Source: Escherichia phage LF82-41
DNA length: 64,000 nt
Strand: one strand, 5' to 3'
Sequence record: PV660463
Shown here: positions 1-64,000 of the stretch, piece after piece
How the letters are laid out: the number at the start of each line of letters is the position of its first letter
How positions within the stretch are numbered: position 1 is the stretch's first letter
The notes under the pieces: generated by a model
What the model was told of the DNA's origin: nothing
The model's database searches: none
Seen by the model: the letters and a program-made list of their open reading frames with translations, nothing else
Translations under genes and position numbers: made by a program

Positions 1-383
1 TCAATATAAAAACGTGGTTTATTAGGGTCTGCAGTGATATTGAAATTGAATTCTACATCAAAAGCGCCGTCATATCCAGTGATATCTGTGATTAGAAAAT
101 CACAATCATAATAAGCAATTAATGAATCAACCACAAATTCATTTTCAGACCAAAAATATTTACGAGTATTATACGCGTTATCTTTATACCATAATGGAAC
201 AAACTTAAATTCTGGGAAAAGACGTTCGCATTCTTTAATATCAGATGCATTACGTGGATATGTAATCACATCACCCGGATTAGCACGGTGCAAATGAAGT
301 TGGAAGTTGCCATCCTTAAGGATAGCATACTGTCCAGTTTCATAAGACCGCATACTCAAGATAGGTACGCGGAAAATAGCCAT
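1..383 (-). CDS. hypothetical protein, truncated by window edge (N-terminal ~127 aa present)
   Basis: ATG at 383..381 overlaps gene 42 stop as TAATG; open minus-strand frame runs to position 1 (MAIFRVPILSMRSYETGQYAILKDG...). Sits where T4 has beta-gt but shows no resemblance to it. Confidence 0.6.
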   Translation of the reverse strand, partial: MAIFRVPILSMRSYETGQYAILKDGNFQLHLHRANPGDVITYPRNASDIKECERLFPEFKFVPLWYKDNAYNTRKYFWSENEFVVDSLIAYYDCDFLITDITGYDGAFDVEFNFNITADPNKPRFYI

Positions 384-1099
384 TAGTCAAGGAATCCTTT
401 AACATAATCAAAATCACGTTCAAACACATGGGCACTTACCATGGTATGAGTATAATCACCAACTTCTACACCACATTCGTTAGCGATATAATGAAGTAAT
501 TTTCCTTGGAGATAAAAATCCAACTGCATAACAACAGCACAGTTCTGGGAACGCATATGACAGTGGGTATAAAGCTTACCGTCACGAATATAATAAGTCA
601 CTGAGTCAGTACATGGATATTCAAGCGTTTCGTCCGAATCAAGCAAAGCCTGATCAGAACTTTCTAAAATTTGGAACACAACTCTTCGAGAGTTAGGCTT
701 CTCTTTAAGTTCTTTTAGAAGAGCCGGTAATTGGGCCGCAATGCGAGGACCATAGAAAGTGTTGAAGTTCGCCGGCAAAGCATCCGATTTTGGTTTAGAA
801 ATAAATTTAGCGACATTAGGATATGCCTTAAACGCTTCTTCTGCATCAGTACCACCAGAAATCATAAACTTCCAGAAGTCTTCAGCATATTCATAAGAGA
901 TGCGGTTAATACGTGGGTCGGTCATTTTGAATGATGATGGAGTGTCAACAACTACTGTCATAGACCCAATTTCATTACAACGTCCAATACGAGAATCAGT
1001 TACGAATTCTGGGTTTTCTAAAATTTCACGATTGACTGCTTTAAATGCGGATTGAAAATCTGCGGCTTTGATATATTTCATTGTGTTATGTTTTCCCAT
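383..1099 (-). CDS. 42: dCMP hydroxymethylase (thymidylate-synthase family)
   Basis: 238 aa ORF; motifs SRR, YYIRD, HMRSQN, HVFERDF align with T4 gp42; position next to gene 43 region. Confidence 0.8.
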   Translation of the reverse strand: MGKHNTMKYIKAADFQSAFKAVNREILENPEFVTDSRIGRCNEIGSMTVVVDTPSSFKMTDPRINRISYEYAEDFWKFMISGGTDAEEAFKAYPNVAKFISKPKSDALPANFNTFYGPRIAAQLPALLKELKEKPNSRRVVFQILESSDQALLDSDETLEYPCTDSVTYYIRDGKLYTHCHMRSQNCAVVMQLDFYLQGKLLHYIANECGVEVGDYTHTMVSAHVFERDFDYVKGFLD

Positions 1100-1141
1100 G
1101 TTTACCTCAATACAATTTATTATATACTCGATTCGTAAAGC

Positions 1142-1381
1142 TTATTTGAATTTCTTGGCAATGTTGGTATACCGTAAAGCTTCAGCATCGATACTTCCAA
1201 GAACACTGTGAAGAAATGCATCAGCGTAGTATTCCAATCGAACAGGTTCTTTAATCATTTTAGCCGCTTTGGTTTCAAACAGGCCCATAAGGGCCTTTTT
1301 AAGAATTTGTTCGCTGCTGTTAATTTTTATAGTCAAAATCTCTTCGTTAAGTTGGTGGTTAAAAGTTTTTCTAGAAATCAT
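1142..1381 (-). CDS. hypothetical protein (79 aa)
   Basis: ORF in same orientation, ATGA overlap with upstream gene; no recognisable motif. Confidence 0.55.
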   Translation of the reverse strand: MISRKTFNHQLNEEILTIKINSSEQILKKALMGLFETKAAKMIKEPVRLEYYADAFLHSVLGSIDAEALRYTNIAKKFK

Positions 1382-2538
1382 TCTGGGTACCTCAAAGCGT
1401 CATCAGAGTTAGTTATATCAATAATAGATATAGAGTTTTCTGCTAACCCGTTTTTAGATAACTGACGTTTATAATATCTTTCACAATATGTACACGTCGT
1501 CCCACAGATTTCATTAGCACAATCGAAATCTGGATGTCTGAACCACCTTTTTTCTAAAAAGCCATCTAACAAAGAGGTTTCAATATTTACTGTATGTGAA
1601 AACTCAGTTTCATTTTCAAGAGTGAAAATAGTCTCTAAAGGCTTCCACAGTTCTAACAAATTACCTTCAAACTTTTCAGAAGCGTATGCTTCAAGAACTT
1701 TCAAAATGTAGTCTGTGCTACCTGTACGTCCTGAAACTTTGAATTGAGTGATACCAATATCATTATAAAGTTTCAAATCTTGAGGACGAACAAAACGAGT
1801 TCTCAACCAGTTAAATGGGTCTGTATCACGAGCTTTAATACAGTGCTGCATAGGATACCCATTTAAGGATTTAGCATCATCAGCGGTAACATCAGTACTA
1901 TGGAAAATATAGCAAGAGTCACGATAACTACAATGTGTTGTATACCCTTTACCAGCATTAGAACAGAACTCATTTACAAGAACTTCAAATATTATATTGT
2001 TCTTATTGCAAAACTCTGCTGCACGCTTCAGGAAAGAAACTGAACGGTTCTTATGAATTCCGCAACAGACCTTTTTGATGTTATATTGGTCGTGCAAGTA
2101 TTTGATTTGAGTTACAGCATCGACATGTAGAATTGTTGAAACTTCAATCTCAATATCTTTATTGACTTCACGAACAATTTCCATAACAACAGGGTTAGCG
2201 ATAGTAATACGCCATACGCCTATTGACCAAAGATACTGAACATAATCCTGAATAGCTTTCTTCTTCCACTCAACTAGTTCTCTTTTTGAACCAGGATTTA
2301 TCGTGTTGAGTGTATAGTTAAAGCAAATACCTAATTCGTTACAACGTTTAACGTAGTCTTCTAACATCTTTTTGTCAACGTCAGGAAGCCTAAAATCAGG
2401 TCTGGCTGCTACAAAAGCCATTTCTCTTGTAGAGCCATATACTTCGTTTATCAAGCTATTAGGATAAGTTTTATTGAGCTCTACGATTTTATCAAGAAGA
2501 GCTAAATCAAAATTCGTTCCGATTTTAAAAGTATTCAT
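1378..2538 (-). CDS. Cys-rich enzyme of unknown function, possible peptidase-U32-family-like (Fe-S) fold
   Basis: 386 aa; segments NYTLNT, STILHVD, EVLVNEFCSNAGKGYTTHCSYRDSC, FKVSGR resemble U32-family blocks; C-terminal CxxxxCGTTCTYC cluster. Assignment by eye only. Confidence 0.85.
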   Translation of the reverse strand: MNTFKIGTNFDLALLDKIVELNKTYPNSLINEVYGSTREMAFVAARPDFRLPDVDKKMLEDYVKRCNELGICFNYTLNTINPGSKRELVEWKKKAIQDYVQYLWSIGVWRITIANPVVMEIVREVNKDIEIEVSTILHVDAVTQIKYLHDQYNIKKVCCGIHKNRSVSFLKRAAEFCNKNNIIFEVLVNEFCSNAGKGYTTHCSYRDSCYIFHSTDVTADDAKSLNGYPMQHCIKARDTDPFNWLRTRFVRPQDLKLYNDIGITQFKVSGRTGSTDYILKVLEAYASEKFEGNLLELWKPLETIFTLENETEFSHTVNIETSLLDGFLEKRWFRHPDFDCANEICGTTCTYCERYYKRQLSKNGLAENSISIIDITNSDDALRYPE

Positions 2539-2595
2539 TTTTTTTGCATCTCGCGTTAATTGATGCGATGGTTTTTGCAGGTCTTACTTAAATTA

Positions 2596-2982
2596 TTATA
2601 GATTCGGTTTATATGATTTAAATGTTTCGAATTCGCCTTTATTCATAAGAGCTTTGAATTCGTCAGGACGCATAGCTTTGTCGTCGATAATCCAATCATA
2701 TACTGGTTTATGTGTTAGCAAATTATGGTACTTCAAACCAATGTTTTCCAAGTTCTGAATCAGACTTGGGAGAATGTCAATTGCTATACGTCCAGGACCT
2801 ACTGACTTCATACCGCGAGCAGTGTAAAGCGTTATGGTATGCCCTGCATCATACAGGGCATTAATGGCGGTCACCATTTCGACGTCTGGTTTGAAGTTCA
2901 CGTAATCACGATTGTTATTCCACTCTGTTATACAATCATCGACATCAAAACAAAGATTAAGCATGTTTTCTACACGGTGCAT
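2596..2982 (-). CDS. HAD-superfamily phosphatase (small)
   Basis: Motif I FDVDDCIT near N-terminus, motif II ITLYTAR, motif IV WIIDD; start ATG at 2982 couples to upstream stop as TAATG. Confidence 0.75.
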   Translation of the reverse strand: MHRVENMLNLCFDVDDCITEWNNNRDYVNFKPDVEMVTAINALYDAGHTITLYTARGMKSVGPGRIAIDILPSLIQNLENIGLKYHNLLTHKPVYDWIIDDKAMRPDEFKALMNKGEFETFKSYKPNL

Positions 2983-4667
2983 TAGATTCGTTCCCATTGA
3001 TGAGTGATATCGCCACCGATTGGACGATAAGAAACACCAGTTTCTTTATCAGTTAGTACCCATTTACCAGGATTTTTTGTAATCAGAGTAGCCGTTACAG
3101 GTTCTGCTACGTCATAACTAATAGAGCCGTCTTGAAGTACACGGCCCATGTTATGTAATTGCTTAGTCAGAAGTTCCATACCTTTATAATATGCGGCTAC
3201 CGCTTTAAGTGGATTATTCTTGAAATAACCACCTAATGCAATCCAGATAATTGCTACAGCCAAATGATGATACTCGTTAAACGAACTCATCTTTCCATAT
3301 TTGTAAACTAATGGATTGATGTTAATAGTCACATTACAAGTTGTTTCATCAATAGTAAACTGTCCCCAGGTCGGATTAGCATTGAATTCATCATAACCTG
3401 AAACAGCATAAAGCACTTTAGCTTCATCATATAATTTTGGCCCGTAAATCTTGGTTTCACCAAAATATCCACGAGGGTCGATAAACTTGACTTCGCCGTT
3501 ATCAGTAATCATAGTATTACTGAAGTTTGGGTCGCCGTGAATAACAGAGTACTGTCCCTGAGAACGGTTATGATAACGAATAAGATGTTCTAAAGCTTGT
3601 TTCAACATTGGCTTCAGACGTCCAATCTTAGTGTAGTTCACGTGTGTGATTTTACCAAATGAATCAATCAATGGCTGAATGCTTTCACAACGATCAATAA
3701 CTTTCGTATAGAACTCTTTAGTGAAATCACGGCGAACAGTTTCAGGACTTACAAAATAAGTGTCTGTGCTGAATTTCAGTGCATCTAAAATTGCATCAAC
3801 AATTTGTGGACGAGCAAGACTTGATTTGGATTTAATATATTCAAATGCCGGCTTACCTTTAATACGTTCCATTTCAAAATTATTTTCATTTACCGAAACT
3901 AACTGTGGAACTGAATCTGATTTCACTTTCAAATACCACGAAATCTCATCTTTCTGAAGAGCCCGTCCCTGTTCGGTTAATGCGAATTTAGTTACAGTTT
4001 CTTCACCAATTTCAACTGCATTAAAACTACGATTAAGTTCACGAACTTCATGAGCTTTTTCAAGTTTAGGCATATCACCTAAATCAATTATATTCATAAG
4101 CTCTGATTTATTGAATGCGCCGCTGTAAAGGAATTCTACGAAATCACGTCCTTTGCAGTATTCATGAATTTCCTCATCAGTAGAACCCATATAGAATTCC
4201 CAGTCTTTGAACTGATAAATTCCTACAACATTACCACCTGTTGAACCTACGTTAGTGATATTTTCACCGTCGAAATTATATCGACATTCGTCACCCTTAA
4301 CATAGATTGCGTTAACATTCCAAGACCATGAACCAAAATCAGGAATAATATCGCACCAGTTAACAACTACGTTATGGCCGTCTAAATCTTTATGTAATTT
4401 AGCAAGAGCATAAGCAGAACCATACGCTTCATCAACTGTACGAATAGTCACATTGAACCCTTCTTGCTCACAATAAGCTCGAACGGTTTCAGCAAATTTT
4501 GAATGAACTACTACAATAATTTCATCTGCGCCAAGGTCAGAATAAATTGTATACAAATTGCTCAGAATAGTGTCTTGTTTATAGTTAACAAGCACCTTAG
4601 GAATATGGTGAGTAATTGGATATAAACGAGTTGCTAATCCAGCACCAAGAATAACAGCTTTTTTCAT
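2982..4667 (-). CDS. bifunctional sugar-1-phosphate nucleotidyltransferase (N-term) / APH-type anomeric sugar kinase (C-term)
   Basis: 561 aa; N-term AVILGAGLATRLYPIT (RmlA/MurU-type G-x-G-T-R-L loop); C-term VIHGDPNFSNTMITDNGEVKFIDPRG (kinase HGD..N and D motifs, AmgK/LicA-like). Confidence 0.85.
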   Translation of the reverse strand: MKKAVILGAGLATRLYPITHHIPKVLVNYKQDTILSNLYTIYSDLGADEIIVVVHSKFAETVRAYCEQEGFNVTIRTVDEAYGSAYALAKLHKDLDGHNVVVNWCDIIPDFGSWSWNVNAIYVKGDECRYNFDGENITNVGSTGGNVVGIYQFKDWEFYMGSTDEEIHEYCKGRDFVEFLYSGAFNKSELMNIIDLGDMPKLEKAHEVRELNRSFNAVEIGEETVTKFALTEQGRALQKDEISWYLKVKSDSVPQLVSVNENNFEMERIKGKPAFEYIKSKSSLARPQIVDAILDALKFSTDTYFVSPETVRRDFTKEFYTKVIDRCESIQPLIDSFGKITHVNYTKIGRLKPMLKQALEHLIRYHNRSQGQYSVIHGDPNFSNTMITDNGEVKFIDPRGYFGETKIYGPKLYDEAKVLYAVSGYDEFNANPTWGQFTIDETTCNVTININPLVYKYGKMSSFNEYHHLAVAIIWIALGGYFKNNPLKAVAAYYKGMELLTKQLHNMGRVLQDGSISYDVAEPVTATLITKNPGKWVLTDKETGVSYRPIGGDITHQWERI

Positions 4668-4708
4668 GTTGAAGTCCTCATCGGTAAGTAGGTGTATTGT
4701 ACACTATT

Positions 4709-4852
4709 CTAGTTAAAGCATTCATACTTTGCCTGTAGACCAATCATAATCCATCCAATTACAAGTGTTGGAATCATTACCGGAGCCGTTAAGCTCCAGT
4801 AGATAGTCATGACAAGCATCAATAGTAAAAGTCCTATTGTTATTGCTTTCAT
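4709..4852 (-). CDS. small hydrophobic membrane protein (47 aa), not in supplied ORF track
   Basis: ATG overlaps stop of isomerase gene (ATGA); translation MKAITIGLLLLMLVMTIYWSLTAPVMIPTLVIGWIMIGLQAKYECFN is predicted to span the membrane; fills otherwise empty 180 bp gap. Confidence 0.4.
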   Translation of the reverse strand: MKAITIGLLLLMLVMTIYWSLTAPVMIPTLVIGWIMIGLQAKYECFN

Positions 4853-5484
4853 TGCTCGCCTCGTAACATGGCACCTAGTGCACCGCCTGGATGGAACTTA
4901 AGGAAATCATTAGAGGTAAATCCACGTTCAGATGAAAGGTTGATAGCGAACGTATCGATAAGCGCTAACAACAATGTAGTAGACATCGTCGGAGCTAAAG
5001 AGTTCTCGTCAACTTCTACCGCGATACCGGTACAGAACGTATAATCAAAAAGAGCTTCGTATTCTTGTGGAATGTCAGGGTTACAATGTAACAGAATCTG
5101 TTTAACCTGAGGACGAATCATACGAAGATGTTTAGCAACACCTATCATTTCTTCAGTCTTACCGGAACGACTGATGTGAACTAATACATCATTAGGTGCA
5201 ATAAATCCTGCGTCACCATGAGAATAATGCCCAGTGTTCAAATACATGCTAGGAATACCTAGTGAAGCAAATGTCTCAGAAGCTTTAGTTGCAATATTAG
5301 CATTCTTACCAACACCTGTAATAATTACTCGGCTTTCATAATTACTCAGTCCAGGGCGTCGAAGAGTTTCTAGAATAGCATTATAACGAGCAGGGTTTTG
5401 ACTAATTACTTTGGCCATAGCGGCCAAAGAAGAAGCTTGTTTTATGATTGCGTCAATAGCGATAGTAATAGGAGTAGTTTTCAT
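4849..5484 (-). CDS. SIS-domain sugar-phosphate isomerase, KdsD/GutQ-like arabinose-5-phosphate isomerase (no CBS domains)
   Basis: 211 aa; VIITGVGKNANIATKASETFASLGIPSMYLNTGHYSHGDAGFI and C-terminal HPGGALG match KdsD SIS-domain blocks. Confidence 0.8.
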   Translation of the reverse strand: MKTTPITIAIDAIIKQASSLAAMAKVISQNPARYNAILETLRRPGLSNYESRVIITGVGKNANIATKASETFASLGIPSMYLNTGHYSHGDAGFIAPNDVLVHISRSGKTEEMIGVAKHLRMIRPQVKQILLHCNPDIPQEYEALFDYTFCTGIAVEVDENSLAPTMSTTLLLALIDTFAINLSSERGFTSNDFLKFHPGGALGAMLRGEQ

Positions 5485-5524
5485 ATTTCTCTCATTTAAT
5501 TAGTTTACCGTCCATGGCATTATA

Positions 5525-8236
5525 TCAAAAATCAAACATATCGAACAGAGATGCTTTCTTCTCGTAATCGAGTTTCGCTGCTGATGTGAATCCTTCAAGT
5601 GGTTTAATAAATGTCTTCTCAAGGAGAACAGTGTAGTCCATCCAATGAAGTACGTCGTCTTTAATTAAATCTGTGATTTCAGTACCAGAAGGCCATGCGA
5701 TACATTTATCACCGAACGGGTTTCCTTCACGTAAAGGCAGAACATATACTTTTTCACCTTCTACAACTTGTGGAGCATCAATATTACCTTTGATAGCTCG
5801 GTTATATGTCAGAATTCCACGAATATGGAACGGGCATTTGGGACCAGGGAATCCACCTACATCATATTTAGCAATGTTATTCGCAGAAGATACCGACGCG
5901 ATGCTAATATAATTCAATTGACGGAATTCTTTTTCAAACTCTTTAAAATATTCTTGTAATGATTCTTCACCTTCCTGAAGCATACGACGAATACATTCCT
6001 TAAGAGCTTTCTGTACTGCTTTAGGAGTCGAAGATTTCTGAGTCTCTAGACCCATGATTTTGAGTTTAGGCTCAGCGTAACGAGTACCTTCCATATCCCA
6101 CACGTTTAATGCATAACGTTTCTTACCAGTCCAGAATCCGCCAATACCTTTAGAACCAAGCGGAGGACCAGCGATAGCTTCTCGGTCCATGAACATTAAG
6201 TGTTGTTTATTGTTCATGTATTCACACATTTCACGGAAACCTTTATCAATAGCTGGTTCCATACGTTCACGTGCGAACTTATCTAAGAAGTCTACCCAAT
6301 GGTTGGTATCACGGAATTTAGATTCACCAACCTTATCGATAATTTTATCAGCAGATACGTAAATAGAGTCTGTATCACCATAAAGAACGAAAGCTTCACC
6401 TTCTGTACCACAAACTTCATTCAGATATTCATTAACTTTACGTTCAATCCACTGTAAAGCCATTTGACCAAATGTTGTGATTGCAGTAGCATTACGCAAA
6501 TCATAATAACGGAACCAAACGTTACCAAGTGCACCATAAAGCGAGTTGATGAGCAATTTACGGTTAATTTGTGCAGTCATACCTGCAACTTCAGTACGTT
6601 GAGCTCTAAACAACATTTCATTAAGAGATTTAGCAGACAACTTTTTAATCTTTTCTTTAATCTCATCGCTGAAGTCGAAACGATAATCAACATCTAATGG
6701 TTCGTCAACAGAAAGATTAGGATTATGCAATGCCTCTTTAATTATTTCACCATTACGTTGAGCTGCAAGCATGTAACCTTTATGTTCTTTACGTTGATTA
6801 AAGACCTTAGTGATTTCAGTTGGAACTACACCATCACGGTCTTTATAATACATCATGCCGTTAGGAGAGCAACTGTACACATCTGAAGGACGTTCAGCGA
6901 TTGCGTTAATATAATCATGCAGTGGAGCTACTTTAAACGTTCCTGCTATTGTTTCCGGGCTAATATTCACTTGGCGAATAATACTTGGATACAGGGATGT
7001 AAGGTCGAAACTCATTACATATTTGTATCGATTTGGAATAGGTTCCTTAACAAAAGCACCTGGATAAGGTTGAACCGGGTGAGAACGACCTTGTGGAATC
7101 ACCTTGCTCTGCTCTTTAAGGCTATTAAAAATAATAGCATCCCATGTTTTAATTGGGCTAAACACAGATTGAATCTGTATCTTAGCATAATAACCCATGT
7201 CCAAACTCAAGTTGATGAACTGACGCTTAGCATCAATTTGCAATACACGATACACGTCGATAATGTTATAAGAAATATACCGTTGGTGATTGCTTTCACG
7301 AAGCTTAGAAATAGGGCCGTCATATTTCAGTTTACCAACATTCAATTCAAATTCTGAAATGTAATCCAGAGAATACGACGGTTGATTGGTAAAAGAGAAT
7401 TTTTTGTAAAGGTCAATGTAATCAAGAACAGAGATACCGAACATTGTAATGATTTCACGAGAACCATACATGTTTTCGATAACTTTAACACGAGTTTTAC
7501 GATGTGGTGATAAACGTTTCGCAGTAGATTCGCCAAAAATATTCTTGATTCGGTTATACACATATGGAATATCAAATGACTCAACGTTCCATCCAGTCAA
7601 AATGACAGGAGTTTTCTGTTGCCAGAAGTTGAGATATTCCATCAACAATTCTTTTTCGTTATCGAACGGCATATAAATGATTTTATCGATAATTTCAGAT
7701 GGAACTTCATCACCGCCTTGTTCTTGAAGCTTAGCCGCAATTTCGATAGACCATTCTTCTACATTACCATACGGAGAATTCAATAGATCAAATACGTAGA
7801 ACCTGTCGTCAATTGAGTCATAATGGGTGATAGCATCAATCGGATGTTTTGCTTGTGACGGCTCAGGGAACCCATCCGGAGATGTTACTTCGATGTCGAA
7901 GTTAGCCACACGAATTTTTGTATGGTCGTATTTGATTTCATAGTTATAAGTGTCAGACAAATACGCCAATTTGAAATCGTCCATGCCAAGTGCTTCAAGT
8001 CCGATATCTTCCATGCGTTTAATCCATTGGGAGGCATCACGCATATTAGCGAACAACTTACGAGTACACGGTTTACCGTAGATATCGAAATATTTCGTAG
8101 CCTGACTTTCTGGACAATGAGCAAACAGTGATGGTTTATATTCTACTTCACGAGTACGTTCACGGCCATTAGAATCGATGTAACGTTCAAAAATTGAATC
8201 ACCAATCTGTTCAACCGTTAAGTAAAATTCTTTCAT
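5525..8236 (-). CDS. 43: DNA polymerase (family B)
   Basis: 903 aa; N-terminus MKEFYLTVEQIGDSIFERYID..., exonuclease and polymerase motifs (DIE, YGDTDS, KILINSLYG); synteny with regA/62/44/45. Confidence 0.97.
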   Translation of the reverse strand: MKEFYLTVEQIGDSIFERYIDSNGRERTREVEYKPSLFAHCPESQATKYFDIYGKPCTRKLFANMRDASQWIKRMEDIGLEALGMDDFKLAYLSDTYNYEIKYDHTKIRVANFDIEVTSPDGFPEPSQAKHPIDAITHYDSIDDRFYVFDLLNSPYGNVEEWSIEIAAKLQEQGGDEVPSEIIDKIIYMPFDNEKELLMEYLNFWQQKTPVILTGWNVESFDIPYVYNRIKNIFGESTAKRLSPHRKTRVKVIENMYGSREIITMFGISVLDYIDLYKKFSFTNQPSYSLDYISEFELNVGKLKYDGPISKLRESNHQRYISYNIIDVYRVLQIDAKRQFINLSLDMGYYAKIQIQSVFSPIKTWDAIIFNSLKEQSKVIPQGRSHPVQPYPGAFVKEPIPNRYKYVMSFDLTSLYPSIIRQVNISPETIAGTFKVAPLHDYINAIAERPSDVYSCSPNGMMYYKDRDGVVPTEITKVFNQRKEHKGYMLAAQRNGEIIKEALHNPNLSVDEPLDVDYRFDFSDEIKEKIKKLSAKSLNEMLFRAQRTEVAGMTAQINRKLLINSLYGALGNVWFRYYDLRNATAITTFGQMALQWIERKVNEYLNEVCGTEGEAFVLYGDTDSIYVSADKIIDKVGESKFRDTNHWVDFLDKFARERMEPAIDKGFREMCEYMNNKQHLMFMDREAIAGPPLGSKGIGGFWTGKKRYALNVWDMEGTRYAEPKLKIMGLETQKSSTPKAVQKALKECIRRMLQEGEESLQEYFKEFEKEFRQLNYISIASVSSANNIAKYDVGGFPGPKCPFHIRGILTYNRAIKGNIDAPQVVEGEKVYVLPLREGNPFGDKCIAWPSGTEITDLIKDDVLHWMDYTVLLEKTFIKPLEGFTSAAKLDYEKKASLFDMFDF

Positions 8237-8294
8237 TTAATTTCCTTTAGACGAGTTATTGTCTTTTGTTTGTTGATGAAATTATTATACTCCA

Positions 8295-8314
8295 AATGGG
8301 ACCGAAGTCCCATT
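8295..8314 (-). terminator. stable UUCG-tetraloop hairpin downstream of regA
   Basis: aatgggaCCGAAGtcccatt; third member of gggac-UUCG-guccc hairpin family. Confidence 0.45.
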
Positions 8315-8317
8315 GCT

Positions 8318-8686
8318 TTAATTACCAATTGTATATTTTGCTTTCAAAGTCCAGTCATCTTTCTGTTTAAAAGAGATAACACGGAAGTTATTAGTCAGGC
8401 CAAACAGATCTTCACGAGCAGAGTCTTCAATAACAATTAATCCCCAGTCTTCAAGCAACTGAGCAATCGAATCACGTCGCTGATAGTCTTCACCATCGAT
8501 ATCAACTTGTCGCCCGTCCATACGCAGCATTTCTTTAAAGTGGACGATGTAATATTTACCTTGCTTTTGGAGGATATGACAGGACTGATAAAGAACTTTA
8601 TCCTTGTTATTAGCGATGCCCATACGGGTCAAAGTCTCTTTGACTTTCAGAAAATCTTCAGGGTTCTTCAATTTAATTTCAATCAT
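8318..8686 (-). CDS. regA: translational repressor RegA
   Basis: MIEIKLKNPEDFLKVKETLTRMGIANNKDKVLYQSCHILQK... closely matches T4 RegA; start taken at internal Met of ORF 8318..8695. Confidence 0.9.
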   Translation of the reverse strand: MIEIKLKNPEDFLKVKETLTRMGIANNKDKVLYQSCHILQKQGKYYIVHFKEMLRMDGRQVDIDGEDYQRRDSIAQLLEDWGLIVIEDSAREDLFGLTNNFRVISFKQKDDWTLKAKYTIGN

Positions 8687-8688
8687 TT

Positions 8689-9252
8689 TTACCATTCCAA
8701 TGCTAATTTTTTAAATTGTTTTTGTTCTTTCACGTTTTTGGTAACTTCTTTGAGAAATTCATCAGTGACCATGGCCTTCAGTTCTTTAAGGACTATTGGC
8801 AACTTGTTATTTTTTTCAAGGAGCCGCTTATACTCGGTAGCATCGTTCATGTTGATTGTGTAATGTTTCATCAACAGTTTGATAACTAGTAACTCTGAAG
8901 TGTCTTCTACTAGTTTAGCCCATTTAGAGAATCGACGACCACGCGGAATTGCCGCCATCATATAGTTGAAGTGTGCTTCATCACTTAATTCAGAACCGAC
9001 TAAGTTCATCATGTAAACAGCTGGCATACATTCTGGGAACTGGGATAATGAGTTCTCAACCATAAATTTTGAGTAGTCGACCTGAGCAATTGACATCGAT
9101 TTCTTTTCATTAATAGCATTAATGATTTTAAAGAATTCATTCTCAGGTTTTTCTTTAAACATATCAGCACATTTTTGAATCGCATCAGCGTCATTAGACT
9201 TCCATGCAATTTGGTGCTCGTTAAGCTGGACGTCATCATCAAATAAGTTCAT
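8689..9252 (-). CDS. 62: clamp loader small subunit
   Basis: 187 aa, position between regA and 44 as in T4. Confidence 0.85.
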
Positions 9253-9253
9253 A

Positions 9254-10216
9254 TTATTTCCAAGTCAGTTCACAGGTCAGTTGAAGAAGCATATACATAA
9301 CATGTAATTCAATATTACTTGCTAATCCGTGAAACTTATTATTTTCGCCTGCAATTTCATAAAGCGAAATAATACTTTTACCAGGTGCAACTTGGTCATA
9401 ACATTCTGAAACTAATTTATCGATGAACCATGAATAATCTGCGGCATATTTTGGAGCTAATGCACGAAGCTGTTTTATATCTTTGTTCTTCATTGCTTCG
9501 ATAACATCAGAGACTGTGCCACGGTCATTAGTTACGATAGACAAAATACCAGCATCAAGAACACCTTTAGACGAGTACTGGTCTAATTGACCAATTGTAC
9601 GACGAAAGTCCGGGAAGTTCTTTTTAACCAGAGCTGCAACAACTTTCATATCAGCGATTTCGATATTTTCGTTCTTACAGATTTCAACCATACGATGAAT
9701 CATTTTCTTCATCATCGAGATTTTATCTTCTTCGGTTGGACGTCCGAATTCGATAACTCGACAACGGCTACGTAATGGTTCAATAATTCCATCAATATTG
9801 TTAGCAGTGATAATAATAGAGCAGTTACTAGAGAATTCTTCCATGAATGTACGAAGGTGACGTTGTGATTCGGCGAGACCACTACGGTCGAATTCATCAA
9901 TAACAATAACTTTAGGCTTGCCTTCCATTGAGACTGAACGAGCGAATGCAGTTAACGGACCACGCACAAAATCAATCTTACAATCAGAGCCGTTGACGAA
10001 CATCATTTCGGCATTGATATCATTACATAATGCTTTTGCTACGGTTGTTTTACCTGTACCAGGAGAAGGAGAGTGCAAAATAATATGAGGAAGTTTTCCT
10101 TTAGATACTAAAGACTTGAATGTTTCATGGTCATACGCAGGCAGAATACATTCGTCAATGGAAGAAGGACGATATTTCTGTTCTAGAATGTGTTCTTTGG
10201 AATTGATAGTAATCAT
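9254..10216 (-). CDS. 44: clamp loader ATPase subunit
   Basis: 320 aa; Walker [11 protein letters not shown], Walker B VIVIDEFD; synteny. Confidence 0.95.
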
Positions 10217-10291
10217 GTAATTTTCCTCATTATCATTAATCTGGAGGATTTCTCCTCCATAATCGTACTACATTAAACGTAAAGCTTTGAC

Positions 10292-10978
10292 TTAGAAGTC
10301 GTGAGTAGAATCGGCTTCCATTGCAATAACGTAACTTACTTGAGAGCTTTCAAACTTAGCTGCAACTTTATCACCAGCTCCCCACAACATTACTTTATAG
10401 TTACCTGGCTGGATTTTCATATTAGCCATATTGATTACGAAGTTAAAGTTATTAGAACCATCATAATCGGTAAGAGTCAAAGAATACTTAGGACGAGTCA
10501 AGCCAGAATCTTCAACTTTATTGTAACCATTGATAACAATTTTACCATCTTTATTTGTAATAGCAATTGTATCAATCTGGAGACCACGTGAAACTCGAAG
10601 CAATTGTTGAAGGTCTTCAGCTTTAATTTCAGTAATCACAGAAGCCACCGGGAATTGAATTGGCTTATTAGGAAAAACAATGGTGCTCTTGTCGGCAGCA
10701 GGCCAATAAACTGTGGAACGTGTATCTGCAATTTTAATATTGCCATCAGTGTGCATTGAAATTTCAGCATCGTCAGACACTAGACTCAAAATGCTTAAGA
10801 AGCTATTCAAATCATAAAGTGCTACGTCAAAATCAATTTCATCAGAGATATTTGCTTCCGCGTAAGTGGTGCCATTAACTGCACGGGTCATAATAAATTT
10901 ACCTTGACTCAGCAGAATACCGGAGTTAATAGAGGCAAAGTTTTTCAGAATAGCGATAGTATCTTTAGACAGTTTCAT
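10292..10978 (-). CDS. 45: sliding clamp
   Basis: 228 aa from MKLSKDTIAILKNF...; strong match to T4/RB69 gp45; start set at second Met of ORF. Confidence 0.95.
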   Translation of the reverse strand: MKLSKDTIAILKNFASINSGILLSQGKFIMTRAVNGTTYAEANISDEIDFDVALYDLNSFLSILSLVSDDAEISMHTDGNIKIADTRSTVYWPAADKSTIVFPNKPIQFPVASVITEIKAEDLQQLLRVSRGLQIDTIAITNKDGKIVINGYNKVEDSGLTRPKYSLTLTDYDGSNNFNFVINMANMKIQPGNYKVMLWGAGDKVAAKFESSQVSYVIAMEADSTHDF

Positions 10979-11020
10979 TTTATTTCCTTTCAAGACAATT
11001 CAAAGTTTATAACAAATTTA

Positions 11021-11437
11021 TTATGCAGCAACCATCTGCTTTTTAATAGCTTCAGGCAGTGATTCAATATATTCTGGAATTTTAGAAGCAACAATTTCGC
11101 CAGCTGCAATTAGTTGTTCGTCGGCATCAACACAATAGAAATCTTCCAGGCGCTCAGAACCATCTTTATCAAGAACGATTTTTCCACCAGCTTCAATAGA
11201 ATCTTTATAGTGCTTACGCATCAGATGAATCCACATATCAGATACATCATTATCAATAAAACCATAAATCATAAAACGAGTTTCTTGCGGCAAAGATTGA
11301 AGCTTTTTAGCACTTGCGTCATCACAATGCAGGACCCATGCTTTACGAACACGATTATGGTTATGTGGGTTAGCGTCAGTACGGATAGAAGTAACTTTCA
11401 GATCAGCAGCAGTGAAACCTTTAGCAGTAGTAAACAT
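11021..11437 (-). CDS. rpbA: RNA polymerase-binding protein RpbA (by position)
   Basis: 138 aa ORF immediately downstream of gene 45 as in T4. Confidence 0.6.
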   Translation of the reverse strand: MFTTAKGFTAADLKVTSIRTDANPHNHNRVRKAWVLHCDDASAKKLQSLPQETRFMIYGFIDNDVSDMWIHLMRKHYKDSIEAGGKIVLDKDGSERLEDFYCVDADEQLIAAGEIVASKIPEYIESLPEAIKKQMVAA

Positions 11438-11449
11438 ATTATTTCTCTC

Positions 11450-11650
11450 TTATTCGTAGAAGTCGGTAACTGTCCATGCGGAATTGCGATTAGACATTAT
11501 TTTATTATACTCATCTTTAAAAGCAGATTTGAGCATTTGTTCAGTAACAATATGTTCTTCACCTGAAAATGTATTGGTCAAAACATATTTTTTAATTTCA
11601 GGGACAACGAGAAGATGTTGTCCGGTTGAATACTCCATGTTGTTCTCCAT
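11450..11650 (-). CDS. hypothetical protein (45.2-like by position)
   Basis: 66 aa ORF between rpbA and 46. Confidence 0.5.
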   Translation of the reverse strand: MENNMEYSTGQHLLVVPEIKKYVLTNTFSGEEHIVTEQMLKSAFKDEYNKIMSNRNSAWTVTDFYE

Positions 11651-11692
11651 TTAATTTGATGTGGTCATTATAACCACATCGTGTTAAAGCGT

Positions 11693-13381
11693 TTATGAAA
11701 CAGTCATTACCGTAAATCGTCCAACTTTGCTCATCTGAAGATGTTGTCCATAAGCTTGTGGGTCATGGTCTCTGTGACTAATTATAAACACGTTTGCATC
11801 GGTTAGAGAGTTAAGAATTGTTGAAATAGCTTTAATACCTTCAGAATCAGTCGCGGAATCCATGACTTCGTCCATAATTAATGTATTGATTCTAACACCA
11901 GAGACCTTTTCAGCAATATCTCGCCATGTAAACAACAATGCGATATCGATACGTGCCTTTTCACCTTGACTAAATGAAGCATAACTAAAATCTTCACGAC
12001 CACGTGATTTTATAGATTCATTGAATTCTTCATCAATAGAAAACACGTAATCGGCTTCCATGATTTTAAGATAATGGTTAATCTGCTTGTTGAACAGAGG
12101 CACATATTTTTTAATGATAGCACCTTTAATACCAGAATCTTTTAACATATCTGTGATAATACCACGATGGTATTTTTCAAGAACGATATCTGATTTTGTT
12201 TTAATGATTTTATCAAGTTCTTTTTGAAGCAAAGCTATCTCATCGGCATGGTCGATAAATTCCGCCGAGGCTTGCTCTATTGCAGCTTTAACTTTCTTAG
12301 CTTTATCAATAGTGGCAATCATTGCTTGTTTCTTGGTACGGATATCGGATGCAAGGTCCTGTTTAGTCTTAACATTAGCTCGATATTCGTCCACTAGGAC
12401 ACTCAGATTATCTCTGTGGCAGGTAAGTTGCTCGAATGAGTGATTACATTCATGAAGCTTATCGGTAATCTTAGAGACAATAGGGTCACCCTGGTGCAAC
12501 TGTGATGCGCAAGTAGGACATGTACCGCCATCATGATACATCTTAATAACTTTGTTATATGAGTCAATTTTAGATTTAATCAAGAATGCCTCTTGTCCGA
12601 TCTTGTTGAATGCCTCAGTAGGGTCTTCGTCAAGAACGATATTAAGTAGACGCTCGTTAGCTTCTTCAATTTCTGCTTTTAATGAACGAGCTTCTTTGGC
12701 TAGGTCGTCATACATATTCTGTAGACGCGCTACATTATCGCCAGATAATTTCTTTTGACGTTCGATATTCTCGTTATAAATCTTAATTTGTTGGATAATA
12801 CCATCTTTCTTGGCATCGAGAACTTGTCCCTGGGAATTAAGTTCTCGAACTTGAGACTTATTGATTTTATCCATTTCAGCTAGTGTTCCAACTTCTAATA
12901 AGTCTTCAACAAGCTTTCTGCGAGCAGGGGTGCTAAGAGCCATGAAAGGGGTATACCCTGCCGTCCCAAGCACAACGATCTGTTTAAAAGACGCGTATGA
13001 CATTCCGATGCTACGTTCAAATTCTTCTTGGAAGTCACGACTGCTGGCAGATTCATCAAGACGAACACCGTCAACGGAGATTTCGAAAATATTGGGCTTT
13101 TGGCCTCGTTTAATGAAGTATTTTTTATCATCGAATTCCATCCAAAGCTCAACTAAGAGCTCTTTCTTGTTCGTGCTATTAATGATTTGTCCTTTCTTAA
13201 CATCACGAAATGGTTTACCGAAAAGTCCGAAAGTAATGGCTTCTAACATCGTAGATTTACCACCACCATTTTTACCAGTGATTAATGTCTTTTGGACTTT
13301 ATCTAATTGGATATCAATAGGATTCCCACCTACCGACATGATGTTTTGATAACGAACACGATTTAATTTAAATGATTTCAT
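11693..13381 (-). CDS. 46: recombination endonuclease subunit (SbcC/Rad50-like ATPase)
   Basis: 562 aa; Walker A GKNGGGKST, long coiled coil, C-terminal signature/Walker B region. Confidence 0.95.
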   Translation of the reverse strand: MKSFKLNRVRYQNIMSVGGNPIDIQLDKVQKTLITGKNGGGKSTMLEAITFGLFGKPFRDVKKGQIINSTNKKELLVELWMEFDDKKYFIKRGQKPNIFEISVDGVRLDESASSRDFQEEFERSIGMSYASFKQIVVLGTAGYTPFMALSTPARRKLVEDLLEVGTLAEMDKINKSQVRELNSQGQVLDAKKDGIIQQIKIYNENIERQKKLSGDNVARLQNMYDDLAKEARSLKAEIEEANERLLNIVLDEDPTEAFNKIGQEAFLIKSKIDSYNKVIKMYHDGGTCPTCASQLHQGDPIVSKITDKLHECNHSFEQLTCHRDNLSVLVDEYRANVKTKQDLASDIRTKKQAMIATIDKAKKVKAAIEQASAEFIDHADEIALLQKELDKIIKTKSDIVLEKYHRGIITDMLKDSGIKGAIIKKYVPLFNKQINHYLKIMEADYVFSIDEEFNESIKSRGREDFSYASFSQGEKARIDIALLFTWRDIAEKVSGVRINTLIMDEVMDSATDSEGIKAISTILNSLTDANVFIISHRDHDPQAYGQHLQMSKVGRFTVMTVS

Positions 13382-13632
13382 ATGTATTCTCTTCGAATGA
13401 AGTCCTCTACATATTTTAACATGTCATCCCTATCAGCAAAATATTCATCTAGTTCTGCATACATAACAACACCTGGTGCGTACTCACAGGTAACATACAT
13501 TGTTCCAAAGAAACGAGGAGTTGATTCCTCGTAATTCTCAGTCCATTCAACGATACCAATATAACCGTCACCAATACTAAATTCGTGACGATGGATTTCA
13601 TAGTCAGTCTTCGTCATTATACGCATCCTCAA
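13378..13632 (-). CDS. hypothetical protein (46.1-like)
   Basis: 84 aa ORF, ATGA-coupled, between 46 and 47. Confidence 0.6.
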   Translation of the reverse strand: MRMRIMTKTDYEIHRHEFSIGDGYIGIVEWTENYEESTPRFFGTMYVTCEYAPGVVMYAELDEYFADRDDMLKYVEDFIRREYI

Positions 13633-13861
13633 TACACGCTTCAGCCATTTTAAGAATAGAGCCAGGAGTATCGTTGTCCATTATATTAAAGCTAAATTCA
13701 ATAGCCCAGTCGGTACAGACATGAACGGCTTTAACTTCATTGCCTTCAACGCGTAATGGCTCAATCCAATACTTGATAGTGTTCTCGAATCCATCATCAT
13801 CTTTAACGTCTATTTCAACTTCAAGCCCAAGCCCAGCATTGTTAAATTCATCTAAAGTCAT
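13604..13861 (-). CDS. hypothetical protein (46.2-like)
   Basis: 85 aa acidic ORF between 46 and 47. Confidence 0.6.
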   Translation of the reverse strand: MTLDEFNNAGLGLEVEIDVKDDDGFENTIKYWIEPLRVEGNEVKAVHVCTDWAIEFSFNIMDNDTPGSILKMAEACIEDAYNDED

Positions 13862-14877
13862 TGTGTTGCCTCAATATAAAGTTCGTTGGAATATTTGACC
13901 AGCGCTTCTCTGTCTTCGTCTGAGATATCTGGAATCGCGTCAATATATTCTTTAATGATATCTTGAAGTGATTTAATCTCGATTTCCTGGTCGTCATCAG
14001 ATTCAACACTGTTATCAACTTTAGAAACCATACGAAGAGAGTGAACTACTTTTTCAAGTTCAGATTCAAACTTAGTCAACTCTGAATCAATTTCTGATAC
14101 TATAACACGTACGGCTAGATTAGTATAATCAGAATAATTGATTTTGCCTTTAAATGGATAAGTGATTCGTCGATGCCATGTCGTTTCATTAGGAATAAAT
14201 TCCATACGTTCAACATCAGTGTCAAATACCCAGAATCCACGTGGGTCGTTCTCGTCACCTGCAGTAAGGGTCCATGGTGTCCCAATATATTTGACGTTAG
14301 CAGCTTCAGAGATTGTGTGGAAGTGGCCGGACCAGACTTGTTTATAGGTCTTTAAGAAATCAGGTTCAAGCCCATGAGACTTCATTCCTTTATAGAAATA
14401 AAAGCCATTCAGTTCCCAGTGCCCAACACAATACGCAGCAGAAGAAGTCTTGATATGCTCTAAGATTTCACCTGTATTTTCTTCACACATCCATGGAACG
14501 ATATCAATCAGACATCCATCAAAATCTACAGTAGTTGGATGTTCGTAAATAGTAAAGTTTTCAAATTGAGTTAACAATTCAGAAACAGTGTTAGGTGTTA
14601 TTGTATTCTTAAACGCCATGTCATGGTTTCCTATCGTGACATGAACGTGAATGCCTGCTTTAGAAATCATATCAACGATTTCACGATTGAATTCCATTGT
14701 ACGATGTGTTATTGCTTTACGGACGTCGAACCAATCACCGTACTGAATCCAAGTTTTAATCCCGTGTTTCTTAGAGTATTCAATTGCTTGACGAATACCA
14801 TCACGTTGAATATCTTGAACCCATGGGTCATCTTGTTTGACTCCGATATGGAAGTCTCCTAAGTGCAAAATTTTCAT
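13858..14877 (-). CDS. 47: recombination endonuclease subunit (SbcD/Mre11-like phosphoesterase)
   Basis: 339 aa; MKILHLGDFHIG, GNHD, GHFH phosphoesterase motifs. Confidence 0.95.
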   Translation of the reverse strand: MKILHLGDFHIGVKQDDPWVQDIQRDGIRQAIEYSKKHGIKTWIQYGDWFDVRKAITHRTMEFNREIVDMISKAGIHVHVTIGNHDMAFKNTITPNTVSELLTQFENFTIYEHPTTVDFDGCLIDIVPWMCEENTGEILEHIKTSSAAYCVGHWELNGFYFYKGMKSHGLEPDFLKTYKQVWSGHFHTISEAANVKYIGTPWTLTAGDENDPRGFWVFDTDVERMEFIPNETTWHRRITYPFKGKINYSDYTNLAVRVIVSEIDSELTKFESELEKVVHSLRMVSKVDNSVESDDDQEIEIKSLQDIIKEYIDAIPDISDEDREALVKYSNELYIEATQ

Positions 14878-14921
14878 ATTATTTCCTCATTAGTTAATTC
14901 ATTCTATCATCCGTTTATAAA

Positions 14922-14948
14922 GCAAAAAAGGAACTCCGAAGAGTTCCT
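14922..14948 (-). terminator. intrinsic terminator candidate (UUCG-loop hairpin followed by U-run on minus strand)
   Basis: plus strand gcAAAAAAGGAACTCcgaaGAGTTCCt; on minus strand the hairpin precedes a U6 run; lies upstream of gene 47. Confidence 0.6.
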
Positions 14949-15159
14949 ATCCACATAGTACACCGTACAGAGGCTCATTTGGACTTTTAAATCGAATGGG
15001 CTTGTACGTAATAGTTCCTTCGGCTTTAGCTTTATCATAAGACTCTTTAAAACGTCTCATTCTTTCTGCTTTGCCTTTACGGATTTTATCGAAATTTTCA
15101 GAAGTCGGGATGTTCATCATGCATAAGCACCTCTCGGAAAATGCCTAAATCGATTTCTC

Positions 15160-15381
15160 TCATCGTTTCCACCATTTCTTAACTTGAAATGAATCAACCC
15201 ACACGAGTTGTTTTGGGTCTGCCTTTACAATAGGCGGACAAATTTCTGTAATAGAACCGTCGTGATATTCCTTTTCAGAAATTTTAACACAAAGAGGACC
15301 ACCCAATTTAACGGTGAACCCTGCGTTCAGCTTCAGACGTTTAAACTTTGTTTGAACTAGCGCCATTAATGATGTCCTCAA
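15160..15381 (-). CDS. hypothetical protein (73 aa)
   Basis: ORF in region where T4 carries alpha-gt/47.1; start uncertain. Confidence 0.4.
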   Translation of the reverse strand: MRTSLMALVQTKFKRLKLNAGFTVKLGGPLCVKISEKEYHDGSITEICPPIVKADPKQLVWVDSFQVKKWWKR

Positions 15382-15664
15382 TAGCCTGACGAGTAGTAAC
15401 CCACTGGATTTTAATTAACTTGTCATTATATGGTTGTCGTAGAATATCCCGAGATTTCTTAATAGCGTATTCGTAAGCTTCGAAGTTGTTTTGAATTGCT
15501 GCTTCTTGAGCATGAGCATAAAGACGGTTTAGTTCAAAACGATTCTTTTTAAGAATCTTTTCGGATTTTTTACGTGCTTCAGCTTCGTTTTTCTTTTGGA
15601 TTTCTTGTAGCATTTTAGCTACTGCATCTTCTGCTTCTTTATTTTCAATAATCTCGGTAGTCAT
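15341..15664 (-). CDS. hypothetical protein (107 aa), charged helical
   Basis: ORF; Lys/Glu-rich predicted helix. Confidence 0.5.
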   Translation of the reverse strand: MTTEIIENKEAEDAVAKMLQEIQKKNEAEARKKSEKILKKNRFELNRLYAHAQEAAIQNNFEAYEYAIKKSRDILRQPYNDKLIKIQWVTTRQAIEDIINGASSNKV

Positions 15665-15665
15665 A

Positions 15666-15880
15666 TTATCTCATTAAATTAAAATAAAAACGTCCGTCCT
15701 CTTCAATACAGAACTCGTACTCAACTGGAGTCCCATTTATCGAAAATGACACGTCATGTGGGTTCAAAGGGTCGATGTCAAAATTAATTTTAAATTCTCG
15801 GCCCAACAGTTTTACCAAATAAGGGATTGCTTCGTCAAAAGGTTCTTCTAAGTAGTTAGAGATATCAATTGTCATCCTCA
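15666..15880 (-). CDS. hypothetical protein (start uncertain)
   Basis: ORF 15666..15959 overlaps 3' end of gene 55; shorter version from internal Met proposed. Confidence 0.4.
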
Positions 15881-16440
15881 TATAAAAAATCCAAACTAGG
15901 CGAATCGCTAACAACTTCCTTCTTTTCAGCCCCAGGAGCTTTATAAGCGGATTCTTCATAATGCGTCATTTTATCGTAGATGTCTTGAATAAACGTTTCA
16001 TCTACCAACGCTACCATATCATCGTCATGACTGTCGTAGACGTTATGAACGAAGTAACTATATTTCTTTGCAACTTCCTTACGTTCTTTTTTGATACGTT
16101 GGACAAAAGCATTAAAACAAGCTCGAGTTATGTATGCATGTGGGTTATTGTACTTAGTTTCGTCGAAATTATGAAGTCCCTTAATAGAGGCTTCAATCCC
16201 ATCTGCAATCATCTCCTGCTTCCAAGACTGGGTATATCCTGAAAAGTTGAAACGTTTGGACAGGCCTTCGGCGATAAGCATAATTGCTAAACCGATGGTA
16301 TCATTCTGACGAATAATTTTGTTTGGGTCTTTATTATTTAAGAGCTCCTTTTTCCACTCGATTATAGCAGCGAGAAGCTCTTTATTATTCACATAGTTAT
16401 TTTTAGGTTTTTGTTCAGTCATAAGTACCTCTTGGCTCAA
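15865..16440 (-). CDS. 55: late-transcription sigma factor
   Basis: 191 aa; [23 protein letters not shown]...[45 protein letters not shown] nearly identical to T4 gp55. Confidence 0.92.
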
Positions 16441-16444
16441 TTCA

Positions 16445-16490
16445 TAGGTCTATTATATCATAATATTTAGAGACCTATCTTAAAGCACGA
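16445..16490 (-). promoter_or_regulatory. early-promoter-like element with palindromic spacer (PeSL-like)
   Basis: minus strand: CTTTAA - 17 nt (palindrome ataggtct..agacctat) - TATGAT; upstream of gene 55. Confidence 0.4.
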
Positions 16491-16494
16491 GATA

Positions 16495-16764
16495 CTATCG
16501 GAGCAAACAATACGCCTGGAATACTTTTTCCATTAAACGTTTGAACTCATGTATATCGATATAAAGCTCAGTAAGACCGACATTATAAAGAAAATCTAAA
16601 AAGTTCTCATGTGTTTCGTTATAGACGCCTTCGTTTAATTGAGATACATGAGTTTCCCAAAAACCGACACCTTTAACAAATGGAAAATACGTAACTTTCA
16701 TAAAGTTGTCGACGTAAAATTCGCCCAGCTTTTCTTCAGTTATACTGATTCGAGTTAATTTCAT
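16495..16764 (-). CDS. hypothetical protein (89 aa)
   Basis: ORF, co-oriented, tightly packed. Confidence 0.5.
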   Translation of the reverse strand: MKLTRISITEEKLGEFYVDNFMKVTYFPFVKGVGFWETHVSQLNEGVYNETHENFLDFLYNVGLTELYIDIHEFKRLMEKVFQAYCLLR

Positions 16765-16988
16765 TCTAGTTCCTTTGCTGCAAATAAGGCAGCATCCAAT
16801 GAATCAAATTGGTCAACGAAATCAATATTCAACGCATCGTCAACCGTAGCATATAACCACCATTGTTTGAATTCGTATTCTAGAATAAATCCAGGACCTT
16901 CAATCTGAGGAAGACCTAGACTATTTGTACCAACTTCGTAACCAGCTAGACGCAGGTCATTAATCAAAGTTTCTGTTAATACGCTCAT
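16761..16988 (-). CDS. hypothetical protein (75 aa)
   Basis: ORF with ATGA overlaps to neighbours. Confidence 0.5.
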   Translation of the reverse strand: MSVLTETLINDLRLAGYEVGTNSLGLPQIEGPGFILEYEFKQWWLYATVDDALNIDFVDQFDSLDAALFAAKELE

Positions 16989-17317
16989 TTTACCGCCTTA
17001 ACAATTTTAAGGTCAACGAATTTTTTCTTACGTTGATTTTTCATACGACGGATAGTCTTTTCAGAGATTTCATGTTTCTGATAAGCTTTAGATTCAACAC
17101 CAAATGCAGCAACGTCAAATTCAGAAAGAATATATTGTACTAGAATTTCACGAATAGAATTACGTCCAATTTTCTGGTCGTGTTTTTGCATGATTTCATA
17201 AAGACGGAATTCCCACGCGTCAAGAACTTGAGGAGTAACAATACCACCTTTTTCTAGAAGACTAACAACTTTATCGAAAGCGAAAGAGTTCACTACGTTT
17301 TTGATTTTAGTAGACAT
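16985..17317 (-). CDS. hypothetical protein (start at internal Met with GAGGA RBS)
   Basis: ORF 16985..17356; Met at 17317 preceded by GAGGAAAAT; promoter element just upstream. Confidence 0.5.
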   Translation of the reverse strand: MSTKIKNVVNSFAFDKVVSLLEKGGIVTPQVLDAWEFRLYEIMQKHDQKIGRNSIREILVQYILSEFDVAAFGVESKAYQKHEISEKTIRRMKNQRKKKFVDLKIVKAVK

Positions 17318-17340
17318 ATTATTTTCCTCTGTTATTTTAT

Positions 17341-17385
17341 TATCCAACGAGAGCATTATACTCTGCTCTCAAGAGTTTGTGCGTT
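17341..17385 (-). promoter_or_regulatory. early-promoter/stem-loop cassette (PeSL-like); near-identical copy at 47227..47272
   Basis: minus strand: -35 region, 17-nt spacer, perfect TATAAT embedded in palindrome GAGAGCA..TGCTCTC. Confidence 0.55.
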
Positions 17386-17623
17386 ATTTCGTGATAAGAT
17401 AATGTAAATAGTTTGCTTGACGAACACTGATATCAACACCCATATCAAAGATACCTTTATAGAACGGGTATTTGTTTTCAGTAGAATCTAGACTAAAAGC
17501 CTTTCCGCCACAACTAACGGTAATAGCATCAGTTAAAGTGTCATATACAAACTTAATAGTTGAGCCGTTCACTACAACTTCAAGACGTTTTTTCGATGTA
17601 ATAATGTCTAATTCTTGTTCCAT
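17384..17623 (-). CDS. hypothetical protein (79 aa)
   Basis: ORF. Confidence 0.5.
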   Translation of the reverse strand: MEQELDIITSKKRLEVVVNGSTIKFVYDTLTDAITVSCGGKAFSLDSTENKYPFYKGIFDMGVDISVRQANYLHYLITK

Positions 17624-17637
17624 GATATTCTCCTCAA

Positions 17638-17680
17638 ATTGGTAGGAAGAAGTGTTATCTTCCTACCATCATAAACTATT
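17638..17680 (-). repeat. stem-loop element (ggtaggaag..cttcctacc) in intergenic gap
   Basis: 9-bp inverted repeat between ORFs 17384..17623 and 17679..17891; possible promoter/terminator. Confidence 0.35.
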
Positions 17681-17891
17681 AACCGAACTTTTTAGCGCCT
17701 TTCCAGCCTTCGTACATAACTGCACAAGTCAATAGTACAGCATGTTGGCATTCTTTGTATTTGTAAATCCAGAACCAGCGTAAGAAGTCTTCATCCTCAA
17801 CGCCGTTGAGTTTCATATTGGCAAAGAATTCGGCACGTTCTTCACGAAGTTGCCATGACACAATATTTTCAGGATTCATTTTGTGTTCCAC
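17679..17891 (-). CDS. hypothetical protein (70 aa)
   Basis: ORF. Confidence 0.5.
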   Translation of the reverse strand: MEHKMNPENIVSWQLREERAEFFANMKLNGVEDEDFLRWFWIYKYKECQHAVLLTCAVMYEGWKGAKKFG

Positions 17892-18010
17892 GCCCCATTT
17901 TCATCGATGAACTTAATCCAGTCATTTACAGACCATTTAGTTGTATCACCCTTTGGATTAACATTTAAAGTATATAATCCCTGCTTAAAAAGCATTCGTT
18001 TGATATTCAT
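17876..18010 (-). CDS. hypothetical small protein (44 aa; from internal Met with GAGGA RBS)
   Basis: ORF 17876..18103 overlaps next gene; internal Met at 18010 has good RBS. Confidence 0.4.
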   Translation of the reverse strand: MNIKRMLFKQGLYTLNVNPKGDTTKWSVNDWIKFIDENGAWNTK

Positions 18011-18017
18011 AATTTCC

Positions 18018-18341
18018 TCAACTGTAACGATAACATTCGTTAGCTTTACGTTTGGCTTCAGTATGAGAAGTATTATAATCATACTCTTCTTTACTGTAAA
18101 CATCTTTTTTCAACTTACGAACTTCTTTGCGGAGTTGTCGATTCATTTCATTCTTGACTTCAGAATCAACTCCTTTCATACGTTTCCATTTATCTGAGCG
18201 GAAAATGTTTTCAACCATGTCTTTGTGGCTAACACCGTCAGGAGCTTTACGCTTACCAAAATAGTCATAATCGCGAACTTTCAAATCTTTACGACGATAT
18301 GTTTTACCCATAAGTACCTCAGAGGTTGATTGATACGACAC
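18018..18341 (-). CDS. hypothetical basic protein (107 aa)
   Basis: ORF; Lys/Arg-rich. Confidence 0.5.
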   Translation of the reverse strand: MSYQSTSEVLMGKTYRRKDLKVRDYDYFGKRKAPDGVSHKDMVENIFRSDKWKRMKGVDSEVKNEMNRQLRKEVRKLKKDVYSKEEYDYNTSHTEAKRKANECYRYS

Positions 18342-18567
18342 GTTTGATAAAATTCACTTCACTTACTGAAAGGTCTTTAAGACCGATTGATTCTAAACGC
18401 TGAGTAAGCGTCAACATCGGGATATAATCCCAATGAGTTTTATTTGCTTGATAAGTACGGACGCCATTAGCAATTTCAACATGTAAATCGGAAATGATAA
18501 TGAATACCAGTCGCTCGTCATTAACTTTAAGGGTTAGAACAACTTTCTTTGAGTCTAAACTAATCAT
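18319..18567 (-). CDS. hypothetical protein (82 aa)
   Basis: ORF. Confidence 0.5.
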   Translation of the reverse strand: MISLDSKKVVLTLKVNDERLVFIIISDLHVEIANGVRTYQANKTHWDYIPMLTLTQRLESIGLKDLSVSEVNFIKRVVSINL

Positions 18568-18746
18568 GGTTTAATTTCCTTTGCAATTGAACAGAAGATA
18601 CCACGGTCACAAAGCATTTCACCAATTTCCGGATATTTGATTGAACGGTACCAAACATCCAGGCTTGAAACTCTGGTTATCTGTACTGCATTACCGTTGA
18701 CAGAATAGTACTGGTCAACCTTAATTTCTTTATCTTCAATTGTCAT
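18564..18746 (-). CDS. hypothetical protein (about 60 aa from internal Met)
   Basis: ORF 18564..18866; Met MTIEDKEIK preceded by GAGGAAAAT. Confidence 0.45.
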   Translation of the reverse strand: MTIEDKEIKVDQYYSVNGNAVQITRVSSLDVWYRSIKYPEIGEMLCDRGIFCSIAKEIKP

Positions 18747-18757
18747 TTTATTTTCCT

Positions 18758-18805
18758 CTATAGTAGATGGTTTAATCTTAACACAACTATTGAGGATGTA
18801 AACTG
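18758..18805 (-). promoter_or_regulatory. early-promoter-like element (GTTTAC -35, 17-nt spacer)
   Basis: minus strand cagTTTACAtcctcaatagttgtgtTAAGAT; same family as other cassettes. Confidence 0.45.
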
Positions 18806-18911
18806 TTTTATGAAAATATTTTTGGTTTGAGAGGGGCACAAGGAGATAGTGAAGTGAAGATTCCAATAGATTATATTGGAAATGGGATAAAGAAGACCAG
18901 GCGGCACCTGG

Positions 18912-19245
18912 TCAATCTTCTATGATATCAGAGTCATATCCTAATGAAATCAAGGACTTTTTAAACTCTGCAATATTCTTTTGTTTCTTATCATTTAAAA
19001 ATATGACAGGATAACGAATATTAAGTGAAGTGAATCCTGCACGTTTAGCAAGAGATACGATTAAAGGACGGTCATATTCAATCTTACCATTATTAGTGAG
19101 GACTTTATAAAATGTATAAGGAGCATTGAGCTCCTTTAAAAGTTTTGTAACAGTATAACATCCTGGACAACGTCCAACTTCTTCAGGGATGCCATAAATT
19201 TCAATCTTGTTCTTTAAGTTCGAGTTTTGTTCCACGAGAAATAAT
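18912..19245 (-). CDS. nrdH: glutaredoxin-like NrdH redoxin (start codon uncertain, possibly non-ATG)
   Basis: KIEIYGIPEEVGRCPGCY redox motif; N-terminal part of ORF 18912..19364 overlaps another gene so true start lies near 19245. Confidence 0.6.
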
Positions 19246-19518
19246 TCCTTGGTAAGCCCAATAAGGAGGATTAACAGAATCCTCACCAGAGTTTTCTTCA
19301 GGAAAATAAACCTGGATAACGAAGCCGGATTCATCAAAGGTAAAATAAACCGTAGGCAGTTCACCTAACAAATCGGCACGAGCGTTGATTTCTTCGAGGT
19401 CTTGTTCACGTCCAGCCCAGAAGCTTGGGTTCAGACTACATTCATAGAAATAATAGTCATTACCGAACATATCAAAACCATTCCAACTCTCTACTACATA
19501 CCGCTCAAAACTAATCAT
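19201..19518 (-). CDS. hypothetical protein (105 aa)
   Basis: ORF. Confidence 0.5.
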   Translation of the reverse strand: MISFERYVVESWNGFDMFGNDYYFYECSLNPSFWAGREQDLEEINARADLLGELPTVYFTFDESGFVIQVYFPEENSGEDSVNPPYWAYQGIISRGTKLELKEQD

Positions 19519-19520
19519 AA

Positions 19521-19736
19521 TTAAGCCTTTTTATCAAGAACAGAATTCAGTTTATTAGTAATTTTGTCCAAACGTTCATTGAATTCGCTGGAGGATAAAC
19601 CCTTTTCTGGAGAAATTAAACTAATCACGAAAAATACACCAGTAAAAGGAATAAGAAAAATAGCTCCAACTGCCATAAACAAAAAGAACGTTACAGTTGT
19701 AAGAAAATCAGCTAAACCTTTACGAAATTTGTACAT
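19521..19736 (-). CDS. small membrane protein (71 aa)
   Basis: ORF with long hydrophobic segment FLFMAVGAIFLIPFTGVFFVISLI. Confidence 0.5.
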   Translation of the reverse strand: MYKFRKGLADFLTTVTFFLFMAVGAIFLIPFTGVFFVISLISPEKGLSSSEFNERLDKITNKLNSVLDKKA

Positions 19737-19846
19737 ATTTACCCTTAATTAACTAAGTATTGATAATCATTAAACTATATTGCGAATAAAATTCTGGACC
19801 AAAACGAAAAATCATATCATTTATAGTATCCATAATGTAATTCAAT

Positions 19847-20317
19847 TTAATCATGTTTCCACACCCCATCGGTATTTGACCAAAGCCGCTGATTATCTGA
19901 TCCTCGCCACAGCTTTTTAGTCGGAAGATTTTTCTCATACTTCCCATCAATAATAACATCAACATATTTAAGCATTTCTAGTTGTTTAATATCTTCAAAC
20001 TTATATCCTGTCCACAACCAAATGCTTTTATTGGGATAAAGATTTTTTACTGTTTGAGCAATGCAATGAATAACAACTCGGTTATCAGGATAGAGAGGGT
20101 CACCTCCGGTTATAGTTAATCCTTCTATATAATCATTATTCAAATATTCAATTAATTGTTCTAGTGTTTCACCAGTGAATGGAATACCATTTCTAGCATT
20201 CCATGTTGATTTATTATAACACCCTTCGCATTTATGCAAACAACCCGTAACGAAAAGAACGACCCTGCATCCCGGGCCATTCACAAAATCGCAAGGATAA
20301 AATCTATCATAATTCAT
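19847..20317 (-). CDS. nrdG: anaerobic ribonucleotide reductase activating protein (radical SAM)
   Basis: 156 aa; CxxxCxxC-type cluster (FVTGCLHKCEGCYN); directly downstream of nrdD. Confidence 0.9.
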   Translation of the reverse strand: MNYDRFYPCDFVNGPGCRVVLFVTGCLHKCEGCYNKSTWNARNGIPFTGETLEQLIEYLNNDYIEGLTITGGDPLYPDNRVVIHCIAQTVKNLYPNKSIWLWTGYKFEDIKQLEMLKYVDVIIDGKYEKNLPTKKLWRGSDNQRLWSNTDGVWKHD

Positions 20318-22131
20318 TGGTGTTTAACCCTATGCATGATTTCTTTATTTTTACCGAGATTAAATCCGCGTTCGTTCGGATTTCCTAAATAACCGCATGT
20401 TCTTCTTATGGTGTTCATCTTTTTAGGATCAGTTTCTCCGCAAACTGAACAAACAAATCCGTTTTCAGTAGGAGTCATTTCATGGGTACTTCCACATGTA
20501 AAACATTTATCCACTGGCATATTAACACCAAAATAATCTAAATGTTGTGCAGCATAATCCCAGACGGCCTCAAGTCCCTTTAAATTGTTTTTCATATCTG
20601 GAAGTTCAACATAAGAAATGTGACCACCTGTCGCAATGAAATGATATGGCGCTTCACGAGAAATCTTTTCAAACGGAGTAATATTTTCTTCTACTGAAAC
20701 GTGGAAACTGTTAGTGTACCAGCCTTTATCGGTAACATCTTTTACACTTCCATATTTTTCTGTATCGAGTTTACAGAAGCGATAACAAAGGTTTTCAGCA
20801 GGAGTAGAATACAAACTAAAAGCAAAACCAGTTCTTTCAGTCCACTGTTTAAGATGAGCATTCATTTTAGTTAAAATTTCTTGTCCAATATCACGACCAA
20901 CAAGAATATTCAATTCATGAATACCGATGTATCCTAAAGACACTGAACTTCTACCGTTTTTAAATAACTCAATTATATCGTCATCAGGTTTAAGACGAAC
21001 CCCGAATGCACCTTCTTGGTAAAGAATAGGAGCAACAGTCGCTTTAACTCCTTTTAAGGAACTAATTCTACATATCAAAGCTTCAAAACATAAATCCATT
21101 CGTTCATTGAATAATTCAACAAATTTCTGTTCATTGAACTGTGTTCCAATATAAGAATCTAATGCGATGCGAGGAAGATTCAGTGTTACAACACCGAGAT
21201 TATTACGTCCATCAAGAATTTCATTACCAGTCGAATCTTTCCATACGCTCAAGAAACTACGGCAGCCCATTGGAGAAACCGGAACTGAAGAACCAGTAAT
21301 AGCTTTATTATTCTTAACCGAAATAATGTCAGGATACATTCTTTTGCTTGCACATTCTAACGCAAGTTGTTTAATATCATAGTTCGGATCATCTTTATAA
21401 AGATTAACACCTTCTTCAACAAACATAACAAGTTTAGGAAAAATAGGAGTTATCCCATCACGACCAAGACCTTTAATGCGGTTTTTAAGAATTGCCTTCT
21501 GAATCATTCGTTCAGTCCAATCGGTTCCCGTACCAAATGTAATTGTTACAAAAGGCGTTTGTCCGTTTGAACTAAAGAGAGTATTTACTTCATATTCATA
21601 AGCTTGGAATGCATCGTATACGTCTTTTTCTGTTTTAGATTGAGCATAATTCAACGCATCAGCTATTTGCCATTTTTCTGCATCCTCAATATGTTTTGCA
21701 TAGGTGCGTTTAACATAAGGAGAAAGTACTTTATCTACATTAGCAAAAGTCGTTCCGCCGTATTGATGTGAAGCAACCTGTGCAGTAATTTGTGCCATAA
21801 TTGCAGTAGCAACACCAATCGATTTAGGCGTTTCAATTTGAGCATTGCCTAATTTAAATCCATTCTCAAGCATCCCCTTTAAATCGACTAAACAGCAATT
21901 AGTAAATGGAAGAGCAGGAGAATAATCAATATCATGCATATGAATGATTCCGCTTTCATGCGCATTCATAATAAAAGACGGGACCATATTTTTGGCAATG
22001 TGCTTAGACACAATACCAGCCATAAGGTCCCGTTGAGTTGGAAAAACACGAGAATCTTTATTAGCATTCTCGTTTAAAAGGTCTTTATTAGTTTTATGAA
22101 TTAATCCTTCAATTTCTTTTTCAATTTTCAT
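20314..22131 (-). CDS. nrdD: anaerobic ribonucleoside-triphosphate reductase, intron-less
   Basis: 605 aa; C-terminal CxxC...CxxC zinc site and glycyl-radical region; continuous ORF. Confidence 0.95.
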   Translation of the reverse strand: MKIEKEIEGLIHKTNKDLLNENANKDSRVFPTQRDLMAGIVSKHIAKNMVPSFIMNAHESGIIHMHDIDYSPALPFTNCCLVDLKGMLENGFKLGNAQIETPKSIGVATAIMAQITAQVASHQYGGTTFANVDKVLSPYVKRTYAKHIEDAEKWQIADALNYAQSKTEKDVYDAFQAYEYEVNTLFSSNGQTPFVTITFGTGTDWTERMIQKAILKNRIKGLGRDGITPIFPKLVMFVEEGVNLYKDDPNYDIKQLALECASKRMYPDIISVKNNKAITGSSVPVSPMGCRSFLSVWKDSTGNEILDGRNNLGVVTLNLPRIALDSYIGTQFNEQKFVELFNERMDLCFEALICRISSLKGVKATVAPILYQEGAFGVRLKPDDDIIELFKNGRSSVSLGYIGIHELNILVGRDIGQEILTKMNAHLKQWTERTGFAFSLYSTPAENLCYRFCKLDTEKYGSVKDVTDKGWYTNSFHVSVEENITPFEKISREAPYHFIATGGHISYVELPDMKNNLKGLEAVWDYAAQHLDYFGVNMPVDKCFTCGSTHEMTPTENGFVCSVCGETDPKKMNTIRRTCGYLGNPNERGFNLGKNKEIMHRVKHQ

Positions 22132-22601
22132 TTTAAACTCTTTCTAAGCTGCTTTTTGAATGAAGCTATTAATTGTGTTTTAGTATCAGATTCATTATAT
22201 TCAAATCCTCTTTGAAGCATCTCGGTCATCATTTCCTCTTTACCTAGTCTTGAGAACTCTTTAGTTTTGTCTGGAACAAAATTAGGATGGATATTATTAT
22301 CAGAATAATCTTGTTTCAAATAAGCAAGAAGAGCTTCAAGCCATTCGAGGTAATCAACGTTTTGACCTTTAAGACCAGAACGGTTGAACTTATGCTTCAT
22401 TTGACCTTCTGCTGCATTGCACAGGTTACATAGTAAACCACGAACCTTACCAGCTTTTGGCCCGTTTAATTCATGGTCGTGGTCAAGATGGTTACCTTGA
22501 ACATCAGGGTCTAATTCACGGTGGCAAATAGGACACTTACCGTTCTGTGCATCATAAAATTTTTGTTTTTCTTCTTTGTATAATTTGCCAGATAATAACA
22601 T
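22128..22601 (-). CDS. 49: endonuclease VII (Holliday junction resolvase)
   Basis: 157 aa, MLLSGKLYKEEKQKFYDAQNGKCPICHRELDPDVQGNHLDHDHELNGPKAGKVRGLLCNLCN matches T4 gp49. Confidence 0.95.
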   Translation of the reverse strand: MLLSGKLYKEEKQKFYDAQNGKCPICHRELDPDVQGNHLDHDHELNGPKAGKVRGLLCNLCNAAEGQMKHKFNRSGLKGQNVDYLEWLEALLAYLKQDYSDNNIHPNFVPDKTKEFSRLGKEEMMTEMLQRGFEYNESDTKTQLIASFKKQLRKSLK

Positions 22602-22631
22602 AATAAACCCTTACCTTAAATAGATAAGGGT

Positions 22632-22639
22632 ATTTATAA
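22632..22639 (-). promoter_or_regulatory. late promoter candidate (TATAAATA on minus strand) upstream of gene 49
   Basis: exact T4 late-promoter octamer about 30 nt upstream of gene 49 start. Confidence 0.5.
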
Positions 22640-22640
22640 T

Positions 22641-22820
22641 TTAGTAAACGTTATAAAAGCCTCGATGGAAACGCTTATACTGACGAATCATTCTTTTAGT
22701 AGGACGAGTTTCTGAAATAATTGAAGTCCTCATATTTGGATTGTTTGGGGCCCCAATCATAATAAATTTCCAAGATTTTTGCCCATTTTTTCTTTCACCA
22801 TAAAATAGTTCAGTTTTCAT
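22641..22820 (-). CDS. small basic protein (59 aa), paralog of 23245..23442; not in ORF track
   Basis: MKTELFYGERKNGQKSW...SETRPTKRMIRQYKRFHRGFYNVY; shares KNG..W..PN..RPTKR..R..KR.HR.FY..Y with the upstream paralog. Confidence 0.5.
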   Translation of the reverse strand: MKTELFYGERKNGQKSWKFIMIGAPNNPNMRTSIISETRPTKRMIRQYKRFHRGFYNVY

Positions 22821-22829
22821 AATAAACCT

Positions 22830-23243
22830 TTAACTTAAACGTCTTTCTAAGTATTCAATGTATTCCGCTGCGGCTTGCATCAGATTACCTTCATAACCGT
22901 CATTATTTTCTTGACCAGCTAATTTAGCTAAAGCATAAGAAATACGTTCACCTTCGAATTCGCCAAGTCCACCATCACAAACTACTTGGTCAATTTCTTC
23001 GAGTTCATCTATTGAATGGGATTCCCAGAAGCACCAAAGAGAAGTATCACGGTCATAGATGCAAAGTTTCTCACCTGTGTTCAACATCACTTCGATAATG
23101 CCATGGTCGCCATAACCATCTTCGGTAGTAGTACCAATTACCTTGAGGATTGTTCCTTTCTTTAATTCAGGAAACTTGACTTGTAGTTCTTCGTCTTCTT
23201 TAACAATCTTGAACCATTTACCGCGAGTTTCAGAAATATTCAT
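22830..23243 (-). CDS. hypothetical acidic protein (138 aa from internal Met)
   Basis: ORF 22830..23381; start set at MNISETRGKWF (ATG 23243) abutting stop of upstream gene. Confidence 0.55.
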   Translation of the reverse strand: MNISETRGKWFKIVKEDEELQVKFPELKKGTILKVIGTTTEDGYGDHGIIEVMLNTGEKLCIYDRDTSLWCFWESHSIDELEEIDQVVCDGGLGEFEGERISYALAKLAGQENNDGYEGNLMQAAAEYIEYLERRLS

Positions 23244-23244
23244 A

Positions 23245-23442
23245 TCAATATTCTCTATAAAAGTTACGATGAGAACGTTTAGCTTTGCGAAGCTGACGTT
23301 TAGTAGGACGAACTGTAAATGGTTGTCCAGAGAAAAAATTCGGATCGGTTTTAATAAGCAAATACCAATCATGCTTGCCATTTTTTAATAAACGGTACAA
23401 TAATTTAACTTGCATAATAATCTCTTCCCATTTCCATATCAA
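23245..23442 (-). CDS. small basic protein (65 aa), paralog of 22641..22820
   Basis: C-terminus FTVRPTKRQLRKAKRSHRNFYREY. Confidence 0.5.
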   Translation of the reverse strand: MIWKWEEIIMQVKLLYRLLKNGKHDWYLLIKTDPNFFSGQPFTVRPTKRQLRKAKRSHRNFYREY

Positions 23443-23543
23443 TTAATTCATTTATTGAAGGTTCATCATAACATGGTTCTTCGTCGTTGTAAACCGTTTC
23501 GACGTCTGGCTCGACAGTCTCCCATCGAGCAGAATACCACAGT

Positions 23544-23900
23544 TTAACCCCGGAGTTTATTGAGCTCTTCATAATCAATCCAGGATTCTAGCCCTGACGG
23601 CAGGTCACATTCAATGTTCCACAGAAGCTCTTCAATGGCTTGCAGGCGATTATATTCTTCAACAGTAATAGTAACCATTGGTGCAACCGGTTCTGCCTTT
23701 TTAACAATCATATCGTTCATCAGGATGTAAAGGTCATCACGAACGACAGTGTCGTTCCATCCCCATGATTTGGCTTCGTAAGCTAATGTTGAAGGTAGCA
23801 CATTTAAAACTTCAATAATAGTTGGAGCATCAGGACCAAGTTCATTGGCACAAACTTCGTATACATCCTGGAAATCTTTAAGATTTAATGAATATGTCAT
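23544..23900 (-). CDS. hypothetical protein (118 aa)
   Basis: ORF. Confidence 0.55.
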   Translation of the reverse strand: MTYSLNLKDFQDVYEVCANELGPDAPTIIEVLNVLPSTLAYEAKSWGWNDTVVRDDLYILMNDMIVKKAEPVAPMVTITVEEYNRLQAIEELLWNIECDLPSGLESWIDYEELNKLRG

Positions 23901-23918
23901 TTAAAATTTTCTCGCAGG

Positions 23919-24215
23919 TTATTGTTCTACCCATGAACAAGAGACTTCAAAATCAGGACCACCGTATTCCCAGTGATATTCACCAACAGGAATCCAGTCA
24001 CCGTGCTCGTTTTCTTCATAGTCCTCAGGCTCAAGGCCAACGAATCGCCATTGGACACCAATGATTCGATTACCCATCATTACTCGAAATTCGCCCCATG
24101 GATTATCGATAGCATACTGAATATCGTTCTTGGCACGAGAGCACATTTCTTGATATAATAAAGCTTCTAATTCACCCTGGTCATAAGGGCCAGGGAAAGT
24201 TAAATCAATACTCAT
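23919..24215 (-). CDS. hypothetical protein (98 aa)
   Basis: ORF. Confidence 0.55.
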   Translation of the reverse strand: MSIDLTFPGPYDQGELEALLYQEMCSRAKNDIQYAIDNPWGEFRVMMGNRIIGVQWRFVGLEPEDYEENEHGDWIPVGEYHWEYGGPDFEVSCSWVEQ

Positions 24216-24475
24216 TTAAAATATTCTCGTAGTTGGTCAAATCCACCAATGTGACTTCCGTCAGGAGCAAACACTTGAGGCATAGTCAATCCAACTTGTG
24301 ATTCACGTCCAAGCTTAACCAGAAGCTCAGCAATTTTCTCATCGTCGAACACACCTTTTTCCGGCATAACATTAATGAATTCGAATGGCTGTTTCTTAAC
24401 AGTCAGCAATCGTTTCGCATTATCACAATAAATGCATTTATGAATAGTAGAGTCATACCCGTACACTTTAAACAT
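24212..24475 (-). CDS. nrdC: glutaredoxin/thioredoxin
   Basis: MFKVYGYDSTIHKCIYCDNAKRLL... matches T4 NrdC; start at internal Met of ORF. Confidence 0.9.
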   Translation of the reverse strand: MFKVYGYDSTIHKCIYCDNAKRLLTVKKQPFEFINVMPEKGVFDDEKIAELLVKLGRESQVGLTMPQVFAPDGSHIGGFDQLREYFK

Positions 24476-24881
24476 TATTTTTCCTTTCATCGATTAAATA
24501 TGCAATGCCAAATACAATACATGTAATAAAACCTGTGATACAGATAGAAACCAACAACACTGTACCAAAGAACCAAATCAAGTTATCTTTAGTAGTTTGT
24601 TTGATATCCATCTCACGAATTTCTATAGCTATCGTATCACCTTTATTCAGAAGCGTATAAAACGATGGCGATACACGTCTGTCAAAAACTCGTCCTTGCT
24701 CATCTTTATAGACTGCAATAAATTCTAATTTAGAATATTTTCCTGTAGATTGGCCTGAGATTAATTCCACTACCTCCACAGGAATTACTTTAGTTTCCAT
24801 GTAAGTATTCTGGCTGTTCCAAATGAATGGAATAATAGCAAAAACTAAAGCTGTGATAAAACAACGAAGGCTATATCTCAT
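24468..24881 (-). CDS. membrane protein (2 predicted TM segments)
   Basis: 137 aa; hydrophobic N- and C-terminal segments. Confidence 0.55.
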   Translation of the reverse strand: MRYSLRCFITALVFAIIPFIWNSQNTYMETKVIPVEVVELISGQSTGKYSKLEFIAVYKDEQGRVFDRRVSPSFYTLLNKGDTIAIEIREMDIKQTTKDNLIWFFGTVLLVSICITGFITCIVFGIAYLIDERKNNV

Positions 24882-25186
24882 TATAATGTTCTCTCAAAAT
24901 TGTGGAAGCATTTACGGCATTTCAATTTCAAGTTATCAGTGGTCCAGTTAACCAGTTGGACTTGGATAGTTCCACATTCCGGACATGGGTGTTTTGCTGC
25001 CGATTTGGCAGCATTTTCACGTCGTTCAACCATTTTCATGATTTCGTTCCATGCCGGAGGAACGAACTCTTCTTCATCGTAGATATTATCTCGCTGAACA
25101 AATTCAATCTTTGAACTATCATCAATAAACTTAACTAAGCCATGATTAGTGCTCATATCAATATCCTCTAGAAGACGTAGTTTCAT
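24881..25186 (-). CDS. zinc-ribbon protein (CPECG...CRKC)
   Basis: 101 aa ORF; C-terminal four-Cys motif; exact start uncertain. Confidence 0.5.
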   Translation of the reverse strand: MKLRLLEDIDMSTNHGLVKFIDDSSKIEFVQRDNIYDEEEFVPPAWNEIMKMVERRENAAKSAAKHPCPECGTIQVQLVNWTTDNLKLKCRKCFHNFERTL

Positions 25187-26136
25187 TATAAAACCTCAAT
25201 GGCATTTCGTAAACCGTCCGCTTTCGCATTCAGAGCTTTTAACGATTTAGTTTGTTCTGCAATCTGGGCTTCGACTTCTTTCAGACGAGATTTGAGGTAC
25301 TCGCGTTCTTCAGCCATGATATCAACCTTTTCTGCTTTAGGTTCTTTAATAGTCTTAAGTTTATACTCGTTAGGGTTCTTCAGCTTAATTCGGGTGCGAG
25401 AACTGTATAACATTGAACCGTTATCTTCGGATTCGTCGAACGTTTCAACAACATCCATAGTCTCTAACAATGTAATAAGTTTATAAGACAATGAACGAAC
25501 GGTTTTGTTATGCTTATTAATTTCTTCAGCTTTCATGGTACCGAGATTACGTGAGTAGTAATAAGGAACCTGGATATCAATTGATAATGATGCGTTACCA
25601 TTACCAGTCGGTTTGAATACTGCAGTAACCCAATCTTTAACATGAACTTTATTTGTACGACCATCACCGCCCGTGAATAATTTACGAGAATGTTTAAAAA
25701 GCATATTCACTTGGTTATTGAATTCACAAGCAAATTTATCAGCAAATTTAGTTTCAGGAATGGTAGATAACCAATCAGCCAAATGAGTCTTTTTAACATC
25801 ATTAACAATAGTGAATTCAACCAAATCAGTTTTAGATGTCACAGATTTAATAAAGCTAGGCTTCATAAAGTTTTTAATGTTATCGCGAGCTACAGTAGAA
25901 GATAATAAACGAGAACGTTTGAACCATTGAAGCAGTGTCCCTAATGAATGAGAATACGCATTCTGAGTATCTTTACAAATATGATTTTCTTGGCCTGTGT
26001 ATGTACCAAAATCGCGAAGAATACCACTTACTACATCTCGGTGTGGAACATCAAATCCTAGTGCACCAACAGCGCGCTGGGCATGAACGTTAGCGATAAG
26101 ACCGGCAAAGTATTCAATGTAATGTGAACGTGTCAT
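25186..26136 (-). CDS. hypothetical protein with C-terminal coiled coil (316 aa)
   Basis: ORF preceded by repeated promoter cassette; no recognisable catalytic motif. Confidence 0.7.
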   Translation of the reverse strand: MTRSHYIEYFAGLIANVHAQRAVGALGFDVPHRDVVSGILRDFGTYTGQENHICKDTQNAYSHSLGTLLQWFKRSRLLSSTVARDNIKNFMKPSFIKSVTSKTDLVEFTIVNDVKKTHLADWLSTIPETKFADKFACEFNNQVNMLFKHSRKLFTGGDGRTNKVHVKDWVTAVFKPTGNGNASLSIDIQVPYYYSRNLGTMKAEEINKHNKTVRSLSYKLITLLETMDVVETFDESEDNGSMLYSSRTRIKLKNPNEYKLKTIKEPKAEKVDIMAEEREYLKSRLKEVEAQIAEQTKSLKALNAKADGLRNAIEVL

Positions 26137-26162
26137 AATATTTTCCTCTCGTTAAGATAGAT

Positions 26163-26195
26163 TCATTATACTCCAACCATCCTTGGTTGTAAACT
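26163..26195 (-). promoter_or_regulatory. early promoter cassette (TTTACA-17-TATAAT) with palindromic spacer; core repeated at 27182..27214
   Basis: minus strand cagTTTACAaccaaggatggttggagTATAATgaa; 27-nt core identical to next copy. Confidence 0.6.
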
Positions 26196-26198
26196 GAT

Positions 26199-27158
26199 TT
26201 ATGATTTTAATGCATTCATTGCGTTAAAAAGTTTAGAGTACTGCAACTGGAGATTCGTTACAACACTTTGAGCATCACGAAGCTTAGCTTGTGCTTTGTC
26301 AAGTTCAACGGACAGTTGGTCTACAGTAGCCTTGATTTGATTGTAATGGTAATCTTCGACCGGAAGAAGGTCATTAGAAACATTTAGTTTTACTGCAGAC
26401 AGTTTGCACACATTTGGCAAACCTTTAAACATTGATTTTCCCGAAGTAGAATATGAACCTAGAACTTCAGCATTACCAATCGGGGTTGCAGTAATTGACG
26501 CTTCAAATGTTGCATTTTCCTTTTTAAGATTTTGATAGTATTCAGAGTCTTTGTGCCACCACGGCGCAGGAACCTTTTTACCAATAGATACACGAGCCTG
26601 GATAGCGATATGGCCCTTATTCTTGATAGGGTAGATAATATTAAGCTCACGAGAATAAATTGCTTTAATCTGGTGGATATTATCACCTAAAACTTCCAAC
26701 GCTTGGTGGAATACACGAGCAACGTTATCATTCTTAGGTTTATACGTAAGAGTGAACTCGTTCTCACTGATAACCATGATTTCTAACTTATCGTAAGTAT
26801 ATTTCAAATGTTTCATGTTAATTGCTTGAGGACGAATACGAGAAGCAATGGCCATCAGATTGTTAAGGTTATTCCGGAACTGCTTAGCGAAATATTGACC
26901 TTCACCGCCAATACAAAAATTACGAAGTTTCTGTTTGGCCAATAAACGGCTGAACTCACCATTTTTAATGAACTCTTTAACGGGTGTGTTAGTAACGCAT
27001 TCAAATTGGGTAAACATACGAGAAGTAATCCCATAATATGAACAGATTTCCTCAATCTCTTCAGGAGTCTTTACAGGCATACGGATAGGATTAGGTCCTG
27101 GAGTGTATGCGTTCGAGGTAAATTCTTTGATAAGTTCTCTACGTGTAATAAAAGCCAT
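26199..27158 (-). CDS. hypothetical protein with C-terminal coiled coil (319 aa)
   Basis: ORF; same size and architecture as neighbours. Confidence 0.7.
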   Translation of the reverse strand: MAFITRRELIKEFTSNAYTPGPNPIRMPVKTPEEIEEICSYYGITSRMFTQFECVTNTPVKEFIKNGEFSRLLAKQKLRNFCIGGEGQYFAKQFRNNLNNLMAIASRIRPQAINMKHLKYTYDKLEIMVISENEFTLTYKPKNDNVARVFHQALEVLGDNIHQIKAIYSRELNIIYPIKNKGHIAIQARVSIGKKVPAPWWHKDSEYYQNLKKENATFEASITATPIGNAEVLGSYSTSGKSMFKGLPNVCKLSAVKLNVSNDLLPVEDYHYNQIKATVDQLSVELDKAQAKLRDAQSVVTNLQLQYSKLFNAMNALKS

Positions 27159-27181
27159 TTTATATTCCTCATGTTGAAAAA

Positions 27182-27214
27182 TTTATTATACTCCAACCAT
27201 CCTTGGTTGTACAT
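27182..27214 (-). promoter_or_regulatory. early promoter cassette (TGTACA-17-TATAAT), repeat of 26163..26195
   Basis: attatactccaaccatccttggttgta core identical. Confidence 0.6.
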
Positions 27215-28209
27215 CATTCCTTAAGAAGTTTTACTACTTGAATAAGATTAGCTCGTTCTGTTTTATTTTTACCGTTTAAGCCTGCTAATCGTGAGATTTC
27301 ATCGTCAGTCTGTTGAATAGTTACATTAAGTTCGTTAATCAAAGCTTCAAAGTATTTGATTTGCTCAGCATGTTTTGATTCAAATTTCTGAACAGGAATA
27401 ACATCTTGGTTCAGTTCATCAATAAGGTCTTTAAGAGCATCTTCTTGGTTGATATCATATTCAACTTCTTTTATTTCTTCAAAGAGCTCGTCTTTATATC
27501 TAACGTCTTTTAGTCCTGGAGCTGGTCCTGAAATCTCTTCTTTAAGAGTACAAACATACCCAATACGGTATCCAATGCAGTCTCGCTTGATATCAACTTC
27601 GTCGATAAATCCACAATGTTTAAGACCAGAGCCGATTATGTCAAAATATCCTTGACGTCGTCCTTCAAACGTTACACGAACTACTAAGACAGTTTTACCA
27701 CCAACCTTTTGAAGCTCACATTTATAAAAGTCTGTTGAACCTGAATAACGTGGATGAGTTTTAAAGTTCATCTGACGATCTAGGCCCATTTGTAAACGTG
27801 CTGTTACGGCCATAAAACGTGTTTGGTTCTCGTTAAGATGAGCAACAATCCATTTCAAAGGCATTTTACACTGTTCACGACCGAACAAATCAGTACGTCC
27901 TAGATTACGCAGGATGTTGTTAGAGTTAATCATCGACAGAACGTTAAGTTTATTCAGCGCGCTGAAGATTCCGTCAGCCATTGATTTCCCATAACCTTTA
28001 CACGCTTTAATAAGTGCTCGCGGCAGATTAGTATAGATTTCAGACGGCATATGAAAATCAAATTTACTAGTCAGTAATTGATGAACTTGGATAGCAATTT
28101 GCTCATAATTAAGTGCTCTGCGATCGTTATGGTCTTTAAACCACACTTTAATCTGTGAAGCACATAAACCGTTAATTTCATGTTTTACCGCATCAGATGT
28201 AATGCTCAT
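27214..28209 (-). CDS. hypothetical protein with C-terminal coiled coil (331 aa)
   Basis: ORF. Confidence 0.7.
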   Translation of the reverse strand: MSITSDAVKHEINGLCASQIKVWFKDHNDRRALNYEQIAIQVHQLLTSKFDFHMPSEIYTNLPRALIKACKGYGKSMADGIFSALNKLNVLSMINSNNILRNLGRTDLFGREQCKMPLKWIVAHLNENQTRFMAVTARLQMGLDRQMNFKTHPRYSGSTDFYKCELQKVGGKTVLVVRVTFEGRRQGYFDIIGSGLKHCGFIDEVDIKRDCIGYRIGYVCTLKEEISGPAPGLKDVRYKDELFEEIKEVEYDINQEDALKDLIDELNQDVIPVQKFESKHAEQIKYFEALINELNVTIQQTDDEISRLAGLNGKNKTERANLIQVVKLLKE

Positions 28210-28271
28210 AACTATTTCCTCAGATTGAATTGGAACTCAAAACCATTATAACCCGTCCTTGGGTAAAGCGT

Positions 28272-28799
28272 TTATGCGTGAACCGTCTTTAAACGTTCTT
28301 CAAATTTCCGAAGAGTACTAATACGTTCTGCTTTCTGTTTTGTATAGTTTGCAATACGTTCTGAAGTGAGAGCGTATCGTTCGTTTACTGTTTCTTTCAT
28401 GAAGTCAGGGATTTCACGAGAAGCTTTAATTTCATCAAACTTATCGAGTACTGCCTGGTCTTCAGCGATTAAATTTTCATACATCTCGATATCTTTCTTG
28501 ATAAACTCGATATCTTCCTGAGTTACTTTGGATAAACGAGATGCTTTATCCTTTTTGTACTGCTCGTTAGTTTCACGAGACCAGAATAATGTACGTTTTT
28601 TGTTAGTGTTTTTGTAGACTTCCACAATTCCAACTGAATCGATGATAACAATCCAATTCCAGCGAGATTTGAAAATCTGACCTCCATCCACAGTAATCTC
28701 GTTACCATAAGCAACGTCATTAAAGAACTTGCTCTGTGCTTCAGATTTAAATTTACCGTCGTTATAATTTACCAGGTTGAAAATATCTTTAGCGTTCAT
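28272..28799 (-). CDS. hypothetical protein (175 aa)
   Basis: ORF. Confidence 0.65.
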   Translation of the reverse strand: MNAKDIFNLVNYNDGKFKSEAQSKFFNDVAYGNEITVDGGQIFKSRWNWIVIIDSVGIVEVYKNTNKKRTLFWSRETNEQYKKDKASRLSKVTQEDIEFIKKDIEMYENLIAEDQAVLDKFDEIKASREIPDFMKETVNERYALTSERIANYTKQKAERISTLRKFEERLKTVHA

Positions 28800-28810
28800 G
28801 TTTTACCTCC

Positions 28811-28858
28811 AGTAGTTGATAGGTCTATAATAACATAACCATAGACCTTGTAAACAAC
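28811..28858 (-). promoter_or_regulatory. early-promoter/stem-loop cassette (PeSL-like)
   Basis: GTTTACA -35 on minus strand; palindrome aggtctat..atagacct. Confidence 0.5.
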
Positions 28859-29145
28859 TAAAAGAAACTTTTTTCGGTATTTTTTCCACTGAACCAAACA
28901 GACTTCGGGATTTTTTGTAATTTTTCAGATTTAAGTTTCTCTTCATGTTCTTTCTTATATACACTCTTGTCGTACTGGAGCATCTCTATGGCATTCTTTT
29001 GCAAATGATCTAAGGTAATTAAGGCTTTAGTTTTTCCTTTCAAGGAAGAGTCCTGGCGAACCTCCTCGCTATATTGCATTGTAGAACTAACCATACGATG
29101 TGCATAGAGTTCGACTGCGGCTTTAATTTTTTGCATAAAATCCAT
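28858..29145 (-). CDS. hypothetical protein (95 aa)
   Basis: ORF. Confidence 0.5.
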   Translation of the reverse strand: MDFMQKIKAAVELYAHRMVSSTMQYSEEVRQDSSLKGKTKALITLDHLQKNAIEMLQYDKSVYKKEHEEKLKSEKLQKIPKSVWFSGKNTEKSFF

Positions 29146-29283
29146 AACATATCCTCTTTGATTTGTACATCATTATTTTTAAATATTTCTATGCCCTCAG
29201 TAGGTTCCTGGTGTCCTTCTTTGAGGTAAGCCATATGATTATTCATCTTTATGGCTTTTGTTACCTCAGAACTTCCTATAAGC

Positions 29284-30285
29284 TTATTTCAGTAAAGTAA
29301 CTTCCGAGATTTCTTCCCAACCATCTTTATCAGTTGAAATAAAATCTGCTACATAAAGAGCCGTACGTAATGATACATTGCGAAGACGAGATACGTTAGC
29401 CTTCATCCAGGACAATGCTTTGTACGTTTCAGCATCAGTCAAGCCACGTTTCTGCATCATGTCAGTAGATAATATTACATCTTCAACTCGAACCATAATC
29501 TCTTCATTAGAGTGTACTCCAAGGTCGAGATACACTGAACGAGATACTAAAGCTTGAAGGTGCGGAGCAAGTTTCGAACCGCGTTCTAACTCTTTATCAA
29601 TATCAACGTTTGTAATGAAAACGATAGTACCTTCAAACTCAAATTCTTTATCGATACCCTTATCATCAAGATAAGATGACGCAGTGCTCCAACAAACTTT
29701 GCGTTTATCGCCGGTATCTAATGCGGCTTTAAGAAGGTTCAGGATGTCCATATCTGAGAATACGTCAACGTCATCGATTAAGAGAACGCTGTCTGCATCA
29801 CGGTTGAGCCAAAGTTGTTCGTAAAGGCCAATACCAGAGATTTTACCATTAATGCTTTTGTATTTGATGAAACCATTATCATTAGCATTACTAAGTGCTT
29901 TATCCAGAGAATACGTCTTACCAATACCAGCTGCACCTGAAATAATGAGTGAACGAATTTTGCCATCGATAATGCCATTCGTCATCATGTTCATTACTTT
30001 AAAGCGTTTGTTGATACGAGTTTTCATATCTTCAGTGCTTTCAACAACTGCAACTGGTGATGTCTCAACTCCTTCCATTACGATGTCTGATTTGAAGACC
30101 CATACTCCACGTTCAGAACCATCAATCATAACGAAAATTTTACCGTCACCTAAGTGGGAACATTCAGGATTAAGCTTTGCCGGGAACCATGTCTTTGTGG
30201 CAACATAAGAACCAGAGATTTCGTTATTACGATAAATACCTTTTTTGATTTGAACGTTGAACATTTTATTCTCCAATTTACTCAT
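29284..30285 (-). CDS. P-loop ATPase (AAA-like)
   Basis: 333 aa; Walker A GAAGIGKT, Walker B VLLIDDVD. Confidence 0.75.
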   Translation of the reverse strand: MSKLENKMFNVQIKKGIYRNNEISGSYVATKTWFPAKLNPECSHLGDGKIFVMIDGSERGVWVFKSDIVMEGVETSPVAVVESTEDMKTRINKRFKVMNMMTNGIIDGKIRSLIISGAAGIGKTYSLDKALSNANDNGFIKYKSINGKISGIGLYEQLWLNRDADSVLLIDDVDVFSDMDILNLLKAALDTGDKRKVCWSTASSYLDDKGIDKEFEFEGTIVFITNVDIDKELERGSKLAPHLQALVSRSVYLDLGVHSNEEIMVRVEDVILSTDMMQKRGLTDAETYKALSWMKANVSRLRNVSLRTALYVADFISTDKDGWEEISEVTLLK

Positions 30286-30288
30286 TTC

Positions 30289-30333
30289 GTTTCGATAGGT
30301 CTATAGTATCATATCCTAAAAGCATGTACACTA
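30289..30333 (-). promoter_or_regulatory. early-promoter/stem-loop cassette (PeSL-like)
   Basis: ttcgataggtctatagtatca...tgtacac; minus-strand TGTACA -35. Confidence 0.5.
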
Positions 30334-30362
30334 CTTTTTAAAAATATTTTAACCCCCTAAAG

Positions 30363-30378
30363 GGACCCGAAGGTCCCC
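30363..30378 (-). terminator. stable UUCG-tetraloop hairpin at 3' end of gene 30383..30649
   Basis: gggacCCGAAGgtccc; related hairpins at 8295 and 48150. Confidence 0.45.
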
Positions 30379-30382
30379 ACAT

Positions 30383-30649
30383 TTACTTATCGCACTTAGC
30401 AACATAATTAGGCATATCACAGAATACGGAGCGTGTAACTACTCGACCCTTTGACCATGCTTCAGTTGCTTGTCCTGCCGTGCTATTAATATAGCTTGAT
30501 TTAATGTTCTCAATACCCTGAGAATGTGATGCATTTACCGAACCATTTGAAGGCCCGGAAGACTGGCTACCACCAGCTCCTGCACCCGTGGTAGCACCAA
30601 CAGAGAACGCCATCATTACTGCGAATAAACCAATTACTAATTTTTTCAT
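30383..30649 (-). CDS. small secreted protein (signal peptide, Gly/Ser-rich, 2 Cys)
   Basis: 88 aa; MKKLVIGLFAVMMAFSVGA signal-like N-terminus. Confidence 0.6.
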   Translation of the reverse strand: MKKLVIGLFAVMMAFSVGATTGAGAGGSQSSGPSNGSVNASHSQGIENIKSSYINSTAGQATEAWSKGRVVTRSVFCDMPNYVAKCDK

Positions 30650-30680
30650 ATTTACCTCAAGTGAATGGTTATTTATCTAT

Positions 30681-31670
30681 TTATTTATAGTAAGAATTAT
30701 GATTTTCGAGATAGACTTGCTCAAGGAAATCATCCCAGAAACTCATATCTACTTTTTGTTGCATACCGTTCTTAGCGGCTTGTTCTGATGCTTGTTCAAC
30801 TTGGTCAACGATATCTTCTAGGAATTCTTGTACAGTTTTAAATGTATGTTTACCAAGCTTGACATCGAGAATAAATGGAGCATCCTGAAGCGGGTAAACC
30901 AGGTCGCCAGTTTTGTAAATTTCCAATAATTGAAGTCCACCACGACATGCATGACTCAATGCTTTCCAGTCAATACCTTCGTTAGCTTCTGCCTTACGAG
31001 CACGTTCACCATAGTTCTCTTCCAGTTTAACCAGGATGGCATTGAACTCTTTATTGGTTAACGTATCTTGGAATTTACGGTCCAACAGATTATAGAATGT
31101 TTGCTTACCTGTTTTCTCGTTTTCGGTTTCAACCCATGAAGCAAATTCACCTACAGGCAGAACATTCTTCATATGTGATAAACGAATTACTGCACCATTA
31201 TCAAAGTATTGTCCCCATTCATTAGAACGTTTAAGGGCTTGACGAAGAACAGCCAGTCGAGAACCCTTGACACCGTATTTAGAAGCTTGCTTACGGACAT
31301 ACCCTAAATAAGATTTCATGTTAGTGGTATAGAAACGAGACCTATTATCTTGAATATATTTCCATACATCAGGCAAATCAGATTTAACTACTAGACTTTG
31401 TGGAGTGTGAAGCATATCTAATGCGACGGTTTCACCATCCGCAGCTAGTTTAAAGAAATATTTGAGACTATACAACTCATGGTCTACGTCGTCTTTTGTG
31501 TTCTTAGAAGATGTGTTATTCGTGTTCTTGCTCATGTGTTCTTTAACGTTACCGGTCAAGATATCACGAGCATGAGGGACATAAATTTCTTTAAAATCGA
31601 CGTCAGATTCAGGAGTAGACGTTCCATAAAGGTGGCTACCAAAGTAGCTTTTCATAATTGTTTTCATCAT
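30681..31670 (-). CDS. nucleotidyltransferase-fold protein (Pol-beta-like NTase signature)
   Basis: 329 aa; GSHLYGTSTPESDVDF fits [GS]-x(9-13)-D-x-[DE] minimal NTase motif. Confidence 0.7.
   Translation of the reverse strand: MMKTIMKSYFGSHLYGTSTPESDVDFKEIYVPHARDILTGNVKEHMSKNTNNTSSKNTKDDVDHELYSLKYFFKLAADGETVALDMLHTPQSLVVKSDLPDVWKYIQDNRSRFYTTNMKSYLGYVRKQASKYGVKGSRLAVLRQALKRSNEWGQYFDNGAVIRLSHMKNVLPVGEFASWVETENEKTGKQTFYNLLDRKFQDTLTNKEFNAILVKLEENYGERARKAEANEGIDWKALSHACRGGLQLLEIYKTGDLVYPLQDAPFILDVKLGKHTFKTVQEFLEDIVDQVEQASEQAAKNGMQQKVDMSFWDDFLEQVYLENHNSYYK
30682..30689 (-). promoter_or_regulatory. late promoter candidate (TATAAATA on minus strand)
   Basis: octamer 33 nt upstream of start of secreted-protein gene. 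Confidence 0.4.
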
Positions 31671-32140
31671 TTAGCCTTATATTCAAGAGTAGGACAGACT
31701 TTTTCTTTACGAGCTTTAAGGTATTCACCTATTAATGATTTCTTACGTTCAATAGGCTCAAGTCCATTTTTAATTCGTTCTTGGTTTTGCGCAATGAGCT
31801 CAATTTCTTTATAATATTTTCTGTCGTTATATTTGTCTAACAACCAAGACGGACCAATTACCAACCCGGTAGCAATAAAAGCCATGACTGCTACAATTAA
31901 AATGCCTACACCAATTGAGGCTGGAACTAATGTCCATAGACTGCTAAAAACAAAGAATTTAGTTAAAATTTCGTGGCCAAAGATTGTGACTGCTGCTAAA
32001 ATCGCAAATCCAATAATTGAAACAGCCAATACCGGGATTAACGTTTTCCAAAAATAAGCACACAACGTTTTCGGACGATTCCATGTACTATTGAACGCGG
32101 CATAAATTTTAAAGTGCCAAGAGTTTTCATTGATAATCAT
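31667..32140 (-). CDS. membrane protein (157 aa, 3-4 predicted TM)
   Basis: ORF with multiple hydrophobic segments. Confidence 0.6.
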   Translation of the reverse strand: MIINENSWHFKIYAAFNSTWNRPKTLCAYFWKTLIPVLAVSIIGFAILAAVTIFGHEILTKFFVFSSLWTLVPASIGVGILIVAVMAFIATGLVIGPSWLLDKYNDRKYYKEIELIAQNQERIKNGLEPIERKKSLIGEYLKARKEKVCPTLEYKAK

Positions 32141-32149
32141 AATAATTCC

Positions 32150-32686
32150 TTATTTCAAAGTCGGGATAACAGAATCAAGATAAGCTTTAAGAGCAACAGC
32201 TTCGTCTTTGGTAAACGTAGTAATATGTGAACGTAAATCATCAATTTGACGAATAGTTACGACATCACCATCTTCATAAGAATTCCGTACATCCAACGTC
32301 GTGGTATAGTTTAGAGCTACCGGATTAATAATAAAAGCACCACGTCCTTTACCCCATTGAAGTTTAGCCTTTTCGGGTGTTTCAGGTGTTTCAGAATTCA
32401 AGAATTCTTTAACCTTATCAACGAATGTTTTCCAATTATCAATAGAAAGACACATATCTTCAGTTTCGATATTAGCACCACGTTCCCCGCGATAAAAATG
32501 AACTTGTAGCTCGTTGCCAATACTAGTTACGCTATTAAATCCTGAAGGAGCATAAGATAAAATCTCTTCCAGTTCCATAGGAAGAATAGTAATACTATCA
32601 TCTTCTTGAGTGAAAAGATAGGTATTACCGAGTTTTTCGATAGTCAAGTCACCGAACATTTCAGTTGTTTCAATTACAGTTTTCAT
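32150..32686 (-). CDS. hypothetical protein (about 178 aa)
   Basis: ORF 32150..32698; first ATG at 32686. Confidence 0.65.
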   Translation of the reverse strand: MKTVIETTEMFGDLTIEKLGNTYLFTQEDDSITILPMELEEILSYAPSGFNSVTSIGNELQVHFYRGERGANIETEDMCLSIDNWKTFVDKVKEFLNSETPETPEKAKLQWGKGRGAFIINPVALNYTTTLDVRNSYEDGDVVTIRQIDDLRSHITTFTKDEAVALKAYLDSVIPTLK

Positions 32687-32990
32687 ATTATTCACCAATT
32701 AAAGTTTCAACAAAATTCACCAAATCGTTCTGACGAGCATCAACTTGCTTTTCATAGAAGTCTCCGCTATCATTTACTGCGTGATAAGCTACATCATTTA
32801 AATCAGTATCGGCTTCACGTAAGTCACGGATAAGGTCCATCAATTTATTAGCTTGTTCACGGGTCATTTTACCATACTCGTTTCAATAAGATTCACTATG
32901 CCGTTTACCATGTTATAAGTAAACATCGGATAATTGTATTGTACTACAACATAAGCGATAAGCAAAAGTTTCATTTTGTTCTCCGTTTGT

Positions 32991-33035
32991 TTTGGTAGGA
33001 CTACTATAACATAGTCCTACCAAGATGTAAACTAC
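32991..33035 (-). promoter_or_regulatory. early-promoter/stem-loop cassette (PeSL-like)
   Basis: ggtaggactactataacatagtcctacc palindrome; minus-strand GTTTAC -35. Confidence 0.5.
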
Positions 33036-33238
33036 CGATTGTGTTTTAAATGTTGATAAAGTTCTTCAACTTGTTTTGGGTCTAAAACAATTAGATCATT
33101 TTCTTGGCGAAGATAAATCCATCCCTTATCCCCAGGACCATTTTTACAAAACATCGCCACCATATCATCATCTTCAGCGCTTTCAGGTAAAAGTTCAAGC
33201 ACACCGTCTTCAGATTTTCCAGTATAATCGTAAAGCAT
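33032..33238 (-). CDS. hypothetical acidic protein (68 aa from Met with GAGGAT RBS)
   Basis: ORF 33032..33265; internal Met has RBS. Confidence 0.5.
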   Translation of the reverse strand: MLYDYTGKSEDGVLELLPESAEDDDMVAMFCKNGPGDKGWIYLRQENDLIVLDPKQVEELYQHLKHNR

Positions 33239-33435
33239 AATATCCTCACATAATCTCGTTAACATACATTTGCAATTCGGTGTGAGCGTCGGCCATCTTT
33301 TTCATAGCTCTGTTAATGTCGATGTCTCCATCTTCGCACCCGTGAGCATTTTCCCAATCAGATACCGCATTAGCATACTCTTCAATCAAAAACATCAACT
33401 TAGAAATCTTTTCTTTACGTGTCATAGCGTTCTCC

Positions 33436-33483
33436 TATAGTAAGTAAGGACTACTATAACACAACCTGAGGAGAAGTAAACTG
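33436..33483 (-). promoter_or_regulatory. early-promoter cassette (GTTTAC-17-TATAGT)
   Basis: minus strand cagTTTACTtctcctcaggttgtgtTATAGT. Confidence 0.5.
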
Positions 33484-33492
33484 ATAGATGCC

Positions 33493-33520
33493 AAAAAGCC
33501 CCAACCATAAGGAAGGGGCT
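33493..33520 (-). terminator. intrinsic terminator (hairpin + U-run on minus strand) after rI
   Basis: agccccaaccataaggaaggggct preceded on plus strand by A-run; near-identical to 48842..48871. Confidence 0.6.
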
Positions 33521-33526
33521 AGTAAA

Positions 33527-33829
33527 TTAGATAGATGTAGGCTCTAATTTTATTTTCATGAACTCGGCAAATTGTCTGGCAGTTTTTATGCCTTGTTCAT
33601 GACATTCAAATGCATCATCACAGGGGCTATTTTTGTAATGCTTTGCCATATACTTATAGAATTTTTCAGAATTCTCAACATTTTGAATTTCAAACAAAGT
33701 ATATACGTTTTTAATCCCTGATTCCATAAAGTTATCAAAATATGGGTCAATATGTGCAGTACCAACGATAGGAGTTGTTGCTGCAAAAAACCCCAGCATC
33801 GCCATGACAGCTATCGCTCTTAAGGCCAT
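33527..33829 (-). CDS. rI: lysis-inhibition regulator RI (periplasmic antiholin)
   Basis: 100 aa; MALRAIAVMAMLGFFAA...DPYFDNFMESGIKNVYTLFE matches T4 RI. Confidence 0.85.
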   Translation of the reverse strand: MALRAIAVMAMLGFFAATTPIVGTAHIDPYFDNFMESGIKNVYTLFEIQNVENSEKFYKYMAKHYKNSPCDDAFECHEQGIKTARQFAEFMKIKLEPTSI

Positions 33830-33841
33830 ATAGGCCTCCTG

Positions 33842-34054
33842 TTAATTTTGGCCAGTATTTATTTTTCGCCTTTGGACGGCCTTAACATCTGTGAGGTATT
33901 TTTCCAGCTTGCGCTTGCGTGTATAATCAGCTTTAGAACCAGTTTGACGGATATCCTCGTTTAAATGAGAAATAGAATGTCCTAATTCTCTTCGGATTTC
34001 ATCTAATTGGGTTACAGTAAGATTACGAAGTTGTCTTTCGTTTAATTGCTGCAT
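33842..34054 (-). CDS. hypothetical protein (rI.1-like by position)
   Basis: 70 aa ORF between rI and tk. Confidence 0.5.
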
Positions 34055-34081
34055 ATATACCTCTTGGTTAGATATTAGTAT

Positions 34082-34663
34082 TTATAACAACCCTGTCAAA
34101 TCATTCCAATGCTTCCGGCATAATGACACATATCTATCGGTATCACCAATTTCAATTTGACTGCCATCTGTAATTGGAAGTCCGTCTTCCGTGACTCTAG
34201 CTACCATTGTGGCCTTTTTACCACAATGACAGACACCTTTAAGTTCAACAAGCTTATCGGCAATAGCCATTAATGCTTGAGAACCTTCAAATAGATTACC
34301 TTTAAAATCTGTTCGTAGTCCATATGCCATTACCGGCACATTGTATACGTCAACAATACGACTAAGTTGATACACCTTTTCAGTAGTTAAGAACTGAGCT
34401 TCGTCAACAAATACGCAGTGAATATCCTTTTGTGCTGCAGCCCATTTATAGAATTCAAAGATATCCATGTCTTTTGTAATTATATTGGCATCCTGACGAA
34501 TACCAATACGAGAGACTATTTCACCTTTTGAATCACGAGTATCAATAGCCGGTTTAAGAACTAATACACCCATGCCACGTTCTTTATAGTTATGTGCGGC
34601 AGTAAGTAATGAAGCAGACTTACCAGCGTTCATAGCGGCATAGGTAAAAATTAAACTAGCCAT
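34082..34663 (-). CDS. tk: thymidine kinase
   Basis: 193 aa; P-loop AAMNAGKS and CxxC zinc site characteristic of TK. Confidence 0.92.
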   Translation of the reverse strand: MASLIFTYAAMNAGKSASLLTAAHNYKERGMGVLVLKPAIDTRDSKGEIVSRIGIRQDANIITKDMDIFEFYKWAAAQKDIHCVFVDEAQFLTTEKVYQLSRIVDVYNVPVMAYGLRTDFKGNLFEGSQALMAIADKLVELKGVCHCGKKATMVARVTEDGLPITDGSQIEIGDTDRYVSLCRKHWNDLTGLL

Positions 34664-34672
34664 AAGAGTCCC

Positions 34673-34855
34673 TTATAGTGAATTCACGTAGTCAATGAGT
34701 TCTTGTTCTTTCCTGTCAAATGATTCCAACAATGCTTGATATTCTTCGTCCGTCAAAGGAGCATATTCATCATACGCATTGGTGGCTGCTTGCTCATCCA
34801 ATAGGTCATGGATAAGTTCAAACAGTTTAGTTTTCTCTTCTTTAGTCAATTTCAT
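34673..34855 (-). CDS. hypothetical acidic protein (60 aa)
   Basis: ORF. Confidence 0.45.
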   Translation of the reverse strand: MKLTKEEKTKLFELIHDLLDEQAATNAYDEYAPLTDEEYQALLESFDRKEQELIDYVNSL

Positions 34856-35079
34856 TTAGGTTCACCTTCTTTAACGAAATCTGGGTAAGGGTAAAATCCT
34901 GAGTAAAACCCTTCACCTTTATGATTGCTACAACCTTTGTTCGAACAGTAACACCAATAATCAAAATCACAAGCCATTTCGTCATTGCATAAAGCAAAAA
35001 CTACAGGCCATTCGCATTTTTCGCATTTAGCACCTGTAAGAATTTTTGTTTGACTCATAGCCATGTCACCTTTAAGCAA
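34852..35079 (-). CDS. Cys-rich small protein (75 aa)
   Basis: ORF with 9 Cys (CEKCEW...CNDEMACDFDYWCYCSNKGCSNH). Confidence 0.5.
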   Translation of the reverse strand: MLKGDMAMSQTKILTGAKCEKCEWPVVFALCNDEMACDFDYWCYCSNKGCSNHKGEGFYSGFYPYPDFVKEGEPK

Positions 35080-35282
35080 TATTCTTCTACATGTTGTTTA
35101 CGGCCTTTCTTATCAATAAAGGTATATTCAACGAATGTTCCGATGTAGTCTTTATCTACATCATGTGGACTATTAATTGGACATTTAGTACGACAAATGC
35201 GTTCCCATTGACGAATAATTACTGCCTTATTCTTTGGATCATATGGATGTGGATAATGTATATTCATAATAACGGTTCCCAA
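35055..35282 (-). CDS. hypothetical protein (75 aa)
   Basis: ORF. Confidence 0.5.
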   Translation of the reverse strand: MGTVIMNIHYPHPYDPKNKAVIIRQWERICRTKCPINSPHDVDKDYIGTFVEYTFIDKKGRKQHVEEYCLKVTWL

Positions 35283-35761
35283 TCAACAATCACAATTTCT
35301 AGTTTAGTGGAATACGTATCTAAAATCTCTTCGATGACATCCCAGTTTCCACCACCAATACCTGCACCAATTCTTGGCATATAAATTACAGGCTTTGTTA
35401 TCTTATTCTTTCCAAATTCATTTAATTCTATTATACAATTCATTAAAGCAGAGTACTCAAAATTAGGTCCCGGCTCAAACTGCGTATAAAGATTAAAGCA
35501 ATAAGCTTTATGGGTCTTAAAATATTTTTCATAAACCGAATAAGTCCCGAGTTTAGACTCGTCTCCGAATTCGGTTTGAAGTTTATCGGCTTCCAGAATT
35601 TTTGGATAAGCCTTTGCTAATTGTCCTGCCACACCGGCGCCCATTGTATGAAAACAATTACACCCATGAGCAATATTATTACCTTTAGAAAACAGGGCGA
35701 CAATATCGCCCTTGATATAGTTTTTAATCACTTGCTGCAAGTCCTCTAGTATAAGAGTCAA
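35264..35761 (-). CDS. macro-domain protein (ADP-ribose binding/processing)
   Basis: 165 aa; NNIAHGCNCFHTMGAGVAGQLAKAYP and RIGAGIGGGNW resemble macro-domain glycine-rich loops. Confidence 0.65.
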   Translation of the reverse strand: MTLILEDLQQVIKNYIKGDIVALFSKGNNIAHGCNCFHTMGAGVAGQLAKAYPKILEADKLQTEFGDESKLGTYSVYEKYFKTHKAYCFNLYTQFEPGPNFEYSALMNCIIELNEFGKNKITKPVIYMPRIGAGIGGGNWDVIEEILDTYSTKLEIVIVDWEPLL

Positions 35762-36071
35762 CTAGGCGGTCCACCATAGAATTGCATGCTGCCTTATCTT
35801 TAGGTTCCGCCACCGAGCATTCTAATATTTGCCATTTTTTATAGTATCTTTTAATTAAGGTAGACGCCTTGAACCTACTAGACGCCCCATCTTTTTCTCC
35901 GTCTTTATACGCATATAACAATTTTTGTGAAAAATCTACTTTACACTCTTGACTTTTACCACAATAATCAGACGCCGTTCTGTTTGTATACTCCGTTACA
36001 TCAGTATATGTAGTATTAGCAAGAGCGTTAAATGAAACCAAGCCAACTATTAAAGCTAACATTTTGGTCAT
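35724..36071 (-). CDS. secreted/periplasmic protein (signal peptide, 4 Cys)
   Basis: 115 aa; MTKMLALIVGLVSFNALA signal-like. Confidence 0.6.
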   Translation of the reverse strand: MTKMLALIVGLVSFNALANTTYTDVTEYTNRTASDYCGKSQECKVDFSQKLLYAYKDGEKDGASSRFKASTLIKRYYKKWQILECSVAEPKDKAACNSMVDRLVDSYTRGLAASD

Positions 36072-36610
36072 TCTTTTATTTCCAGTAGTTTATTTGATTT
36101 AAGGTAATTAGCCTTTTCTAGGACTTCAGAAGCATATTTACTTCCAGCACTTGTCTTCCATCCCGCATTATATGAGGATATAGCTTTTCTTATATCCCCG
36201 TTATGTATATTTAACCAATAAGAAAATTCGATATAAGCCCATCTTGCTGAATTAGACCGCTTAGATAGCATTTTCTTAATTTGGGCATCAGTCATATTAT
36301 AACCAAGCTGGTTAATTCTTGCCCTCATTGTTGGTAGATAATTTTGGAACATTCCATACGCATGGTGACCTTTCTTATCTTTAAGATTAATACCGGCAGA
36401 TGATTCCTGCCATAGTATTGCGGCCATTATGTATCCAAGTCCTTTCTTATGCATATTTTCATGCGTTTTAAATTTTCCATCCTTAGAAAACTGTTCCCCA
36501 AACTGATAAGCATAATTCAAGTTATCGAGTTGGACATTACTAAAAGTATGCTCGGAGCTATGTGCTGATAACGAAAGAGCAAATAGACCAGCGAGTAGTG
36601 CTTTTCTCAT
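36068..36610 (-). CDS. periplasmic lytic-transglycosylase-like (SLT-domain) protein
   Basis: 180 aa; signal peptide; WQESS..., YGMFQ, SYNAGW motifs typical of SLT domain. Confidence 0.65.
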   Translation of the reverse strand: MRKALLAGLFALSLSAHSSEHTFSNVQLDNLNYAYQFGEQFSKDGKFKTHENMHKKGLGYIMAAILWQESSAGINLKDKKGHHAYGMFQNYLPTMRARINQLGYNMTDAQIKKMLSKRSNSARWAYIEFSYWLNIHNGDIRKAISSYNAGWKTSAGSKYASEVLEKANYLKSNKLLEIKE

Positions 36611-36618
36611 GTTTACCT

Positions 36619-37077
36619 CTAGATTTTAATCACTGCTTTAGAAGCTTTTCCTGGTAGTCGTTTACTGTTAATAATAGCCATTCTGCATTGAAGAGTCTTC
36701 ATTTTGAATGCTGGATTTTCGCGACAGACTGTAAGTCCTAACCAAAGATTTCCGTCAGTTATTTCTAAACGGCCTGGGCGATATTCGACACCTTCGACAA
36801 AATCTTCATCAACATCTGGACGTGCCGGCATTGATAAAAATTCTGCAACTTCTTTAACATGATTTTTTACTTTATGAAATAATTCAAAAACGTAATTCTC
36901 ATCTATTTCTCTCTGGATGGCACGATCTAAGAGATGTTGAGAATACTTGATATGAAAGCCTGGTAGTCCAAGAGACTTTGCAGCATCTTTTATACCGGCA
37001 TTTATTTTGCGGAACTCCGTTTCAAAGATTCGACGGAGTTTATTACGGCGGATAAAAACTTCCGAATTGATAGTCAT
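36619..37077 (-). CDS. regB: endoribonuclease RegB
   Basis: MTINSEVFIRRNKLRR...LQCRMAIINSKRLPGKASKAVIK matches T4 RegB; start at internal Met. Confidence 0.9.
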   Translation of the reverse strand: MTINSEVFIRRNKLRRIFETEFRKINAGIKDAAKSLGLPGFHIKYSQHLLDRAIQREIDENYVFELFHKVKNHVKEVAEFLSMPARPDVDEDFVEGVEYRPGRLEITDGNLWLGLTVCRENPAFKMKTLQCRMAIINSKRLPGKASKAVIKI

Positions 37078-37085
37078 TTTGATTT

Positions 37086-37137
37086 CTCCTCTAGTTGACA
37101 AGTCTATAGTAACACAACTAGAGGAGAAGTAAACTAC
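37086..37137 (-). promoter_or_regulatory. early-promoter/stem-loop cassette with 12-bp inverted repeat
   Basis: ctcctctagttg...caactagaggag; minus-strand GTTTAC-17-TACTAT; upstream of regB. Confidence 0.55.
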
Positions 37138-37433
37138 TCTTTGAAAGGAATTAACTTTTTAACTGCTTTAGATACTTCGTCACGAACCTGATGGAAGTTC
37201 TTGAGCTGTTCAAGGCGTTGTTCGTAATACGCAATCTCATCTTCTTCAAGACAATCGTCAGCGTCTTCTTTCAGATATGCCTTGTACTCATTAAAGAGGG
37301 CCCATAGGCGGTTCTCAAAGTCATCAAGGCTTTGAATTTTCTTGTGCTTCGGAACAAGGCCAAAAGGATTGCTTTCAGTTATGCGTCTAGATGCTTCATA
37401 ATGAGTTCCAAAGCCTGATAGGATTTGAGCCAT
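37134..37433 (-). CDS. hypothetical protein (99 aa)
   Basis: ORF. Confidence 0.55.
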
Positions 37434-37699
37434 TAGTATTTTTCCTCAGGTCGAAATACTGCACGACAGGCCCACATGCTGGCTTCTTTTAGATGTTGCT
37501 TAGCATACTTAAGAGCCTGTACTGCATCCATATCTTCTTTGGTTTGTTGCTCTGTTTCATTTTCTTTCAAGATATATGCTTCTTCAATCAGAGCATCAAA
37601 CAACAATCCAAGACGGACTTCTGCATCTTTAATAGCGTTCACTTTACCGATTTTATCGTCGGTATGTGGCTTGTAGCCTTTAATATCTTCAATCGACAT
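37433..37699 (-). CDS. hypothetical protein (88 aa from internal Met)
   Basis: ORF 37433..37867 overlaps 37689..37913; internal start avoids overlap. Confidence 0.5.
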
Positions 37700-37913
37700 A
37701 AGGAATTTCCTCATCGGTGGCAAGGTCATATTCGACCAATTGGATAGGCTCATTAATACCATATCCACGTACAGTGATATCAGTTGCCGGATAGTTTCCA
37801 GTAATATCACCCATTCTAAATGCTTCAATGAATGATTGCTCGCCTGAGCAACTAAACCAGGCGGCAAAACATTTTAAAACATCTTCAGACCCTTCTATAA
37901 TCAATTTAGCCAT
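37689..37913 (-). CDS. hypothetical protein (74 aa)
   Basis: ORF. Confidence 0.5.
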   Translation of the reverse strand: MAKLIIEGSEDVLKCFAAWFSCSGEQSFIEAFRMGDITGNYPATDITVRGYGINEPIQLVEYDLATDEEIPYVD

Positions 37914-38275
37914 TATAGGCTCTCAGTAAAGGTACGAGCGATAACGTCACGCTGTTGTTCCGGCGTCAGAGAGTTAAAGCGAACTGCATAACCGGATACA
38001 CGGATGGTCAACTGCGGATATTTTTCTGGATGCTTAACTGCATCTTCCAGAGTTTCACGACGCAGAACATTAACGTTCAGGTGTTGACCACCTTCAATTT
38101 TAACTTTAGGTTGATGTTCAATTTCAATTTCACGGGCATTCAAACCGTAGAAAATTTCCGGGTCTACAATAGCGTCTTCTTTAAAAGTCTTAGAGACGAT
38201 AATCCGGGCTTGAGCACCGTCTTCAAAATAAATAGTGCCTTTATGTGCACCTTCAAGAATTTGATATGCTTTCAT
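37913..38275 (-). CDS. autonomous glycyl-radical cofactor (GrcA/YfiD-like)
   Basis: 120 aa; C-terminal ...[29 protein letters not shown] carries the glycyl-radical RVSGY motif. Confidence 0.8.
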
Positions 38276-38281
38276 ATAACC

Positions 38282-38590
38282 TCAATTAGAAAATAAATTT
38301 ATCCAAGTTTTTTCTTTAATCAAAAATGGGTCAGAATTAAACGCCATTAAACTTTGAGTGATTAATCCCTTAAATGGCCCATCAATAAATTCCATTTTGA
38401 AATGCGGAATACTAGTCATCAACCGTGCATTAGGAGCAGTACAAAGAACCTGCTGCCCTGCGAACGGACCTTTAGTCAAACGGTATCGTTTAGGTTTAAA
38501 ATGGTAAATCTCGTAATTTTCTACAAGAGCCCTTTTATTGCATACTGGGCTGTTATAACAATACTCAAAAACTTCAATAGTGGTCATCAT
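38282..38590 (-). CDS. hypothetical protein (102 aa)
   Basis: ORF. Confidence 0.55.
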   Translation of the reverse strand: MMTTIEVFEYCYNSPVCNKRALVENYEIYHFKPKRYRLTKGPFAGQQVLCTAPNARLMTSIPHFKMEFIDGPFKGLITQSLMAFNSDPFLIKEKTWINLFSN

Positions 38591-39126
38591 TGCATTCCAA
38601 TCACAAAAAATTGAGGACGAGCATTACCGCCGATGCAATATTTGCTTTTGCAACAGTGTTGGACTGTTTTAATATGTACATTGTAAATCTTATCCATATC
38701 AGGAGCTTTAATAGGCTCGTCAATTATATACAGAATACGAGAAAGCGTTAATCCACGGAATTTAGAACCTTCATTGCCAATAAAACTACGAACAGAATCA
38801 GTAAATAAACGGAATCGAATATCGTCGCTAGAATAACGAGAAAATTCTTTTTTAATGTTGCCAGCAGAAATTTTAGAATAAGCTGAAGTATTAGAAAGAA
38901 CAATAACTGTTCCACCATCATACAGCCAATTAACAGCAAAATTAGTTACTGCGGTCGATTTACCTGATTGTCGGCCGCCGTCTAAACGAAGTGTACAGTA
39001 CTGCTTGAGTACGTCTTCAAACGGTGGGATATAACCGTTCTTACAAATTTCTTCTACTCTAGCATCAGAATGGTGTGTAAAAGCATTCATCAGGGATAGA
39101 TAAGGTCCAGTTAAAAATGTTCTCAT
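38587..39126 (-). CDS. P-loop NTPase-like protein
   Basis: 179 aa; GGRQSGKST Walker-A-like motif. Confidence 0.6.
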   Translation of the reverse strand: MRTFLTGPYLSLMNAFTHHSDARVEEICKNGYIPPFEDVLKQYCTLRLDGGRQSGKSTAVTNFAVNWLYDGGTVIVLSNTSAYSKISAGNIKKEFSRYSSDDIRFRLFTDSVRSFIGNEGSKFRGLTLSRILYIIDEPIKAPDMDKIYNVHIKTVQHCCKSKYCIGGNARPQFFVIGMQ

Positions 39127-39298
39127 TTAGTTTCTCTTAAGGTTGGGGCCATTCCATGGCACATGTTAGGTCCTTCGACTCGCTATGTAAACCCATTACC
39201 GCATTGCGCTCGACCTTATTACAGGTTGGAAAAGGTACATCACTCAGAGGACTCGACGTTCATGAGGAGAGGTTGCGTTTCCCTTTATTAGGCAAGAA

Positions 39299-39628
39299 TT
39301 ATACTCTAGGCTTTTGAGCTTGTTTGGTATTGGATTCCCATGTGGCTTTGGTAATTTTGTTAGCGGCATAACCAAAGGCATTAGATAGAACACCTTTAGA
39401 GTTGAATACATCCAATCCAATAAGTACACCGGCTGTGTTAAATTTAGGAGCAAAGTACGCATTAGTTTTAGAAAGAGCTTTTTTCAATTCAGGGTCTTGA
39501 ACCAAGCCATCAAAAACGCCTTTACTATTTACTTTATATGTTACTTTGGGATTTTTACCTTCTTCGATAGCAGCTTTCTGTTCCGCAGATAATGTAACTT
39601 CAGTGATAAACTCCTGATATGTTTTCAT
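39299..39628 (-). CDS. internal-protein-like (capsid-targeting leader MKTYQEFITE)
   Basis: 109 aa; N-terminal leader shared with T4 internal proteins. Confidence 0.7.
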   Translation of the reverse strand: MKTYQEFITEVTLSAEQKAAIEEGKNPKVTYKVNSKGVFDGLVQDPELKKALSKTNAYFAPKFNTAGVLIGLDVFNSKGVLSNAFGYAANKITKATWESNTKQAQKPRV

Positions 39629-39636
39629 TTTGTTCC

Positions 39637-40050
39637 TTAGTAAATTGATTTACCATAGTATTTGTACCAAGTCGGACGTTGAGCAATTTTTTCATCTAAG
39701 CGTGCTTGACTTATCGCAATGGACGCTTCGGACGGGACATAATTATTACGAAATTCGGCAGGGATGTCGGAAATATCCTGGACTGTCGTGTCCTTGATTT
39801 TGAAACCACGTTTCAAACATTCAGCGATTAGCTCGATTTGACGTAAACGTAAAAATTCGAGTTTGTCGTAAAAGAACGTTACGTGGCCTGTGCCTAAGAT
39901 AAATGTTGGAGAGATTTTAAAATCCTTTACACGTTTACCGTTTTGAACATGTTTACGGACTGCACCAAATACGCGTGGTAATTCACGATACTCAGCCATA
40001 AGATGTTGGTCGGACAGTTCAGAAACAAGTGTTAAATTGATACGAGTCAT
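39637..40050 (-). CDS. denV: endonuclease V (pyrimidine-dimer DNA glycosylase)
   Basis: [34 protein letters not shown]... matches T4 DenV. Confidence 0.93.
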
Positions 40051-40054
40051 AATT

Positions 40055-40109
40055 TCCTCCAAGTAGTTGATGAATGTATAGTATCAAATCCCTTGGAGGA
40101 AGTAAACAC
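40055..40109 (-). promoter_or_regulatory. early-promoter/stem-loop cassette (PeSL-like) upstream of denV
   Basis: tcctccaag...cttggagga inverted repeat; minus-strand GTTTAC -35. Confidence 0.5.
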
Positions 40110-40390
40110 TATTTTTCTGAAGCGCCTGAAATATATTTTTCAAGACGTTGTTTCATCAGCGAGCCGTTCTTAGCGATTTCTTCTGGTTTATCGCACATAC
40201 GCAACAAGGCTTCAAGCTTAGCGATATCGCTGGTACGTTCAAATTTGCGAGTATCTATCTTACTAGCAAGTTCAGAAATACGTGCTAATAGACTTTCAGC
40301 TTCAACCAAAGCTGCACCTAGCTTAGTTGCAAATGTGTCAGTAGCTTCGTTAAGAATAGATTCTGATAAAAATTCACTATATGTTTTCAT
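40109..40390 (-). CDS. internal-protein-like (leader [10 protein letters not shown])
   Basis: 93 aa from internal Met of ORF 40109..40405. Confidence 0.65.
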
Positions 40391-40875
40391 ATATACGCTT
40401 TCCAAGTTCCTGTTTTAAATGTTGAGATTACGCGTTTCGCGCGATTAGGTGTCTGACGATACCATTTAGATTGAGCTAGATTTACTGCCGCTTCATCCCA
40501 ACGTTTCTGTTTAAGCATACGAAGAGAATTAGTAAAACCAGCGACGCCTGCTACACCCATTTGGAAGACCATATTGACCAATGCACACCGACGAACTGCA
40601 TCTAAAGAATCATATACCGGTTTAAGTTTAGCATTACCCAAGATTCCGCGGACGGCTTTATCAACGTCTTCATTAAATAGCTTTTCAGCCTCATCAAGGG
40701 TAATTGTACCGTTGCATTTACGACCGATCATTCTGTCAAGTTCAGCTTTAGCTACGGCTAAAGACGGGTTCTTTGTTACTAAATGGCCTATGCCAATCGT
40801 CCAAAAGCCTTCAGTGTCTTTGTATAAAGTCAGTCTAAGACCTTCGTCATTACGAAGCATTTCAAATATATTCAT
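40387..40875 (-). CDS. e: lysozyme (endolysin)
   Basis: [32 protein letters not shown]... matches T4 lysozyme. Confidence 0.95.
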
Positions 40876-40903
40876 AATACCTCCCACGTTTATAGGAGGT
40901 ATT
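40876..40903 (-). promoter_or_regulatory. RBS-sequestering hairpin with embedded late-promoter-like TATAAA upstream of e
   Basis: aatacctcc cacgtttata ggaggtatt: SD GGAGGT of e pairs with upstream ACCTCC, as in T4. Confidence 0.55.
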
Positions 40904-40909
40904 TATTAC

Positions 40910-41368
40910 TTATAGGAGGGTAGTGAGCACCTTATATAATGATTTGCCCATTACATATTCCCATTGAGAAGGTTTAATTAAAGCGAATGCATCAAATTCA
41001 GGAATCTGTCGTCCGTTTGGGAATGTATGATAGGAATTGCAAACACTGTTTCTGAATTGCTCGTGCTCTACAGGGATGGTATATAGGAACAGATGAATAT
41101 TCTTATTGTCTGAGTAATTATGTTCACCTAGGTCTTTCAGGAAGGCAGGGTCATATTGTGTAAACCCAGTTTCTTCTTCGCATTCACGAATAGCGGCTTC
41201 AATAGGAGATTCACCAGGTTCGACACGGCCTTTAGGAATATCCCACCGATGAGCTAATGCACCTTTAGGACGAGAACCAGTTACACGACCCATGAATAAT
41301 TCTTTATCTTTTGTCATGAAGATAATACCGGCTGATAGTTCTTTCACTTTATTTTTCTTACTCATCAT
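40910..41368 (-). CDS. nudE: Nudix hydrolase
   Basis: Nudix box GRVEPGESPIEAAIRECEEETG. Confidence 0.85.
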   Translation of the reverse strand: MMSKKNKVKELSAGIIFMTKDKELFMGRVTGSRPKGALAHRWDIPKGRVEPGESPIEAAIRECEEETGFTQYDPAFLKDLGEHNYSDNKNIHLFLYTIPVEHEQFRNSVCNSYHTFPNGRQIPEFDAFALIKPSQWEYVMGKSLYKVLTTLL

Positions 41369-41609
41369 CTCGGTCCCATGATTTGGCCATCAATTCGGAC
41401 ATAAATTCTTCAATGCGCGTTTCTTTAGATGGACTTTCACTATTAGAGACCGCAAGTTTGTAATCTGCAATAGGACAGAACATATCAAGGCCCGTATTAA
41501 GATCGTCTTTGATTTTTTCTTCTGACACATCTTTATCATATGTGTACAGATAACTATCACATGATTCTGATTTAATGTAAATTGCTATACTCATCTCAAA
41601 TTCCTGCAT
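41358..41609 (-). CDS. hypothetical protein (83 aa)
   Basis: ORF. Confidence 0.5.
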   Translation of the reverse strand: MQEFEMSIAIYIKSESCDSYLYTYDKDVSEEKIKDDLNTGLDMFCPIADYKLAVSNSESPSKETRIEEFMSELMAKSWDRDDE

Positions 41610-42082
41610 TCGGTAATAAAACGTTCAACTTCATTATTCTTGGCCTTTATCTTGTCTTTACGTTCCTGTAAACTACTTTTAACAAGATTAATAATTATGC
41701 CTATAGTACCTCCACCAATAATACCACCAATAATACTTACGATAGTAGATGCTAATAATATAGCGATAATATCTGGTATGGCAAAGGCACTTACTTTAGT
41801 ACTAAAAAACCATACCGACGGTACAAATATAATCCATCCTGTTATCCATTGGCACTTATTGAAAAACTTTTCAAGCTCAACTTGAGTTGTTCGTATTACT
41901 TCATCGATAGGTTGATATCCATTAATGTATCTGTTCACGATAATACCTGCTGGCTGGTCGATTTTAAATTCTTGGCAAATACGTTTCACTAAGTAGGATG
42001 GACATCCTGTCCAATCCACTGAATAGTACGAAATACCTTCATTACCGTCGTCAATATTAGACCAATATGTTTTGTTAATCAT
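41591..42082 (-). CDS. membrane protein (163 aa)
   Basis: ORF with two hydrophobic segments including Gly/Ile-rich stretch. Confidence 0.6.
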   Translation of the reverse strand: MINKTYWSNIDDGNEGISYYSVDWTGCPSYLVKRICQEFKIDQPAGIIVNRYINGYQPIDEVIRTTQVELEKFFNKCQWITGWIIFVPSVWFFSTKVSAFAIPDIIAILLASTIVSIIGGIIGGGTIGIIINLVKSSLQERKDKIKAKNNEVERFITECRNLR

Positions 42083-42768
42083 TACCAGCCTTCCATAGGG
42101 AATTCCAGATAAACTTGGGCATTGACACGAATTTCATTGGTAATCTTTTTAACTCGGTCTGTATTACGAGATACACGTCCGAACCAACGCCATCCATTAC
42201 TAATTGCACGAGAACCAGTGTGCCATGTTTGCCAATCGAACTGAAGAAGAGTACGGTCTGGAGCTTCCCATTTCTCTAGTTCACCTTTTTCAATTTTTTC
42301 GAGGACTTCTTTGTGCCACTGGCGATAGATAAGTTCGCCATCAGGAATCTGACTGAACTCTGCAGTTCCTGTTGCAAAATGAGTAGGACACACATCAGCG
42401 TTAACAAGACCAAGAATATGTTCAGACAAATAGCGAGGATTGTCATAGTCAGGTTGTCCTGCAGTAATAAAATGTTGACCAACCGGAATATCCGGGCGTG
42501 GTACGTCATCATGGTGATAACCAGGAATAGCAGGGTACCAGCCAGGCATCAGCATGTGGACTCGTGAATCAAATACAACCTGGTCGGTGTTCCAATCATC
42601 CGGCAAGTTCATGATGAAGCTGCGAGTAATAGGACCGCCGTTATTATAAGCAAATTCTAAACTACAGTTGAAGAACATAGGCTCGTTCTTGATTTTATCA
42701 TTAGAAATACCGCCGGCAAAACCACCTACTGCACGAGCTTGACTATTAAACACTTTAGAACTATTCAT
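42082..42768 (-). CDS. hypothetical protein (228 aa)
   Basis: ORF. Confidence 0.65.
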   Translation of the reverse strand: MNSSKVFNSQARAVGGFAGGISNDKIKNEPMFFNCSLEFAYNNGGPITRSFIMNLPDDWNTDQVVFDSRVHMLMPGWYPAIPGYHHDDVPRPDIPVGQHFITAGQPDYDNPRYLSEHILGLVNADVCPTHFATGTAEFSQIPDGELIYRQWHKEVLEKIEKGELEKWEAPDRTLLQFDWQTWHTGSRAISNGWRWFGRVSRNTDRVKKITNEIRVNAQVYLEFPMEGW

Positions 42769-42769
42769 A

Positions 42770-43075
42770 TTATTTTCCTCGACATTCTTTAATGAAATTT
42801 TCTAGATTGGTAGATTCAATAGCTTTTTTACGAGCTTCTGCGTGTTCTTCTTCGGACAATTTACGTTTATAATTGACCCAGACATTATGGTCGAAACCAG
42901 TCGTGGCATATAATATCAAAGCTCCGACGAATAATAAAAACGGTGATAAAAATATACAACCAGGAACACCATCCATATCGTAAGCCTTTTGTAATACTGC
43001 AACAGAAAGAGCTGCGTAAAAAAGTGATACAAATATTGTTAAAAGACCAATTCGGTTGGTTTCTGTTAATTTCAT
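42770..43075 (-). CDS. small membrane protein (101 aa)
   Basis: ORF with two TM-like segments. Confidence 0.55.
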   Translation of the reverse strand: MKLTETNRIGLLTIFVSLFYAALSVAVLQKAYDMDGVPGCIFLSPFLLFVGALILYATTGFDHNVWVNYKRKLSEEEHAEARKKAIESTNLENFIKECRGK

Positions 43076-43091
43076 AATATTCTCCTCATGT

Positions 43092-43134
43092 TTTAATAGG
43101 ACTACTATAACATAGTCCTATCAGTTTGTACACT
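43092..43134 (-). promoter_or_regulatory. early-promoter/stem-loop cassette (PeSL-like)
   Basis: gataggactactataacatagtcctatc palindrome. Confidence 0.5.
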
Positions 43135-43352
43135 TATTTTGACATTTCTTCGATGTCACGACGATACCCATCACGAACTTCACGAAGAGCTTCAAGGCCA
43201 CACATAGGCTCGATACCAGTAATGTGAACTTGATTAATCTGATACTCTACATCTTCTAACTGAGCGAAAACATAACGACGTTCTGCTGCACAACCAGGTT
43301 TAGCTTTACCGAAACGTTTATTCAAAGTAGTCATTTTTATATCTCCATTCAC
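43134..43352 (-). CDS. hypothetical protein (72 aa)
   Basis: ORF. Confidence 0.5.
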   Translation of the reverse strand: MNGDIKMTTLNKRFGKAKPGCAAERRYVFAQLEDVEYQINQVHITGIEPMCGLEALREVRDGYRRDIEEMSK

Positions 43353-43359
43353 TCATTTG

Positions 43360-43403
43360 TTTTGATAGGTCTATAGTATCAACAACTACAGACCTTGTAA
43401 ACT
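43360..43403 (-). promoter_or_regulatory. early-promoter/stem-loop cassette (PeSL-like)
   Basis: ttgataggtctatagtatcaacaactacagaccttgtaaactg. Confidence 0.5.
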
Positions 43404-43414
43404 GTTTTGTGAAA

Positions 43415-44371
43415 TTATTTGAAAGGTTTTACCATATGAAAGTTTTGTTTAAAACGTTTTACATAATCGTCATGTCCTAAGCTTTGGTACATACTTACAA
43501 CTTTGCTGTAGTTTTCCCAAGCGTATTCACGGAACCAGCCTGACGTGATTGAAGTACAGACCTTTTCAAGAGCCATCATAAAACTATCACGTGGATGGAT
43601 TTCAAAGTTATTAGGAATCTGAGAACGTTCTAACGCTAGTACACATGATTCTTCGTATACGCCAGCCAATTTGACCATTTCCGGTAATGATTCGAACTTC
43701 TCGCGTGAGGTCATGACTTCAGAACCATCTTTCATATAAAATGTATACGCTGGACGGTCCGTTAGTGCAATGGCTTCGTGAATAGTATCATGGTCATACG
43801 TATAGATGTCATCTTTAAAGAATGCGCTTTTAGAAGTGTCAAGAACTGGGTGAGCATAGTTCAAGGTTTCTTTCTGGCGTTTCAGCATAATTTCATTAAG
43901 TTCATCGTTCAGTGTAACACCTTTACCACGAAGATACTGAATATGGTTCATAGTCTTTAAAAAGAATGGATTATTTTTCTTGAAACGATGGGACATCTTA
44001 ATTGCAAGGCACATCTCAGGAGTTGCCCAGTAAAACCCGTTCAAACGGTCTTTAGTCAAATTTTTCTTGGCGTATTTTAAAAGGTCATAAGAAGACGTGA
44101 AATCTTCAGGAGTGAGTTCACCGACTAATTCACGGACATTAGTGATTGCCGGAACAATATATGCTTCAAAATGAGTTTCGCGCCCATTATGGAAGCATTT
44201 GAAAACTTGGACATCAGGGTTATCTTGGTGAACATATACACCCATCATTTGATTTTTGAATGCATTCCAAGAACCTTGGTCCGCAATAAAGTCCCAATCA
44301 CTATTTTTAATAGCGCTAGAATCAATAAGACCGTGATAGTGAAGTGCACGAGAACCAATAACTAACATCAT
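43415..44371 (-). CDS. hypothetical protein (318 aa)
   Basis: ORF; weak NTase-like GS...DxD spacing at N-terminus. Confidence 0.7.
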   Translation of the reverse strand: MMLVIGSRALHYHGLIDSSAIKNSDWDFIADQGSWNAFKNQMMGVYVHQDNPDVQVFKCFHNGRETHFEAYIVPAITNVRELVGELTPEDFTSSYDLLKYAKKNLTKDRLNGFYWATPEMCLAIKMSHRFKKNNPFFLKTMNHIQYLRGKGVTLNDELNEIMLKRQKETLNYAHPVLDTSKSAFFKDDIYTYDHDTIHEAIALTDRPAYTFYMKDGSEVMTSREKFESLPEMVKLAGVYEESCVLALERSQIPNNFEIHPRDSFMMALEKVCTSITSGWFREYAWENYSKVVSMYQSLGHDDYVKRFKQNFHMVKPFK

Positions 44372-44399
44372 AATATTTTCCTCGGATTAATTCATTAAC

Positions 44400-44651
44400 T
44401 TAAATTTCACGACATGCGATATTATATTCATCCCAGAGGTCATCATGTGAAGCCTCTACCAATGGAACGATTGTACCGTTTATGTCTTCATTATAAGGGC
44501 AAATTGTACAGTGCGCATCTTCGAATCGGATGCCTTTGTGTTCAGATTTTTTATAACGCATATCGAATATCTTTGCAAACTTTTCACGAGTAATGGTTTT
44601 ACCAACCACTTTGGTTCCGATACTTTCGTAATAAATCATTGTGGACTCCAT
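44400..44651 (-). CDS. hypothetical protein (83 aa)
   Basis: ORF. Confidence 0.5.
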   Translation of the reverse strand: MESTMIYYESIGTKVVGKTITREKFAKIFDMRYKKSEHKGIRFEDAHCTICPYNEDINGTIVPLVEASHDDLWDEYNIACREI

Positions 44652-44654
44652 TTG

Positions 44655-44699
44655 TTTTGATAGGACTACTATAACATAGCCCTATCTTGTTGTAAACTG
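44655..44699 (-). promoter_or_regulatory. early-promoter/stem-loop cassette (PeSL-like)
   Basis: ttgataggactactataacatagccctatc...tgtaaactg. Confidence 0.5.
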
Positions 44700-44701
44700 T
44701 T

Positions 44702-44899
44702 TTAGCAAGAATAACTAGATGATACCCAGCCTTGAACAGTGATACTATTGTGGGATAATGAGATCGCGTCCTGGAGATTCAGACCTGCGTTATCTTCAAT
44801 CCATAATGTAACTTCTTCGCGTTCTTCTGTTGCAATTTGGAACAGGTTTTCTAGAGCAGCTACTGCGGTACGTACAGCACAATCTAATTCACGAGACAT
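44702..44899 (-). CDS. small protein, member of tandem family with C-terminal GWVSSSxxC
   Basis: 65 aa ending QGWVSSSYSC. Confidence 0.55.
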   Translation of the reverse strand: MSRELDCAVRTAVAALENLFQIATEEREEVTLWIEDNAGLNLQDAISLSHNSITVQGWVSSSYSC

Positions 44900-44908
44900 A
44901 TTGTTTCC

Positions 44909-45181
44909 TTAGCAAGTGTGAGAAGATGCGACCCAACCACCAGTTTCGAGGCTCAGGTTGTAGTCGTATTGGTAAACGTCAGCCCATTCGGCATAACCGT
45001 TTTTTGTACAACGTTCAAGATCGGCTTTAAGATGTCCGGGTGAATGATAGGTTCCACCCATACCATAAGCTGGGTACAAGTTGAATGTTGTGTTTTGTTT
45101 ATCAGCAATTTCTTTGGCAGCCTCAATAGCGGCATAGATTTTTGCTACAGCTTCAGCCAGTTCGGTTTGTTCTTTAGACAT
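44909..45181 (-). CDS. small protein, member of tandem family with C-terminal GWVASSxxC
   Basis: 90 aa ending GGWVASSHTC. Confidence 0.55.
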   Translation of the reverse strand: MSKEQTELAEAVAKIYAAIEAAKEIADKQNTTFNLYPAYGMGGTYHSPGHLKADLERCTKNGYAEWADVYQYDYNLSLETGGWVASSHTC

Positions 45182-45190
45182 AATGATTCC

Positions 45191-45496
45191 TTAGCACAAC
45201 GCAGAAGACGAAACCCAAGCACCTTCAGTAATAACGTATCCATTACCTTCACGCTTAACATCGCCGCCATTATTTTCAATTTCATCTTTCATCCACTGGG
45301 ATACGATTTCACCCTTAGGATAATAAGTACGACCGCTACCATAATCACCTACAGAAAATGATACGGCATATTGGTCTGCGATCTTTGTTGCTTCTTCTTC
45401 GATACGTTCAGCTTGATTTAGAAGTTTATAAATTGCATCTGAAGCGGATTTGGCATCATTAAATTCTGGTACTTTAATTTCAATAATCTTACTCAT
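45191..45496 (-). CDS. small protein, member of tandem family with C-terminal AWVSSSxxC
   Basis: 101 aa ending GAWVSSSALC. Confidence 0.55.
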   Translation of the reverse strand: MSKIIEIKVPEFNDAKSASDAIYKLLNQAERIEEEATKIADQYAVSFSVGDYGSGRTYYPKGEIVSQWMKDEIENNGGDVKREGNGYVITEGAWVSSSALC

Positions 45497-45594
45497 TTTC
45501 TACATTCCTTAATAAAGTTTTCGATTGTTTCATTTTCACGTCTAGCTAGGAGTTCATTATAACTAATCATTTGAGAAGCGTAAACAGCATAAAT

Positions 45595-46017
45595 TCAGTT
45601 CAGGCTTTTGCATCTTATTTCCTTAACGAATTCCATAGCTTCTTCATATTCATACTTTTTAACAGCTTCATCATACTGAGCTTGGGCTTTTGCGCACTGA
45701 ACTTTCCATTCTCTTAATCTGGCTCTGTGATGACGGCCTTGGTGCCAATATCCCACCCAATTAATAGGCATTAATAAAAACGGTACAATAAGTGGTGCGA
45801 CGAACATTAATGAAAATGCTGCATCAGACGATATAACTTCACTAGAATCTAAAACAGCTCCTATAATCATAAAGATTAAAAATGCTAAAGCTAAAATAGG
45901 GCCAAATAGTACTTCATTTGGGATTAATTTACGCTTGTATTCATACGCCCAGGGCTTACTTGGCATGTATAGGGTTGGCTTTGACATATTCTCTACATTC
46001 CATAATAAATTGCTCAA
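45595..46017 (-). CDS. membrane protein (start uncertain)
   Basis: 140 aa ORF with two hydrophobic segments; overlaps upstream ORF so true start probably internal. Confidence 0.5.
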   Translation of the reverse strand: MSNLLWNVENMSKPTLYMPSKPWAYEYKRKLIPNEVLFGPILALAFLIFMIIGAVLDSSEVISSDAAFSLMFVAPLIVPFLLMPINWVGYWHQGRHHRARLREWKVQCAKAQAQYDEAVKKYEYEEAMEFVKEIRCKSLN

Positions 46018-46558
46018 GGATTAAATTGTTAGTGAAATTAGGACTAACAACCATAGTTTCATAAAGCGCATCAATAGCACTTAAAGCATCAACTCTTTTA
46101 AGCAAAGGCTTGCCTTCATACATAGTTTCAGAATCGATGATTAACGTAAAGTAATATTTTTTATTATCGACTAGAACTTCTGTATCGATATAAAACATAT
46201 TAGACCTCAGAAGCTTATCTCTAAAACCATAATAATCTTCAGAGCGTTCGCTGATATATTCCCATTCAGTGTTTAAACAACAAACAGACCACGTAGGAGC
46301 AACGAAATCAGTGAATCTAATATCATGGTCTGCAACTAGTTTAGCAATAGCTCCGATATCATGAATCATAATACCTGGGGCTAATAAAGATTTTCTGCTA
46401 TGGCTAGCCGTTTTCTCGGTGGTCTCATAAGAAGACGACCAGTACCATTTACGTCCGGTTGCAACATATCGTAATGAATCAACTAAGGACGTAGGTGGAT
46501 TTACCTTATCTCGGAACTCTTCGAACATTGAGTCAATATCATTATTTTGGTTTCGCAT
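45956..46558 (-). CDS. hypothetical protein (about 200 aa)
   Basis: ORF 45956..46579. Confidence 0.6.
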   Translation of the reverse strand: MRNQNNDIDSMFEEFRDKVNPPTSLVDSLRYVATGRKWYWSSSYETTEKTASHSRKSLLAPGIMIHDIGAIAKLVADHDIRFTDFVAPTWSVCCLNTEWEYISERSEDYYGFRDKLLRSNMFYIDTEVLVDNKKYYFTLIIDSETMYEGKPLLKRVDALSAIDALYETMVVSPNFTNNLILEQFIMECREYVKANPIHAK

Positions 46559-46607
46559 GTTAACTCCTTTATTATCCAAAAGGAGGACCGGAGTCCTCCG
46601 TATTATT

Positions 46608-47201
46608 TTATTTCAAAGAGTTAATATATTCTTGTACATCAGCAGAAGTGGTTTCGACACCAGCTGGAGTGCCATTGAACGTTTCAACACGAGTCAGAGT
46701 GTCTTCGATATCAACCTTAGTCAGTGCAGCGATTTCAATTACATCGTCAGCGGTAGAGATACCAAGGGCATTGGCTGCTCGAGTTTCACGAATGTATTCG
46801 AGTTTGATTGCCAGGTTCTGACGAGCATCGTCAAGTTCAACCACCTTACGAGCAATTTCAATTCGCATAGCGGCATACCCGTCAGCTTTTGTATTAAGTT
46901 GTTCGGCAGTTCGACGATACAGAAGACCAAGCTTAGCATGCATGGTAACATCTTGTCCTTCAGCCAGGAGCTTACGAATTTCACGTTCCTTAGAAGCGGC
47001 TTGTTTGTTCTTTTCATTAACAAGTTCGCGAATACGTTTTTCTTCATTAATAGATTTAACAGAAGCCGTTTTTAGTTCTTTGATTTGGGTAATCAACTTA
47101 TCTGCAGCTGCGTTATACTGTTCTTCGACAGTCAGATTTTTAGCCATAGCAGTACCCAGTTTAGTGCGGATAAATTCAACAAGTTTCTTCAGTGTGTTCA
47201 T
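46608..47201 (-). CDS. coiled-coil protein (about 197 aa)
   Basis: ORF 46608..47216; highly helical Lys/Glu/Ala-rich. Confidence 0.6.
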
Positions 47202-47226
47202 ATTATTACCTTTCAATTGGTGGTTT

Positions 47227-47272
47227 ATTATCCAATGAGAGCATTATACTCTGCTCTCAAGAGTTTGTAAAT
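47227..47272 (-). promoter_or_regulatory. early-promoter/stem-loop cassette; near-identical copy of 17341..17385
   Basis: ccaatgagagcattatactctgctctcaagagtttgtaa; minus strand TTTACA-17-TATAAT. Confidence 0.55.
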
Positions 47273-47499
47273 TATTTTTTAATCAAATTGACATAAAACT
47301 TGGCGTCTTCGGGGTGCATGCCTTCGCAGTATTCTTCAACCATGAAATTCTTAACAGCTTCATAAGGACCACTCAGATTAAGCTCAGTTGTCCAAAACTT
47401 GGAATCTTGGACTGAATCGATACGAACTTCAGGATGACGATTGCGAATAACTTCTTCGGTGTATTCATAATCAACGACATCAATACTAACTTTAGCCAT
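47272..47499 (-). CDS. hypothetical protein (75 aa)
   Basis: ORF. Confidence 0.5.
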   Translation of the reverse strand: MAKVSIDVVDYEYTEEVIRNRHPEVRIDSVQDSKFWTTELNLSGPYEAVKNFMVEEYCEGMHPEDAKFYVNLIKK

Positions 47500-47514
47500 T
47501 TTGTTTCTCCTCTT

Positions 47515-47558
47515 GATTTGATAGGTCTATAGTAACACCTTCCTTGGTGTTTGTACAT
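47515..47558 (-). promoter_or_regulatory. early-promoter/stem-loop cassette (PeSL-like)
   Basis: ttgataggtctatagtaacacc...gtttgtacatc. Confidence 0.5.
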
Positions 47559-48061
47559 CATTTATTTTTAATTTTGCAAATTTTTCCAGCTTCGATACAT
47601 GCAGCATAGATGATGCTCTGGGCAATTTTATTGCTAGTAGACCTTGCAATCACACTAAGAACAATTTCTTTTTCTTCACCACCACAACCCCAGGACCTTT
47701 GCCCATGAGTACCTTTAACTACGGCTGAAACTTCAACAGAACGTCCGCCATCAGAAGTTTTAACATCTACAACCCAATCACCATCTTTCTCTTCAATCTG
47801 TGGTTTATCCCAATAGATATTAATAAACGATGTCTCACCAATAGAAGTCGGCGGTTTTTTCTCTACAGTAAGACCTTCGCTTTCTAACCACTCAATGACT
47901 TTTGTAGATAAAGCTAAAGAAACATGTAATGGACAACGACAGTATTTTTCACCTTTAGCTGAAGACTCGTACATCTTTTCTAAAATACGCTTTTGCACGT
48001 TTTTAAAAATAGTTTCAGCAGATTCTTCAGATTTTTTATTCAGTTCAGTATAAAGACTCAT
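47558..48061 (-). CDS. hypothetical protein (167 aa)
   Basis: ORF. Confidence 0.6.
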   Translation of the reverse strand: MSLYTELNKKSEESAETIFKNVQKRILEKMYESSAKGEKYCRCPLHVSLALSTKVIEWLESEGLTVEKKPPTSIGETSFINIYWDKPQIEEKDGDWVVDVKTSDGGRSVEVSAVVKGTHGQRSWGCGGEEKEIVLSVIARSTSNKIAQSIIYAACIEAGKICKIKNK

Positions 48062-48074
48062 AGCATTTTCCTCT

Positions 48075-48120
48075 GTAGTTGATAGGTCTATACTAACACA
48101 TCTAGGGAAGAAGTAAACAA
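48075..48120 (-). promoter_or_regulatory. early-promoter/stem-loop cassette (PeSL-like)
   Basis: gtagttgataggtctatactaacac...gaagtaaacaac. Confidence 0.5.
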
Positions 48121-48149
48121 CTTTTTCAGTAAGTTATAGACCCCCTAAA

Positions 48150-48165
48150 GGGGACCGAAGTCCCC
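48150..48165 (-). terminator. stable UUCG-tetraloop hairpin at 3' end of gene 48171..48797
   Basis: ggggacCGAAgtcccc. Confidence 0.45.
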
Positions 48166-48170
48166 ATTCT

Positions 48171-48797
48171 TTACTTACGAGTTTTTGCATACTGAGCAGC
48201 GTCAGCAGCCAAACGACCTGCCTGACGAAGTTTTTCTTTAATCGCATCGTGAAGTGGTTGAGTATACTTCAAACCTTCGATAGTCAAATAAAGACGATAA
48301 AGGTCTGGGGTATCAAGGTTGTTGATATGTTGGCCATTACGAAGACTGTTGAATTCACGAACGAGTGAAGATGTATCAGATTCAATATCACGAACAAGCG
48401 AAGATAGTTGTTTATATTTTTTTTCCAGGCTAGAAGTATCAAACTTAAGAGCAGGAGCTTTAGGAGTTGCTTTTACTTCCGGCTTAGGCTCAGGTTTTGC
48501 TATTGCTTTAGGGGTCGCAGGTTTAGGAACGGTAGGAGCAGGTTTTACTTTAGGCGAGCCCGATTTAGCAGAAACACCACCACTAACAATATCTTTGAAT
48601 GCTTTAGAAGCTCTGTAATATTCTTTTTGGCTGGAAGTGTCGATACCGTACATGGCTTGAACGTTTTTGAAAAACTCTGTACTAGTTTTTGTACCAGAAA
48701 TAGCATCGTAAGCAGCTTGCCATTTCTCTTTTGTCATACGTACACCGGCTTCGGTGATTACTTCCGTTTCGGCTAAAAATTCATTAAAAGTATACAT
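48171..48797 (-). CDS. internal-protein-like with leader MYTFNEFLAETE and Lys/Pro/Ala-rich low-complexity linker
   Basis: 208 aa; N-terminal leader resembles capsid-targeting sequence; PKVKPAPTVPKPATPKAIAKPEPKPEVKATPKAP repeat region. Confidence 0.6.
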   Translation of the reverse strand: MYTFNEFLAETEVITEAGVRMTKEKWQAAYDAISGTKTSTEFFKNVQAMYGIDTSSQKEYYRASKAFKDIVSGGVSAKSGSPKVKPAPTVPKPATPKAIAKPEPKPEVKATPKAPALKFDTSSLEKKYKQLSSLVRDIESDTSSLVREFNSLRNGQHINNLDTPDLYRLYLTIEGLKYTQPLHDAIKEKLRQAGRLAADAAQYAKTRK

Positions 48798-48841
48798 TGA
48801 TGGTCCTTAGAAAGTAGGTTTATTGTTTACTATATTTATAC

Positions 48842-48871
48842 AAAAAAAGCCCCAACCTTTCGGAAGGGGCT
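48842..48871 (-). terminator. intrinsic terminator (hairpin + U-run on minus strand), repeat of 33493..33520
   Basis: A7 run then agccccaacctttcggaaggggct on plus strand. Confidence 0.55.
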
Positions 48872-48904
48872 ATATACCTTGTCGGGGTTTCCACCTACTA
48901 GGTA

Positions 48905-49000
48905 AGTGTTTGTACGAAACGCCGGGATTCGAACCCGGTTATTAAGCAGTTGACGCTACTCAATATTTTTAAAAGGCCGTATCTCTACCATATCCGAACG
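48905..49000 (-). other. tRNA-like remnant / possible small stable RNA (canonical T-arm, no clean cloverleaf)
   Basis: minus strand ccgggTTCGAATcccgg T-arm at 48921..48939 with 3' acceptor-like strand; anticodon/D arms could not be folded by eye. Confidence 0.3.
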
Positions 49001-49173
49001 TCCCGTCAAAAACGCTACTCGGCTTACGGCAAAGATATTTCCTCGAATCGATAATTCTGTGCGCCGTTTCTGCTGTGATGTAAGGGGATATTAACAAATC
49101 ATAAAGATTTATTAAGACCAATCCTTACTCAGGGAACATCAGTCCGACGTCTTGCCGGTAGCGACCCGGCTTC

Positions 49174-49518
49174 TTATTTTGGCATATCATCAATTTGCTC
49201 TCGACGCCGACGCCATAGATTAATCGCTTCATAGGCACATTCTGCGTTTGGTATATGACGGCAATAATATAATGATTCGCGTTTCTGGAACCGATGTTGT
49301 AATGGAATTTCGTTTAAAAGGTCTTTACGGTCAAAGTATTCAAAACTAGTTAACCCAGAACGGTTTTTAATGAACTTCCAATGATCAAATTCATTTTGAG
49401 CATAGATGTAATCGGCATGCTGATACAGCGAATTAATCAATCGATGAGAAATAACTGTATCATATTCGTTAAAATAAAACGTTAAATCATGAACTACCAG
49501 ATAAATATTGCCTTTCAT
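49174..49518 (-). CDS. hypothetical protein (114 aa from internal Met)
   Basis: ORF 49174..49566 overlaps tRNA-Arg; start moved to MKGNIYLVV at 49518. Confidence 0.5.
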   Translation of the reverse strand: MKGNIYLVVHDLTFYFNEYDTVISHRLINSLYQHADYIYAQNEFDHWKFIKNRSGLTSFEYFDRKDLLNEIPLQHRFQKRESLYYCRHIPNAECAYEAINLWRRRREQIDDMPK

Positions 49519-49536
49519 ATTTTCCTCACTTGAAGT

Positions 49537-49613
<77 letters not shown>

Positions 49614-49616
49614 AAT

Positions 49617-49691
49617 TGGTGACCCTGGCTGGTTTCGATCCAGCTACCTATCAGTTATGAGCTGACAGCTCTCCCATTGAGCTACAGGGCC
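49617..49691 (-). tRNA. tRNA-Met or tRNA-Ile2 (anticodon CAT), CCA encoded
   Basis: Manual cloverleaf: acceptor ggccctg/cagggtc, D-stem gctc/gagc, anticodon loop ctCATaa, T-arm gctgg-atcgaaa-ccagc. Confidence 0.8.
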
Positions 49692-49770
49692 TTAATAACT
49701 TTCTATTATGAAAGGCACTTTAGAGCACCTTTGGTAATAGAGGGTATGAATTAATAATAACACATAATTC

Positions 49771-50286
49771 TTAAAGCAAATCAATCATTTTAACAGTTGG
49801 CAAAACAATTTCTTCTTCAATATAAGCAAATTCGACACGTTCAACTACACGCAAGAAATCGTAATCATAGTATTCAGAAGCATAGCCAAGAATATCAATA
49901 AGTCCTTGAGATATCTCATCGCCTTTCACAAAGAACAGGTCGAATACGCGGGCTTCGTCTTCTTCAGATTTATCACCAAGGTCTACTTCGATGCCAAAGA
50001 CCTTTTTAATAAATTCTGGTCGGAGTTGGTCTGAGAACAGCCCTTCAACCAGATATTCGTAGATAATAAGCGAGCAGTCACTGAATGGTGTATTACCACA
50101 GTAACGTTCAGCTTTAGTGCTGGAATGACGACTCTTAAATTTCTTCAAGAGATATTTAAACTGTTGGAGCTCATGCTCTTCCACTTCAAACAATGTTTTG
50201 GTTTTATAGTTGTCCCCGTCATTTTCATAGGTAGTGACATCAATTACATAACCCTTAGGAATTGTACTGCCTAAACAAATATTCAT
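49771..50286 (-). CDS. hypothetical acidic protein (171 aa)
   Basis: ORF. Confidence 0.6.
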   Translation of the reverse strand: MNICLGSTIPKGYVIDVTTYENDGDNYKTKTLFEVEEHELQQFKYLLKKFKSRHSSTKAERYCGNTPFSDCSLIIYEYLVEGLFSDQLRPEFIKKVFGIEVDLGDKSEEDEARVFDLFFVKGDEISQGLIDILGYASEYYDYDFLRVVERVEFAYIEEEIVLPTVKMIDLL

Positions 50287-50290
50287 TTAC

Positions 50291-50581
50291 TCACCGTACC
50301 ATATTAATGTAATTATACTCAATACATTCAAGATTTAAAGGATTCTTGAAAATATCATATTCAAGAGGACCTTTTTCTGTTTCAATAAAGAAATCAAAGT
50401 TCACACTACTAAATTTGCGGTCTTCCCAAAGTAATTTAACCTGTGAAGATGAACGGTCGACGTAAACCTTTTCAACTTCAAAGTGGGTCAAAATACCATA
50501 GTAATCGACTAGTGCTTTAGCTGCACGTTGATCGCTTTCATATCCATTCTCAACGGATTTTACCTTAGCATAAAGAATCAT
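50291..50581 (-). CDS. hypothetical protein (96 aa)
   Basis: ORF. Confidence 0.55.
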   Translation of the reverse strand: MILYAKVKSVENGYESDQRAAKALVDYYGILTHFEVEKVYVDRSSSQVKLLWEDRKFSSVNFDFFIETEKGPLEYDIFKNPLNLECIEYNYINMVR

Positions 50582-50940
50582 GAATGTTCCACCACTTCAA
50601 AGGTATGAGCATCAACAATATGATACCAGTCAAAATTTTCTTCTGCGTTTTTATAAATTTCGCGAAGAGCTTCAACAGTTTTTCCTGTAGCAACAAGGTC
50701 GTCAATACCACCAAGAGGATAACAGTCATAACCAGCAAACAGAAGGAAATTAATAGTTTCTGTAGGTTCTGGATGCAAAACACCATTATCATCTACCACT
50801 TCAAAGAAAGTGTAAGAAGGAGTACAAGTTTTAATCCAGGCCCATGCTTGAGCTGCTGAATCAAACGGATTACGGAATAAACGACAATCCGGGTCTTTAG
50901 AAGGATTTGCTTCAAAATCCGCATATACGTGATATTTCAT
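50578..50940 (-). CDS. hypothetical protein (about 120 aa)
   Basis: ORF 50578..50973; start probably MKYHVYADF. Confidence 0.55.
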   Translation of the reverse strand: MKYHVYADFEANPSKDPDCRLFRNPFDSAAQAWAWIKTCTPSYTFFEVVDDNGVLHPEPTETINFLLFAGYDCYPLGGIDDLVATGKTVEALREIYKNAEENFDWYHIVDAHTFEVVEHS

Positions 50941-50941
50941 T

Positions 50942-51127
50942 TTACTCACCTTTTGCAATTTTATCCATAACAATAGCGATTAAACCGATTAGAAATGCTA
51001 CTACCAATGAGATAGAATTTTCAGTTGTTGTCAGTAGTCCACAAATGAATCCTACAAACATCGAAAAACTAAAAGCCATTGAAGCAATTACTACAGCAAC
51101 ATTACGAATCAGTTCAGCGCGTTTCAT
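50942..51127 (-). CDS. small membrane protein (61 aa)
   Basis: ORF with two hydrophobic helices. Confidence 0.5.
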   Translation of the reverse strand: MKRAELIRNVAVVIASMAFSFSMFVGFICGLLTTTENSISLVVAFLIGLIAIVMDKIAKGE

Positions 51128-51140
51128 TTTATTCTCCTCA

Positions 51141-51187
51141 GTAGTTGATAGGGTAATAGTATCACTACCCTATCTAAAAGTAAACGG
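51141..51187 (-). promoter_or_regulatory. early-promoter/stem-loop cassette (PeSL-like)
   Basis: gatagggtaatagtatcactaccctatc palindrome; minus-strand GTTTAC -35. Confidence 0.5.
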
Positions 51188-51196
51188 TTTTATAAA

Positions 51197-51505
51197 CTAT
51201 TTTATTCCGCGTGATGCAATCGTATTCTGCCGTTTAACGCCGGTTTGTTTAAAGTCATGACTGTCGATTTGATCGGTACGAGCAACTCCGAATGATGATT
51301 TAATCTTAGCTTTAGATCCTTTAACTATAGAAATAAACATCTCGGAAGACCCTTTCTTAAAGTCTGATGCAGATACTTCAACGCCGTTCTTAGCAAGTGA
51401 CCTCAGAATTGCATCCGCGTACTCATCATCAAGACTCGCTTGAGTATTAATAACGAATGTCTTTGGTGCAGCCGCTTCATTGATAAATTCTTTGAAAGTT
51501 TTCAT
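51197..51505 (-). CDS. internal-protein-like (leader MKTFKEFINEA)
   Basis: 102 aa basic protein with capsid-targeting-type N-terminus. Confidence 0.7.
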   Translation of the reverse strand: MKTFKEFINEAAAPKTFVINTQASLDDEYADAILRSLAKNGVEVSASDFKKGSSEMFISIVKGSKAKIKSSFGVARTDQIDSHDFKQTGVKRQNTIASRGIK

Positions 51506-51521
51506 TTTATTTTCCTAATTA

Positions 51522-51567
51522 ATTTTGATAGGACTACTATACCATAATCCTATCAGCATGTAAACTA
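51522..51567 (-). promoter_or_regulatory. early-promoter/stem-loop cassette (PeSL-like)
   Basis: minus strand GTTTAC-18-TATAGT; palindrome gataggact..agtcctatc. Confidence 0.5.
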
Positions 51568-51568
51568 C

Positions 51569-51856
51569 TTACAGAAGGGTTTTTGCAATAATTTTAAGCT
51601 GAGCTACAGAAATATGCTTAGCTTTAAACAGTGCAGTCTCTTCAGCCGGAGAGATAACAATAGTAGCGCCATCTTTCTTAGCAGACCATCCATCCCCTAA
51701 GTAAACAGTACCTTTTACTTCTTCGCCGTCAACCAGACTAATCATTGGTTTACCCTCACGTCCTTTATTTGCTTTAATAACTTCGGAAGTAAGGGTCGCT
51801 TCGGTCAGAGTAGAAACGTTAGCATCAGGTGATATAAATTCTTTATAGGTTTTCAT
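51569..51856 (-). CDS. ipI: internal protein I-like (leader MKTYKEFIS)
   Basis: 95 aa, same length and position (upstream of 57B) as T4 ipI. Confidence 0.7.
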   Translation of the reverse strand: MKTYKEFISPDANVSTLTEATLTSEVIKANKGREGKPMISLVDGEEVKGTVYLGDGWSAKKDGATIVISPAEETALFKAKHISVAQLKIIAKTLL

Positions 51857-51878
51857 TTTATTTCCTTGAGGTCGTTTA

Positions 51879-51922
51879 TTTGATAGGATGATAGTAACAC
51901 GCCATCATCCTTATGTAAACTG
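51879..51922 (-). promoter_or_regulatory. early-promoter/stem-loop cassette (PeSL-like)
   Basis: aggatgatag...catcatcct palindrome; minus-strand GTTTAC -35. Confidence 0.5.
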
Positions 51923-51932
51923 TTTTGTAAAA

Positions 51933-52618
<686 letters not shown>

Positions 52619-52622
52619 TTTA

Positions 52623-53357
52623 TTACCTTAAGATTGTTTCAATTTTAGAATAAAGCTCTTCTAAAGAGCCGTCGTTTGTAATAACTAAATCACCTTCTTC
52701 AATAGGCAACCCAGCTTCTGTAATATGTTTATCGGTGGATTCCGTACCAGAGCGAACCACATGAATAACTGTGGCACCCATCGCTCTAGCGGTTTCCATT
52801 TCATGGACTTGGCGTGTATCGGTTACGACATAGTAATCGAAATCACTTCCAATATAATCCATATAGTTTAATGCAAAAAGCTTAACCCAATACATACGGT
52901 CAAATAAATTAACGACAACATCCGTACCGAGGGCTTGCATAAGACGGCGGATTGACCATGTGTCGTTGATATTATTTATAGCTTCACGCAGGGCTTCATA
53001 TGGTTTAATATCTAGATATGAATATCCACCTTCTAATGATGATAATACTTTAACATTATTAATTGGTAAATATTGACTTTGTAAATAAATTATCGCTTCT
53101 TCCAATAATTCAATAACATCCAACTTATTGAGATTTAATGGTGTTTCACGGTCGTATCCAATGCCTTCAAAGTATTCGTATTTCAACTCGGTGAATACGT
53201 CGGGGTTTTCAGCATGTTTACGCTCCCAGGCTATTGCTAGAGCGTCTTTAATTGGATATGCTAATTGGTATTTTACGGATTTAAAGTTTGAATTGATGTA
53301 ATCAGCAGTAGTGTCTTTACCACTACGTTTGATGCCACTTAAAAAGATTAGCTCCAT
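52623..53357 (-). CDS. 1: deoxynucleoside monophosphate kinase
   Basis: 244 aa; P-loop GIKRSGKDT; synteny. Confidence 0.88.
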   Translation of the reverse strand: MELIFLSGIKRSGKDTTADYINSNFKSVKYQLAYPIKDALAIAWERKHAENPDVFTELKYEYFEGIGYDRETPLNLNKLDVIELLEEAIIYLQSQYLPINNVKVLSSLEGGYSYLDIKPYEALREAINNINDTWSIRRLMQALGTDVVVNLFDRMYWVKLFALNYMDYIGSDFDYYVVTDTRQVHEMETARAMGATVIHVVRSGTESTDKHITEAGLPIEEGDLVITNDGSLEELYSKIETILR

Positions 53358-53410
53358 AGGTTTTCCTCATATAATTTATAAGTGATTATAACATACGGAG
53401 CTAGAAGCGA

Positions 53411-54001
53411 TTAACGCAAGGAAGGGTGTCTAGAAATGGATTTAGATTCGGCTGCTTGACGAGGCTGTTGAGATACAATGACTTCACCGTCTTTTTCTAT
53501 CGTCATATACGCGTAGTGAATAGTTGCTACGCACGTAACGGCAGGATCAGAATCTTCAGTGTAACTAAATTCAATTTCGCTCAAATCAGAAATCCATGGT
53601 TTATAGAAATTCGCAGTCAAAACTACTTCGGTCTTATTGTTGTTTAAAATGTGCAAAGTAACAAACTCAGGACCATCGGCATGTGCCGTATTATGTCCGG
53701 TTATATAGTTATTAGTGCTGAGCATCCATTTATACATGTTCATCCAGGACGTCATGTCTTCATCAACTATAAATCGTACAATAAAAGGGTCATATTCAAA
53801 TGTGGTGCCTGCACGCATTGCACGACCTAGCCCCATTGTGCCTGTCACAGTTTCAACAACAGGAATTCTCACACCTGGCAGTGGAGCCGTTTGGGCATTG
53901 AGCACAAAACCTGAAGTTCGTGTACTATCCGGGATATCCACAACAAAGTTTGTTATATTTGTTTGGTTAAAAATCTGTCTCGTTGGACGAGTCATAAGCA
54001 C
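53411..54001 (-). CDS. 3: tail completion / sheath stabiliser protein (by synteny)
   Basis: 196 aa ORF between genes 1 and 2. Confidence 0.65.
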   Translation of the reverse strand: MLMTRPTRQIFNQTNITNFVVDIPDSTRTSGFVLNAQTAPLPGVRIPVVETVTGTMGLGRAMRAGTTFEYDPFIVRFIVDEDMTSWMNMYKWMLSTNNYITGHNTAHADGPEFVTLHILNNNKTEVVLTANFYKPWISDLSEIEFSYTEDSDPAVTCVATIHYAYMTIEKDGEVIVSQQPRQAAESKSISRHPSLR

Positions 54002-54097
54002 CTCAAAAACGCTTTAATAAAAATGCAGTATAATGGTTTTAGGTCTCTTCCATTAATCTGGTTCAACAGAATATCAGAAGAACGGAAGAGAATAGAA

Positions 54098-54919
54098 TTA
54101 AGATTTCCAAACAGTATTCGCAGAGAAACGTTTTCCTTTTGACATAAACTGCTGAGTAGGTAACATGATTATGTTAGCCCAGTCTTTAGGAGCGATTTCT
54201 GTTATTGTTCCTCTAATGTGGCCTGGCAGGTATGCTTTAATCATTTTGTCAGCACCTTGAAATCCTTTCACCTTGCTCCAGTCTATCTTCAACTTTGTGT
54301 TATTAGTAATAGTAGTTGTGCTAGCATATTGCTTCAGCAATTCTTCAAGAAACTGTTGTCGTGCTTTAGGTGGGATATAGTGCAAGTTTAACCCGTACAT
54401 CAAATTATGTTTACCTAATCCTAAATAAATAATCAAAGGATATCGGTCCCAGTATGGCAGAGTATCTTTATGTTTAGCATCATACACGTAAGTATAAATT
54501 TTGCCTGGCGTAGGCTTGACTACTTTATGACCTTTTACACTTTTCTTAATTGTTTCAACAAACCACTTAGATGATTTGTTGTTTACTGCTGCACCTTCAT
54601 TTCTAATCTTTTCTCGTATTGAACTGCGAAACGAGTTTATCATCAGAAGTTGACGTTCTTGCTTATTGAGTTTATTTTTAGGTTTAGATTCAAGCGTTTC
54701 AATTTTCTGTGCAGTCTTAATAGATGATGCATATCTAGACATTGCAGATGTAAACGACGAGTATTTTATTCCTTTTGATTCTGCAAATGCTTTTGCAGTG
54801 ATTCCTTTCTCTTTAGCTTTCTTGTATTCTAATCCTATCTCAATCCATTTTCTTTCATTCATAGACTGGGCAATCTTAGGGGCTTGTACGCCTTCAGATA
54901 TAATTTGGAATATGCTCAT
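54098..54919 (-). CDS. 2: DNA end-protector protein
   Basis: 273 aa basic protein; synteny with genes 3 and 4. Confidence 0.8.
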
Positions 54920-54921
54920 AA

Positions 54922-55371
54922 TTACCCCTTGTATCCGAGTTTTCTAAGACCATCTTCGGTTAGAACTCGAAATTTTATATTTCTCTTTTCAGCAACAGCT
55001 GAGGCAGCTTTCCATTTGTCACAGTTCACAGACCATGTGTAGATTTCATTCATATAACGTTTCTTAGCCGCAGTTGTAAGATTCACCGGTTTAATAGGTG
55101 GCTGAGTTTCTTTCTTTGGTTTTATTTCTACAAAGAACTCTTGACCTGATGCATCTTTCATCCATATGTCCATATAGTATCGACGTTTCTTACCTTCAGC
55201 ATTACAAAAATATGGAATTACTGCTGTTTCACTACCCCATGCAATAATTTCTGGATTTTTATCCAACCATTCGAAAAAGAATTTTTCCCAGTTTGAACGA
55301 TACGTTATTTTGGTATGGTCTCCACGGTATTTTTTTAAATTTTTTGGGACCCATTTACCAGAGTAGGCCAT
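54922..55371 (-). CDS. 4: head completion protein
   Basis: [70 protein letters not shown] matches T4 gp4; AGGAGG RBS before ATG 55371. Confidence 0.9.
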
Positions 55372-55382
55372 GTTGTCCTCCT

Positions 55383-55390
55383 TATAAATA
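55383..55390 (+). promoter_or_regulatory. late promoter (TATAAATA) for gene 53
   Basis: exact octamer 43 nt upstream of gene 53 ATG. Confidence 0.55.
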
Positions 55391-55397
55391 GTATTAT

Positions 55398-55405
55398 TAT
55401 TTATA
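55398..55405 (-). promoter_or_regulatory. late promoter (TATAAATA on minus strand) for gene 4
   Basis: exact octamer on minus strand; divergent partner of 55383..55390. Confidence 0.5.
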
Positions 55406-55432
55406 CCAATTTCATATTGGAAGGAGACTATT

Positions 55433-56008
55433 TTGTTATTTACATTCTTCGACCCAATAGGATATAGTGCTAAAACAGTTGATAAGAATGCACCTACTAT
55501 TCCTATGACAGACATATTTCGTAACTATAAAGAGTACTTTAAGCGTGTGGCTGCCAATTATAGATTACGTTCTTATTACATTAAAGGCTCTCCACGTCCT
55601 GAAGAACTAGCAAACATAATTTATGGCAACCCTCAATTATACTGGGTCCTTTTGATGTGTAATGATAACTATGACCCATATTATGGTTGGATTACATCTC
55701 AGGAAGCAGCGTATCAAGCGTCTATTCAGAAATATGCAAATGCTGGTGGAGACCAAATTCTTTACCATATTAACGAGAACCGTGAGAAATTTTACAATTT
55801 AGTTTCATATCCAGACGAGCCTTTAGTGTGGTACGACAAAGGTGACGAAGCTCGTAAGTATCCGCAATATAAAGGGCCTTTAGCTGCAGTAGATACTTAT
55901 GAAGCGGCAGTATTAGATAATGAAAAACTTCGTAAAATAAAAATTGTTGCAAAAGAAGATATAAACTCGTTTATTACTGATTTGATTCGTGAGATGGAGA
56001 TTGCATAA
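55433..56008 (+). CDS. 53: baseplate wedge protein
   Basis: 191 aa; immediately precedes gene 5. Confidence 0.85.
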   Translation: MLFTFFDPIGYSAKTVDKNAPTIPMTDIFRNYKEYFKRVAANYRLRSYYIKGSPRPEELANIIYGNPQLYWVLLMCNDNYDPYYGWITSQEAAYQASIQKYANAGGDQILYHINENREKFYNLVSYPDEPLVWYDKGDEARKYPQYKGPLAAVDTYEAAVLDNEKLRKIKIVAKEDINSFITDLIREMEIA

Positions 56009-57741
56009 TGGAAATGATTAGCAGTAGCCTTAATTGGTTCGTGGGTGTTGTCGAGGACAGAATGGACCCATTAAAACAAGGGCGAGTTCGAGTTCGAGTC
56101 GTTGGTCTTCATCCAGCACAGAGAGCACAAGGTGATGTACAAGGTATTCCTACAGAAAAACTTCCATGGATGACTGTTATTCAACCTATTACGTCTGCGT
56201 CAATGTCAGGTATTGGTGGTTCTGTTACAGGTCCTGTTGAAGGAACTCGAGTATATGGTCATTTCTTAGACAAATGGAAAACAAACGGGATTGTACTTGG
56301 TACATACGGTGGAATCGTACGTGAAAAGCCTAATAGACTTGAAGGTTTTTCAGACCCGACAGGCCAGTATCCGCGACGTTTAGGTAATGATACGAACGTA
56401 TTAAACCAAGGTGGTGAAGCTGGTTATTATTCGAACTCTAACGTAATTCAAGATAACAACTTGGATTATGGTATAAACCCAGACGATACAGATTTAGCAA
56501 ATATTCCAGAAGATGATGACCCTAATTTTACAATAACAGAAATGTTGCGACGTGACGAAGGTCTTCGTGATAAAGTGTATTGGGACCATCTCGGGTATCC
56601 TACAGTAGGTATTGGACACCTTATCGTAATGGAAAAGACCCGAGATATGTCTCGAATTAATAAATTGTTATCTGATCAAGTAGGGCGTGAAGTAACAGGA
56701 AATCCGGGAACTATTACATTAGAAGAAGCAACAGCGTTATTTGAGAAGGACCTTGCTAAGATGCAGAAAGATATTCGTTCTAATTCTAAAGTAGGTCCTG
56801 TTTATGCTAAAATGAACAGGTCTCGTCAAATGGCATTAGAAAACATGTGCTTCCAAATGGGCGTTGGTGGTGTAGCAAAATTCAATACTATGCTTAAAGC
56901 AATGGCCGAAGGTGATTGGAAAACTGCATACAAATCTGGGCGCGATTCATTATGGTTCCAACAGACTAAAGGACGTGCTTCACGCGTAACAACAATTATT
57001 TTAACTGGTAACATGGAATCGTATGGTGTTCCTGTTAAAACACCACCTTCACCAGGAGTTGGTGCCGATTTAGTTACTAGAAATACCGATTCAGAAGACC
57101 CGGCTGGTCCTCCTGTTCCATTAGATTCACGCATCCTTTTTAAAGAACCGGAATCAAGTTATCGTGGTGAGTATCCATATGTTCATGCTATGGAAACAGA
57201 AAGTGGTCATATCCAAGAATTTGATGACACTCCAGGTAATGAACGTTATCGCTTAGTTCATCCAACAGGGTCATATGAGGAAGTTTCTCCATCCGGTCGT
57301 CGTACTCGTAAAACTGTAGAAGACCTTTTTGACATCACTAATGGTGATGGGAACTTCTTGATTTCTGGTGATAAACTTGTTAACGTTGGTGCTAATGAAA
57401 TATATTATAACATGGCAGACCGCCTCCATCAAATAGACGGTAATGACACAATCTTTATTCGTGGTAACCAATCTAAAACTGTTGAAGGTGACGGAACTCT
57501 TTACGTTAAGGGCAATATCAAAATAGTTGTTGACGGAAATGCAGATATTCTTGTTAAAGGTGATGCTAAAACTCAGGTTGAAGGGAATCACGATTACACC
57601 GTCAACGGAAACGTTAAATGGACTGTTAATGGTAATGTTGATATGACTGTTGCCGGGGATTGGGCAGAAACAATGTCCACAATGAGCTCAGTAGCTTCAG
57701 GACAATACACTGTTGACGGATCTCGTATTGATATTGGGTAA
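56008..57741 (+). CDS. 5: baseplate hub / cell-puncturing protein with lysozyme domain
   Basis: 577 aa; OB-fold N-terminus, lysozyme block DEGLRDKVYWDHLGYPTVGIGHL, C-terminal beta-helix VxGxxxxx repeats. Confidence 0.95.
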   Translation: MEMISSSLNWFVGVVEDRMDPLKQGRVRVRVVGLHPAQRAQGDVQGIPTEKLPWMTVIQPITSASMSGIGGSVTGPVEGTRVYGHFLDKWKTNGIVLGTYGGIVREKPNRLEGFSDPTGQYPRRLGNDTNVLNQGGEAGYYSNSNVIQDNNLDYGINPDDTDLANIPEDDDPNFTITEMLRRDEGLRDKVYWDHLGYPTVGIGHLIVMEKTRDMSRINKLLSDQVGREVTGNPGTITLEEATALFEKDLAKMQKDIRSNSKVGPVYAKMNRSRQMALENMCFQMGVGGVAKFNTMLKAMAEGDWKTAYKSGRDSLWFQQTKGRASRVTTIILTGNMESYGVPVKTPPSPGVGADLVTRNTDSEDPAGPPVPLDSRILFKEPESSYRGEYPYVHAMETESGHIQEFDDTPGNERYRLVHPTGSYEEVSPSGRRTRKTVEDLFDITNGDGNFLISGDKLVNVGANEIYYNMADRLHQIDGNDTIFIRGNQSKTVEGDGTLYVKGNIKIVVDGNADILVKGDAKTQVEGNHDYTVNGNVKWTVNGNVDMTVAGDWAETMSTMSSVASGQYTVDGSRIDIG

Positions 57742-57744
57742 TAT

Positions 57745-58260
57745 ATGGCACAAATACTTCCTTTAAATACCGACTTAGGAGAAGACATGGAAGGGGCGTC
57801 TATTGACGTCCTTTTTACTCCACAGTTAGAAACGTCCGAAACTTTAGTGTCAATAAATATAATAGATTATGAACCAACACAAGGCATTACGGTAGATGGT
57901 AATCGTTTATATGGGACATATGAAAGTGTGTTTAGCTTTTCTTCAGATGCATTGAAATATCGATTAAATGATGATTTTAAAACTGCATCTTCATGGGATG
58001 ATTTACCAAAAGATGAGTCCACACAGTTATATTTGTGGAGAGCTCCTCAGAATCTTCGTAAAGTGTTTAGTTATACGGTTGAAATGATTTATAACTACCA
58101 AGAAGAAAGTTCATCAGGCGGTTCTAGAAGTGACTCTGGTACAGAACCTCCACCAGCTCCAGTACAAAAAACTCTTACTAAGGTTTATACAAAAACTATA
58201 GTAGGAAATTGGAGCAAATGGGCTCATCAATTACGAAACTATGTTTATGTGAGGCCGTGA
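57745..58260 (+). CDS. 5.1: hypothetical protein 5.1-like
   Basis: 171 aa ORF between genes 5 and 5.4. Confidence 0.7.
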
Positions 58261-58262
58261 AA

Positions 58263-58556
58263 ATGTCTGGCTTAAGTTACGACAAGTGCGTTACAACAGG
58301 TCATGAAGCATGGCCTCCTACTGTAATAAATGCTTCCCAATCTAAAGTGTTCACCGGCGGTATTCCTGTTCTTGTGGCGGGAGACCAAATAACACCTCAT
58401 ACAGAAATTAAAAAACCATACGAGACTCATGGAGGTGTTACTGAACCTCGTACATCTAAAGTATACGTCACCGGTAAAAAGGCCGTTCAAATGGCTGACC
58501 CAATTTCATGCGGGGATACTGTTTCTCAGGCCTCGTCAAAAGTCTTTATAAAATAG
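58263..58556 (+). CDS. 5.4: PAAR-repeat spike-tip protein
   Basis: [48 protein letters not shown] matches T4 gp5.4. Confidence 0.88.
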
Positions 58557-58564
58557 GAATTAAA

Positions 58565-60538
58565 ATGGCAAACACTCCTGTAAATTATCAATTAACACGA
58601 ACAGCGAATGCTATTCCCGAGATTTTTATCGGGGGCACATTTGCCGAAATCAAACAGAACATTATCGAATGGCTCAATGGACAGAATGAATTTCTTGATT
58701 ATGATTTTGAAGGTTCACGCTTAAACGTATTGTGCGACCTTTTAGCATATAACACTCTTTACATCCAACAGTTCAGTAATAGTGCAGTGTATGAAAGTTT
58801 TATGCGTACTGCAAACTTGCGTAGTTCTGTTGTACAAGCGGCTCAAGATAACGGATATCTGCCTTCATCTAAATCAGCAGCACAAACAGAAATTATGCTC
58901 ACATGTACAGATGCATTAAATAGAAACTATATCACCATTCCACGTGGCACTCGTTTCTTAGCATACGCTAAAGATACTTCTGTTAACCCGTATAACTTTG
59001 TTTCTACTGAAGATGTCATTGTAGTTAAAGACAAAAATAACCAATATTTCCCACGTCTTCGATTAGCTCAGGGTCGTATTGTTCGCACTGAATTAACATT
59101 TGATAAATTAAAACCTATCATTATTCGTGATAAGAACATTGACCGTAATTTGGTTAAGTTGTACGTTGATGGAGCAGAATGGATTAACTGGACTCGTAAG
59201 TCGATGGTTCACGCTGGTTCTACGTCAACAATCTATTATATGCGTGAAACAGTTGATGGGAACACCGAATTTTATTTTGGTGAAGGCGAAATCTCTATTA
59301 ACACATCAGAAGGCGCGTTAACATCCAACTATATTGGTGGCCTTAAACCTGTTCAGGGTTCTAAAATCGTAATTGAGTATATTTCTACTAATGGCGCAGA
59401 TGCTAACGGTGCTGTAGGATTTTCTTATGCAGATACATTAGCTAATATCACGGTAATCGATATTAACGAGAACCCTAGCAATAACCCAGACTTTGTCGGG
59501 GCTGATGGTGGCGGTGACCCTGAAGATATTGAACGTATTAGAGAATTAGGCACAATTAAACGCGAAACTCAACAACGTTGTGTAACCGCTTCCGACTATG
59601 ACACATTCGTCTCTGAGCGGTTTGGTTCTATTATTCAAGCGGTTCAAACATTCACAGATTCATCTAAACCAGGGTACGCATATATTGCCGCTAAGCCTAA
59701 ATCTGGATTGTATTTGACTTCTGTCCAACGTGATGATATCAAAAATTATTTGAATGATTATAACTTAGGGACTATTACACCTGTTGTTATTTCGCCTGAT
59801 TATTTGTTTATCAAAATGAATATCAAAGTTACGTACGCGTTGAATAAACTCCAAGAATCAGAACAATATCTTGAAGGGCAAATTATTAATAAAATTGACC
59901 GATATTATATTGAAGATGTAGAAATTTTTAACTCATCGTTTGCAAAATCTAAAATGCTAACTTATGTCGATGATGCAGATATTTCTATTATTGGTTCTTC
60001 AGCTACTATTCAAATGGTTCGCGAAGTACAAAACTTCTATAAAACGCCTGAGGCCGGTATTAAATACAATAATCAGATTAAAGATAGATCGATGGAATCT
60101 AATATATTCTCGTTTGATTCGCACAGACCTAATCCAGAAAATGCAAACGAAACTATTAAATACGGTGTTCGCATAGTATCTTCTGACCGTAATGACCGTG
60201 GCATAGGTCAAGTTATTATTGGTCCATTTGCAGACGGTGATGTTGTTGAAAACGAAAATATACAACCTTATACAGGTAATGATTTTAATAAACTTACTGT
60301 TACTGACGGACGAAACAAATACTATTCAATTGGTGAAGTGAATTATCCTGCCGATTCGATTTATTGGAATATTGCTAAAATTGACCTCACTTCAGACCGT
60401 TTTGAAGTTCAAACAATTGAACTTTATTCCGACCCTGCAGATGATATTATTTTTACAAAGGATGGTTCTTTAATCGTATTCGAAAATGACTTACGTCCTC
60501 AGTACTTAACTATAGATTTGGAGCCTATTTCACAATGA
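58565..60538 (+). CDS. 6: baseplate wedge protein
   Basis: MANTPVNYQLTRTANAIPEIFIGGTFAEIKQNIIEWLNGQ... matches T4 gp6; start at internal Met of ORF 58508..60538. Confidence 0.95.
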   Translation: MANTPVNYQLTRTANAIPEIFIGGTFAEIKQNIIEWLNGQNEFLDYDFEGSRLNVLCDLLAYNTLYIQQFSNSAVYESFMRTANLRSSVVQAAQDNGYLPSSKSAAQTEIMLTCTDALNRNYITIPRGTRFLAYAKDTSVNPYNFVSTEDVIVVKDKNNQYFPRLRLAQGRIVRTELTFDKLKPIIIRDKNIDRNLVKLYVDGAEWINWTRKSMVHAGSTSTIYYMRETVDGNTEFYFGEGEISINTSEGALTSNYIGGLKPVQGSKIVIEYISTNGADANGAVGFSYADTLANITVIDINENPSNNPDFVGADGGGDPEDIERIRELGTIKRETQQRCVTASDYDTFVSERFGSIIQAVQTFTDSSKPGYAYIAAKPKSGLYLTSVQRDDIKNYLNDYNLGTITPVVISPDYLFIKMNIKVTYALNKLQESEQYLEGQIINKIDRYYIEDVEIFNSSFAKSKMLTYVDDADISIIGSSATIQMVREVQNFYKTPEAGIKYNNQIKDRSMESNIFSFDSHRPNPENANETIKYGVRIVSSDRNDRGIGQVIIGPFADGDVVENENIQPYTGNDFNKLTVTDGRNKYYSIGEVNYPADSIYWNIAKIDLTSDRFEVQTIELYSDPADDIIFTKDGSLIVFENDLRPQYLTIDLEPISQ

Positions 60539-63500
60539 CAGTAAAAGCGCCAGCAGTCACAAGTCTCAGAATATCCAAGTTGTCCGCTAACCAAGTTCAA
60601 ATACGCTGGGATGACGTTGGTGCTAATTTCTACTATTTCGTAGAAATCGCTGAGACTAAAACGGCAGACGGGGAAATAATTCCTCCTGCCAGCTACAGAT
60701 GGATAAATTTAGGATATACTCCTAATAGCAACTGGTTCGAAAGTAGCTTAGACCCATTAACTTCTTATATTATTCGTGTATCAACTGCCGCTGAAGGCTT
60801 CGAGAGATCCGATTGGGTATATACCGAAATATTTGAATCATTTCAGACTAACGCGTATACATTTCAACATATGATTGAAATGCAATTGGCTAACACTTTT
60901 ATTAGAGAAAAATTTACAAATAACAACATGGCTTATGTCGATTTTAATAACGACACTATAATGGCAGCTCTAATGAATGAATCGTTCCAATTTAGCCCTG
61001 CTTATGCGGATATTTCATCTATTAAAAATTTCATTATTGGCGAAAATGAGTATCATGAAATTCAAGGTTCGATTCAACAGGTGTGTCATGATATAAACCG
61101 TGTTTATTTGATGGAATCTGAAGGAATTCTTTATTTGTTTGAACGGTATCAGCCTGTGGTTAAAGTCTCTAATGATAAGGGACAAACCTGGAAATCGGTT
61201 AAATTGTTTAATGACCGTGTAGGGTACCCTGTATCAAGAACAGTGTATTACCAGACAGGTTATACCACGTATGTTCTTGGGTATGATAAATTATTTTACG
61301 GCCGTAAATCAACTGACGTTCGTTGGTCTGCTGATGATGTGAGATTTAGTTCTCAAGATATAACATTTGCTAAAATTGGTGACCAGTTAAATTTAGGATT
61401 TGATGTAGAAATATTTGGTAACTACGCATCATTACCTGCTAACGTATCACGTATTGCAGAAGCTATCGTTTGCAACGACGATTATGTATACGTTGCTGCT
61501 CGAGATAAAGTTCGTTTTATTAAAACTAGTAATGCCCCTATTGATTCAGACCCGTTATCTCCGACATATTCCGAACGTTTGTTTGAACAAGAAACATTTA
61601 ACATCACAGGTAACCCTAAAGCAGTTTGCTATAAAATGGATTCTGTCGGTGGTAAAATATTTGCACTGATTATCGGTGAAGTTGTTAATCTTAATGACGA
61701 CCCGAGGACCACTCCTATTGTTGATTCCGCTGATAAGGGTGTTTACGTTCTAGACCATGATGCTGGCACATTTAAACGTGTGTTTGGTAATACTGAAGAA
61801 GAACGCCGTCGTATTGAACCTGGGTACACCAGTATGTCTACTGATGGTGTTGAGTTATCTATTTCATCTAGTAATTTTAAATTTTTAGAATCAGATATTG
61901 TTGATGACCCAAAAACACAAGTCAAGTACGGTTTAATCGGTGCTGTTAAATATGAGTATCCTCGTGAATGGCTGGCTGATAAACATTATCATATGATGGC
62001 ATTTATTTCAACTGAAGACTCTCAATGGGAATCGTTCACTCCCCAACCGATGGAATACTACGCTGAGCCATTCTTTAGTTATTCTAGAAAGTCTGGTACT
62101 CGTTGTTGGATTAATAACTCAGACAAGGCCGTTGTAATTTATTCTGATTTACTTTACACTAAGGTTATTGAGAATCATCCACTTAGTTCTTCAGACCGTG
62201 AAGTTCATGAATATTGGAAGGACGGTGACTGTACAATAGTGATGCCTAACGTAGATTTCACCGGATTTAAAAAATATGCGTCCGGCATGATTTTCTATAA
62301 ATCATCAGGTGAGATTATTTCTTATTATGATTTTAGTTATCGTGTTAGAGATAATGTTTCTATAATTTGGAAGCCTACTAATATATTCTTAACAGCATCA
62401 TTACAAAACCAAGAAAAAGATACCACATGGACTCCTGTAGAAGAGAACGGTATTGCAGACCCAGATTTACGACCCTTGCTCACTACAATGATGCCAGAGT
62501 CTTATCTTTTAGATAATACAAACTTCGAAGCATTCTGCGAGGCTTATATTCAGTATCTTTCTGACGGTTATGGGACTCATTATAACAACCTTTTAAATCT
62601 TATTAAAAATCAATATCCACGCGAAGAACATGCGTGGGAATATTTATGGTCTGAGATTTATAAACGAAACATTTACTTAAACGCCGAAAAACGCGATTTA
62701 GTGTCTCGTTTCTTTGAATCAAGAAGTTATGACTTCTATTCAACTAAAGGAACTGAAGCATCATATAAATTCTTGTTTAAAGTGCTTTATAACGAAGATG
62801 TTGAAATTGAAATTGAATCTAGTTCCGGGACCGAATATGATATCATCATTGAATCTGATTCGTTGACAGAAGATTTGGTCGGACAAACCATATACACCGC
62901 TACAGGACGTTGTAATGTGACGTATATCGAGAGAAGTTACTCTAAAGGTAAATTACAATGGACTGTAACAATTCACAACCTCTTAGGTCGTTTAATCCAA
63001 GGACAGGAAGTTAAAGCTGAAAGACTCCCTGGTTTTGAAGGTGAAATTGTTCGTGGTATTAAAGGTAAAGAGCTTTCTCAGAACAACATCGATTACATAA
63101 ATCGTGGTAGAGCATACTACGTAATGAAGATTAAATCTAAACTTCCATCGTCTCGTTGGAAATCAGACGTATTACGTTTTGTTCATCCGGTTGGATTTGG
63201 ATTTATCGCAATTACCCTTCTCACAATGTTTATTAACACCGGATTAACACTTAAACATGTTGAAACCATTATTAATAAATACAAAAACTATAAGTGGGAT
63301 TCTGGATTACCGACTAAATATGCAGACCGAGTGGCTAAATTAGACCCACAAGGAAATGTTGAGTTTGACCCTATTACAGGTAAAGCGATATATGAAATAG
63401 GCCCTATGGCTGGTCAAGATTATCCATTGCCTGAAGATTATAACGCTGAAAACAATAACTCTATATTTCAAGGTCAACTTCCATCGGAACGTCGTAAACT

Positions 63501-63633
63501 GATGAGCCCATTATTTGATGCGTCCGGAACAACATTCTCTAGATTTAGAGATTTGGTTGAACAGCGGTTAATCGATAATGTAGGAAATCCAAGAGACCCC
63601 GTGAATCCACCACAGGTTAAATTAGATGAATGA
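60535..63633 (+). CDS. 7: baseplate wedge protein
   Basis: 1032 aa, ATGA-coupled to gene 6. Confidence 0.92.
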   Translation: MTVKAPAVTSLRISKLSANQVQIRWDDVGANFYYFVEIAETKTADGEIIPPASYRWINLGYTPNSNWFESSLDPLTSYIIRVSTAAEGFERSDWVYTEIFESFQTNAYTFQHMIEMQLANTFIREKFTNNNMAYVDFNNDTIMAALMNESFQFSPAYADISSIKNFIIGENEYHEIQGSIQQVCHDINRVYLMESEGILYLFERYQPVVKVSNDKGQTWKSVKLFNDRVGYPVSRTVYYQTGYTTYVLGYDKLFYGRKSTDVRWSADDVRFSSQDITFAKIGDQLNLGFDVEIFGNYASLPANVSRIAEAIVCNDDYVYVAARDKVRFIKTSNAPIDSDPLSPTYSERLFEQETFNITGNPKAVCYKMDSVGGKIFALIIGEVVNLNDDPRTTPIVDSADKGVYVLDHDAGTFKRVFGNTEEERRRIEPGYTSMSTDGVELSISSSNFKFLESDIVDDPKTQVKYGLIGAVKYEYPREWLADKHYHMMAFISTEDSQWESFTPQPMEYYAEPFFSYSRKSGTRCWINNSDKAVVIYSDLLYTKVIENHPLSSSDREVHEYWKDGDCTIVMPNVDFTGFKKYASGMIFYKSSGEIISYYDFSYRVRDNVSIIWKPTNIFLTASLQNQEKDTTWTPVEENGIADPDLRPLLTTMMPESYLLDNTNFEAFCEAYIQYLSDGYGTHYNNLLNLIKNQYPREEHAWEYLWSEIYKRNIYLNAEKRDLVSRFFESRSYDFYSTKGTEASYKFLFKVLYNEDVEIEIESSSGTEYDIIIESDSLTEDLVGQTIYTATGRCNVTYIERSYSKGKLQWTVTIHNLLGRLIQGQEVKAERLPGFEGEIVRGIKGKELSQNNIDYINRGRAYYVMKIKSKLPSSRWKSDVLRFVHPVGFGFIAITLLTMFINTGLTLKHVETIINKYKNYKWDSGLPTKYADRVAKLDPQGNVEFDPITGKAIYEIGPMAGQDYPLPEDYNAENNNSIFQGQLPSERRKLMSPLFDASGTTFSRFRDLVEQRLIDNVGNPRDPVNPPQVKLDE

Positions 63634-64000
63634 TTCAAGTGTTATCTATCGTGCAATAGTTACATCAAAATTTAGAACAGAGAAAATGCTGAATTTTTAT
63701 AATTCAGTTGGGGATGGAGATGATAAGAACTCCATTTATATTACGTTTGGACGTTCAGAGCCTTGGGCGTCAAATGAAAATGAGGTGGGCTTCGCCCCAC
63801 CTTATCCTACAGATTCTGTTCTTGGTGTTACTGATATGTGGACCCATATGATGGGTACCGTTAAAGTTTTACCTTCAATGTTAGATTCTGTTATTCCTAG
63901 ACGTGATTGGGGAGATGTGCGATATCCAGACCCTTACACGTTTAGAATTAACGATATAGTCGCATGTAATACTGCTCCGTACAACGCGACAGAAGTTGGA
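63626..64000 (+). CDS. 8: baseplate wedge protein, truncated by window edge
   Basis: MNDSSVIYRAIVTSKFRTEKMLNFYNSVGDGDDKNSIYITFGRSEPWASNENEVGFAPPYPTDSVLGV... matches T4 gp8 N-terminus; open to window end. Confidence 0.9.
   Translation, partial: MNDSSVIYRAIVTSKFRTEKMLNFYNSVGDGDDKNSIYITFGRSEPWASNENEVGFAPPYPTDSVLGVTDMWTHMMGTVKVLPSMLDSVIPRRDWGDVRYPDPYTFRINDIVACNTAPYNATEVG

What the first reader, a model, noticed from the sequence alone, without database searches (positions are those of the whole stretch)
35264..35761. Macro-domain protein
Macro domains bind or hydrolyse ADP-ribose derivatives. In a phage such a protein could reverse host ADP-ribosylation-based defences (e.g. DarT-type DNA ADP-ribosylation) or process NAD-derived signals. 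The glycine-rich loops read here fit the macro fold.
Basis: partly seen in the sequence, partly recalled or inferred. Interest (0 to 1): 0.5.

Follow-up and report, generated by a model that had tools for sequence, protein, structure and literature searches.

The report
Phage macrodomain that counters DarT defence

Summary
The ORF is real and encodes a macrodomain. It passes the Pfam Macro cut-off (28.1 bits against 22). It matches PHROG 335 at E=7e-67. An AlphaFold model built on 82 homologues has pLDDT 95.3, and its best structural matches are TARG1, Poa1p, BT1257, DarG and SCO6735.

The true start is almost certainly the GTG at 35731, giving 155 aa. The TTG at 35761 is 30 nt too far upstream.

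The window is a Mosigvirus (T4-like) genome, 99% identical to phages whose copy is already annotated "macro domain protein". The protein is 85% identical, without gaps, to T4 Tk.4 and sits in the same vs | tk.4 | tk.3 slot.

A 2025 preprint shows that deleting T4 tk.4 sensitises T4 to DarTG2, and renames the gene adfM.

One detail goes beyond the annotation. The catalytic lysine of DarG (K80) and TARG1 (K84) is replaced here by a glutamine, Q84, which is invariant across the family. Streptomyces SCO6735 has the same replacement, and it hydrolyses thymidine-linked ADP-ribose through its Gln85. PhiKZ AdfM keeps the DarG-type lysine.

Verdict: correct, ordinary and already known.

The parts
35264..35731 (-). 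Coding sequence of the 155-aa macrodomain protein, orthologue of T4 tk.4 / adfM
   Evidence: ORF. Pfam Macro above the curated cut-off. 85% identical without gaps to T4 NP_049723. Annotated with the same coordinates as 'macro domain protein' in the 99%-identical phage mobillu.
35729..35731 (-). GTG start codon. It lies 2 nt upstream of the vs stop codon (TAA, 35724-35726), so the two CDSs overlap by 8 nt, within GTGATTAA.
   Evidence: Homologous to the T4 ATG, and the upstream frame is not conserved in T4 (in-frame TAG and an indel). Coordinates checked.
35742..35746 (-). Shine-Dalgarno-like GAGGA, 10 nt upstream of the GTG
   Evidence: Read from the sequence. GAGGA is also present in T4, Sf21 and NC-G, with GAGGG in JS98. 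Its function is inferred.
35654..35668 (-). HGCNC motif (H22-C26). N25 corresponds to the conserved macrodomain Asn: SCO6735 N27 by motif spacing (inference), and PhiKZ AdfM N23 in the hhalign alignment.
   Evidence: C26 is invariant; H22, G23 and N25 are at least 90% conserved in 82 homologues. The role of the Asn is taken from PMC9411070 and PMC13309987.
35624..35644 (-). Glycine-rich loop 1, MGAGVAG (residues 30-36), the ADP-ribose binding loop after strand 2
   Evidence: G33 and A35 are invariant; M30 and G31 nearly so. The loop lies between E19-25 and H33-41 of the model.
35480..35494 (-). NLYTQ (residues 80-84) at the end of strand E75-84. Q84 occupies the position of the catalytic Lys of DarG (K80) and TARG1 (K84).
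   Evidence: N80, Y82 and Q84 are invariant in 82 homologues. Q84 aligns with TARG1 K84 and with the PTK lysine of Thermus DarG. SCO6735 Gln85 is stated to be equivalent to these lysines, and Q85A is inactive.
35342..35377 (-). Glycine-rich loop 2, PRIGAGIGGGNW (residues 119-130), the phosphate-binding loop. G126 is where TARG1 has its catalytic D125.
   Evidence: P119, I121, G122 and G124 are invariant. Alignment to TARG1 PRIGCGLDRLQW.
35264..35267 (-). ATGA overlap: the TGA stop of the macrodomain gene overlaps the ATG of tk.3, consistent with translational coupling

Best explanation
The gene is the Mosigvirus orthologue of T4 tk.4 (adfM). It encodes a stand-alone, single-domain macrodomain of the ALC1-like (TARG1 / DarG / SCO6735 / Poa1p) class. 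It lies in a run of small, tightly packed, overlapping minus-strand genes (regB, vs.1, vs, tk.4, tk.3, tk.2, tk.1, tk).

Its most likely job is to act as an orphan antitoxin-like enzyme. When a host DarT2 toxin attaches ADP-ribose to thymidines in single-stranded phage DNA, the protein binds the ADP-ribose in the cleft formed by its two glycine-rich loops. It then hydrolyses the ribose-thymine bond, releasing ADP-ribose and restoring replicable DNA.

The lysine used by DarG and TARG1 is replaced by an invariant glutamine, Q84, and the TARG1 aspartate by glycine. The chemistry is therefore probably the one proposed for SCO6735. In that scheme the Gln, held in place by the conserved Asn (N25 here), positions the distal ribose, and a water molecule starts the reaction.

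Shown here: gene, fold, orthology, synteny and active-site residues. Shown elsewhere: the anti-DarTG2 phenotype of T4 tk.4, and the Gln-dependent hydrolysis of thymidine-linked ADP-ribose by SCO6735. Inferred: that this protein is catalytically active on thymidine-linked ADP-ribose DNA and uses the Gln-type mechanism.
For: Macro family membership: Pfam 28.1 bits against a cut-off of 22; family profile against PDB macrodomains E=4e-17 to 7e-12; AF2 pLDDT 95.3; Foldseek probability 1.00 to TARG1, Poa1p, BT1257, DarG and SCO6735.

Orthology to T4 Tk.4: 131 of 155 residues identical, no gaps. The gene order vs | tk.4 | tk.3 | tk.2 | tk.1 | tk is the same. A vs-type or unnamed upstream gene overlapping or abutting the tk.4 start is seen in six further Tevenvirinae records.

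Function of the orthologue: T4 tk.4 was the only significant hit on a DarTG2 host, and a clean knock-out was sensitised.

Active site: Q84 is invariant and aligns with TARG1 K84 and DarG K80. SCO6735 Gln85 is at the same position and is essential for hydrolysis of thymidine-linked ADP-ribose, as is its Asn27. A different phage macrodomain, PhiKZ AdfM, was shown in vitro to remove DarT2-made ADP-ribose from DNA.

Only the macro half of the DarG models is matched. This fits an orphan enzyme module rather than a full antitoxin.
Against: No biochemistry exists for T4 Tk.4 or for this protein. The preprint itself only says enzymatic removal 'seems likely'.

The DarG/TARG1 catalytic lysine is absent, so activity cannot simply be transferred from DarG.

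SCO6735 and DarG also inhibit DarT without catalysis, so protection could be partly or wholly non-enzymatic.

The phenotype was shown in T4 (Tequatrovirus), not in a Mosigvirus. The evidence is a preprint.

A comparative-genomics study argued that most phage macrodomains act on small ADP-ribose derivatives.
Confidence: 0.75

Rival explanations
1. The protein's main substrate is a small ADP-ribose derivative rather than DNA. Candidates are ADP-ribose-1''-phosphate (a Poa1p-like phosphatase, which is the origin of the 'phosphatase / A1pp' label on T4 Tk.4), O-acetyl-ADP-ribose, or an NAD-derived immune signal. Under this reading, DarTG2 protection is a side activity.
For: Yeast Poa1p is among the best sequence and fold matches, and the HxCNC motif is shared with it. 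Public records label the family 'phosphatase' or 'O-acetyl-ADP-ribose deacetylase'. Iyer et al. 2022 argue that phage macrodomains mostly target low-molecular-weight ADP-ribose derivatives.
Against: These labels were transferred by homology and never tested. The only experimental phenotype of an orthologue is loss of DarTG2 resistance. The Gln/Asn pair matches the enzyme shown to act on thymidine-linked ADP-ribose. Macrodomains of this class are often promiscuous, so both activities may coexist.
Confidence: 0.12
2. The protein protects mainly by binding and blocking the DarT2 toxin or its modified DNA, without hydrolysis.
For: Catalytically dead SCO6735, DarG and TARG1 all inhibit DarT in vitro, and SCO6735 does so most strongly. 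The canonical catalytic lysine is missing here.
Against: The protein lacks the C-terminal DarT-binding domain of DarG. Only positions 4-146 of the 329/338-position DarG models are matched. Q84, N25 and both glycine loops are invariant or nearly so across very diverse phages, which argues for a preserved active site.
Confidence: 0.08
3. The protein erases or tunes the ADP-ribosylation made by the phage's own transferases (Alt, ModA, ModB in T4), including ModB-type RNAylation.
For: T4-like phages encode their own ADP-ribosyltransferases (my own knowledge). A phage-encoded eraser would be a natural partner for them.
Against: Alt and Mod enzymes modify arginine. As far as I know, macrodomains of this class are not known to cleave arginine-linked ADP-ribose. 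tk.4 was dispensable on E. coli K-12 and became important only with DarTG2. No transferase gene lies among its immediate neighbours.
Confidence: 0.03

Closest known systems
T4 Tk.4 = AdfM (NP_049723; bioRxiv 10.1101/2025.11.20.689424)
   Same: Both are 155 aa and 85% identical without gaps. They occupy the same genomic slot between vs and tk.3, and share the same start position and all invariant active-site residues.
   Different: The start codon is GTG instead of ATG. The overlap with vs is 8 nt instead of 4 nt. There are 24 substitutions, including G127 where T4 has K. The phage genus differs (Mosigvirus against Tequatrovirus). The anti-DarTG2 phenotype has not been tested in this phage.
Streptomyces coelicolor SCO6735 (PDB 5e3b; PMC9411070)
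   Same: ALC1-like macrodomain with Gln in place of the catalytic Lys, the conserved Asn, and a GxG...GG phosphate loop. It is stand-alone and not linked to a darT gene. It hydrolyses thymidine-linked ADP-ribose on DNA and protects against DarT.
   Different: Only about 22% identical. It is a bacterial chromosomal gene. SCO6735's DNA-positioning lysines K34 and K89 were not mapped here.
DarG antitoxin macrodomain of DarTG2 (PDB 5m31, 5m3i; NCBIfam NF048014)
   Same: Same fold class. By orthologue genetics, it also works against the same toxin, DarT2.
   Different: There is no catalytic lysine (Q84 against K80), no C-terminal DarT-binding domain and no adjacent darT gene. It scores 31.9 bits against a cut-off of 250 on the DarG equivalog model.
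PhiKZ gp104 AdfM (PMC13309987)
   Same: A phage-encoded single macrodomain that counters DarTG2. It carries the same name.
   Different: PhiKZ AdfM is a close DarG relative (E=9e-25 to M. tuberculosis DarG) and keeps the FPTK lysine. The T4-type protein matches DarG only at about E=1e-3 as a single sequence, and it has Gln. The two are distinct lineages within the class. hhalign between them gives E=1.6e-9 and aligns the catalytic strand poorly.
Human TARG1/OARD1 and yeast Poa1p
   Same: They are the best fold matches (TM 0.68-0.80) and share both glycine loops.
   Different: The TARG1 Lys84/Asp125 dyad is replaced by Q84/G126. Poa1p is a phosphatase acting on ADP-ribose-1''-phosphate.

Membership tests
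Macro domain superfamily (Pfam PF01661) | Score above the curated gathering threshold of the family model | tested here: met
   28.1 bits against a cut-off of 22, covering profile positions 2-117 of 118.
Macro domain superfamily (Pfam PF01661) | Alpha/beta macro fold with a central mixed sheet | tested here: met
   AF2 model with pLDDT 95.3 and pTM 0.90. Foldseek probability 1.00 to many solved macrodomains. This is a prediction, not a solved structure.
Macro domain superfamily (Pfam PF01661) | Two glycine-rich loops lining the ADP-ribose cleft, and the conserved Asn | tested here: met
   MGAGVAG, PRIGAGIGGGNW and N25 are present, and they are invariant or at least 90% conserved in 82 homologues.
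Macro domain superfamily (Pfam PF01661) | Binds ADP-ribose | not testable with these tools
   Requires a binding assay (ITC, thermal shift) or a co-crystal structure.
T4 Tk.4 / AdfM orthologous group | Full-length high identity to T4 Tk.4 | tested here: met
   85% identity and 94% positives over 155 of 155 residues, no gaps.
T4 Tk.4 / AdfM orthologous group | Conserved position between vs and tk.3 in the tk-regB gene run | tested here: met
   The upstream neighbour is annotated vs (or mislabelled 'valyl-tRNA synthetase') in four of six further Tevenvirinae records. tk.3 is named downstream only in JS98.
T4 Tk.4 / AdfM orthologous group | Needed for growth on DarTG2-expressing hosts | not testable with these tools
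   Reported for T4. Testing it here needs a deletion mutant of this phage.
DarG antitoxin (DarTG2) | Score above the equivalog cut-off, with a two-domain architecture (macro plus C-terminal DarT-binding domain) | tested here: not met
   NCBIfam NF048014 gives 31.9 bits against a cut-off of 250. Only positions 4-146 of 338 are matched. PADLOC DarG matches positions 4-145 of 329.
DarG antitoxin (DarTG2) | Catalytic lysine (K80 in Thermus and M. tuberculosis DarG) | tested here: not met
   Q84 aligns with the PTK lysine and is invariant in the family.
DarG antitoxin (DarTG2) | Encoded next to a darT toxin gene | tested here: not met
   The neighbours are vs and tk.3 (DUF7202).
TARG1-type glycohydrolase | Lys84/Asp125 catalytic dyad | tested here: not met
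   Q84 and G126 occupy the aligned positions.
SCO6735-type (Gln) ALC1-like macrodomain | Gln at the position of the DarG/TARG1 lysine, plus the Asn that holds it | tested here: met
   Q84 and N25. Equivalence to SCO6735 Gln85 is by transitivity through TARG1 K84 and DarG K80, as stated in PMC9411070. A direct residue-level alignment to 5e3b in this strand was not obtained.
SCO6735-type (Gln) ALC1-like macrodomain | Hydrolyses thymidine-linked ADP-ribose on single-stranded DNA | not testable with these tools
   Needs an in vitro de-ADP-ribosylation assay.
Poa1p-type ADP-ribose-1''-phosphate phosphatase | Phosphatase activity on ADP-ribose-1''-phosphate | not testable with these tools
   There is only sequence and fold similarity. 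The 'phosphatase' label in T4 and PHROG 335 comes from homology.

The most novel reading that the evidence does not exclude
T4-type AdfM/Tk.4 is not a captured DarG. It is a separate, glutamine-type branch of the ALC1-like macrodomains, like SCO6735 and BT1257. It was recruited by phages independently of the lysine-type, DarG-derived AdfM of PhiKZ-like phages. Under this reading, two chemically different erasers have converged on the same host toxin. The Gln-type branch has tblastn matches in about 2,800 of 50,697 phage records, so it may have a wider substrate range than thymidine-ADP-ribose alone.
Probability: 0.45. Interest if true: 0.3.

Novelty: already known. Interest (0 to 1): 0.15.

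Why it matters
It adds little that is new. The gene is already annotated as a macrodomain protein in near-identical phages, and its T4 orthologue has a published (preprint) anti-DarTG2 phenotype.

Its practical value is in annotation. It allows 'phosphatase' and 'hypothetical protein' labels, and at least one truncated CDS call, to be replaced by 'AdfM/Tk.4 anti-DarT2 macrodomain' across Tevenvirinae.

The glutamine-for-lysine replacement deserves a note for anyone planning biochemistry. Mutating 'the DarG lysine' is not possible in this protein. Q84 and N25 are the residues to mutate.

Tried and rejected
Single-sequence AlphaFold gave an unusable model (pLDDT 35.6). It was replaced by a run with an 82-sequence alignment.

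It was rebuilt with P0004 in place of T4.

Pairwise BLASTP against TARG1 aligned TARG1 K84 with K69 of the phage protein. I rejected that register. Two independent profile methods place K84 opposite the invariant Q84 at the end of the same strand, and so does the DarG alignment.

A PDB search with only the C-terminal 101 residues was meant to display the SCO6735 alignment around Gln85. It aligned only the last glycine loop. The Q84 = Gln85 equivalence therefore rests on transitivity through TARG1 and DarG.

The longer TTG-initiated ORF (165 aa) was rejected as the gene.

The promoter scan found no more sigma-70-like sites than shuffled sequence does (12 against 14.4 ± 3.8), so no promoter is claimed.

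AdfN, the NADAR-type anti-DarTG1 factor, is T4 gene 30.3 and is not part of this neighbourhood.

The CmdTAC paper contains nothing about phage macrodomains.

Two literature calls failed because a search term was shorter than three characters.

Full report
**The observation.** The minus strand carries a 165-codon ORF at 35264..35761. Its product passes Pfam's curated threshold for the Macro domain (PF01661: 28.1 bits against 22, nearly the full profile). It matches PHROG 335 at E=7e-67. As a single sequence it hits solved macrodomains in the PDB: BT1257 at 6e-11, yeast Poa1p at 1e-8, SCO6735 at 7e-5, and TARG1 and DarG at about 1e-3.

**Gene boundaries.** Three lines of evidence favour the GTG at 35729-35731 instead.
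- In T4 the homologous position is the ATG of tk.4, preceded by an in-frame TAG, and there is a 1-nt indel further upstream. The 10 extra codons therefore cannot be part of a conserved protein.
- The near-identical phage mobillu starts the CDS at the position equivalent to 35731. Six other Tevenvirinae records, from Tequatrovirus, Dhakavirus, Karamvirus, Jiaodavirus and Krischvirus, start at the homologous position too.
- tblastn matches in more distant phages begin at residue 11 of the long ORF.

The CDS is therefore 35264..35731, 155 aa. A GAGGA lies 10 nt upstream of the GTG. The start overlaps the end of vs by 8 nt (GTGATTAA), and the stop overlaps the tk.3 start (ATGA). Against T4, 61 of 89 nucleotide differences are at third codon positions, and 49 of 74 changed codons are synonymous. 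That is the signature of a protein under purifying selection.

**Where the window comes from.** The 3.2 kb around the gene is 99% identical to Mosigvirus phages (vB_Eco_mar005P1, ATK47, mobillu, NBG1 and others), and several of these already annotate this CDS as 'macro domain protein'. Pfam confirms the neighbours: thymidine kinase, DUF7438 (tk.1), a phage zinc-binding domain (tk.2), DUF7202 (tk.3) and, two genes beyond vs, RegB. The intervening vs and vs.1 ORFs have no Pfam match and are named by position and public annotation. The order is that of T4: regB, vs.1, vs, tk.4, tk.3, tk.2, tk.1, tk.

**Orthology to T4 Tk.4.** The protein is 131/155 identical (85%, 94% positives) to T4 Tk.4, without a gap, and it sits in the same slot. 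It is an orthologue.

**Fold.** Single-sequence AlphaFold failed (pLDDT 35.6). With an alignment of 82 homologues the model reached pLDDT 95.3 and pTM 0.90, with the alternating strand/helix pattern of a macrodomain. Foldseek against the PDB returns, all at probability 1.00, TARG1, Poa1p, BT1257, Thermus and M. tuberculosis DarG, the DarTG fusion of Thermosipho, and SCO6735. These come ahead of the viral MacroD-type domains. A profile of the family gives the same list by sequence, at E=4e-17 to 7e-12. The protein therefore belongs to the ALC1-like class of macrodomains.

**What is known about the orthologue.** A bioRxiv preprint of November 2025 (10.1101/2025.11.20.689424) screened a T4 transposon library on a DarTG2-expressing host. 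It found tk.4 as the single significant hit, confirmed that a clean knock-out is sensitised to DarTG2, noted structural similarity to M. tuberculosis DarG, and renamed the gene adfM. The authors state that enzymatic removal of ADP-ribose from DNA 'seems likely' but do not show it. This fits earlier work showing that T2 and T4 remain DarTG2-resistant without the NADAR factor AdfN, which acts only on guanosine adducts. Independently, a macrodomain of PhiKZ-like jumbo phages, also named AdfM, was shown in vitro to remove DarT2-made ADP-ribose from an oligonucleotide and to protect the phage.

**Active site.** In 82 homologues sharing as little as 37% identity with the window protein, C26, G33, A35, D49, G62, N80, Y82, Q84, P119, I121, G122 and G124 are invariant. 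H22, G23, N25, M30, G31, T83, G88, G127, G128 and W130 are nearly so.
- Profile-sequence (hmmsearch) and profile-profile (hhalign) alignments both put the invariant NLYTQ strand opposite TARG1 YLITK. Q84 therefore takes the place of the catalytic K84, and G126 the place of D125.
- Using the Thermus DarG macrodomain sequence recovered from a PDB alignment, hhalign puts Q84 opposite the lysine of NFPTKK, which is DarG K80.
- The DarG/TARG1 nucleophile is therefore absent from the whole T4-type family.
- SCO6735 shows exactly this substitution. Its Gln85 is described as equivalent to DarG K80 and TARG1 K84. Q85A and Q85E abolish hydrolysis of thymidine-linked ADP-ribose on DNA. Its Asn27, which holds the Gln, is also needed. 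A water-initiated, substrate-assisted mechanism was proposed for it.
- The window protein has the corresponding Asn (N25, in HGCNC).
- PhiKZ AdfM, by contrast, is a close DarG relative (E=9e-25 to M. tuberculosis DarG) and keeps FPTK.
- The two proteins now both called AdfM therefore belong to different branches of the class and probably use different chemistry.

**Not a DarG.** The NCBIfam DarG equivalog model scores 31.9 bits against a cut-off of 250. Both it and the PADLOC DarG model match only their N-terminal macro half. There is no darT gene next door. The protein works like the enzymatic half of an antitoxin but is not a member of the DarG family.

**Rivals.**
- The old 'phosphatase / A1pp' label (T4 record, PHROG 335) and the automatic 'O-acetyl-ADP-ribose deacetylase' names reflect homology to Poa1p and YmdB-type proteins, not experiments. 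A small-molecule substrate remains possible, as Iyer et al. argued for phage macrodomains in general. The only phenotype available points to DarT2.
- Protection by binding rather than catalysis is possible, because dead SCO6735 and DarG still inhibit DarT in vitro. Against this, the strict conservation of Q84, N25 and both loops argues for an active enzyme, and the DarT-binding domain of DarG is missing.
- Erasing the phage's own Alt/Mod modifications is unlikely. To my knowledge those are arginine-linked, and tk.4 was dispensable without DarTG2.

**Verdict.** The finding is correct in both observation and interpretation, apart from a 30-nt overshoot at the 5' end. It is already known: it is annotated in near-identical genomes, and the T4 orthologue has been characterised genetically. 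The one point that goes slightly beyond the literature I could read is the Gln-type (SCO6735-like) active site of the T4-type family, as opposed to the Lys-type site of DarG and PhiKZ AdfM. Interest is low.

Noticed in passing
window 35694-35712 (- strand), tail to 35685: There is a terminator-like hairpin (AGGGCGAT-ATT-GTCGCCCT followed by GTTTTCT) 20 nt inside the macrodomain CDS. The NBG1 record annotates it as a 'terminator' and consequently calls a truncated CDS starting at Met30. The hairpin is kept in 6 of 8 Tevenvirinae compared and lost in two, where the Ala-Leu codons differ. It overlaps the conserved KGDIVAL motif. The surrounding 121 nt fold no better than shuffles (z = -0.64), and window-T4 identity is no higher there than elsewhere in the gene. 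Whether it attenuates transcription between vs and tk.4 is open.
   Followed up: partly
window 40910-41368 (- strand): A Nudix hydrolase (PF00293, E=6e-16) lies next to the phage lysozyme gene at 40387-40887. It corresponds to T4 e.1/nudE.1, which to my knowledge hydrolyses ADP-ribose among other substrates. It could dispose of the ADP-ribose released by the macrodomain. No link was tested.
   Followed up: no
window 35055-35267 and 36068-38000 (- strand); public records MN850622, MH243438, OR544955: Public annotation of this gene run is inconsistent. tk.3 (DUF7202) is labelled 'putative ABC transporter ATP-binding protein'. Several unrelated small genes in mobillu are labelled 'endoribonuclease RegB'. 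vs is labelled 'valyl-tRNA synthetase' in some records. The macrodomain gene is variously called 'phosphatase', 'hypothetical protein' or 'macro domain protein'.
   Followed up: partly
window 34673-35267 (- strand): Three small genes of unknown function follow the macrodomain gene with overlapping stop and start codons: tk.3 (DUF7202), tk.2 (PF23895, phage zinc-binding domain) and tk.1 (DUF7438). They appear to be co-translated with it. Whether any of them cooperates with AdfM is unknown.
   Followed up: no
window 49537-49691 (- strand): There are two adjacent tRNA genes, tRNA-Arg(TCT) and tRNA-Met(CAT). They match the tRNA pair annotated in phage mobillu.
   Followed up: no

What the first reader, a model, noticed from the sequence alone, without database searches (positions are those of the whole stretch)
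35724..36610. Two secreted/periplasmic proteins including an SLT-domain lytic transglycosylase, separate from endolysin e and gp5
Both ORFs have signal peptides; the second carries SLT-like motifs. The phage already has endolysin e and the gp5 lysozyme. A third, exported murein-active protein could act in superinfection exclusion or cell-wall remodelling rather than lysis.
Basis: partly seen in the sequence, partly recalled or inferred. Interest (0 to 1): 0.4.

Follow-up and report, generated by a model that had tools for sequence, protein, structure and literature searches.

The report
T4 vs.1–vs exported gene pair
These are the conserved phage T4 genes vs.1 (a small cell-wall-cutting enzyme) and vs (a tiny four-helix protein); both look exported to the periplasm, which is unremarkable for vs.1 but conflicts with the old label of vs as a modifier of a cytoplasmic tRNA synthetase.

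Summary
The window is a T4-like Mosigvirus. The two minus-strand ORFs are orthologs of T4 vs.1 (36068..36610, 180 aa) and vs (35724..36071, 115 aa), lying between regB and tk.4.

Vs.1 has a Sec-type signal, the invariant SLT motifs (E69-S, GMFQN, SYNAG) and a confident GH23/lysozyme-like model. This SLT resemblance was already published in 2006, so the feature is known.

All its homologs carry a signal peptide, and one lineage carries a lipoprotein signal. They also have four invariant cysteines on an orphan four-helix bundle.

The vs start overlaps the vs.1 stop (ATGA). In 64 of 70 Vs.1 loci a Vs-type gene follows, abutting in 56. All 27 Vs loci have Vs.1 directly upstream.

Published transposon data for T4 and Bas37 show that insertions in either gene lower fitness. 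vs is the strongest T4 gene needed in minimal medium.

Best reading: a co-expressed periplasmic module of a lytic transglycosylase and a small partner, used for wall remodelling rather than lysis. The synthetase-modifier annotation remains unreconciled. Interest is moderate.

The parts
36068..36610 (-). vs.1 ortholog: 180-aa precursor of an exported SLT/GH23-fold lytic transglycosylase (mature form about 162 aa, 18.7 kDa, pI 9.6)
   Evidence: ORF. phrog_600 E 3.7e-67. 82% identical to T4 Vs.1. Pfam SLT hit. AF2 model with pLDDT 90.4. Foldseek top hits are a GH23 chitinase, MltD, Slt and phi6 lysin.
36557..36610 (-). Vs.1 signal peptide (residues 1-18, MRKALLAGLFALSLSAHS; predicted cleavage AHS|SE)
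   Evidence: Signal-like N-terminus in 39 of 40 homologs. pLDDT is 65-68 here against 90 or more in most of the rest.
36392..36412 (-). SLT motif I, WQESSAG, with the putative catalytic Glu69 (codon 36404..36406)
   Evidence: E69 and S71 are invariant in 40 homologs. Coordinates verified.
36341..36355 (-). SLT motif II, GMFQN (G86, Q89 and N90 invariant)
36161..36175 (-). SLT motif III, SYNAG (Y147, N148 and G150 invariant)
36616..36619 (-). GAGG ribosome-binding site of vs.1, overlapping the regB stop codon
36068..36071 (-). ATGA overlap: the vs start codon overlaps the vs.1 stop codon, implying translational coupling. vs has only a weak Shine-Dalgarno sequence of its own.
   Evidence: The gap between the two genes is -8 to +7 nt in 56 related loci.
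35724..36071 (-). vs ortholog: 115-aa precursor of a small exported four-helix, four-Cys protein (mature form about 97 aa, 11.0 kDa), annotated 'valyl-tRNA synthetase modifier'
   Evidence: phrog_1256 E 5e-35. 65% identical to T4 Vs. AF2 model with pLDDT 87 and helices 20-37, 41-64, 69-85 and 90-114. No fold or sequence relative outside its own family.
36018..36071 (-). Vs signal peptide (residues 1-18, MTKMLALIVGLVSFNALA; predicted cleavage ALA|NT)
   Evidence: pLDDT is 50-55. The sequence varies but the architecture is kept in all homologs, and four sequences have a lipobox (LSGC) instead.
35784..35963 (-). Span holding the four invariant cysteines: C37 (35961..35963), C43 (35943..35945), C85 (35817..35819) and C96 (35784..35786). 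They sit at the two helix-hairpin turns.
   Evidence: Invariant in 38 homologs and in the divergent subfamily.
36619..37101 (-). Context: regB endoribonuclease, immediately upstream
   Evidence: Pfam REGB_T4 E 4.9e-69.
35264..35731 (-). Context: tk.4 macro-domain gene, immediately downstream. Its GTG start overlaps the vs stop. The T4 ortholog was recently named AdfM, an anti-DarTG2 factor.
   Evidence: Pfam Macro. Annotation of related phages. Start verified. bioRxiv 10.1101/2025.11.20.689424.

Best explanation
The two ORFs are the Mosigvirus orthologs of T4 vs.1 and vs. They form one co-expressed, translationally coupled module whose two products are both exported by the Sec pathway.

Vs.1, after removal of an 18-residue signal, is a small soluble periplasmic lytic transglycosylase of the SLT/GH23 kind. 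Its catalytic Glu69 sits at the end of a helix and it has no conserved second acidic residue. It would therefore cleave murein glycan strands to 1,6-anhydro-MurNAc ends.

Vs, after signal removal, is an 11-kDa four-helix bundle. Its two hairpin turns are probably each stapled by a disulfide.

The module is made from the early/middle period. It improves phage yield without being required for lysis, so it most likely remodels or locally opens the host sacculus during infection. Vs most likely acts as a positive partner (cofactor, targeting or stabilising subunit) of Vs.1, not as its inhibitor.

Status of each step:
- Shown: orthology, motifs, fold, signal-like N-termini, conserved gene linkage, expression and fitness effect in T4.
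- Inferred: actual export, disulfides, enzymatic activity, physical partnership, the wall-remodelling purpose.
For: Identity and synteny (regB - vs.1 - vs - tk.4).

Vs.1:
- SLT is the only Pfam family, hit by 37 of 40 members.
- E69, G86/Q89/N90 and Y147/N148/G150 are invariant.
- The AF2 model has pLDDT 90.4.
- Foldseek hits are all GH23-type folds: 3w6e, MltD 8rhi, Slt 6fcq/1sly, phi6 P5 4dq5.

Export:
- Both proteins have n-h-c signals, kept in 39 of 40 and 35 of 37 homologs against 8 of 120 window ORFs.
- The N-termini vary in sequence but not in architecture.
- Four distinct Vs-like sequences (CC31/PG7 type) have a lipoprotein lipobox instead.
- Four cysteines are invariant.
- His-tagged full-length Vs made in the cytoplasm is insoluble (PMC8076793).

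Linkage:
- The genes overlap by ATGA.
- 56 of 70 IMG/VR Vs.1 loci have a Vs or Vs-like gene abutting, and 8 more have one within 0.5-1.2 kb.
- 27 of 27 Vs loci have Vs.1 directly upstream.
- The pair extends to Acinetobacter phages and Slopekvirus-like contigs.

Expression: both proteins are detected in T4 infection, with early RNA (PMC9697503 supplement).

Fitness (HIDEN-SEQ, bioRxiv 10.1101/2025.11.20.689424):
- In LB liquid, mean reads per TA site are 26.6 (vs) and 22.6 (vs.1), against 179-652 for the flanking genes.
- In M9 glucose versus LB, vs changes by log2FC -2.19 (adjusted p 0) and vs.1 by -0.87 (p 0.0055).
- The same pattern appears in phage Bas37: 23.5 and 73.8 against about 325.
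- Both genes are non-essential on LB plates.
Against: - No dedicated signal-peptide predictor was available, and export is not shown experimentally.
- This Vs.1 scores below the Pfam SLT gathering threshold (18.8 against 21.3 bits).
- A profile of the family finds no solved transglycosylase by sequence.
- Foldseek E-values are only about 1e-2, with TM about 0.5.
- Vs has a long-standing biochemical and genetic link to cytoplasmic valyl-tRNA synthetase (references listed in PMC8076793; details from my own knowledge of the 1966-1980 literature). The minimal-medium phenotype of the vs deletion fits a translation role at least as well.
- The vs.1 insertion phenotype could be polarity on vs through translational coupling, so it does not prove that Vs.1 itself matters.
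- Vs.1 occurs without any Vs-like gene in the stretches examined of Aeromonas phages, Felixounavirus, Ackermannviridae and two jumbo-phage contigs. Vs is therefore not an obligatory subunit.
- Four cysteines could bind a metal instead of forming disulfides.
Confidence: 0.55

Rival explanations
1. Vs is what its annotation says: a cytoplasmic protein that binds host valyl-tRNA synthetase and helps translation when amino acids are scarce. Its hydrophobic N-terminus is not used, or only partly used, for export. Its position after vs.1 is mere synteny. Only Vs.1 is periplasmic.
For: - Classical work describes a T4-coded factor of about 10 kDa bound to ValRS and vs mutants that interact genetically with valS (Muller and Marchin 1975/1977, cited in PMC8076793; the rest from my own knowledge).
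- The vs deletion impairs plaques specifically in M9 glucose, and vs is the strongest conditional gene there.
- vs insertions are more depleted in M9 than vs.1 insertions (-2.19 against -0.87).
Against: - A textbook signal peptide is conserved in architecture but not in sequence in all full-length homologs.
- One lineage has a lipoprotein signal, which would anchor the protein outside the cytoplasm.
- Four cysteines are invariant.
- The 85-aa natural variants lack one Cys pair but keep the other, which fits two independent disulfides better than one metal site.
- The gene is strictly linked and translationally coupled to an exported enzyme.
- The protein is insoluble when made in the cytoplasm with its N-terminus blocked.
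- I could not find how the sequenced ORF was tied to the genetic vs locus, because the old papers are not held.
Confidence: 0.25
2. Vs is a periplasmic inhibitor, or immunity-like brake, of Vs.1. It would work in the manner of Ivy, PliG or T4 Spackle, keeping an early-made murein enzyme from lysing the cell prematurely.
For: - The two proteins share a predicted compartment, are made in 1:1 coupled fashion and are conserved together.
- Vs has a disulfide-closed loop, C-x5/6-C, with a conserved Asn.
- Loss of vs is harmful.
Against: - If Vs only restrained a toxic Vs.1, insertions in vs.1 should be neutral. They are 8-29 fold (T4) and 4-7 fold (Bas37) rarer than insertions in flanking genes.
- There is no sequence or fold similarity to Ivy, MliC/PliC, PliG, LprI or Spackle.
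- Vs.1 exists without Vs in several phage groups.
Confidence: 0.1
3. Vs.1 is an accessory or back-up lysis enzyme, a secreted or signal-anchor-release endolysin that contributes to lysis timing together with e, t and the nearby rI genes.
For: - It has a muralytic fold with an N-terminal export signal rich in Ala, Gly and Ser.
- The rI region lies about 2 kb away.
- The Felixounavirus homolog is annotated 'putative lysin' and lies near rIIA/rIIB and the spanin genes.
Against: - Transcription is early, not late.
- The gene lies between regB and anti-defence or nucleotide-metabolism genes, not in a lysis cassette.
- It is non-essential, while the holin t is essential in the same screen.
- From textbook knowledge, T4 e mutants do not lyse, so Vs.1 cannot replace e.
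Confidence: 0.07

Closest known systems
T4 Vs.1 (UniProt P13311, Y06E_BPT4) and its orthologs, named 'transglycosylase SLT domain-containing protein' in UniRef
   Same: It is an ortholog: 82% identical, same length, same position between regB and vs, same motifs and signal.
   Different: Nothing material. The family has been described only by sequence similarity (PMC1524935), and I found no functional study.
T4 Vs (UniProt P13310), 'valyl-tRNA synthetase modifier' (phrog_1256; precomputed Pfam PF26829)
   Same: It is an ortholog: 65% identical, 115 aa, same position, same four Cys and the same C-terminal SMVDRLVDSY-RGL motif.
   Different: The annotated function is cytoplasmic. The sequence features of the whole family point to the cell envelope. 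The wider family found here includes a divergent 99-119 aa subfamily and lipoprotein forms.
Small Sec-exported 'specialised' family-1 lytic transglycosylases of bacterial machines (VirB1, IpgF/IagB, EtgA, SltF) and E. coli Slt70, MltD and EmtA
   Same: Same E-S, G-x-x-Q and Y-N-x-G motifs and lysozyme-like fold. Like the specialised enzymes, it is a single domain of about 160 aa behind a signal peptide. From general knowledge, several of those enzymes work with a protein partner.
   Different: It is phage-encoded and made early in a lytic infection. It has a family-specific N-terminal helix (FS..Q..NL.YAY.FG). It has no known envelope-spanning machine to serve. Sequence similarity to solved enzymes is too low for a profile search to find them.
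Phage muralytic proteins: T4 e and gp5 lysozymes, phi6 P5 lysin, virion SLT domains such as T7 gp16
   Same: All are murein-cleaving folds of the lysozyme superfamily. phi6 P5 is among the structural hits.
   Different: e is cytoplasmic until the holin fires, and gp5 and T7 gp16 are virion parts (textbook knowledge). Vs.1 carries its own export signal, is early and is dispensable for plaque formation.
T4 Spackle-gp5, Ivy-MltB and PliG-type periplasmic inhibitor/enzyme pairs
   Same: Each pairs a small exported protein with a lysozyme-fold enzyme. Vs has a disulfide-closed loop reminiscent of Ivy (inference).
   Different: There is no sequence or fold similarity. The transposon data argue against pure inhibition.

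Membership tests
SLT / GH23 family-1 lytic transglycosylase (Pfam PF01464) | Match to the family HMM above the curated threshold | tested here: inconclusive
   This protein scores 18.8 bits, E 0.0013, below the 21.3 cut-off. SLT is nevertheless the only Pfam family, hit by 37 of 40 homologs at E<=0.01, best 1.3e-7. Several homologs carry precomputed PF01464.
SLT / GH23 family-1 lytic transglycosylase (Pfam PF01464) | Signature motifs: catalytic Glu followed by Ser (E-S), G-[LM]-x-Q, and [AS]-Y-N-x-G | tested here: met
   WQE69SSAG, G86-M-F-Q89-N and S-Y147-N-A-G150 are present. E69, S71, G86, Q89, N90, Y147, N148 and G150 are invariant in 40 sequences.
SLT / GH23 family-1 lytic transglycosylase (Pfam PF01464) | All-helical lysozyme-like fold | tested here: met
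   AF2 gives pLDDT 90.4 and pTM 0.83. The best PDB matches are all GH23-type folds (3w6e, 8rhi, 6fcq, 5o2n, 1sly, 4dq5) with probability 0.9-1.0, though E is about 1e-2 and TM about 0.5.
SLT / GH23 family-1 lytic transglycosylase (Pfam PF01464) | Non-hydrolytic cleavage of MurNAc-GlcNAc bonds giving 1,6-anhydro-MurNAc | not testable with these tools
   This needs purified mature protein and muropeptide analysis.
Sec-exported (signal peptidase I) periplasmic proteins | Tripartite n-h-c signal with small residues at -3/-1 | tested here: met
   Rule-based test of my own. It passes 39 of 40 and 35 of 37 homologs and 8 of 120 window ORFs, and it recovers the RI protein as a positive control. SignalP was not available.
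Sec-exported (signal peptidase I) periplasmic proteins | Demonstrated cleavage and periplasmic location | not testable with these tools
   No experimental data were found. The indirect support is lipobox variants of Vs, invariant Cys pairs and insolubility in the cytoplasm.
T4 Vs 'valyl-tRNA synthetase modifier' family (phrog_1256 / PF26829) | Sequence homology and synteny with T4 vs | tested here: met
   phrog_1256 E 5e-35. 65% identity to T4 Vs. Same gene order.
T4 Vs 'valyl-tRNA synthetase modifier' family (phrog_1256 / PF26829) | Binding to host ValRS | not testable with these tools
The primary papers are not held.
T4 Vs 'valyl-tRNA synthetase modifier' family (phrog_1256 / PF26829) | Cytoplasmic location, required for the named function | tested here: not met
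   The prediction only: a conserved signal peptide or lipobox plus four invariant Cys. This lowers confidence in the functional label, not in the orthology.
Periplasmic proteinaceous lysozyme/transglycosylase inhibitors (Ivy, MliC/PliC, PliG, LprI/DUF1311, T4 Spackle) | Sequence or fold similarity to a known inhibitor family | tested here: not met
   There is no Pfam hit in 37 members even at E<=10 and no PDB profile hit. Foldseek against PDB gives a best E of 0.95, with DUF1311 (3gi7) at rank 29 and probability 0.06.
Phage endolysin / lysis cassette member | Late expression, holin linkage, requirement for lysis | tested here: not met
   In T4 the RNA is early and the protein middle. The neighbours are regB and tk.4. 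The gene is non-essential in the transposon screen in which t is essential.

The most novel reading that the evidence does not exclude
The gene called vs for fifty years is not, or not mainly, a cytoplasmic modifier of valyl-tRNA synthetase. It would instead be the exported, disulfide-stapled partner of the periplasmic transglycosylase Vs.1. The strong requirement for vs in minimal medium would then reflect an envelope or peptidoglycan function of a two-protein module conserved in most T4-like (Straboviridae) phages sampled here. The ValRS association would be secondary: binding after cell breakage, a side activity of the unexported precursor, or assignment of the genetic locus to the wrong ORF.
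Probability: 0.3. Interest if true: 0.65.

Novelty: already known. Interest (0 to 1): 0.4.

Why it matters
As listed, the finding re-discovers two catalogued T4 genes and a domain similarity that is already in print.

What gives it some value is the mismatch it exposes. vs has just been shown to be the T4 gene most needed in minimal medium, and its role is stated to be unknown. Yet every member of its family looks like an envelope protein welded to an exported murein enzyme.

That turns an old open question, what vs is for, into a few cheap experiments: fractionation, signal-less complementation, and vs.1/vs epistasis.

If the envelope reading holds, it would correct a widely propagated annotation (several hundred phage records). 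It would also define a conserved early periplasmic wall-remodelling module in T4-like phages.

Tried and rejected
Searches that found nothing:
- Sequence searches of both proteins against PDB, and profile searches, gave nothing usable.
- NCBIfam gave no hit.
- An exhaustive HMMER search with Vs found only 7 representatives, all phage Vs, plus one low-complexity repeat protein (P0130) that I dismissed.

Ideas tested and dropped:
- The idea that Vs is an LprI/DUF1311- or Ivy-like inhibitor came from a rank-29 Foldseek hit and the four-Cys pattern. It found no support in Pfam scans of 37 members at E<=10 or in the fold searches. The transposon data also argue against it.
- A terminator-like hairpin sits just after the vs stop (35694..35712). 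It is conserved in T4 and VR26 but lies in the conserved KGDIVAL codons of tk.4 and is broken in phage F48. I do not count it as a terminator.
- The promoter scan found no enrichment (17 found against 20.3 expected).

Technical failures:
- A pattern scan with the mixed Vs/Vs-like alignment failed for lack of conserved stretches.

Literature:
- The old primary papers on the ValRS factor and the 2003 T4 genome review are not held. I therefore could not check how the ORF was assigned to the vs locus.
- One literature search on 'vs.1 vs.3 ...' returned only clinical papers.
- Searches by UniProt accession and for a functional study of Vs.1 found none.
Full report
**What is there**

The region 35.2-37.1 kb of the window carries four tightly packed minus-strand genes.
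- regB runs 36619..37101 (Pfam REGB_T4, E 4.9e-69).
- A 180-aa ORF runs 36068..36610.
- A 115-aa ORF runs 35724..36071.
- A macro-domain ORF follows, running 35264..35731 when read from its GTG start.

The 2-kb stretch is 99% identical to Mosigvirus phages such as ATK47 and vB_Eco_mar005P1, which are T4 relatives. Comparison with the T4 record shows the same order: regB - vs.1 - vs - tk.4. The two ORFs of the finding are therefore the orthologs of T4 vs.1 and vs. They are 82% and 65% identical to the T4 proteins. PHROGs gives phrog_600 ("unknown function", E 3.7e-67) and phrog_1256 ("valyl tRNA synthetase modifier", E 5e-35).

**Check of the observation**

Both N-termini have the classic Sec layout.
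- Vs.1 begins MRK / ALLAGLFALSLS / AHS|SE.
- Vs begins MTK / MLALIVGLVSF / NALA|NT.

No signal-peptide predictor was available, so I wrote a crude rule. It requires a positive n-region, an uncharged hydrophobic window with mean Kyte-Doolittle hydrophobicity of at least 1.9, and a -3/-1 small-residue site.
- It passes 39 of 40 Vs.1 homologs and 35 of 37 Vs homologs. The exceptions look like mis-called starts or truncations.
- It passes only 8 of 120 minus-strand ORFs of the window. Among them is the RI lysis-inhibition protein, which serves as a positive control.

In the alignments the first 20 or so residues vary freely in sequence while keeping this architecture. The mature parts are conserved. 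In both AlphaFold models the signal segment has low confidence and is not part of the fold.

The window also contains endolysin e (40393..40875, minus strand) and a second T4-lysozyme-like domain at 56533..57024 on the plus strand, taken to be gp5. Vs.1 is therefore indeed a third murein-active gene.

**Vs.1**
- Pfam SLT is the only family hit. This protein is just under the curated threshold (18.8 against 21.3 bits), but 37 of 40 homologs match, with a best E of 1.3e-7.
- The model is confident (pLDDT 90.4). Its best PDB neighbours are all GH23-type folds: a GH23 chitinase, MltD, Slt from Pseudomonas and E. coli, and the phi6 P5 lysin. Foldseek probability is near 1, but E-values are modest (about 1e-2) and TM is about 0.5.
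- A family profile does not reach any solved transglycosylase by sequence. This is therefore a remote subfamily.
- No second acidic residue is conserved between motifs I and II. This fits a transglycosylase rather than a hydrolytic goose-type lysozyme (inference).
- The family is large. It is found in 2060 phage records: T4-like phages of enterobacteria, Acinetobacter, Aeromonas and Vibrio, plus Ackermannviridae and Felixounavirus. The distant members inspected also carry signals.
- The SLT similarity of vs.1 was reported in 2006 with reference to the 2003 T4 genome paper (PMC1524935). UniRef already names many members "Transglycosylase SLT domain-containing protein".

**Vs**

- The family is narrow at the sequence level. 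An exhaustive search found 7 representatives at 50% clustering, and a profile search found 44 proteins.
- Four cysteines (C37, C43, C85, C96) and a C-terminal motif, C-SMVDRLVDSY-RGL, are invariant.
- The model (pLDDT 87) is a four-helix bundle. The Cys pairs sit at the helix 1-2 and helix 3-4 turns.
- It has no detectable relative in Pfam, PDB or BFVD outside its own family.

Looking downstream of Vs.1 in other phages revealed a divergent Vs-like subfamily of 99-119 aa with the consensus AK.FC..N.EC.D..S.ELD..Y..G ... C..AP....C..YR..L...Y..GL.
- The Acinetobacter member is tied to Vs by hhalign (probability 91.6) and by bridging tblastn hits.
- The Slopekvirus-like member is tied to the family by hhalign (probability 97.6, E 4e-12).
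- Every member has a signal-like N-terminus and the four cysteines.
- Four distinct sequences of the CC31/PG7 type have a lipobox (LSGC), which predicts a lipoprotein.
- Natural 85-aa variants lack the first Cys pair but keep the second. This fits two local disulfides better than one four-Cys metal site.
- Full-length His-tagged T4 Vs made in the cytoplasm is insoluble (PMC8076793).

Together this makes an envelope location the parsimonious prediction for the whole family.

**Linkage of the two genes**
- In the window the vs start codon overlaps the vs.1 stop (ATGA). vs has only a weak Shine-Dalgarno sequence, while vs.1 has GAGG.
- Of 70 IMG/VR loci encoding a Vs.1 relative, 56 have a Vs or Vs-like gene abutting it (gap -8 to +7 nt).
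- Eight more have one 0.5-1.2 kb downstream on the same strand, and six have none. The six are four Aeromonas-phage-type loci and two jumbo-phage contigs.
- Conversely, all 27 loci found with a Vs profile lie on contigs where Vs.1 is directly upstream.
- Within the roughly 2 kb examined on either side of the Vs.1 homolog, the Felixounavirus and Ackermannviridae representatives have no Vs-like gene.
- The pair is therefore a conserved module of most T4-like phages, but Vs.1 can exist alone.

**Expression and phenotype from the literature**
- In T4 both proteins are detected during infection. The RNA class is early and the protein class middle (PMC9697503 supplement).
- A 2025 preprint on phage transposon sequencing (bioRxiv 10.1101/2025.11.20.689424) reports vs as the strongest conditionally essential T4 gene in M9 glucose compared with LB. 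It confirms this with a deletion, while stating that the role of the ValRS modification is unknown.
- Both genes are "non-essential" on LB plates in its tables: 30 of 32 TA sites are hit in vs and 46 of 52 in vs.1.
- In LB liquid competition the mean reads per TA site are 26.6 (vs) and 22.6 (vs.1). The flanking genes give 179 (regB), 290 (tk.4), 265 (vs.4) and 652 (vs.3).
- In M9 versus LB, vs changes by log2FC -2.19 (adjusted p 0) and vs.1 by -0.87 (p 0.0055, adjusted 0.155).
- The second T-even phage in that study, Bas37, shows the same dip: 23.5 and 73.8 against about 325 for the neighbours.
- Insertions in regB, only 7-8 nt upstream of vs.1, are not depleted. Strong transcriptional polarity is therefore unlikely. 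Loss of translational coupling could still make vs.1 insertions lower Vs.
- The same preprint identifies the downstream gene tk.4 as AdfM, an anti-DarTG2 macrodomain.

**Interpretation**

The best-supported reading is a co-expressed periplasmic module. Vs.1 is a small soluble lytic transglycosylase, and Vs is a disulfide-stapled helical protein that works with it. The module is made from early/middle times and improves phage yield. It is dispensable for lysis, so it most likely remodels or locally opens the sacculus.

The transposon data disfavour the attractive idea that Vs merely inhibits a dangerous enzyme, because losing vs.1 is not neutral.

The main rival is the classical one: Vs acts in the cytoplasm on ValRS. 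The old biochemistry and genetics support it. The minimal-medium phenotype arguably supports it as well, since amino-acid supply and tRNA charging are limiting there.

I could not read the primary papers. I therefore could not establish how the sequenced ORF was tied to the genetic locus. The predicted mature mass is 11.0 kDa here and 11.1 kDa in T4. From memory, the purified factor was about 10 kDa, so the mature mass would fit a processed form. That is suggestive only.

The two views are not mutually exclusive, but a lipoprotein version of a cytoplasmic synthetase modifier is hard to picture.

**Verdict**

The added value of this re-examination has three parts:
- the demonstration that vs and vs.1 form a conserved, coupled, apparently exported pair;
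- the widening of the Vs family, including lipoprotein forms;
- the resulting conflict with the propagated annotation of vs, at a time when vs has acquired a clear but unexplained phenotype.

Noticed in passing
window 35264..35731 (-): This macro-domain gene (tk.4 ortholog) starts with a GTG that overlaps the vs stop. Its T4 ortholog was recently named AdfM, an anti-DarTG2 factor (bioRxiv 10.1101/2025.11.20.689424). The mechanical ORF list extends it to a TTG at 35761.
   Followed up: partly
window 35694..35712 (-): A G+C-rich 8-bp hairpin followed by a T-run lies 12 nt after the vs stop, inside the start of tk.4. It is conserved in T4 and VR26 but broken in Klebsiella phage F48. It coincides with the conserved codons KGDIVAL, so its conservation may be due to coding alone. 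One related GenBank record annotates a terminator within the matched 2-kb stretch.
   Followed up: partly
window 30383..30649 (-): An 88-aa ORF has a strong signal-peptide-like N-terminus followed by a Gly/Ser/Ala-rich low-complexity stretch. It matches phrog_2243 (unknown function) and may be another small exported protein.
   Followed up: partly
window 33527..33829 (-), 42770..43075 (-), 50942..51127 (-), 19521..19736 (-): These are the other ORFs with signal- or anchor-like N-termini. The first is the rI lysis-inhibition ortholog (phrog_1246). 42770..43075 matches phrog_9798 and, weakly, a 'membrane protein' family. 50942..51127 matches phrog_1692 (unknown function). 19521..19736 was not examined.
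   Followed up: partly
L005 2393..2650 (Escherichia phage vB_EcoM_005, Dhakavirus); also BFVD A0A2S1GR10 (IME340): A naturally shortened 85-aa Vs has an internal deletion that removes the first Cys pair and helix 2 but keeps the signal and the C-terminal half. It is either a decaying gene or a minimal functional form.
   Followed up: partly
L040-L042 and L065, ORF directly after the Vs.1 homolog (CC31/PG7-type contigs): These Vs-like proteins begin MKKLFVLLVVFALSGCK.., a lipobox with Lys at +2. This predicts outer-membrane lipoprotein versions of Vs.
   Followed up: partly
L006 2785..3784 (Acinetobacter phage AB-Navy1): Downstream of the vs.1-vs pair lie two more ORFs with signal- or anchor-like N-termini (141 aa and 99 aa), and then rI. 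The region looks like a cluster of envelope-directed genes.
   Followed up: no
L007 2799..3239, and L066/L077 (Aeromonas phages): Where Vs is absent, a 146-aa predicted lipoprotein (MKKSIA..YGC) lies between the Vs.1 homolog and the macro-domain gene. It has no detectable similarity to Vs and could be an analogous partner.
   Followed up: no
L008 1908..2456 (Felixounavirus skuden) and L009 1908..2525 (Salmonella phage 38, Ackermannviridae): Signal-bearing Vs.1-family proteins occur outside the T4-like phages. In Felixounavirus the gene sits right after rIIA/rIIB and is annotated 'putative lysin'. No Vs-like gene lies within 2 kb.
   Followed up: partly
HIDEN-SEQ Extended Data Table 6, sheet S8 (T4, LB versus M9): In the same table, insertions in nrdA, nrdB and td become relatively fitter in M9 (log2FC +1.4 to +2.3) and regB rises by +1.17. 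This is unrelated to the finding but striking.
   Followed up: no

Follow-up and report, generated by a model that had tools for sequence, protein, structure and literature searches.

Only two spare-part proteins, YfiD (GrcA) of Escherichia coli and Y06I of phage T4, have been validated biochemically (Andorfer et al. 2021, PMC8683613). Both are reported to be radicalised by the activase of pyruvate formate-lyase (PFL) and to restore PFL that has been cleaved by O2 (Wagner et al. 2001, as cited in PMC8683613). In YfiD, residues 1-60 are disordered and residues 61-127 structured, and the N-terminal region serves binding to the cleaved enzyme and efficient activation (PMC8683613). The activase radicalises a peptide with the loop RVSGYAV, not the loop RVCGYLG of class III RNR (PMC13450708).

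The phage gene considered here lies in a 64,000-nt stretch of Escherichia phage LF82-41 (PV660463), referred to as the window. A preliminary description had placed a host-like GrcA/YfiD gene with a glycyl-radical motif at this site, leaving its strand unstated; exactly this open reading frame (ORF) is present on the minus strand (Table 1), and its translation ends in the C-terminal motif quoted there. The assignment to the GrcA/YfiD type, and to Y06I as ortholog, is supported. Pfam PF01228 (Gly_radical, E=1.9e-18) covers residues 59-101 as the sole domain, and the NCBIfam GrcA model TIGR04365 (InterPro IPR011140) is the best family by a wide margin (E=5.7e-47, 159.1 bits; residues 18-120 align to model positions 23-126), the score staying below the trusted equivalog cut-off of 170 because the N-terminus is divergent. 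The best solved structure is that of E. coli GrcA (PDB 6OWR, E=1.4e-42), and phrog_1209, to which PHROGs attaches the label function unknown, matches over positions 1-120 of 121 (E=1.1e-62). By BLASTP, the product shares 73% identity with E. coli GrcA over 101 residues and 112 of 120 residues (93%, E=1e-84) with T4 vs.6, and the copy in vB_EcoM_TU01 encodes the same protein (100% identity). Megablast matches the gene in 784 phage records. With tblastn, the relatives extend to 1587 records, among them those of numerous Straboviridae genera, of T5-like Demerecviridae and of Aeromonas phages, and many matching records already carry the label 'autonomous glycyl radical cofactor'. The ORF is the known T4 vs.6/Y06I ortholog, and its identification, though correct, was already known: vs.6/Y06I counts as textbook-level knowledge on T4, its homologs have been annotated in hundreds of genomes of phages, and the gene call alone adds nothing.

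The locus resembles its T4 counterpart closely. Both genes have 120 codons, the same position in their block and the mosaic build described below, in which the 3' half is of E. coli type. However, the proteins differ by eight substitutions, seven of them in the N-terminal half and one at position 73, where the window encodes R, as does E. coli GrcA, and T4 encodes H; the window gene also has eight synonymous-site differences from E. coli as against two or three in T4. The genomic surroundings are those of an RB69-like Mosigvirus and not of a Tequatrovirus: dS in flanking genes is 0.03-0.13 to RB69 and 0.8-2.3 to T4, and the closest database records to the window are Mosigvirus. The block itself is T4-like (denV ... 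vs.8, vs.7, vs.6, vs.5, vs.4, ... regB, vs.1, with regB and denV confirmed by Pfam), and the order vs.8-vs.7-vs.6-vs.5-vs.4...regB is colinear with T4 and RB69 on one strand. With E. coli GrcA (6OWR), the phage protein shares the C-terminal 60 residues, the RVSGYAV loop and, at the profile level, the N-terminal half, which is seven residues shorter in the phage; the phage gene sits in an early-gene cluster with translational coupling, whereas the bacterial gene occupies the ung-grcA locus. The C-terminal glycyl-radical domain of PflB (PDB 1H16, residues 696-759), which is the piece that the spare part replaces, aligns to residues 57-120 (E=2.9e-26), but the vs.6 product is a stand-alone protein of 13-14 kDa lacking the catalytic barrel and is clearly closer to GrcA (contrasting PflB sequence MNREMLLDAMEN).

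Table 1. Features of the vs.6 locus (positions in the window).
Feature	Position	Strand	Basis or remark
vs.6/phage grcA ORF	37913..38275	minus	ATG start, TAA stop, 120 aa; ORF list
Codons 1-60, phage-type diverged GrcA N-terminus	38096..38275	minus	GC 36.1%, typical for phage
Recombination breakpoint, gene nt 177-186, codons 59-62	38090..38099	minus	maximum chi-square
Codons 61-117, Escherichia-type grcA DNA, structured glycyl-radical domain	37925..38095	minus	100% aa identity to GrcA 68-124
Glycyl-radical loop RVSGYAV, codons 92-98	37982..38002	minus	translation and motif scan
Last three codons GAG AGC CTA and TAA, phage-specific tail	37913..37924	minus	vs.5 RBS and overlapping start
Shine-Dalgarno GAGG, 4 nt 5' of the vs.6 ATG	38280..38283	minus	sequence TTGAGGTTATATG

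The translation signals at both ends of vs.6 are interlocked with those of its neighbours. The Shine-Dalgarno sequence overlaps the TGA stop of vs.7 (38282-38284), and a ribosome-binding site (RBS) is annotated at the equivalent position in phage 55. At the other end, the vs.6 stop and the vs.5 start overlap as TAATG (junction sequence ACTGAGAGCCTATAATGGC), and the vs.5 RBS is annotated within the phage-specific tail in phages 55, Matisse and Miller. A promoter and terminator scan of 36.5-40.3 kb returned nine sigma-70-like sites compared with 10.5 in shuffled sequence, hence no excess. The gene, to which no dedicated promoter is assigned, looks translationally coupled within a co-directional cluster.

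The 5' half belongs to the phages. As estimated by eye on the alignments, the stretch encoded by codons 1-60 shares roughly 30% of its amino acids with E. coli GrcA; to the corresponding regions of T4, Jiaodavirus, Karamvirus, Slopekvirus and Pseudotevenvirus, identity is 50-88%, and 25 columns are invariant. Phage and bacterial N-terminal halves are still detectably homologous (hhalign probability 92.8%, E=4.1e-7, residues 19-60 against 25-67), and the phage version keeps the conserved skeleton of the GrcA family. No megablast match to the phage-type 5' half occurs among 5426 complete E. coli genomes, and the N-terminal 60 residues retrieve five matches only from a database of 5.8 billion proteins, all of them phage-like or fragments, which says little about a bacterial donor of the 5' half. 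The 5' half is an old, phage-specific GrcA N-terminus, and the gene is an old resident of T4-like phages.

The 3' half is of a different kind. Aligned codon by codon, codons 61-120 specify 60 residues identical to GrcA 68-127, and the DNA differs from E. coli grcA at 8 of 180 nt (95.6% identity), every change being synonymous. The T4 copy differs at 3 of 180 nt and that of phage OES_C-2 at 1 of 183; several phage copies reach 99-99.5% identity in this half with the grcA of present-day E. coli, and in 638 of 752 phage records identity to the final 183 nt of the bacterial gene is 95% or more. In most of the examined copies of the T4 and RB69 types, codons 118-120 are not those of E. coli, whereas codons 61-117 are nearly invariant. 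Composition follows the same division: the 3' half has a GC content of 47.8%, compared with 37.3% across the window, which ranks it among the top 0.4% of 60-codon segments of this phage, and four of its six Leu codons are CTG (11% phage-wide). Host-like codon usage relative to the rest of the phage is thus confirmed for the 3' half, while the 5' half has a GC content of 36%.

Among the copies examined, the one in the window has drifted furthest from E. coli grcA. Its best identity across the 5426 E. coli genomes remains 95.6%, its six private synonymous variants are found in none of these genomes, and six of its eight differences are GC-to-AT changes. The private variants, being mostly of this type, are read as drift inside the phage rather than as the mark of a different donor, and the window 3' half resembles an older graft whose composition is ameliorating toward that of the phage. 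Against RB69, the same segment has 9 mismatches in 180 nt, a value at the upper end but tied with other segments of this length (Poisson p=0.32 against the regional mean), and an extra event inside Mosigvirus was dropped on this ground.

The change from one type to the other is abrupt. Maximum chi-square analysis of the window gene with E. coli and either Jiaodavirus or Karamvirus gives chi2 values of 46.8 and 58.7, reached in 0 of 5000 permutations (p<1/5000). With Karamvirus as the phage reference, informative sites left of the breakpoint are 12 E. coli-like and 56 phage-like, those to its right 41 and 4. The breakpoint coincides with the boundary between the disordered and structured parts of YfiD and also with the start of nucleotide homology between host and phage. 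Neighbour-joining trees built from the 3' segment place T4/RB69-type phages with Escherichia at a bootstrap support of 431-444 of 500, and all phages are monophyletic in 0 of 500. Comparison of E. coli grcA with Citrobacter or Salmonella reveals no discordance between its own 5' and 3' parts. The direction of transfer is from host to phage because E. coli grcA lacks such discordance, because the phage 3' half is host-like in GC and codon use, and because the phage-type 5' half is absent from the 5426 E. coli genomes. The gene is therefore shown to be a mosaic, in which Escherichia chromosomal grcA DNA has taken the place of the phage 3' half (codons 61-117) by homologous recombination or gene conversion. 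Recent horizontal acquisition, proposed in the preliminary description from the high similarity to the bacterial protein, holds for codons 61-117 only; codons 1-60 are shared across T4-like genera and do not fit it. Taken as a whole, the locus is best described as a Mosigvirus vs.6 ortholog encoding a PFL spare part, an old phage grcA with a host-replaced 3' half, a reading to which a probability of roughly 0.85 is given.

Two simpler histories would dispense with the mosaic. The entire ORF might have been copied recently from host grcA, its N-terminal half then diverging very fast, as the identical C-terminal 60 residues, the 95.6% DNA identity and the residual N-terminal homology to bacterial GrcA could suggest. 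However, the N-terminal half is the one shared at 50-88% with Jiaodavirus, Karamvirus, Slopekvirus and Pseudotevenvirus, four genera in which the 3' half shows 75-84% identity to E. coli and 26-29 codons differ synonymously. The sharp breakpoint at codons 59-62 also speaks against it, and a single age is incompatible with amino acid divergence of about 70% upstream and dS of 0.02-0.20 downstream, which makes this history highly improbable. It is just as hard to credit that no DNA was transferred and that the 3' halves are nearly identical through convergence or conservation, by selection on protein and codon usage in a shared host. The domain has to fit PflB and PflA of the host, the codons of GrcA are those optimal in E. 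coli, and Pseudotevenvirus copies encode the same 60 residues (100% amino acid identity) without any transfer signal. Yet these Pseudotevenvirus copies have a dS of 1.98, and E. coli and Salmonella share 84% identity in the 3' segment, about 25 codons differing, nearly all synonymously (dS 1.02); E. coli and Citrobacter amalonaticus differ in 13 codons (dS 0.36). Krischvirus and T5-like coliphages show only 71-74% nucleotide identity to the E. coli 3' segment, so infecting E. coli is not sufficient for host identity. Moreover, the window copy tracks Escherichia and not Citrobacter (89% identity), and Jiaodavirus tracks Klebsiella.

The Jiaodavirus copies are built like the window gene: the 5' half is of phage type, the tail is phage-specific, and the boundary again falls at codon 61. 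In the 3' half, they come closest to grcA of the Klebsiella variicola/pneumoniae cluster (89-93% identity), the best of 84 hosts, as against at most 90% for the other sampled hosts and 81-86% for E. coli; they carry the Klebsiella-type residues LLDAVEH instead of LEDAVKH, and the grouping with Klebsiella is recovered in 373 of 500 bootstraps. Given that the match is only 89-93%, either the Klebsiella event lies further back or the hosts sampled do not include the true donor. At least two host-to-phage replacements of the same gene half, one involving Escherichia and one Klebsiella, have thus taken place within the subfamily, and the process is a recurrent one. The host-type 3' half is not universal, because copies from Slopekvirus, Pseudotevenvirus, Karamvirus, Krischvirus, T5-like and Aeromonas phages, compared with the 84 host grcA genes, include none that is near-identical and match no host above 84%.

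The number of events on the Escherichia side is less clear-cut. Between Mosigvirus and Tequatrovirus, dS in the 3' half is 0.10-0.27, and to E. coli it is 0.02-0.20, in segments so short (180 nt, about 45 synonymous sites) that dates and event counts are rough. Since the flanking genes are saturated and dS in the 3' half is low, the Escherichia segment arrived, or was renewed, well after the two genera had separated. It is conceivable, but less likely, that there was a single host-to-phage replacement in an ancestor of the E. coli T-even phages and that recombination among phages later distributed it over Tequatrovirus and Mosigvirus. In favour of this, the two genera share one 5' boundary, their differences are additive through the E. 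coli sequence (3 in T4 and 8 in the window, together 11), and the 5' half has a dS of 0.44, lower than in the flanks (0.8-2.3), which would fit a passage of the complete gene from genus to genus; T4-like phages also recombine freely. Against a single replacement, several copies are 99-99.5% identical to present-day E. coli, and the Klebsiella-type half of Jiaodavirus raises the count in the subfamily to at least two. Two copies with different 5' types (L096 and L098) differ by 13 synonymous codons upstream of the boundary and by one downstream; this too was weighed against a single replacement, although the pattern by itself fits both repeated host conversion and one conversion followed by phage-phage spread. 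Repeated overwriting of the radical-domain half of grcA in T-even-type phages by the chromosomal grcA of the current host genus is somewhat favoured.

Homologous recombination is very active in phages of the T4 type, which also fragment the DNA of their host. Against this background, the replacements may have arisen by host-templated gene conversion, with Escherichia as template for Tequatrovirus and Mosigvirus and Klebsiella for Jiaodavirus. Fragments of grcA from degraded host DNA would recombine with vs.6 wherever identity suffices, and conversion would become self-reinforcing once host and phage sequences are similar. The tracts would be bounded on one side by the end of homology at codon 61 and on the other by the RBS of the downstream gene, so that the 5' half and the last three codons, which serve translation of that gene, are kept. 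Intragenic recombination between host and phage is reported for psbA of cyanophages and similar auxiliary metabolic genes by Zeidner and colleagues in 2005 and by Sullivan and colleagues in 2006. That case likewise concerns a host metabolic gene borne by phages as a patchwork of phage-type and host-type segments. The case of vs.6 differs in that a single domain is exchanged and the 5' boundary is fixed, that the converted half and the host allele are all but identical, and that the carriers are lytic enterobacterial T-even phages that degrade host DNA. An earlier account of host-templated conversion of vs.6 was not found in the literature searched, whose coverage was incomplete, and the mosaic, host-tracking 3' half is regarded as a modest new observation.

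Function is transferred from T4 Y06I, from which the product differs by 8 amino acids, and from E. coli YfiD; by this analogy, the vs.6 product is likely to be activated by host PflA and to rescue O2-cleaved host PflB. PflA, the radical-SAM PFL activase, would abstract a hydrogen from G95 (codon at 37991-37993, minus strand) in the RVSGYAV loop, and the C-terminal 60 residues would insert into PflB that oxygen has cut at G734 and that has lost residues 734-759. The diverged N-terminal half probably aids binding to cleaved PFL and efficient activation, as in YfiD. Repaired PflB could then resume the conversion of pyruvate to acetyl-CoA and formate. For the phage, the gain may be that fermentative ATP and acetyl-CoA are kept up in micro-oxic, gut-like infected cells, and that the formate supply is maintained for a formate-dependent anaerobic RNR such as E. 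coli NrdD.

Two other roles were weighed. In one, the protein would act as a decoy, titrating host PflA or blocking cleaved PFL in order to redirect host metabolism. The strong divergence in phages of the N-terminal half, the part that governs binding and activation efficiency in YfiD, would be in keeping with such a role, but this N-terminus retains the family skeleton, the catalytic half is identical to the functional protein of the host (dN 0), and T4 Y06I is reported to restore PFL activity (as cited in PMC8683613); the decoy role is accordingly very unlikely. In the other, the spare part would serve O2-cleaved phage NrdD rather than PFL. NrdD and NrdG are encoded in the same window, an early comparative paper proposed a role in nucleotide metabolism (PMC1524935), and the homolog in Aeromonas phage phiAS5 directly follows nrdD-nrdG. 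However, the vs.6 ORF has the PFL-type loop RVSGYAV and no NRDD domain and so does not classify as a class III RNR, the loop of the window's own NrdD is RRTCGYLG, and the PFL activase discriminates the two loops (PMC13450708). The domain, identical to that of E. coli GrcA, is also 80% identical to the PflB C-terminus, and it is PFL that T4 Y06I is reported to reconstitute (as cited in PMC8683613). Service to NrdD is thus a most improbable role.

This does not disconnect a PFL spare part from the anaerobic RNR. The preliminary description had linked vs.6 to a nearby nrdDG module, but the genes are not neighbours: nrdG (19847-20317) and nrdD (20314-22131), both on the minus strand, lie 15.8 kb away, with about 30 genes between them and vs.6, a figure estimated from the T4 map and not counted in the window. 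Formate is reported to be the reductant of formate-dependent class III RNR (Mulliez et al. 1995, as cited in PMC13450708), and a PFL-formate-RNR coupling has been raised (PMC13450708). Since PFL makes formate, a functional link between vs.6 and nrdDG is plausible despite the distance, the phage NrdD being assumed to be formate-dependent. Some other phages do have the homolog beside such genes, as phiAS5 after nrdD-nrdG and Krischviruses next to nrdC. This supports the idea that T-even phages protect a PFL-to-formate supply of the host that could feed their own anaerobic RNR.

The mosaic also carries a caution, as high identity to a host protein need not mean that a whole gene was acquired recently. 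It represents a clean, datable partial gene replacement from a host chromosome into a virulent phage, and one found independently for two host genera. The pattern offers an experimental handle on the natural frequency of recombination between lytic T4-like phages and the DNA of their hosts. If the repeated overwriting is true, an auxiliary gene of a strictly lytic phage that degrades host DNA would evolve in concert with the host gene.

Linkage of GrcA-like genes to the anaerobic ribonucleotide reductase (RNR) module varies among phages. In Aeromonas phage phiAS5, the start of the GrcA-like gene lies within the end of nrdG, in the order nrdD-nrdG, GrcA-like gene, nrdC/nrdH, and in the Krischviruses FL37 and FL20 nrdC is only one or two genes away from the GrcA-like gene. 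While in these phages the gene is physically linked to the anaerobic RNR module, no such linkage exists in the window. Other surroundings are also found: in Aeromonas phage Riv-10 and the T5-like phage ESCO40, the GrcA-like gene is surrounded by a tRNA gene cluster and directly follows tRNA-Met.

The nrdD gene of the window also differs from that of T4. Positions 816-1850 of the T4 locus (L003) carry a group I intron and, with it, the homing endonuclease I-TevII; they have no counterpart in window nrdD in the BLAST map, where window position 21593 is directly joined to 21596. The window gene is uninterrupted (see table).

Features of the window and of phiAS5
Feature	Coordinates	Strand	Remark
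nrdD, uninterrupted, 605 aa	20314-22131	-	BLAST map vs T4
Small ORF in divergent patch	37134-37433		phrog_2037
Acb2/Tad1 hairpin-domain gene	37433-37699	-	Pfam PF24729, E=1.4e-17
GrcA-like gene, Aeromonas phage phiAS5	L094 2501-2878

The second gene downstream of vs.6 encodes an Acb2/Tad1 hairpin domain and corresponds to T4 vs.4, which is the Acb2 anti-CBASS cyclic-nucleotide sponge. The ORF list gives this counterpart as a longer, TTG-started version (37433-37867, minus strand, 144 aa) that is probably too long at its 5' end; a start at MSIEDI gives a protein of T4/RB69 size. Between vs.4 and regB, at ~37020-37260, the window shows 36-60 mismatches per 180 nt to RB69, whereas identity in this region is otherwise ~97-98%. 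The divergent patch looks like an exchanged small gene, with the small ORF in the window and RB69ORF117c in RB69.

Some copies of vs.6 are possibly decaying. In a Jiaodavirus-like IMG/VR locus (L121), the GrcA copy is 362 nt long and its 5' half is out of frame, the cause being a frameshift or else an error in sequencing, and the copy of a Karamvirus-like locus (L105) stops early, ending in RTFT. A copy with 93% protein identity to window vs.6 is found in the 165-kb 'Pseudomonas phage PsgM02F' (OR584013.1), labelled with the host Pseudomonas coronafaciens. This host is odd, as the 3' half of vs.6 is Escherichia DNA, and the host label or the isolate history may be questionable.

In PHROGs v4, the family containing vs.6 (window 37913-38275), phrog_1209, has the label 'unknown function'. 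Given the biochemical characterisation of T4 Y06I, this label is an annotation gap, and the gap propagates 'hypothetical protein' labels, which many phage database matches of vs.6 carry.
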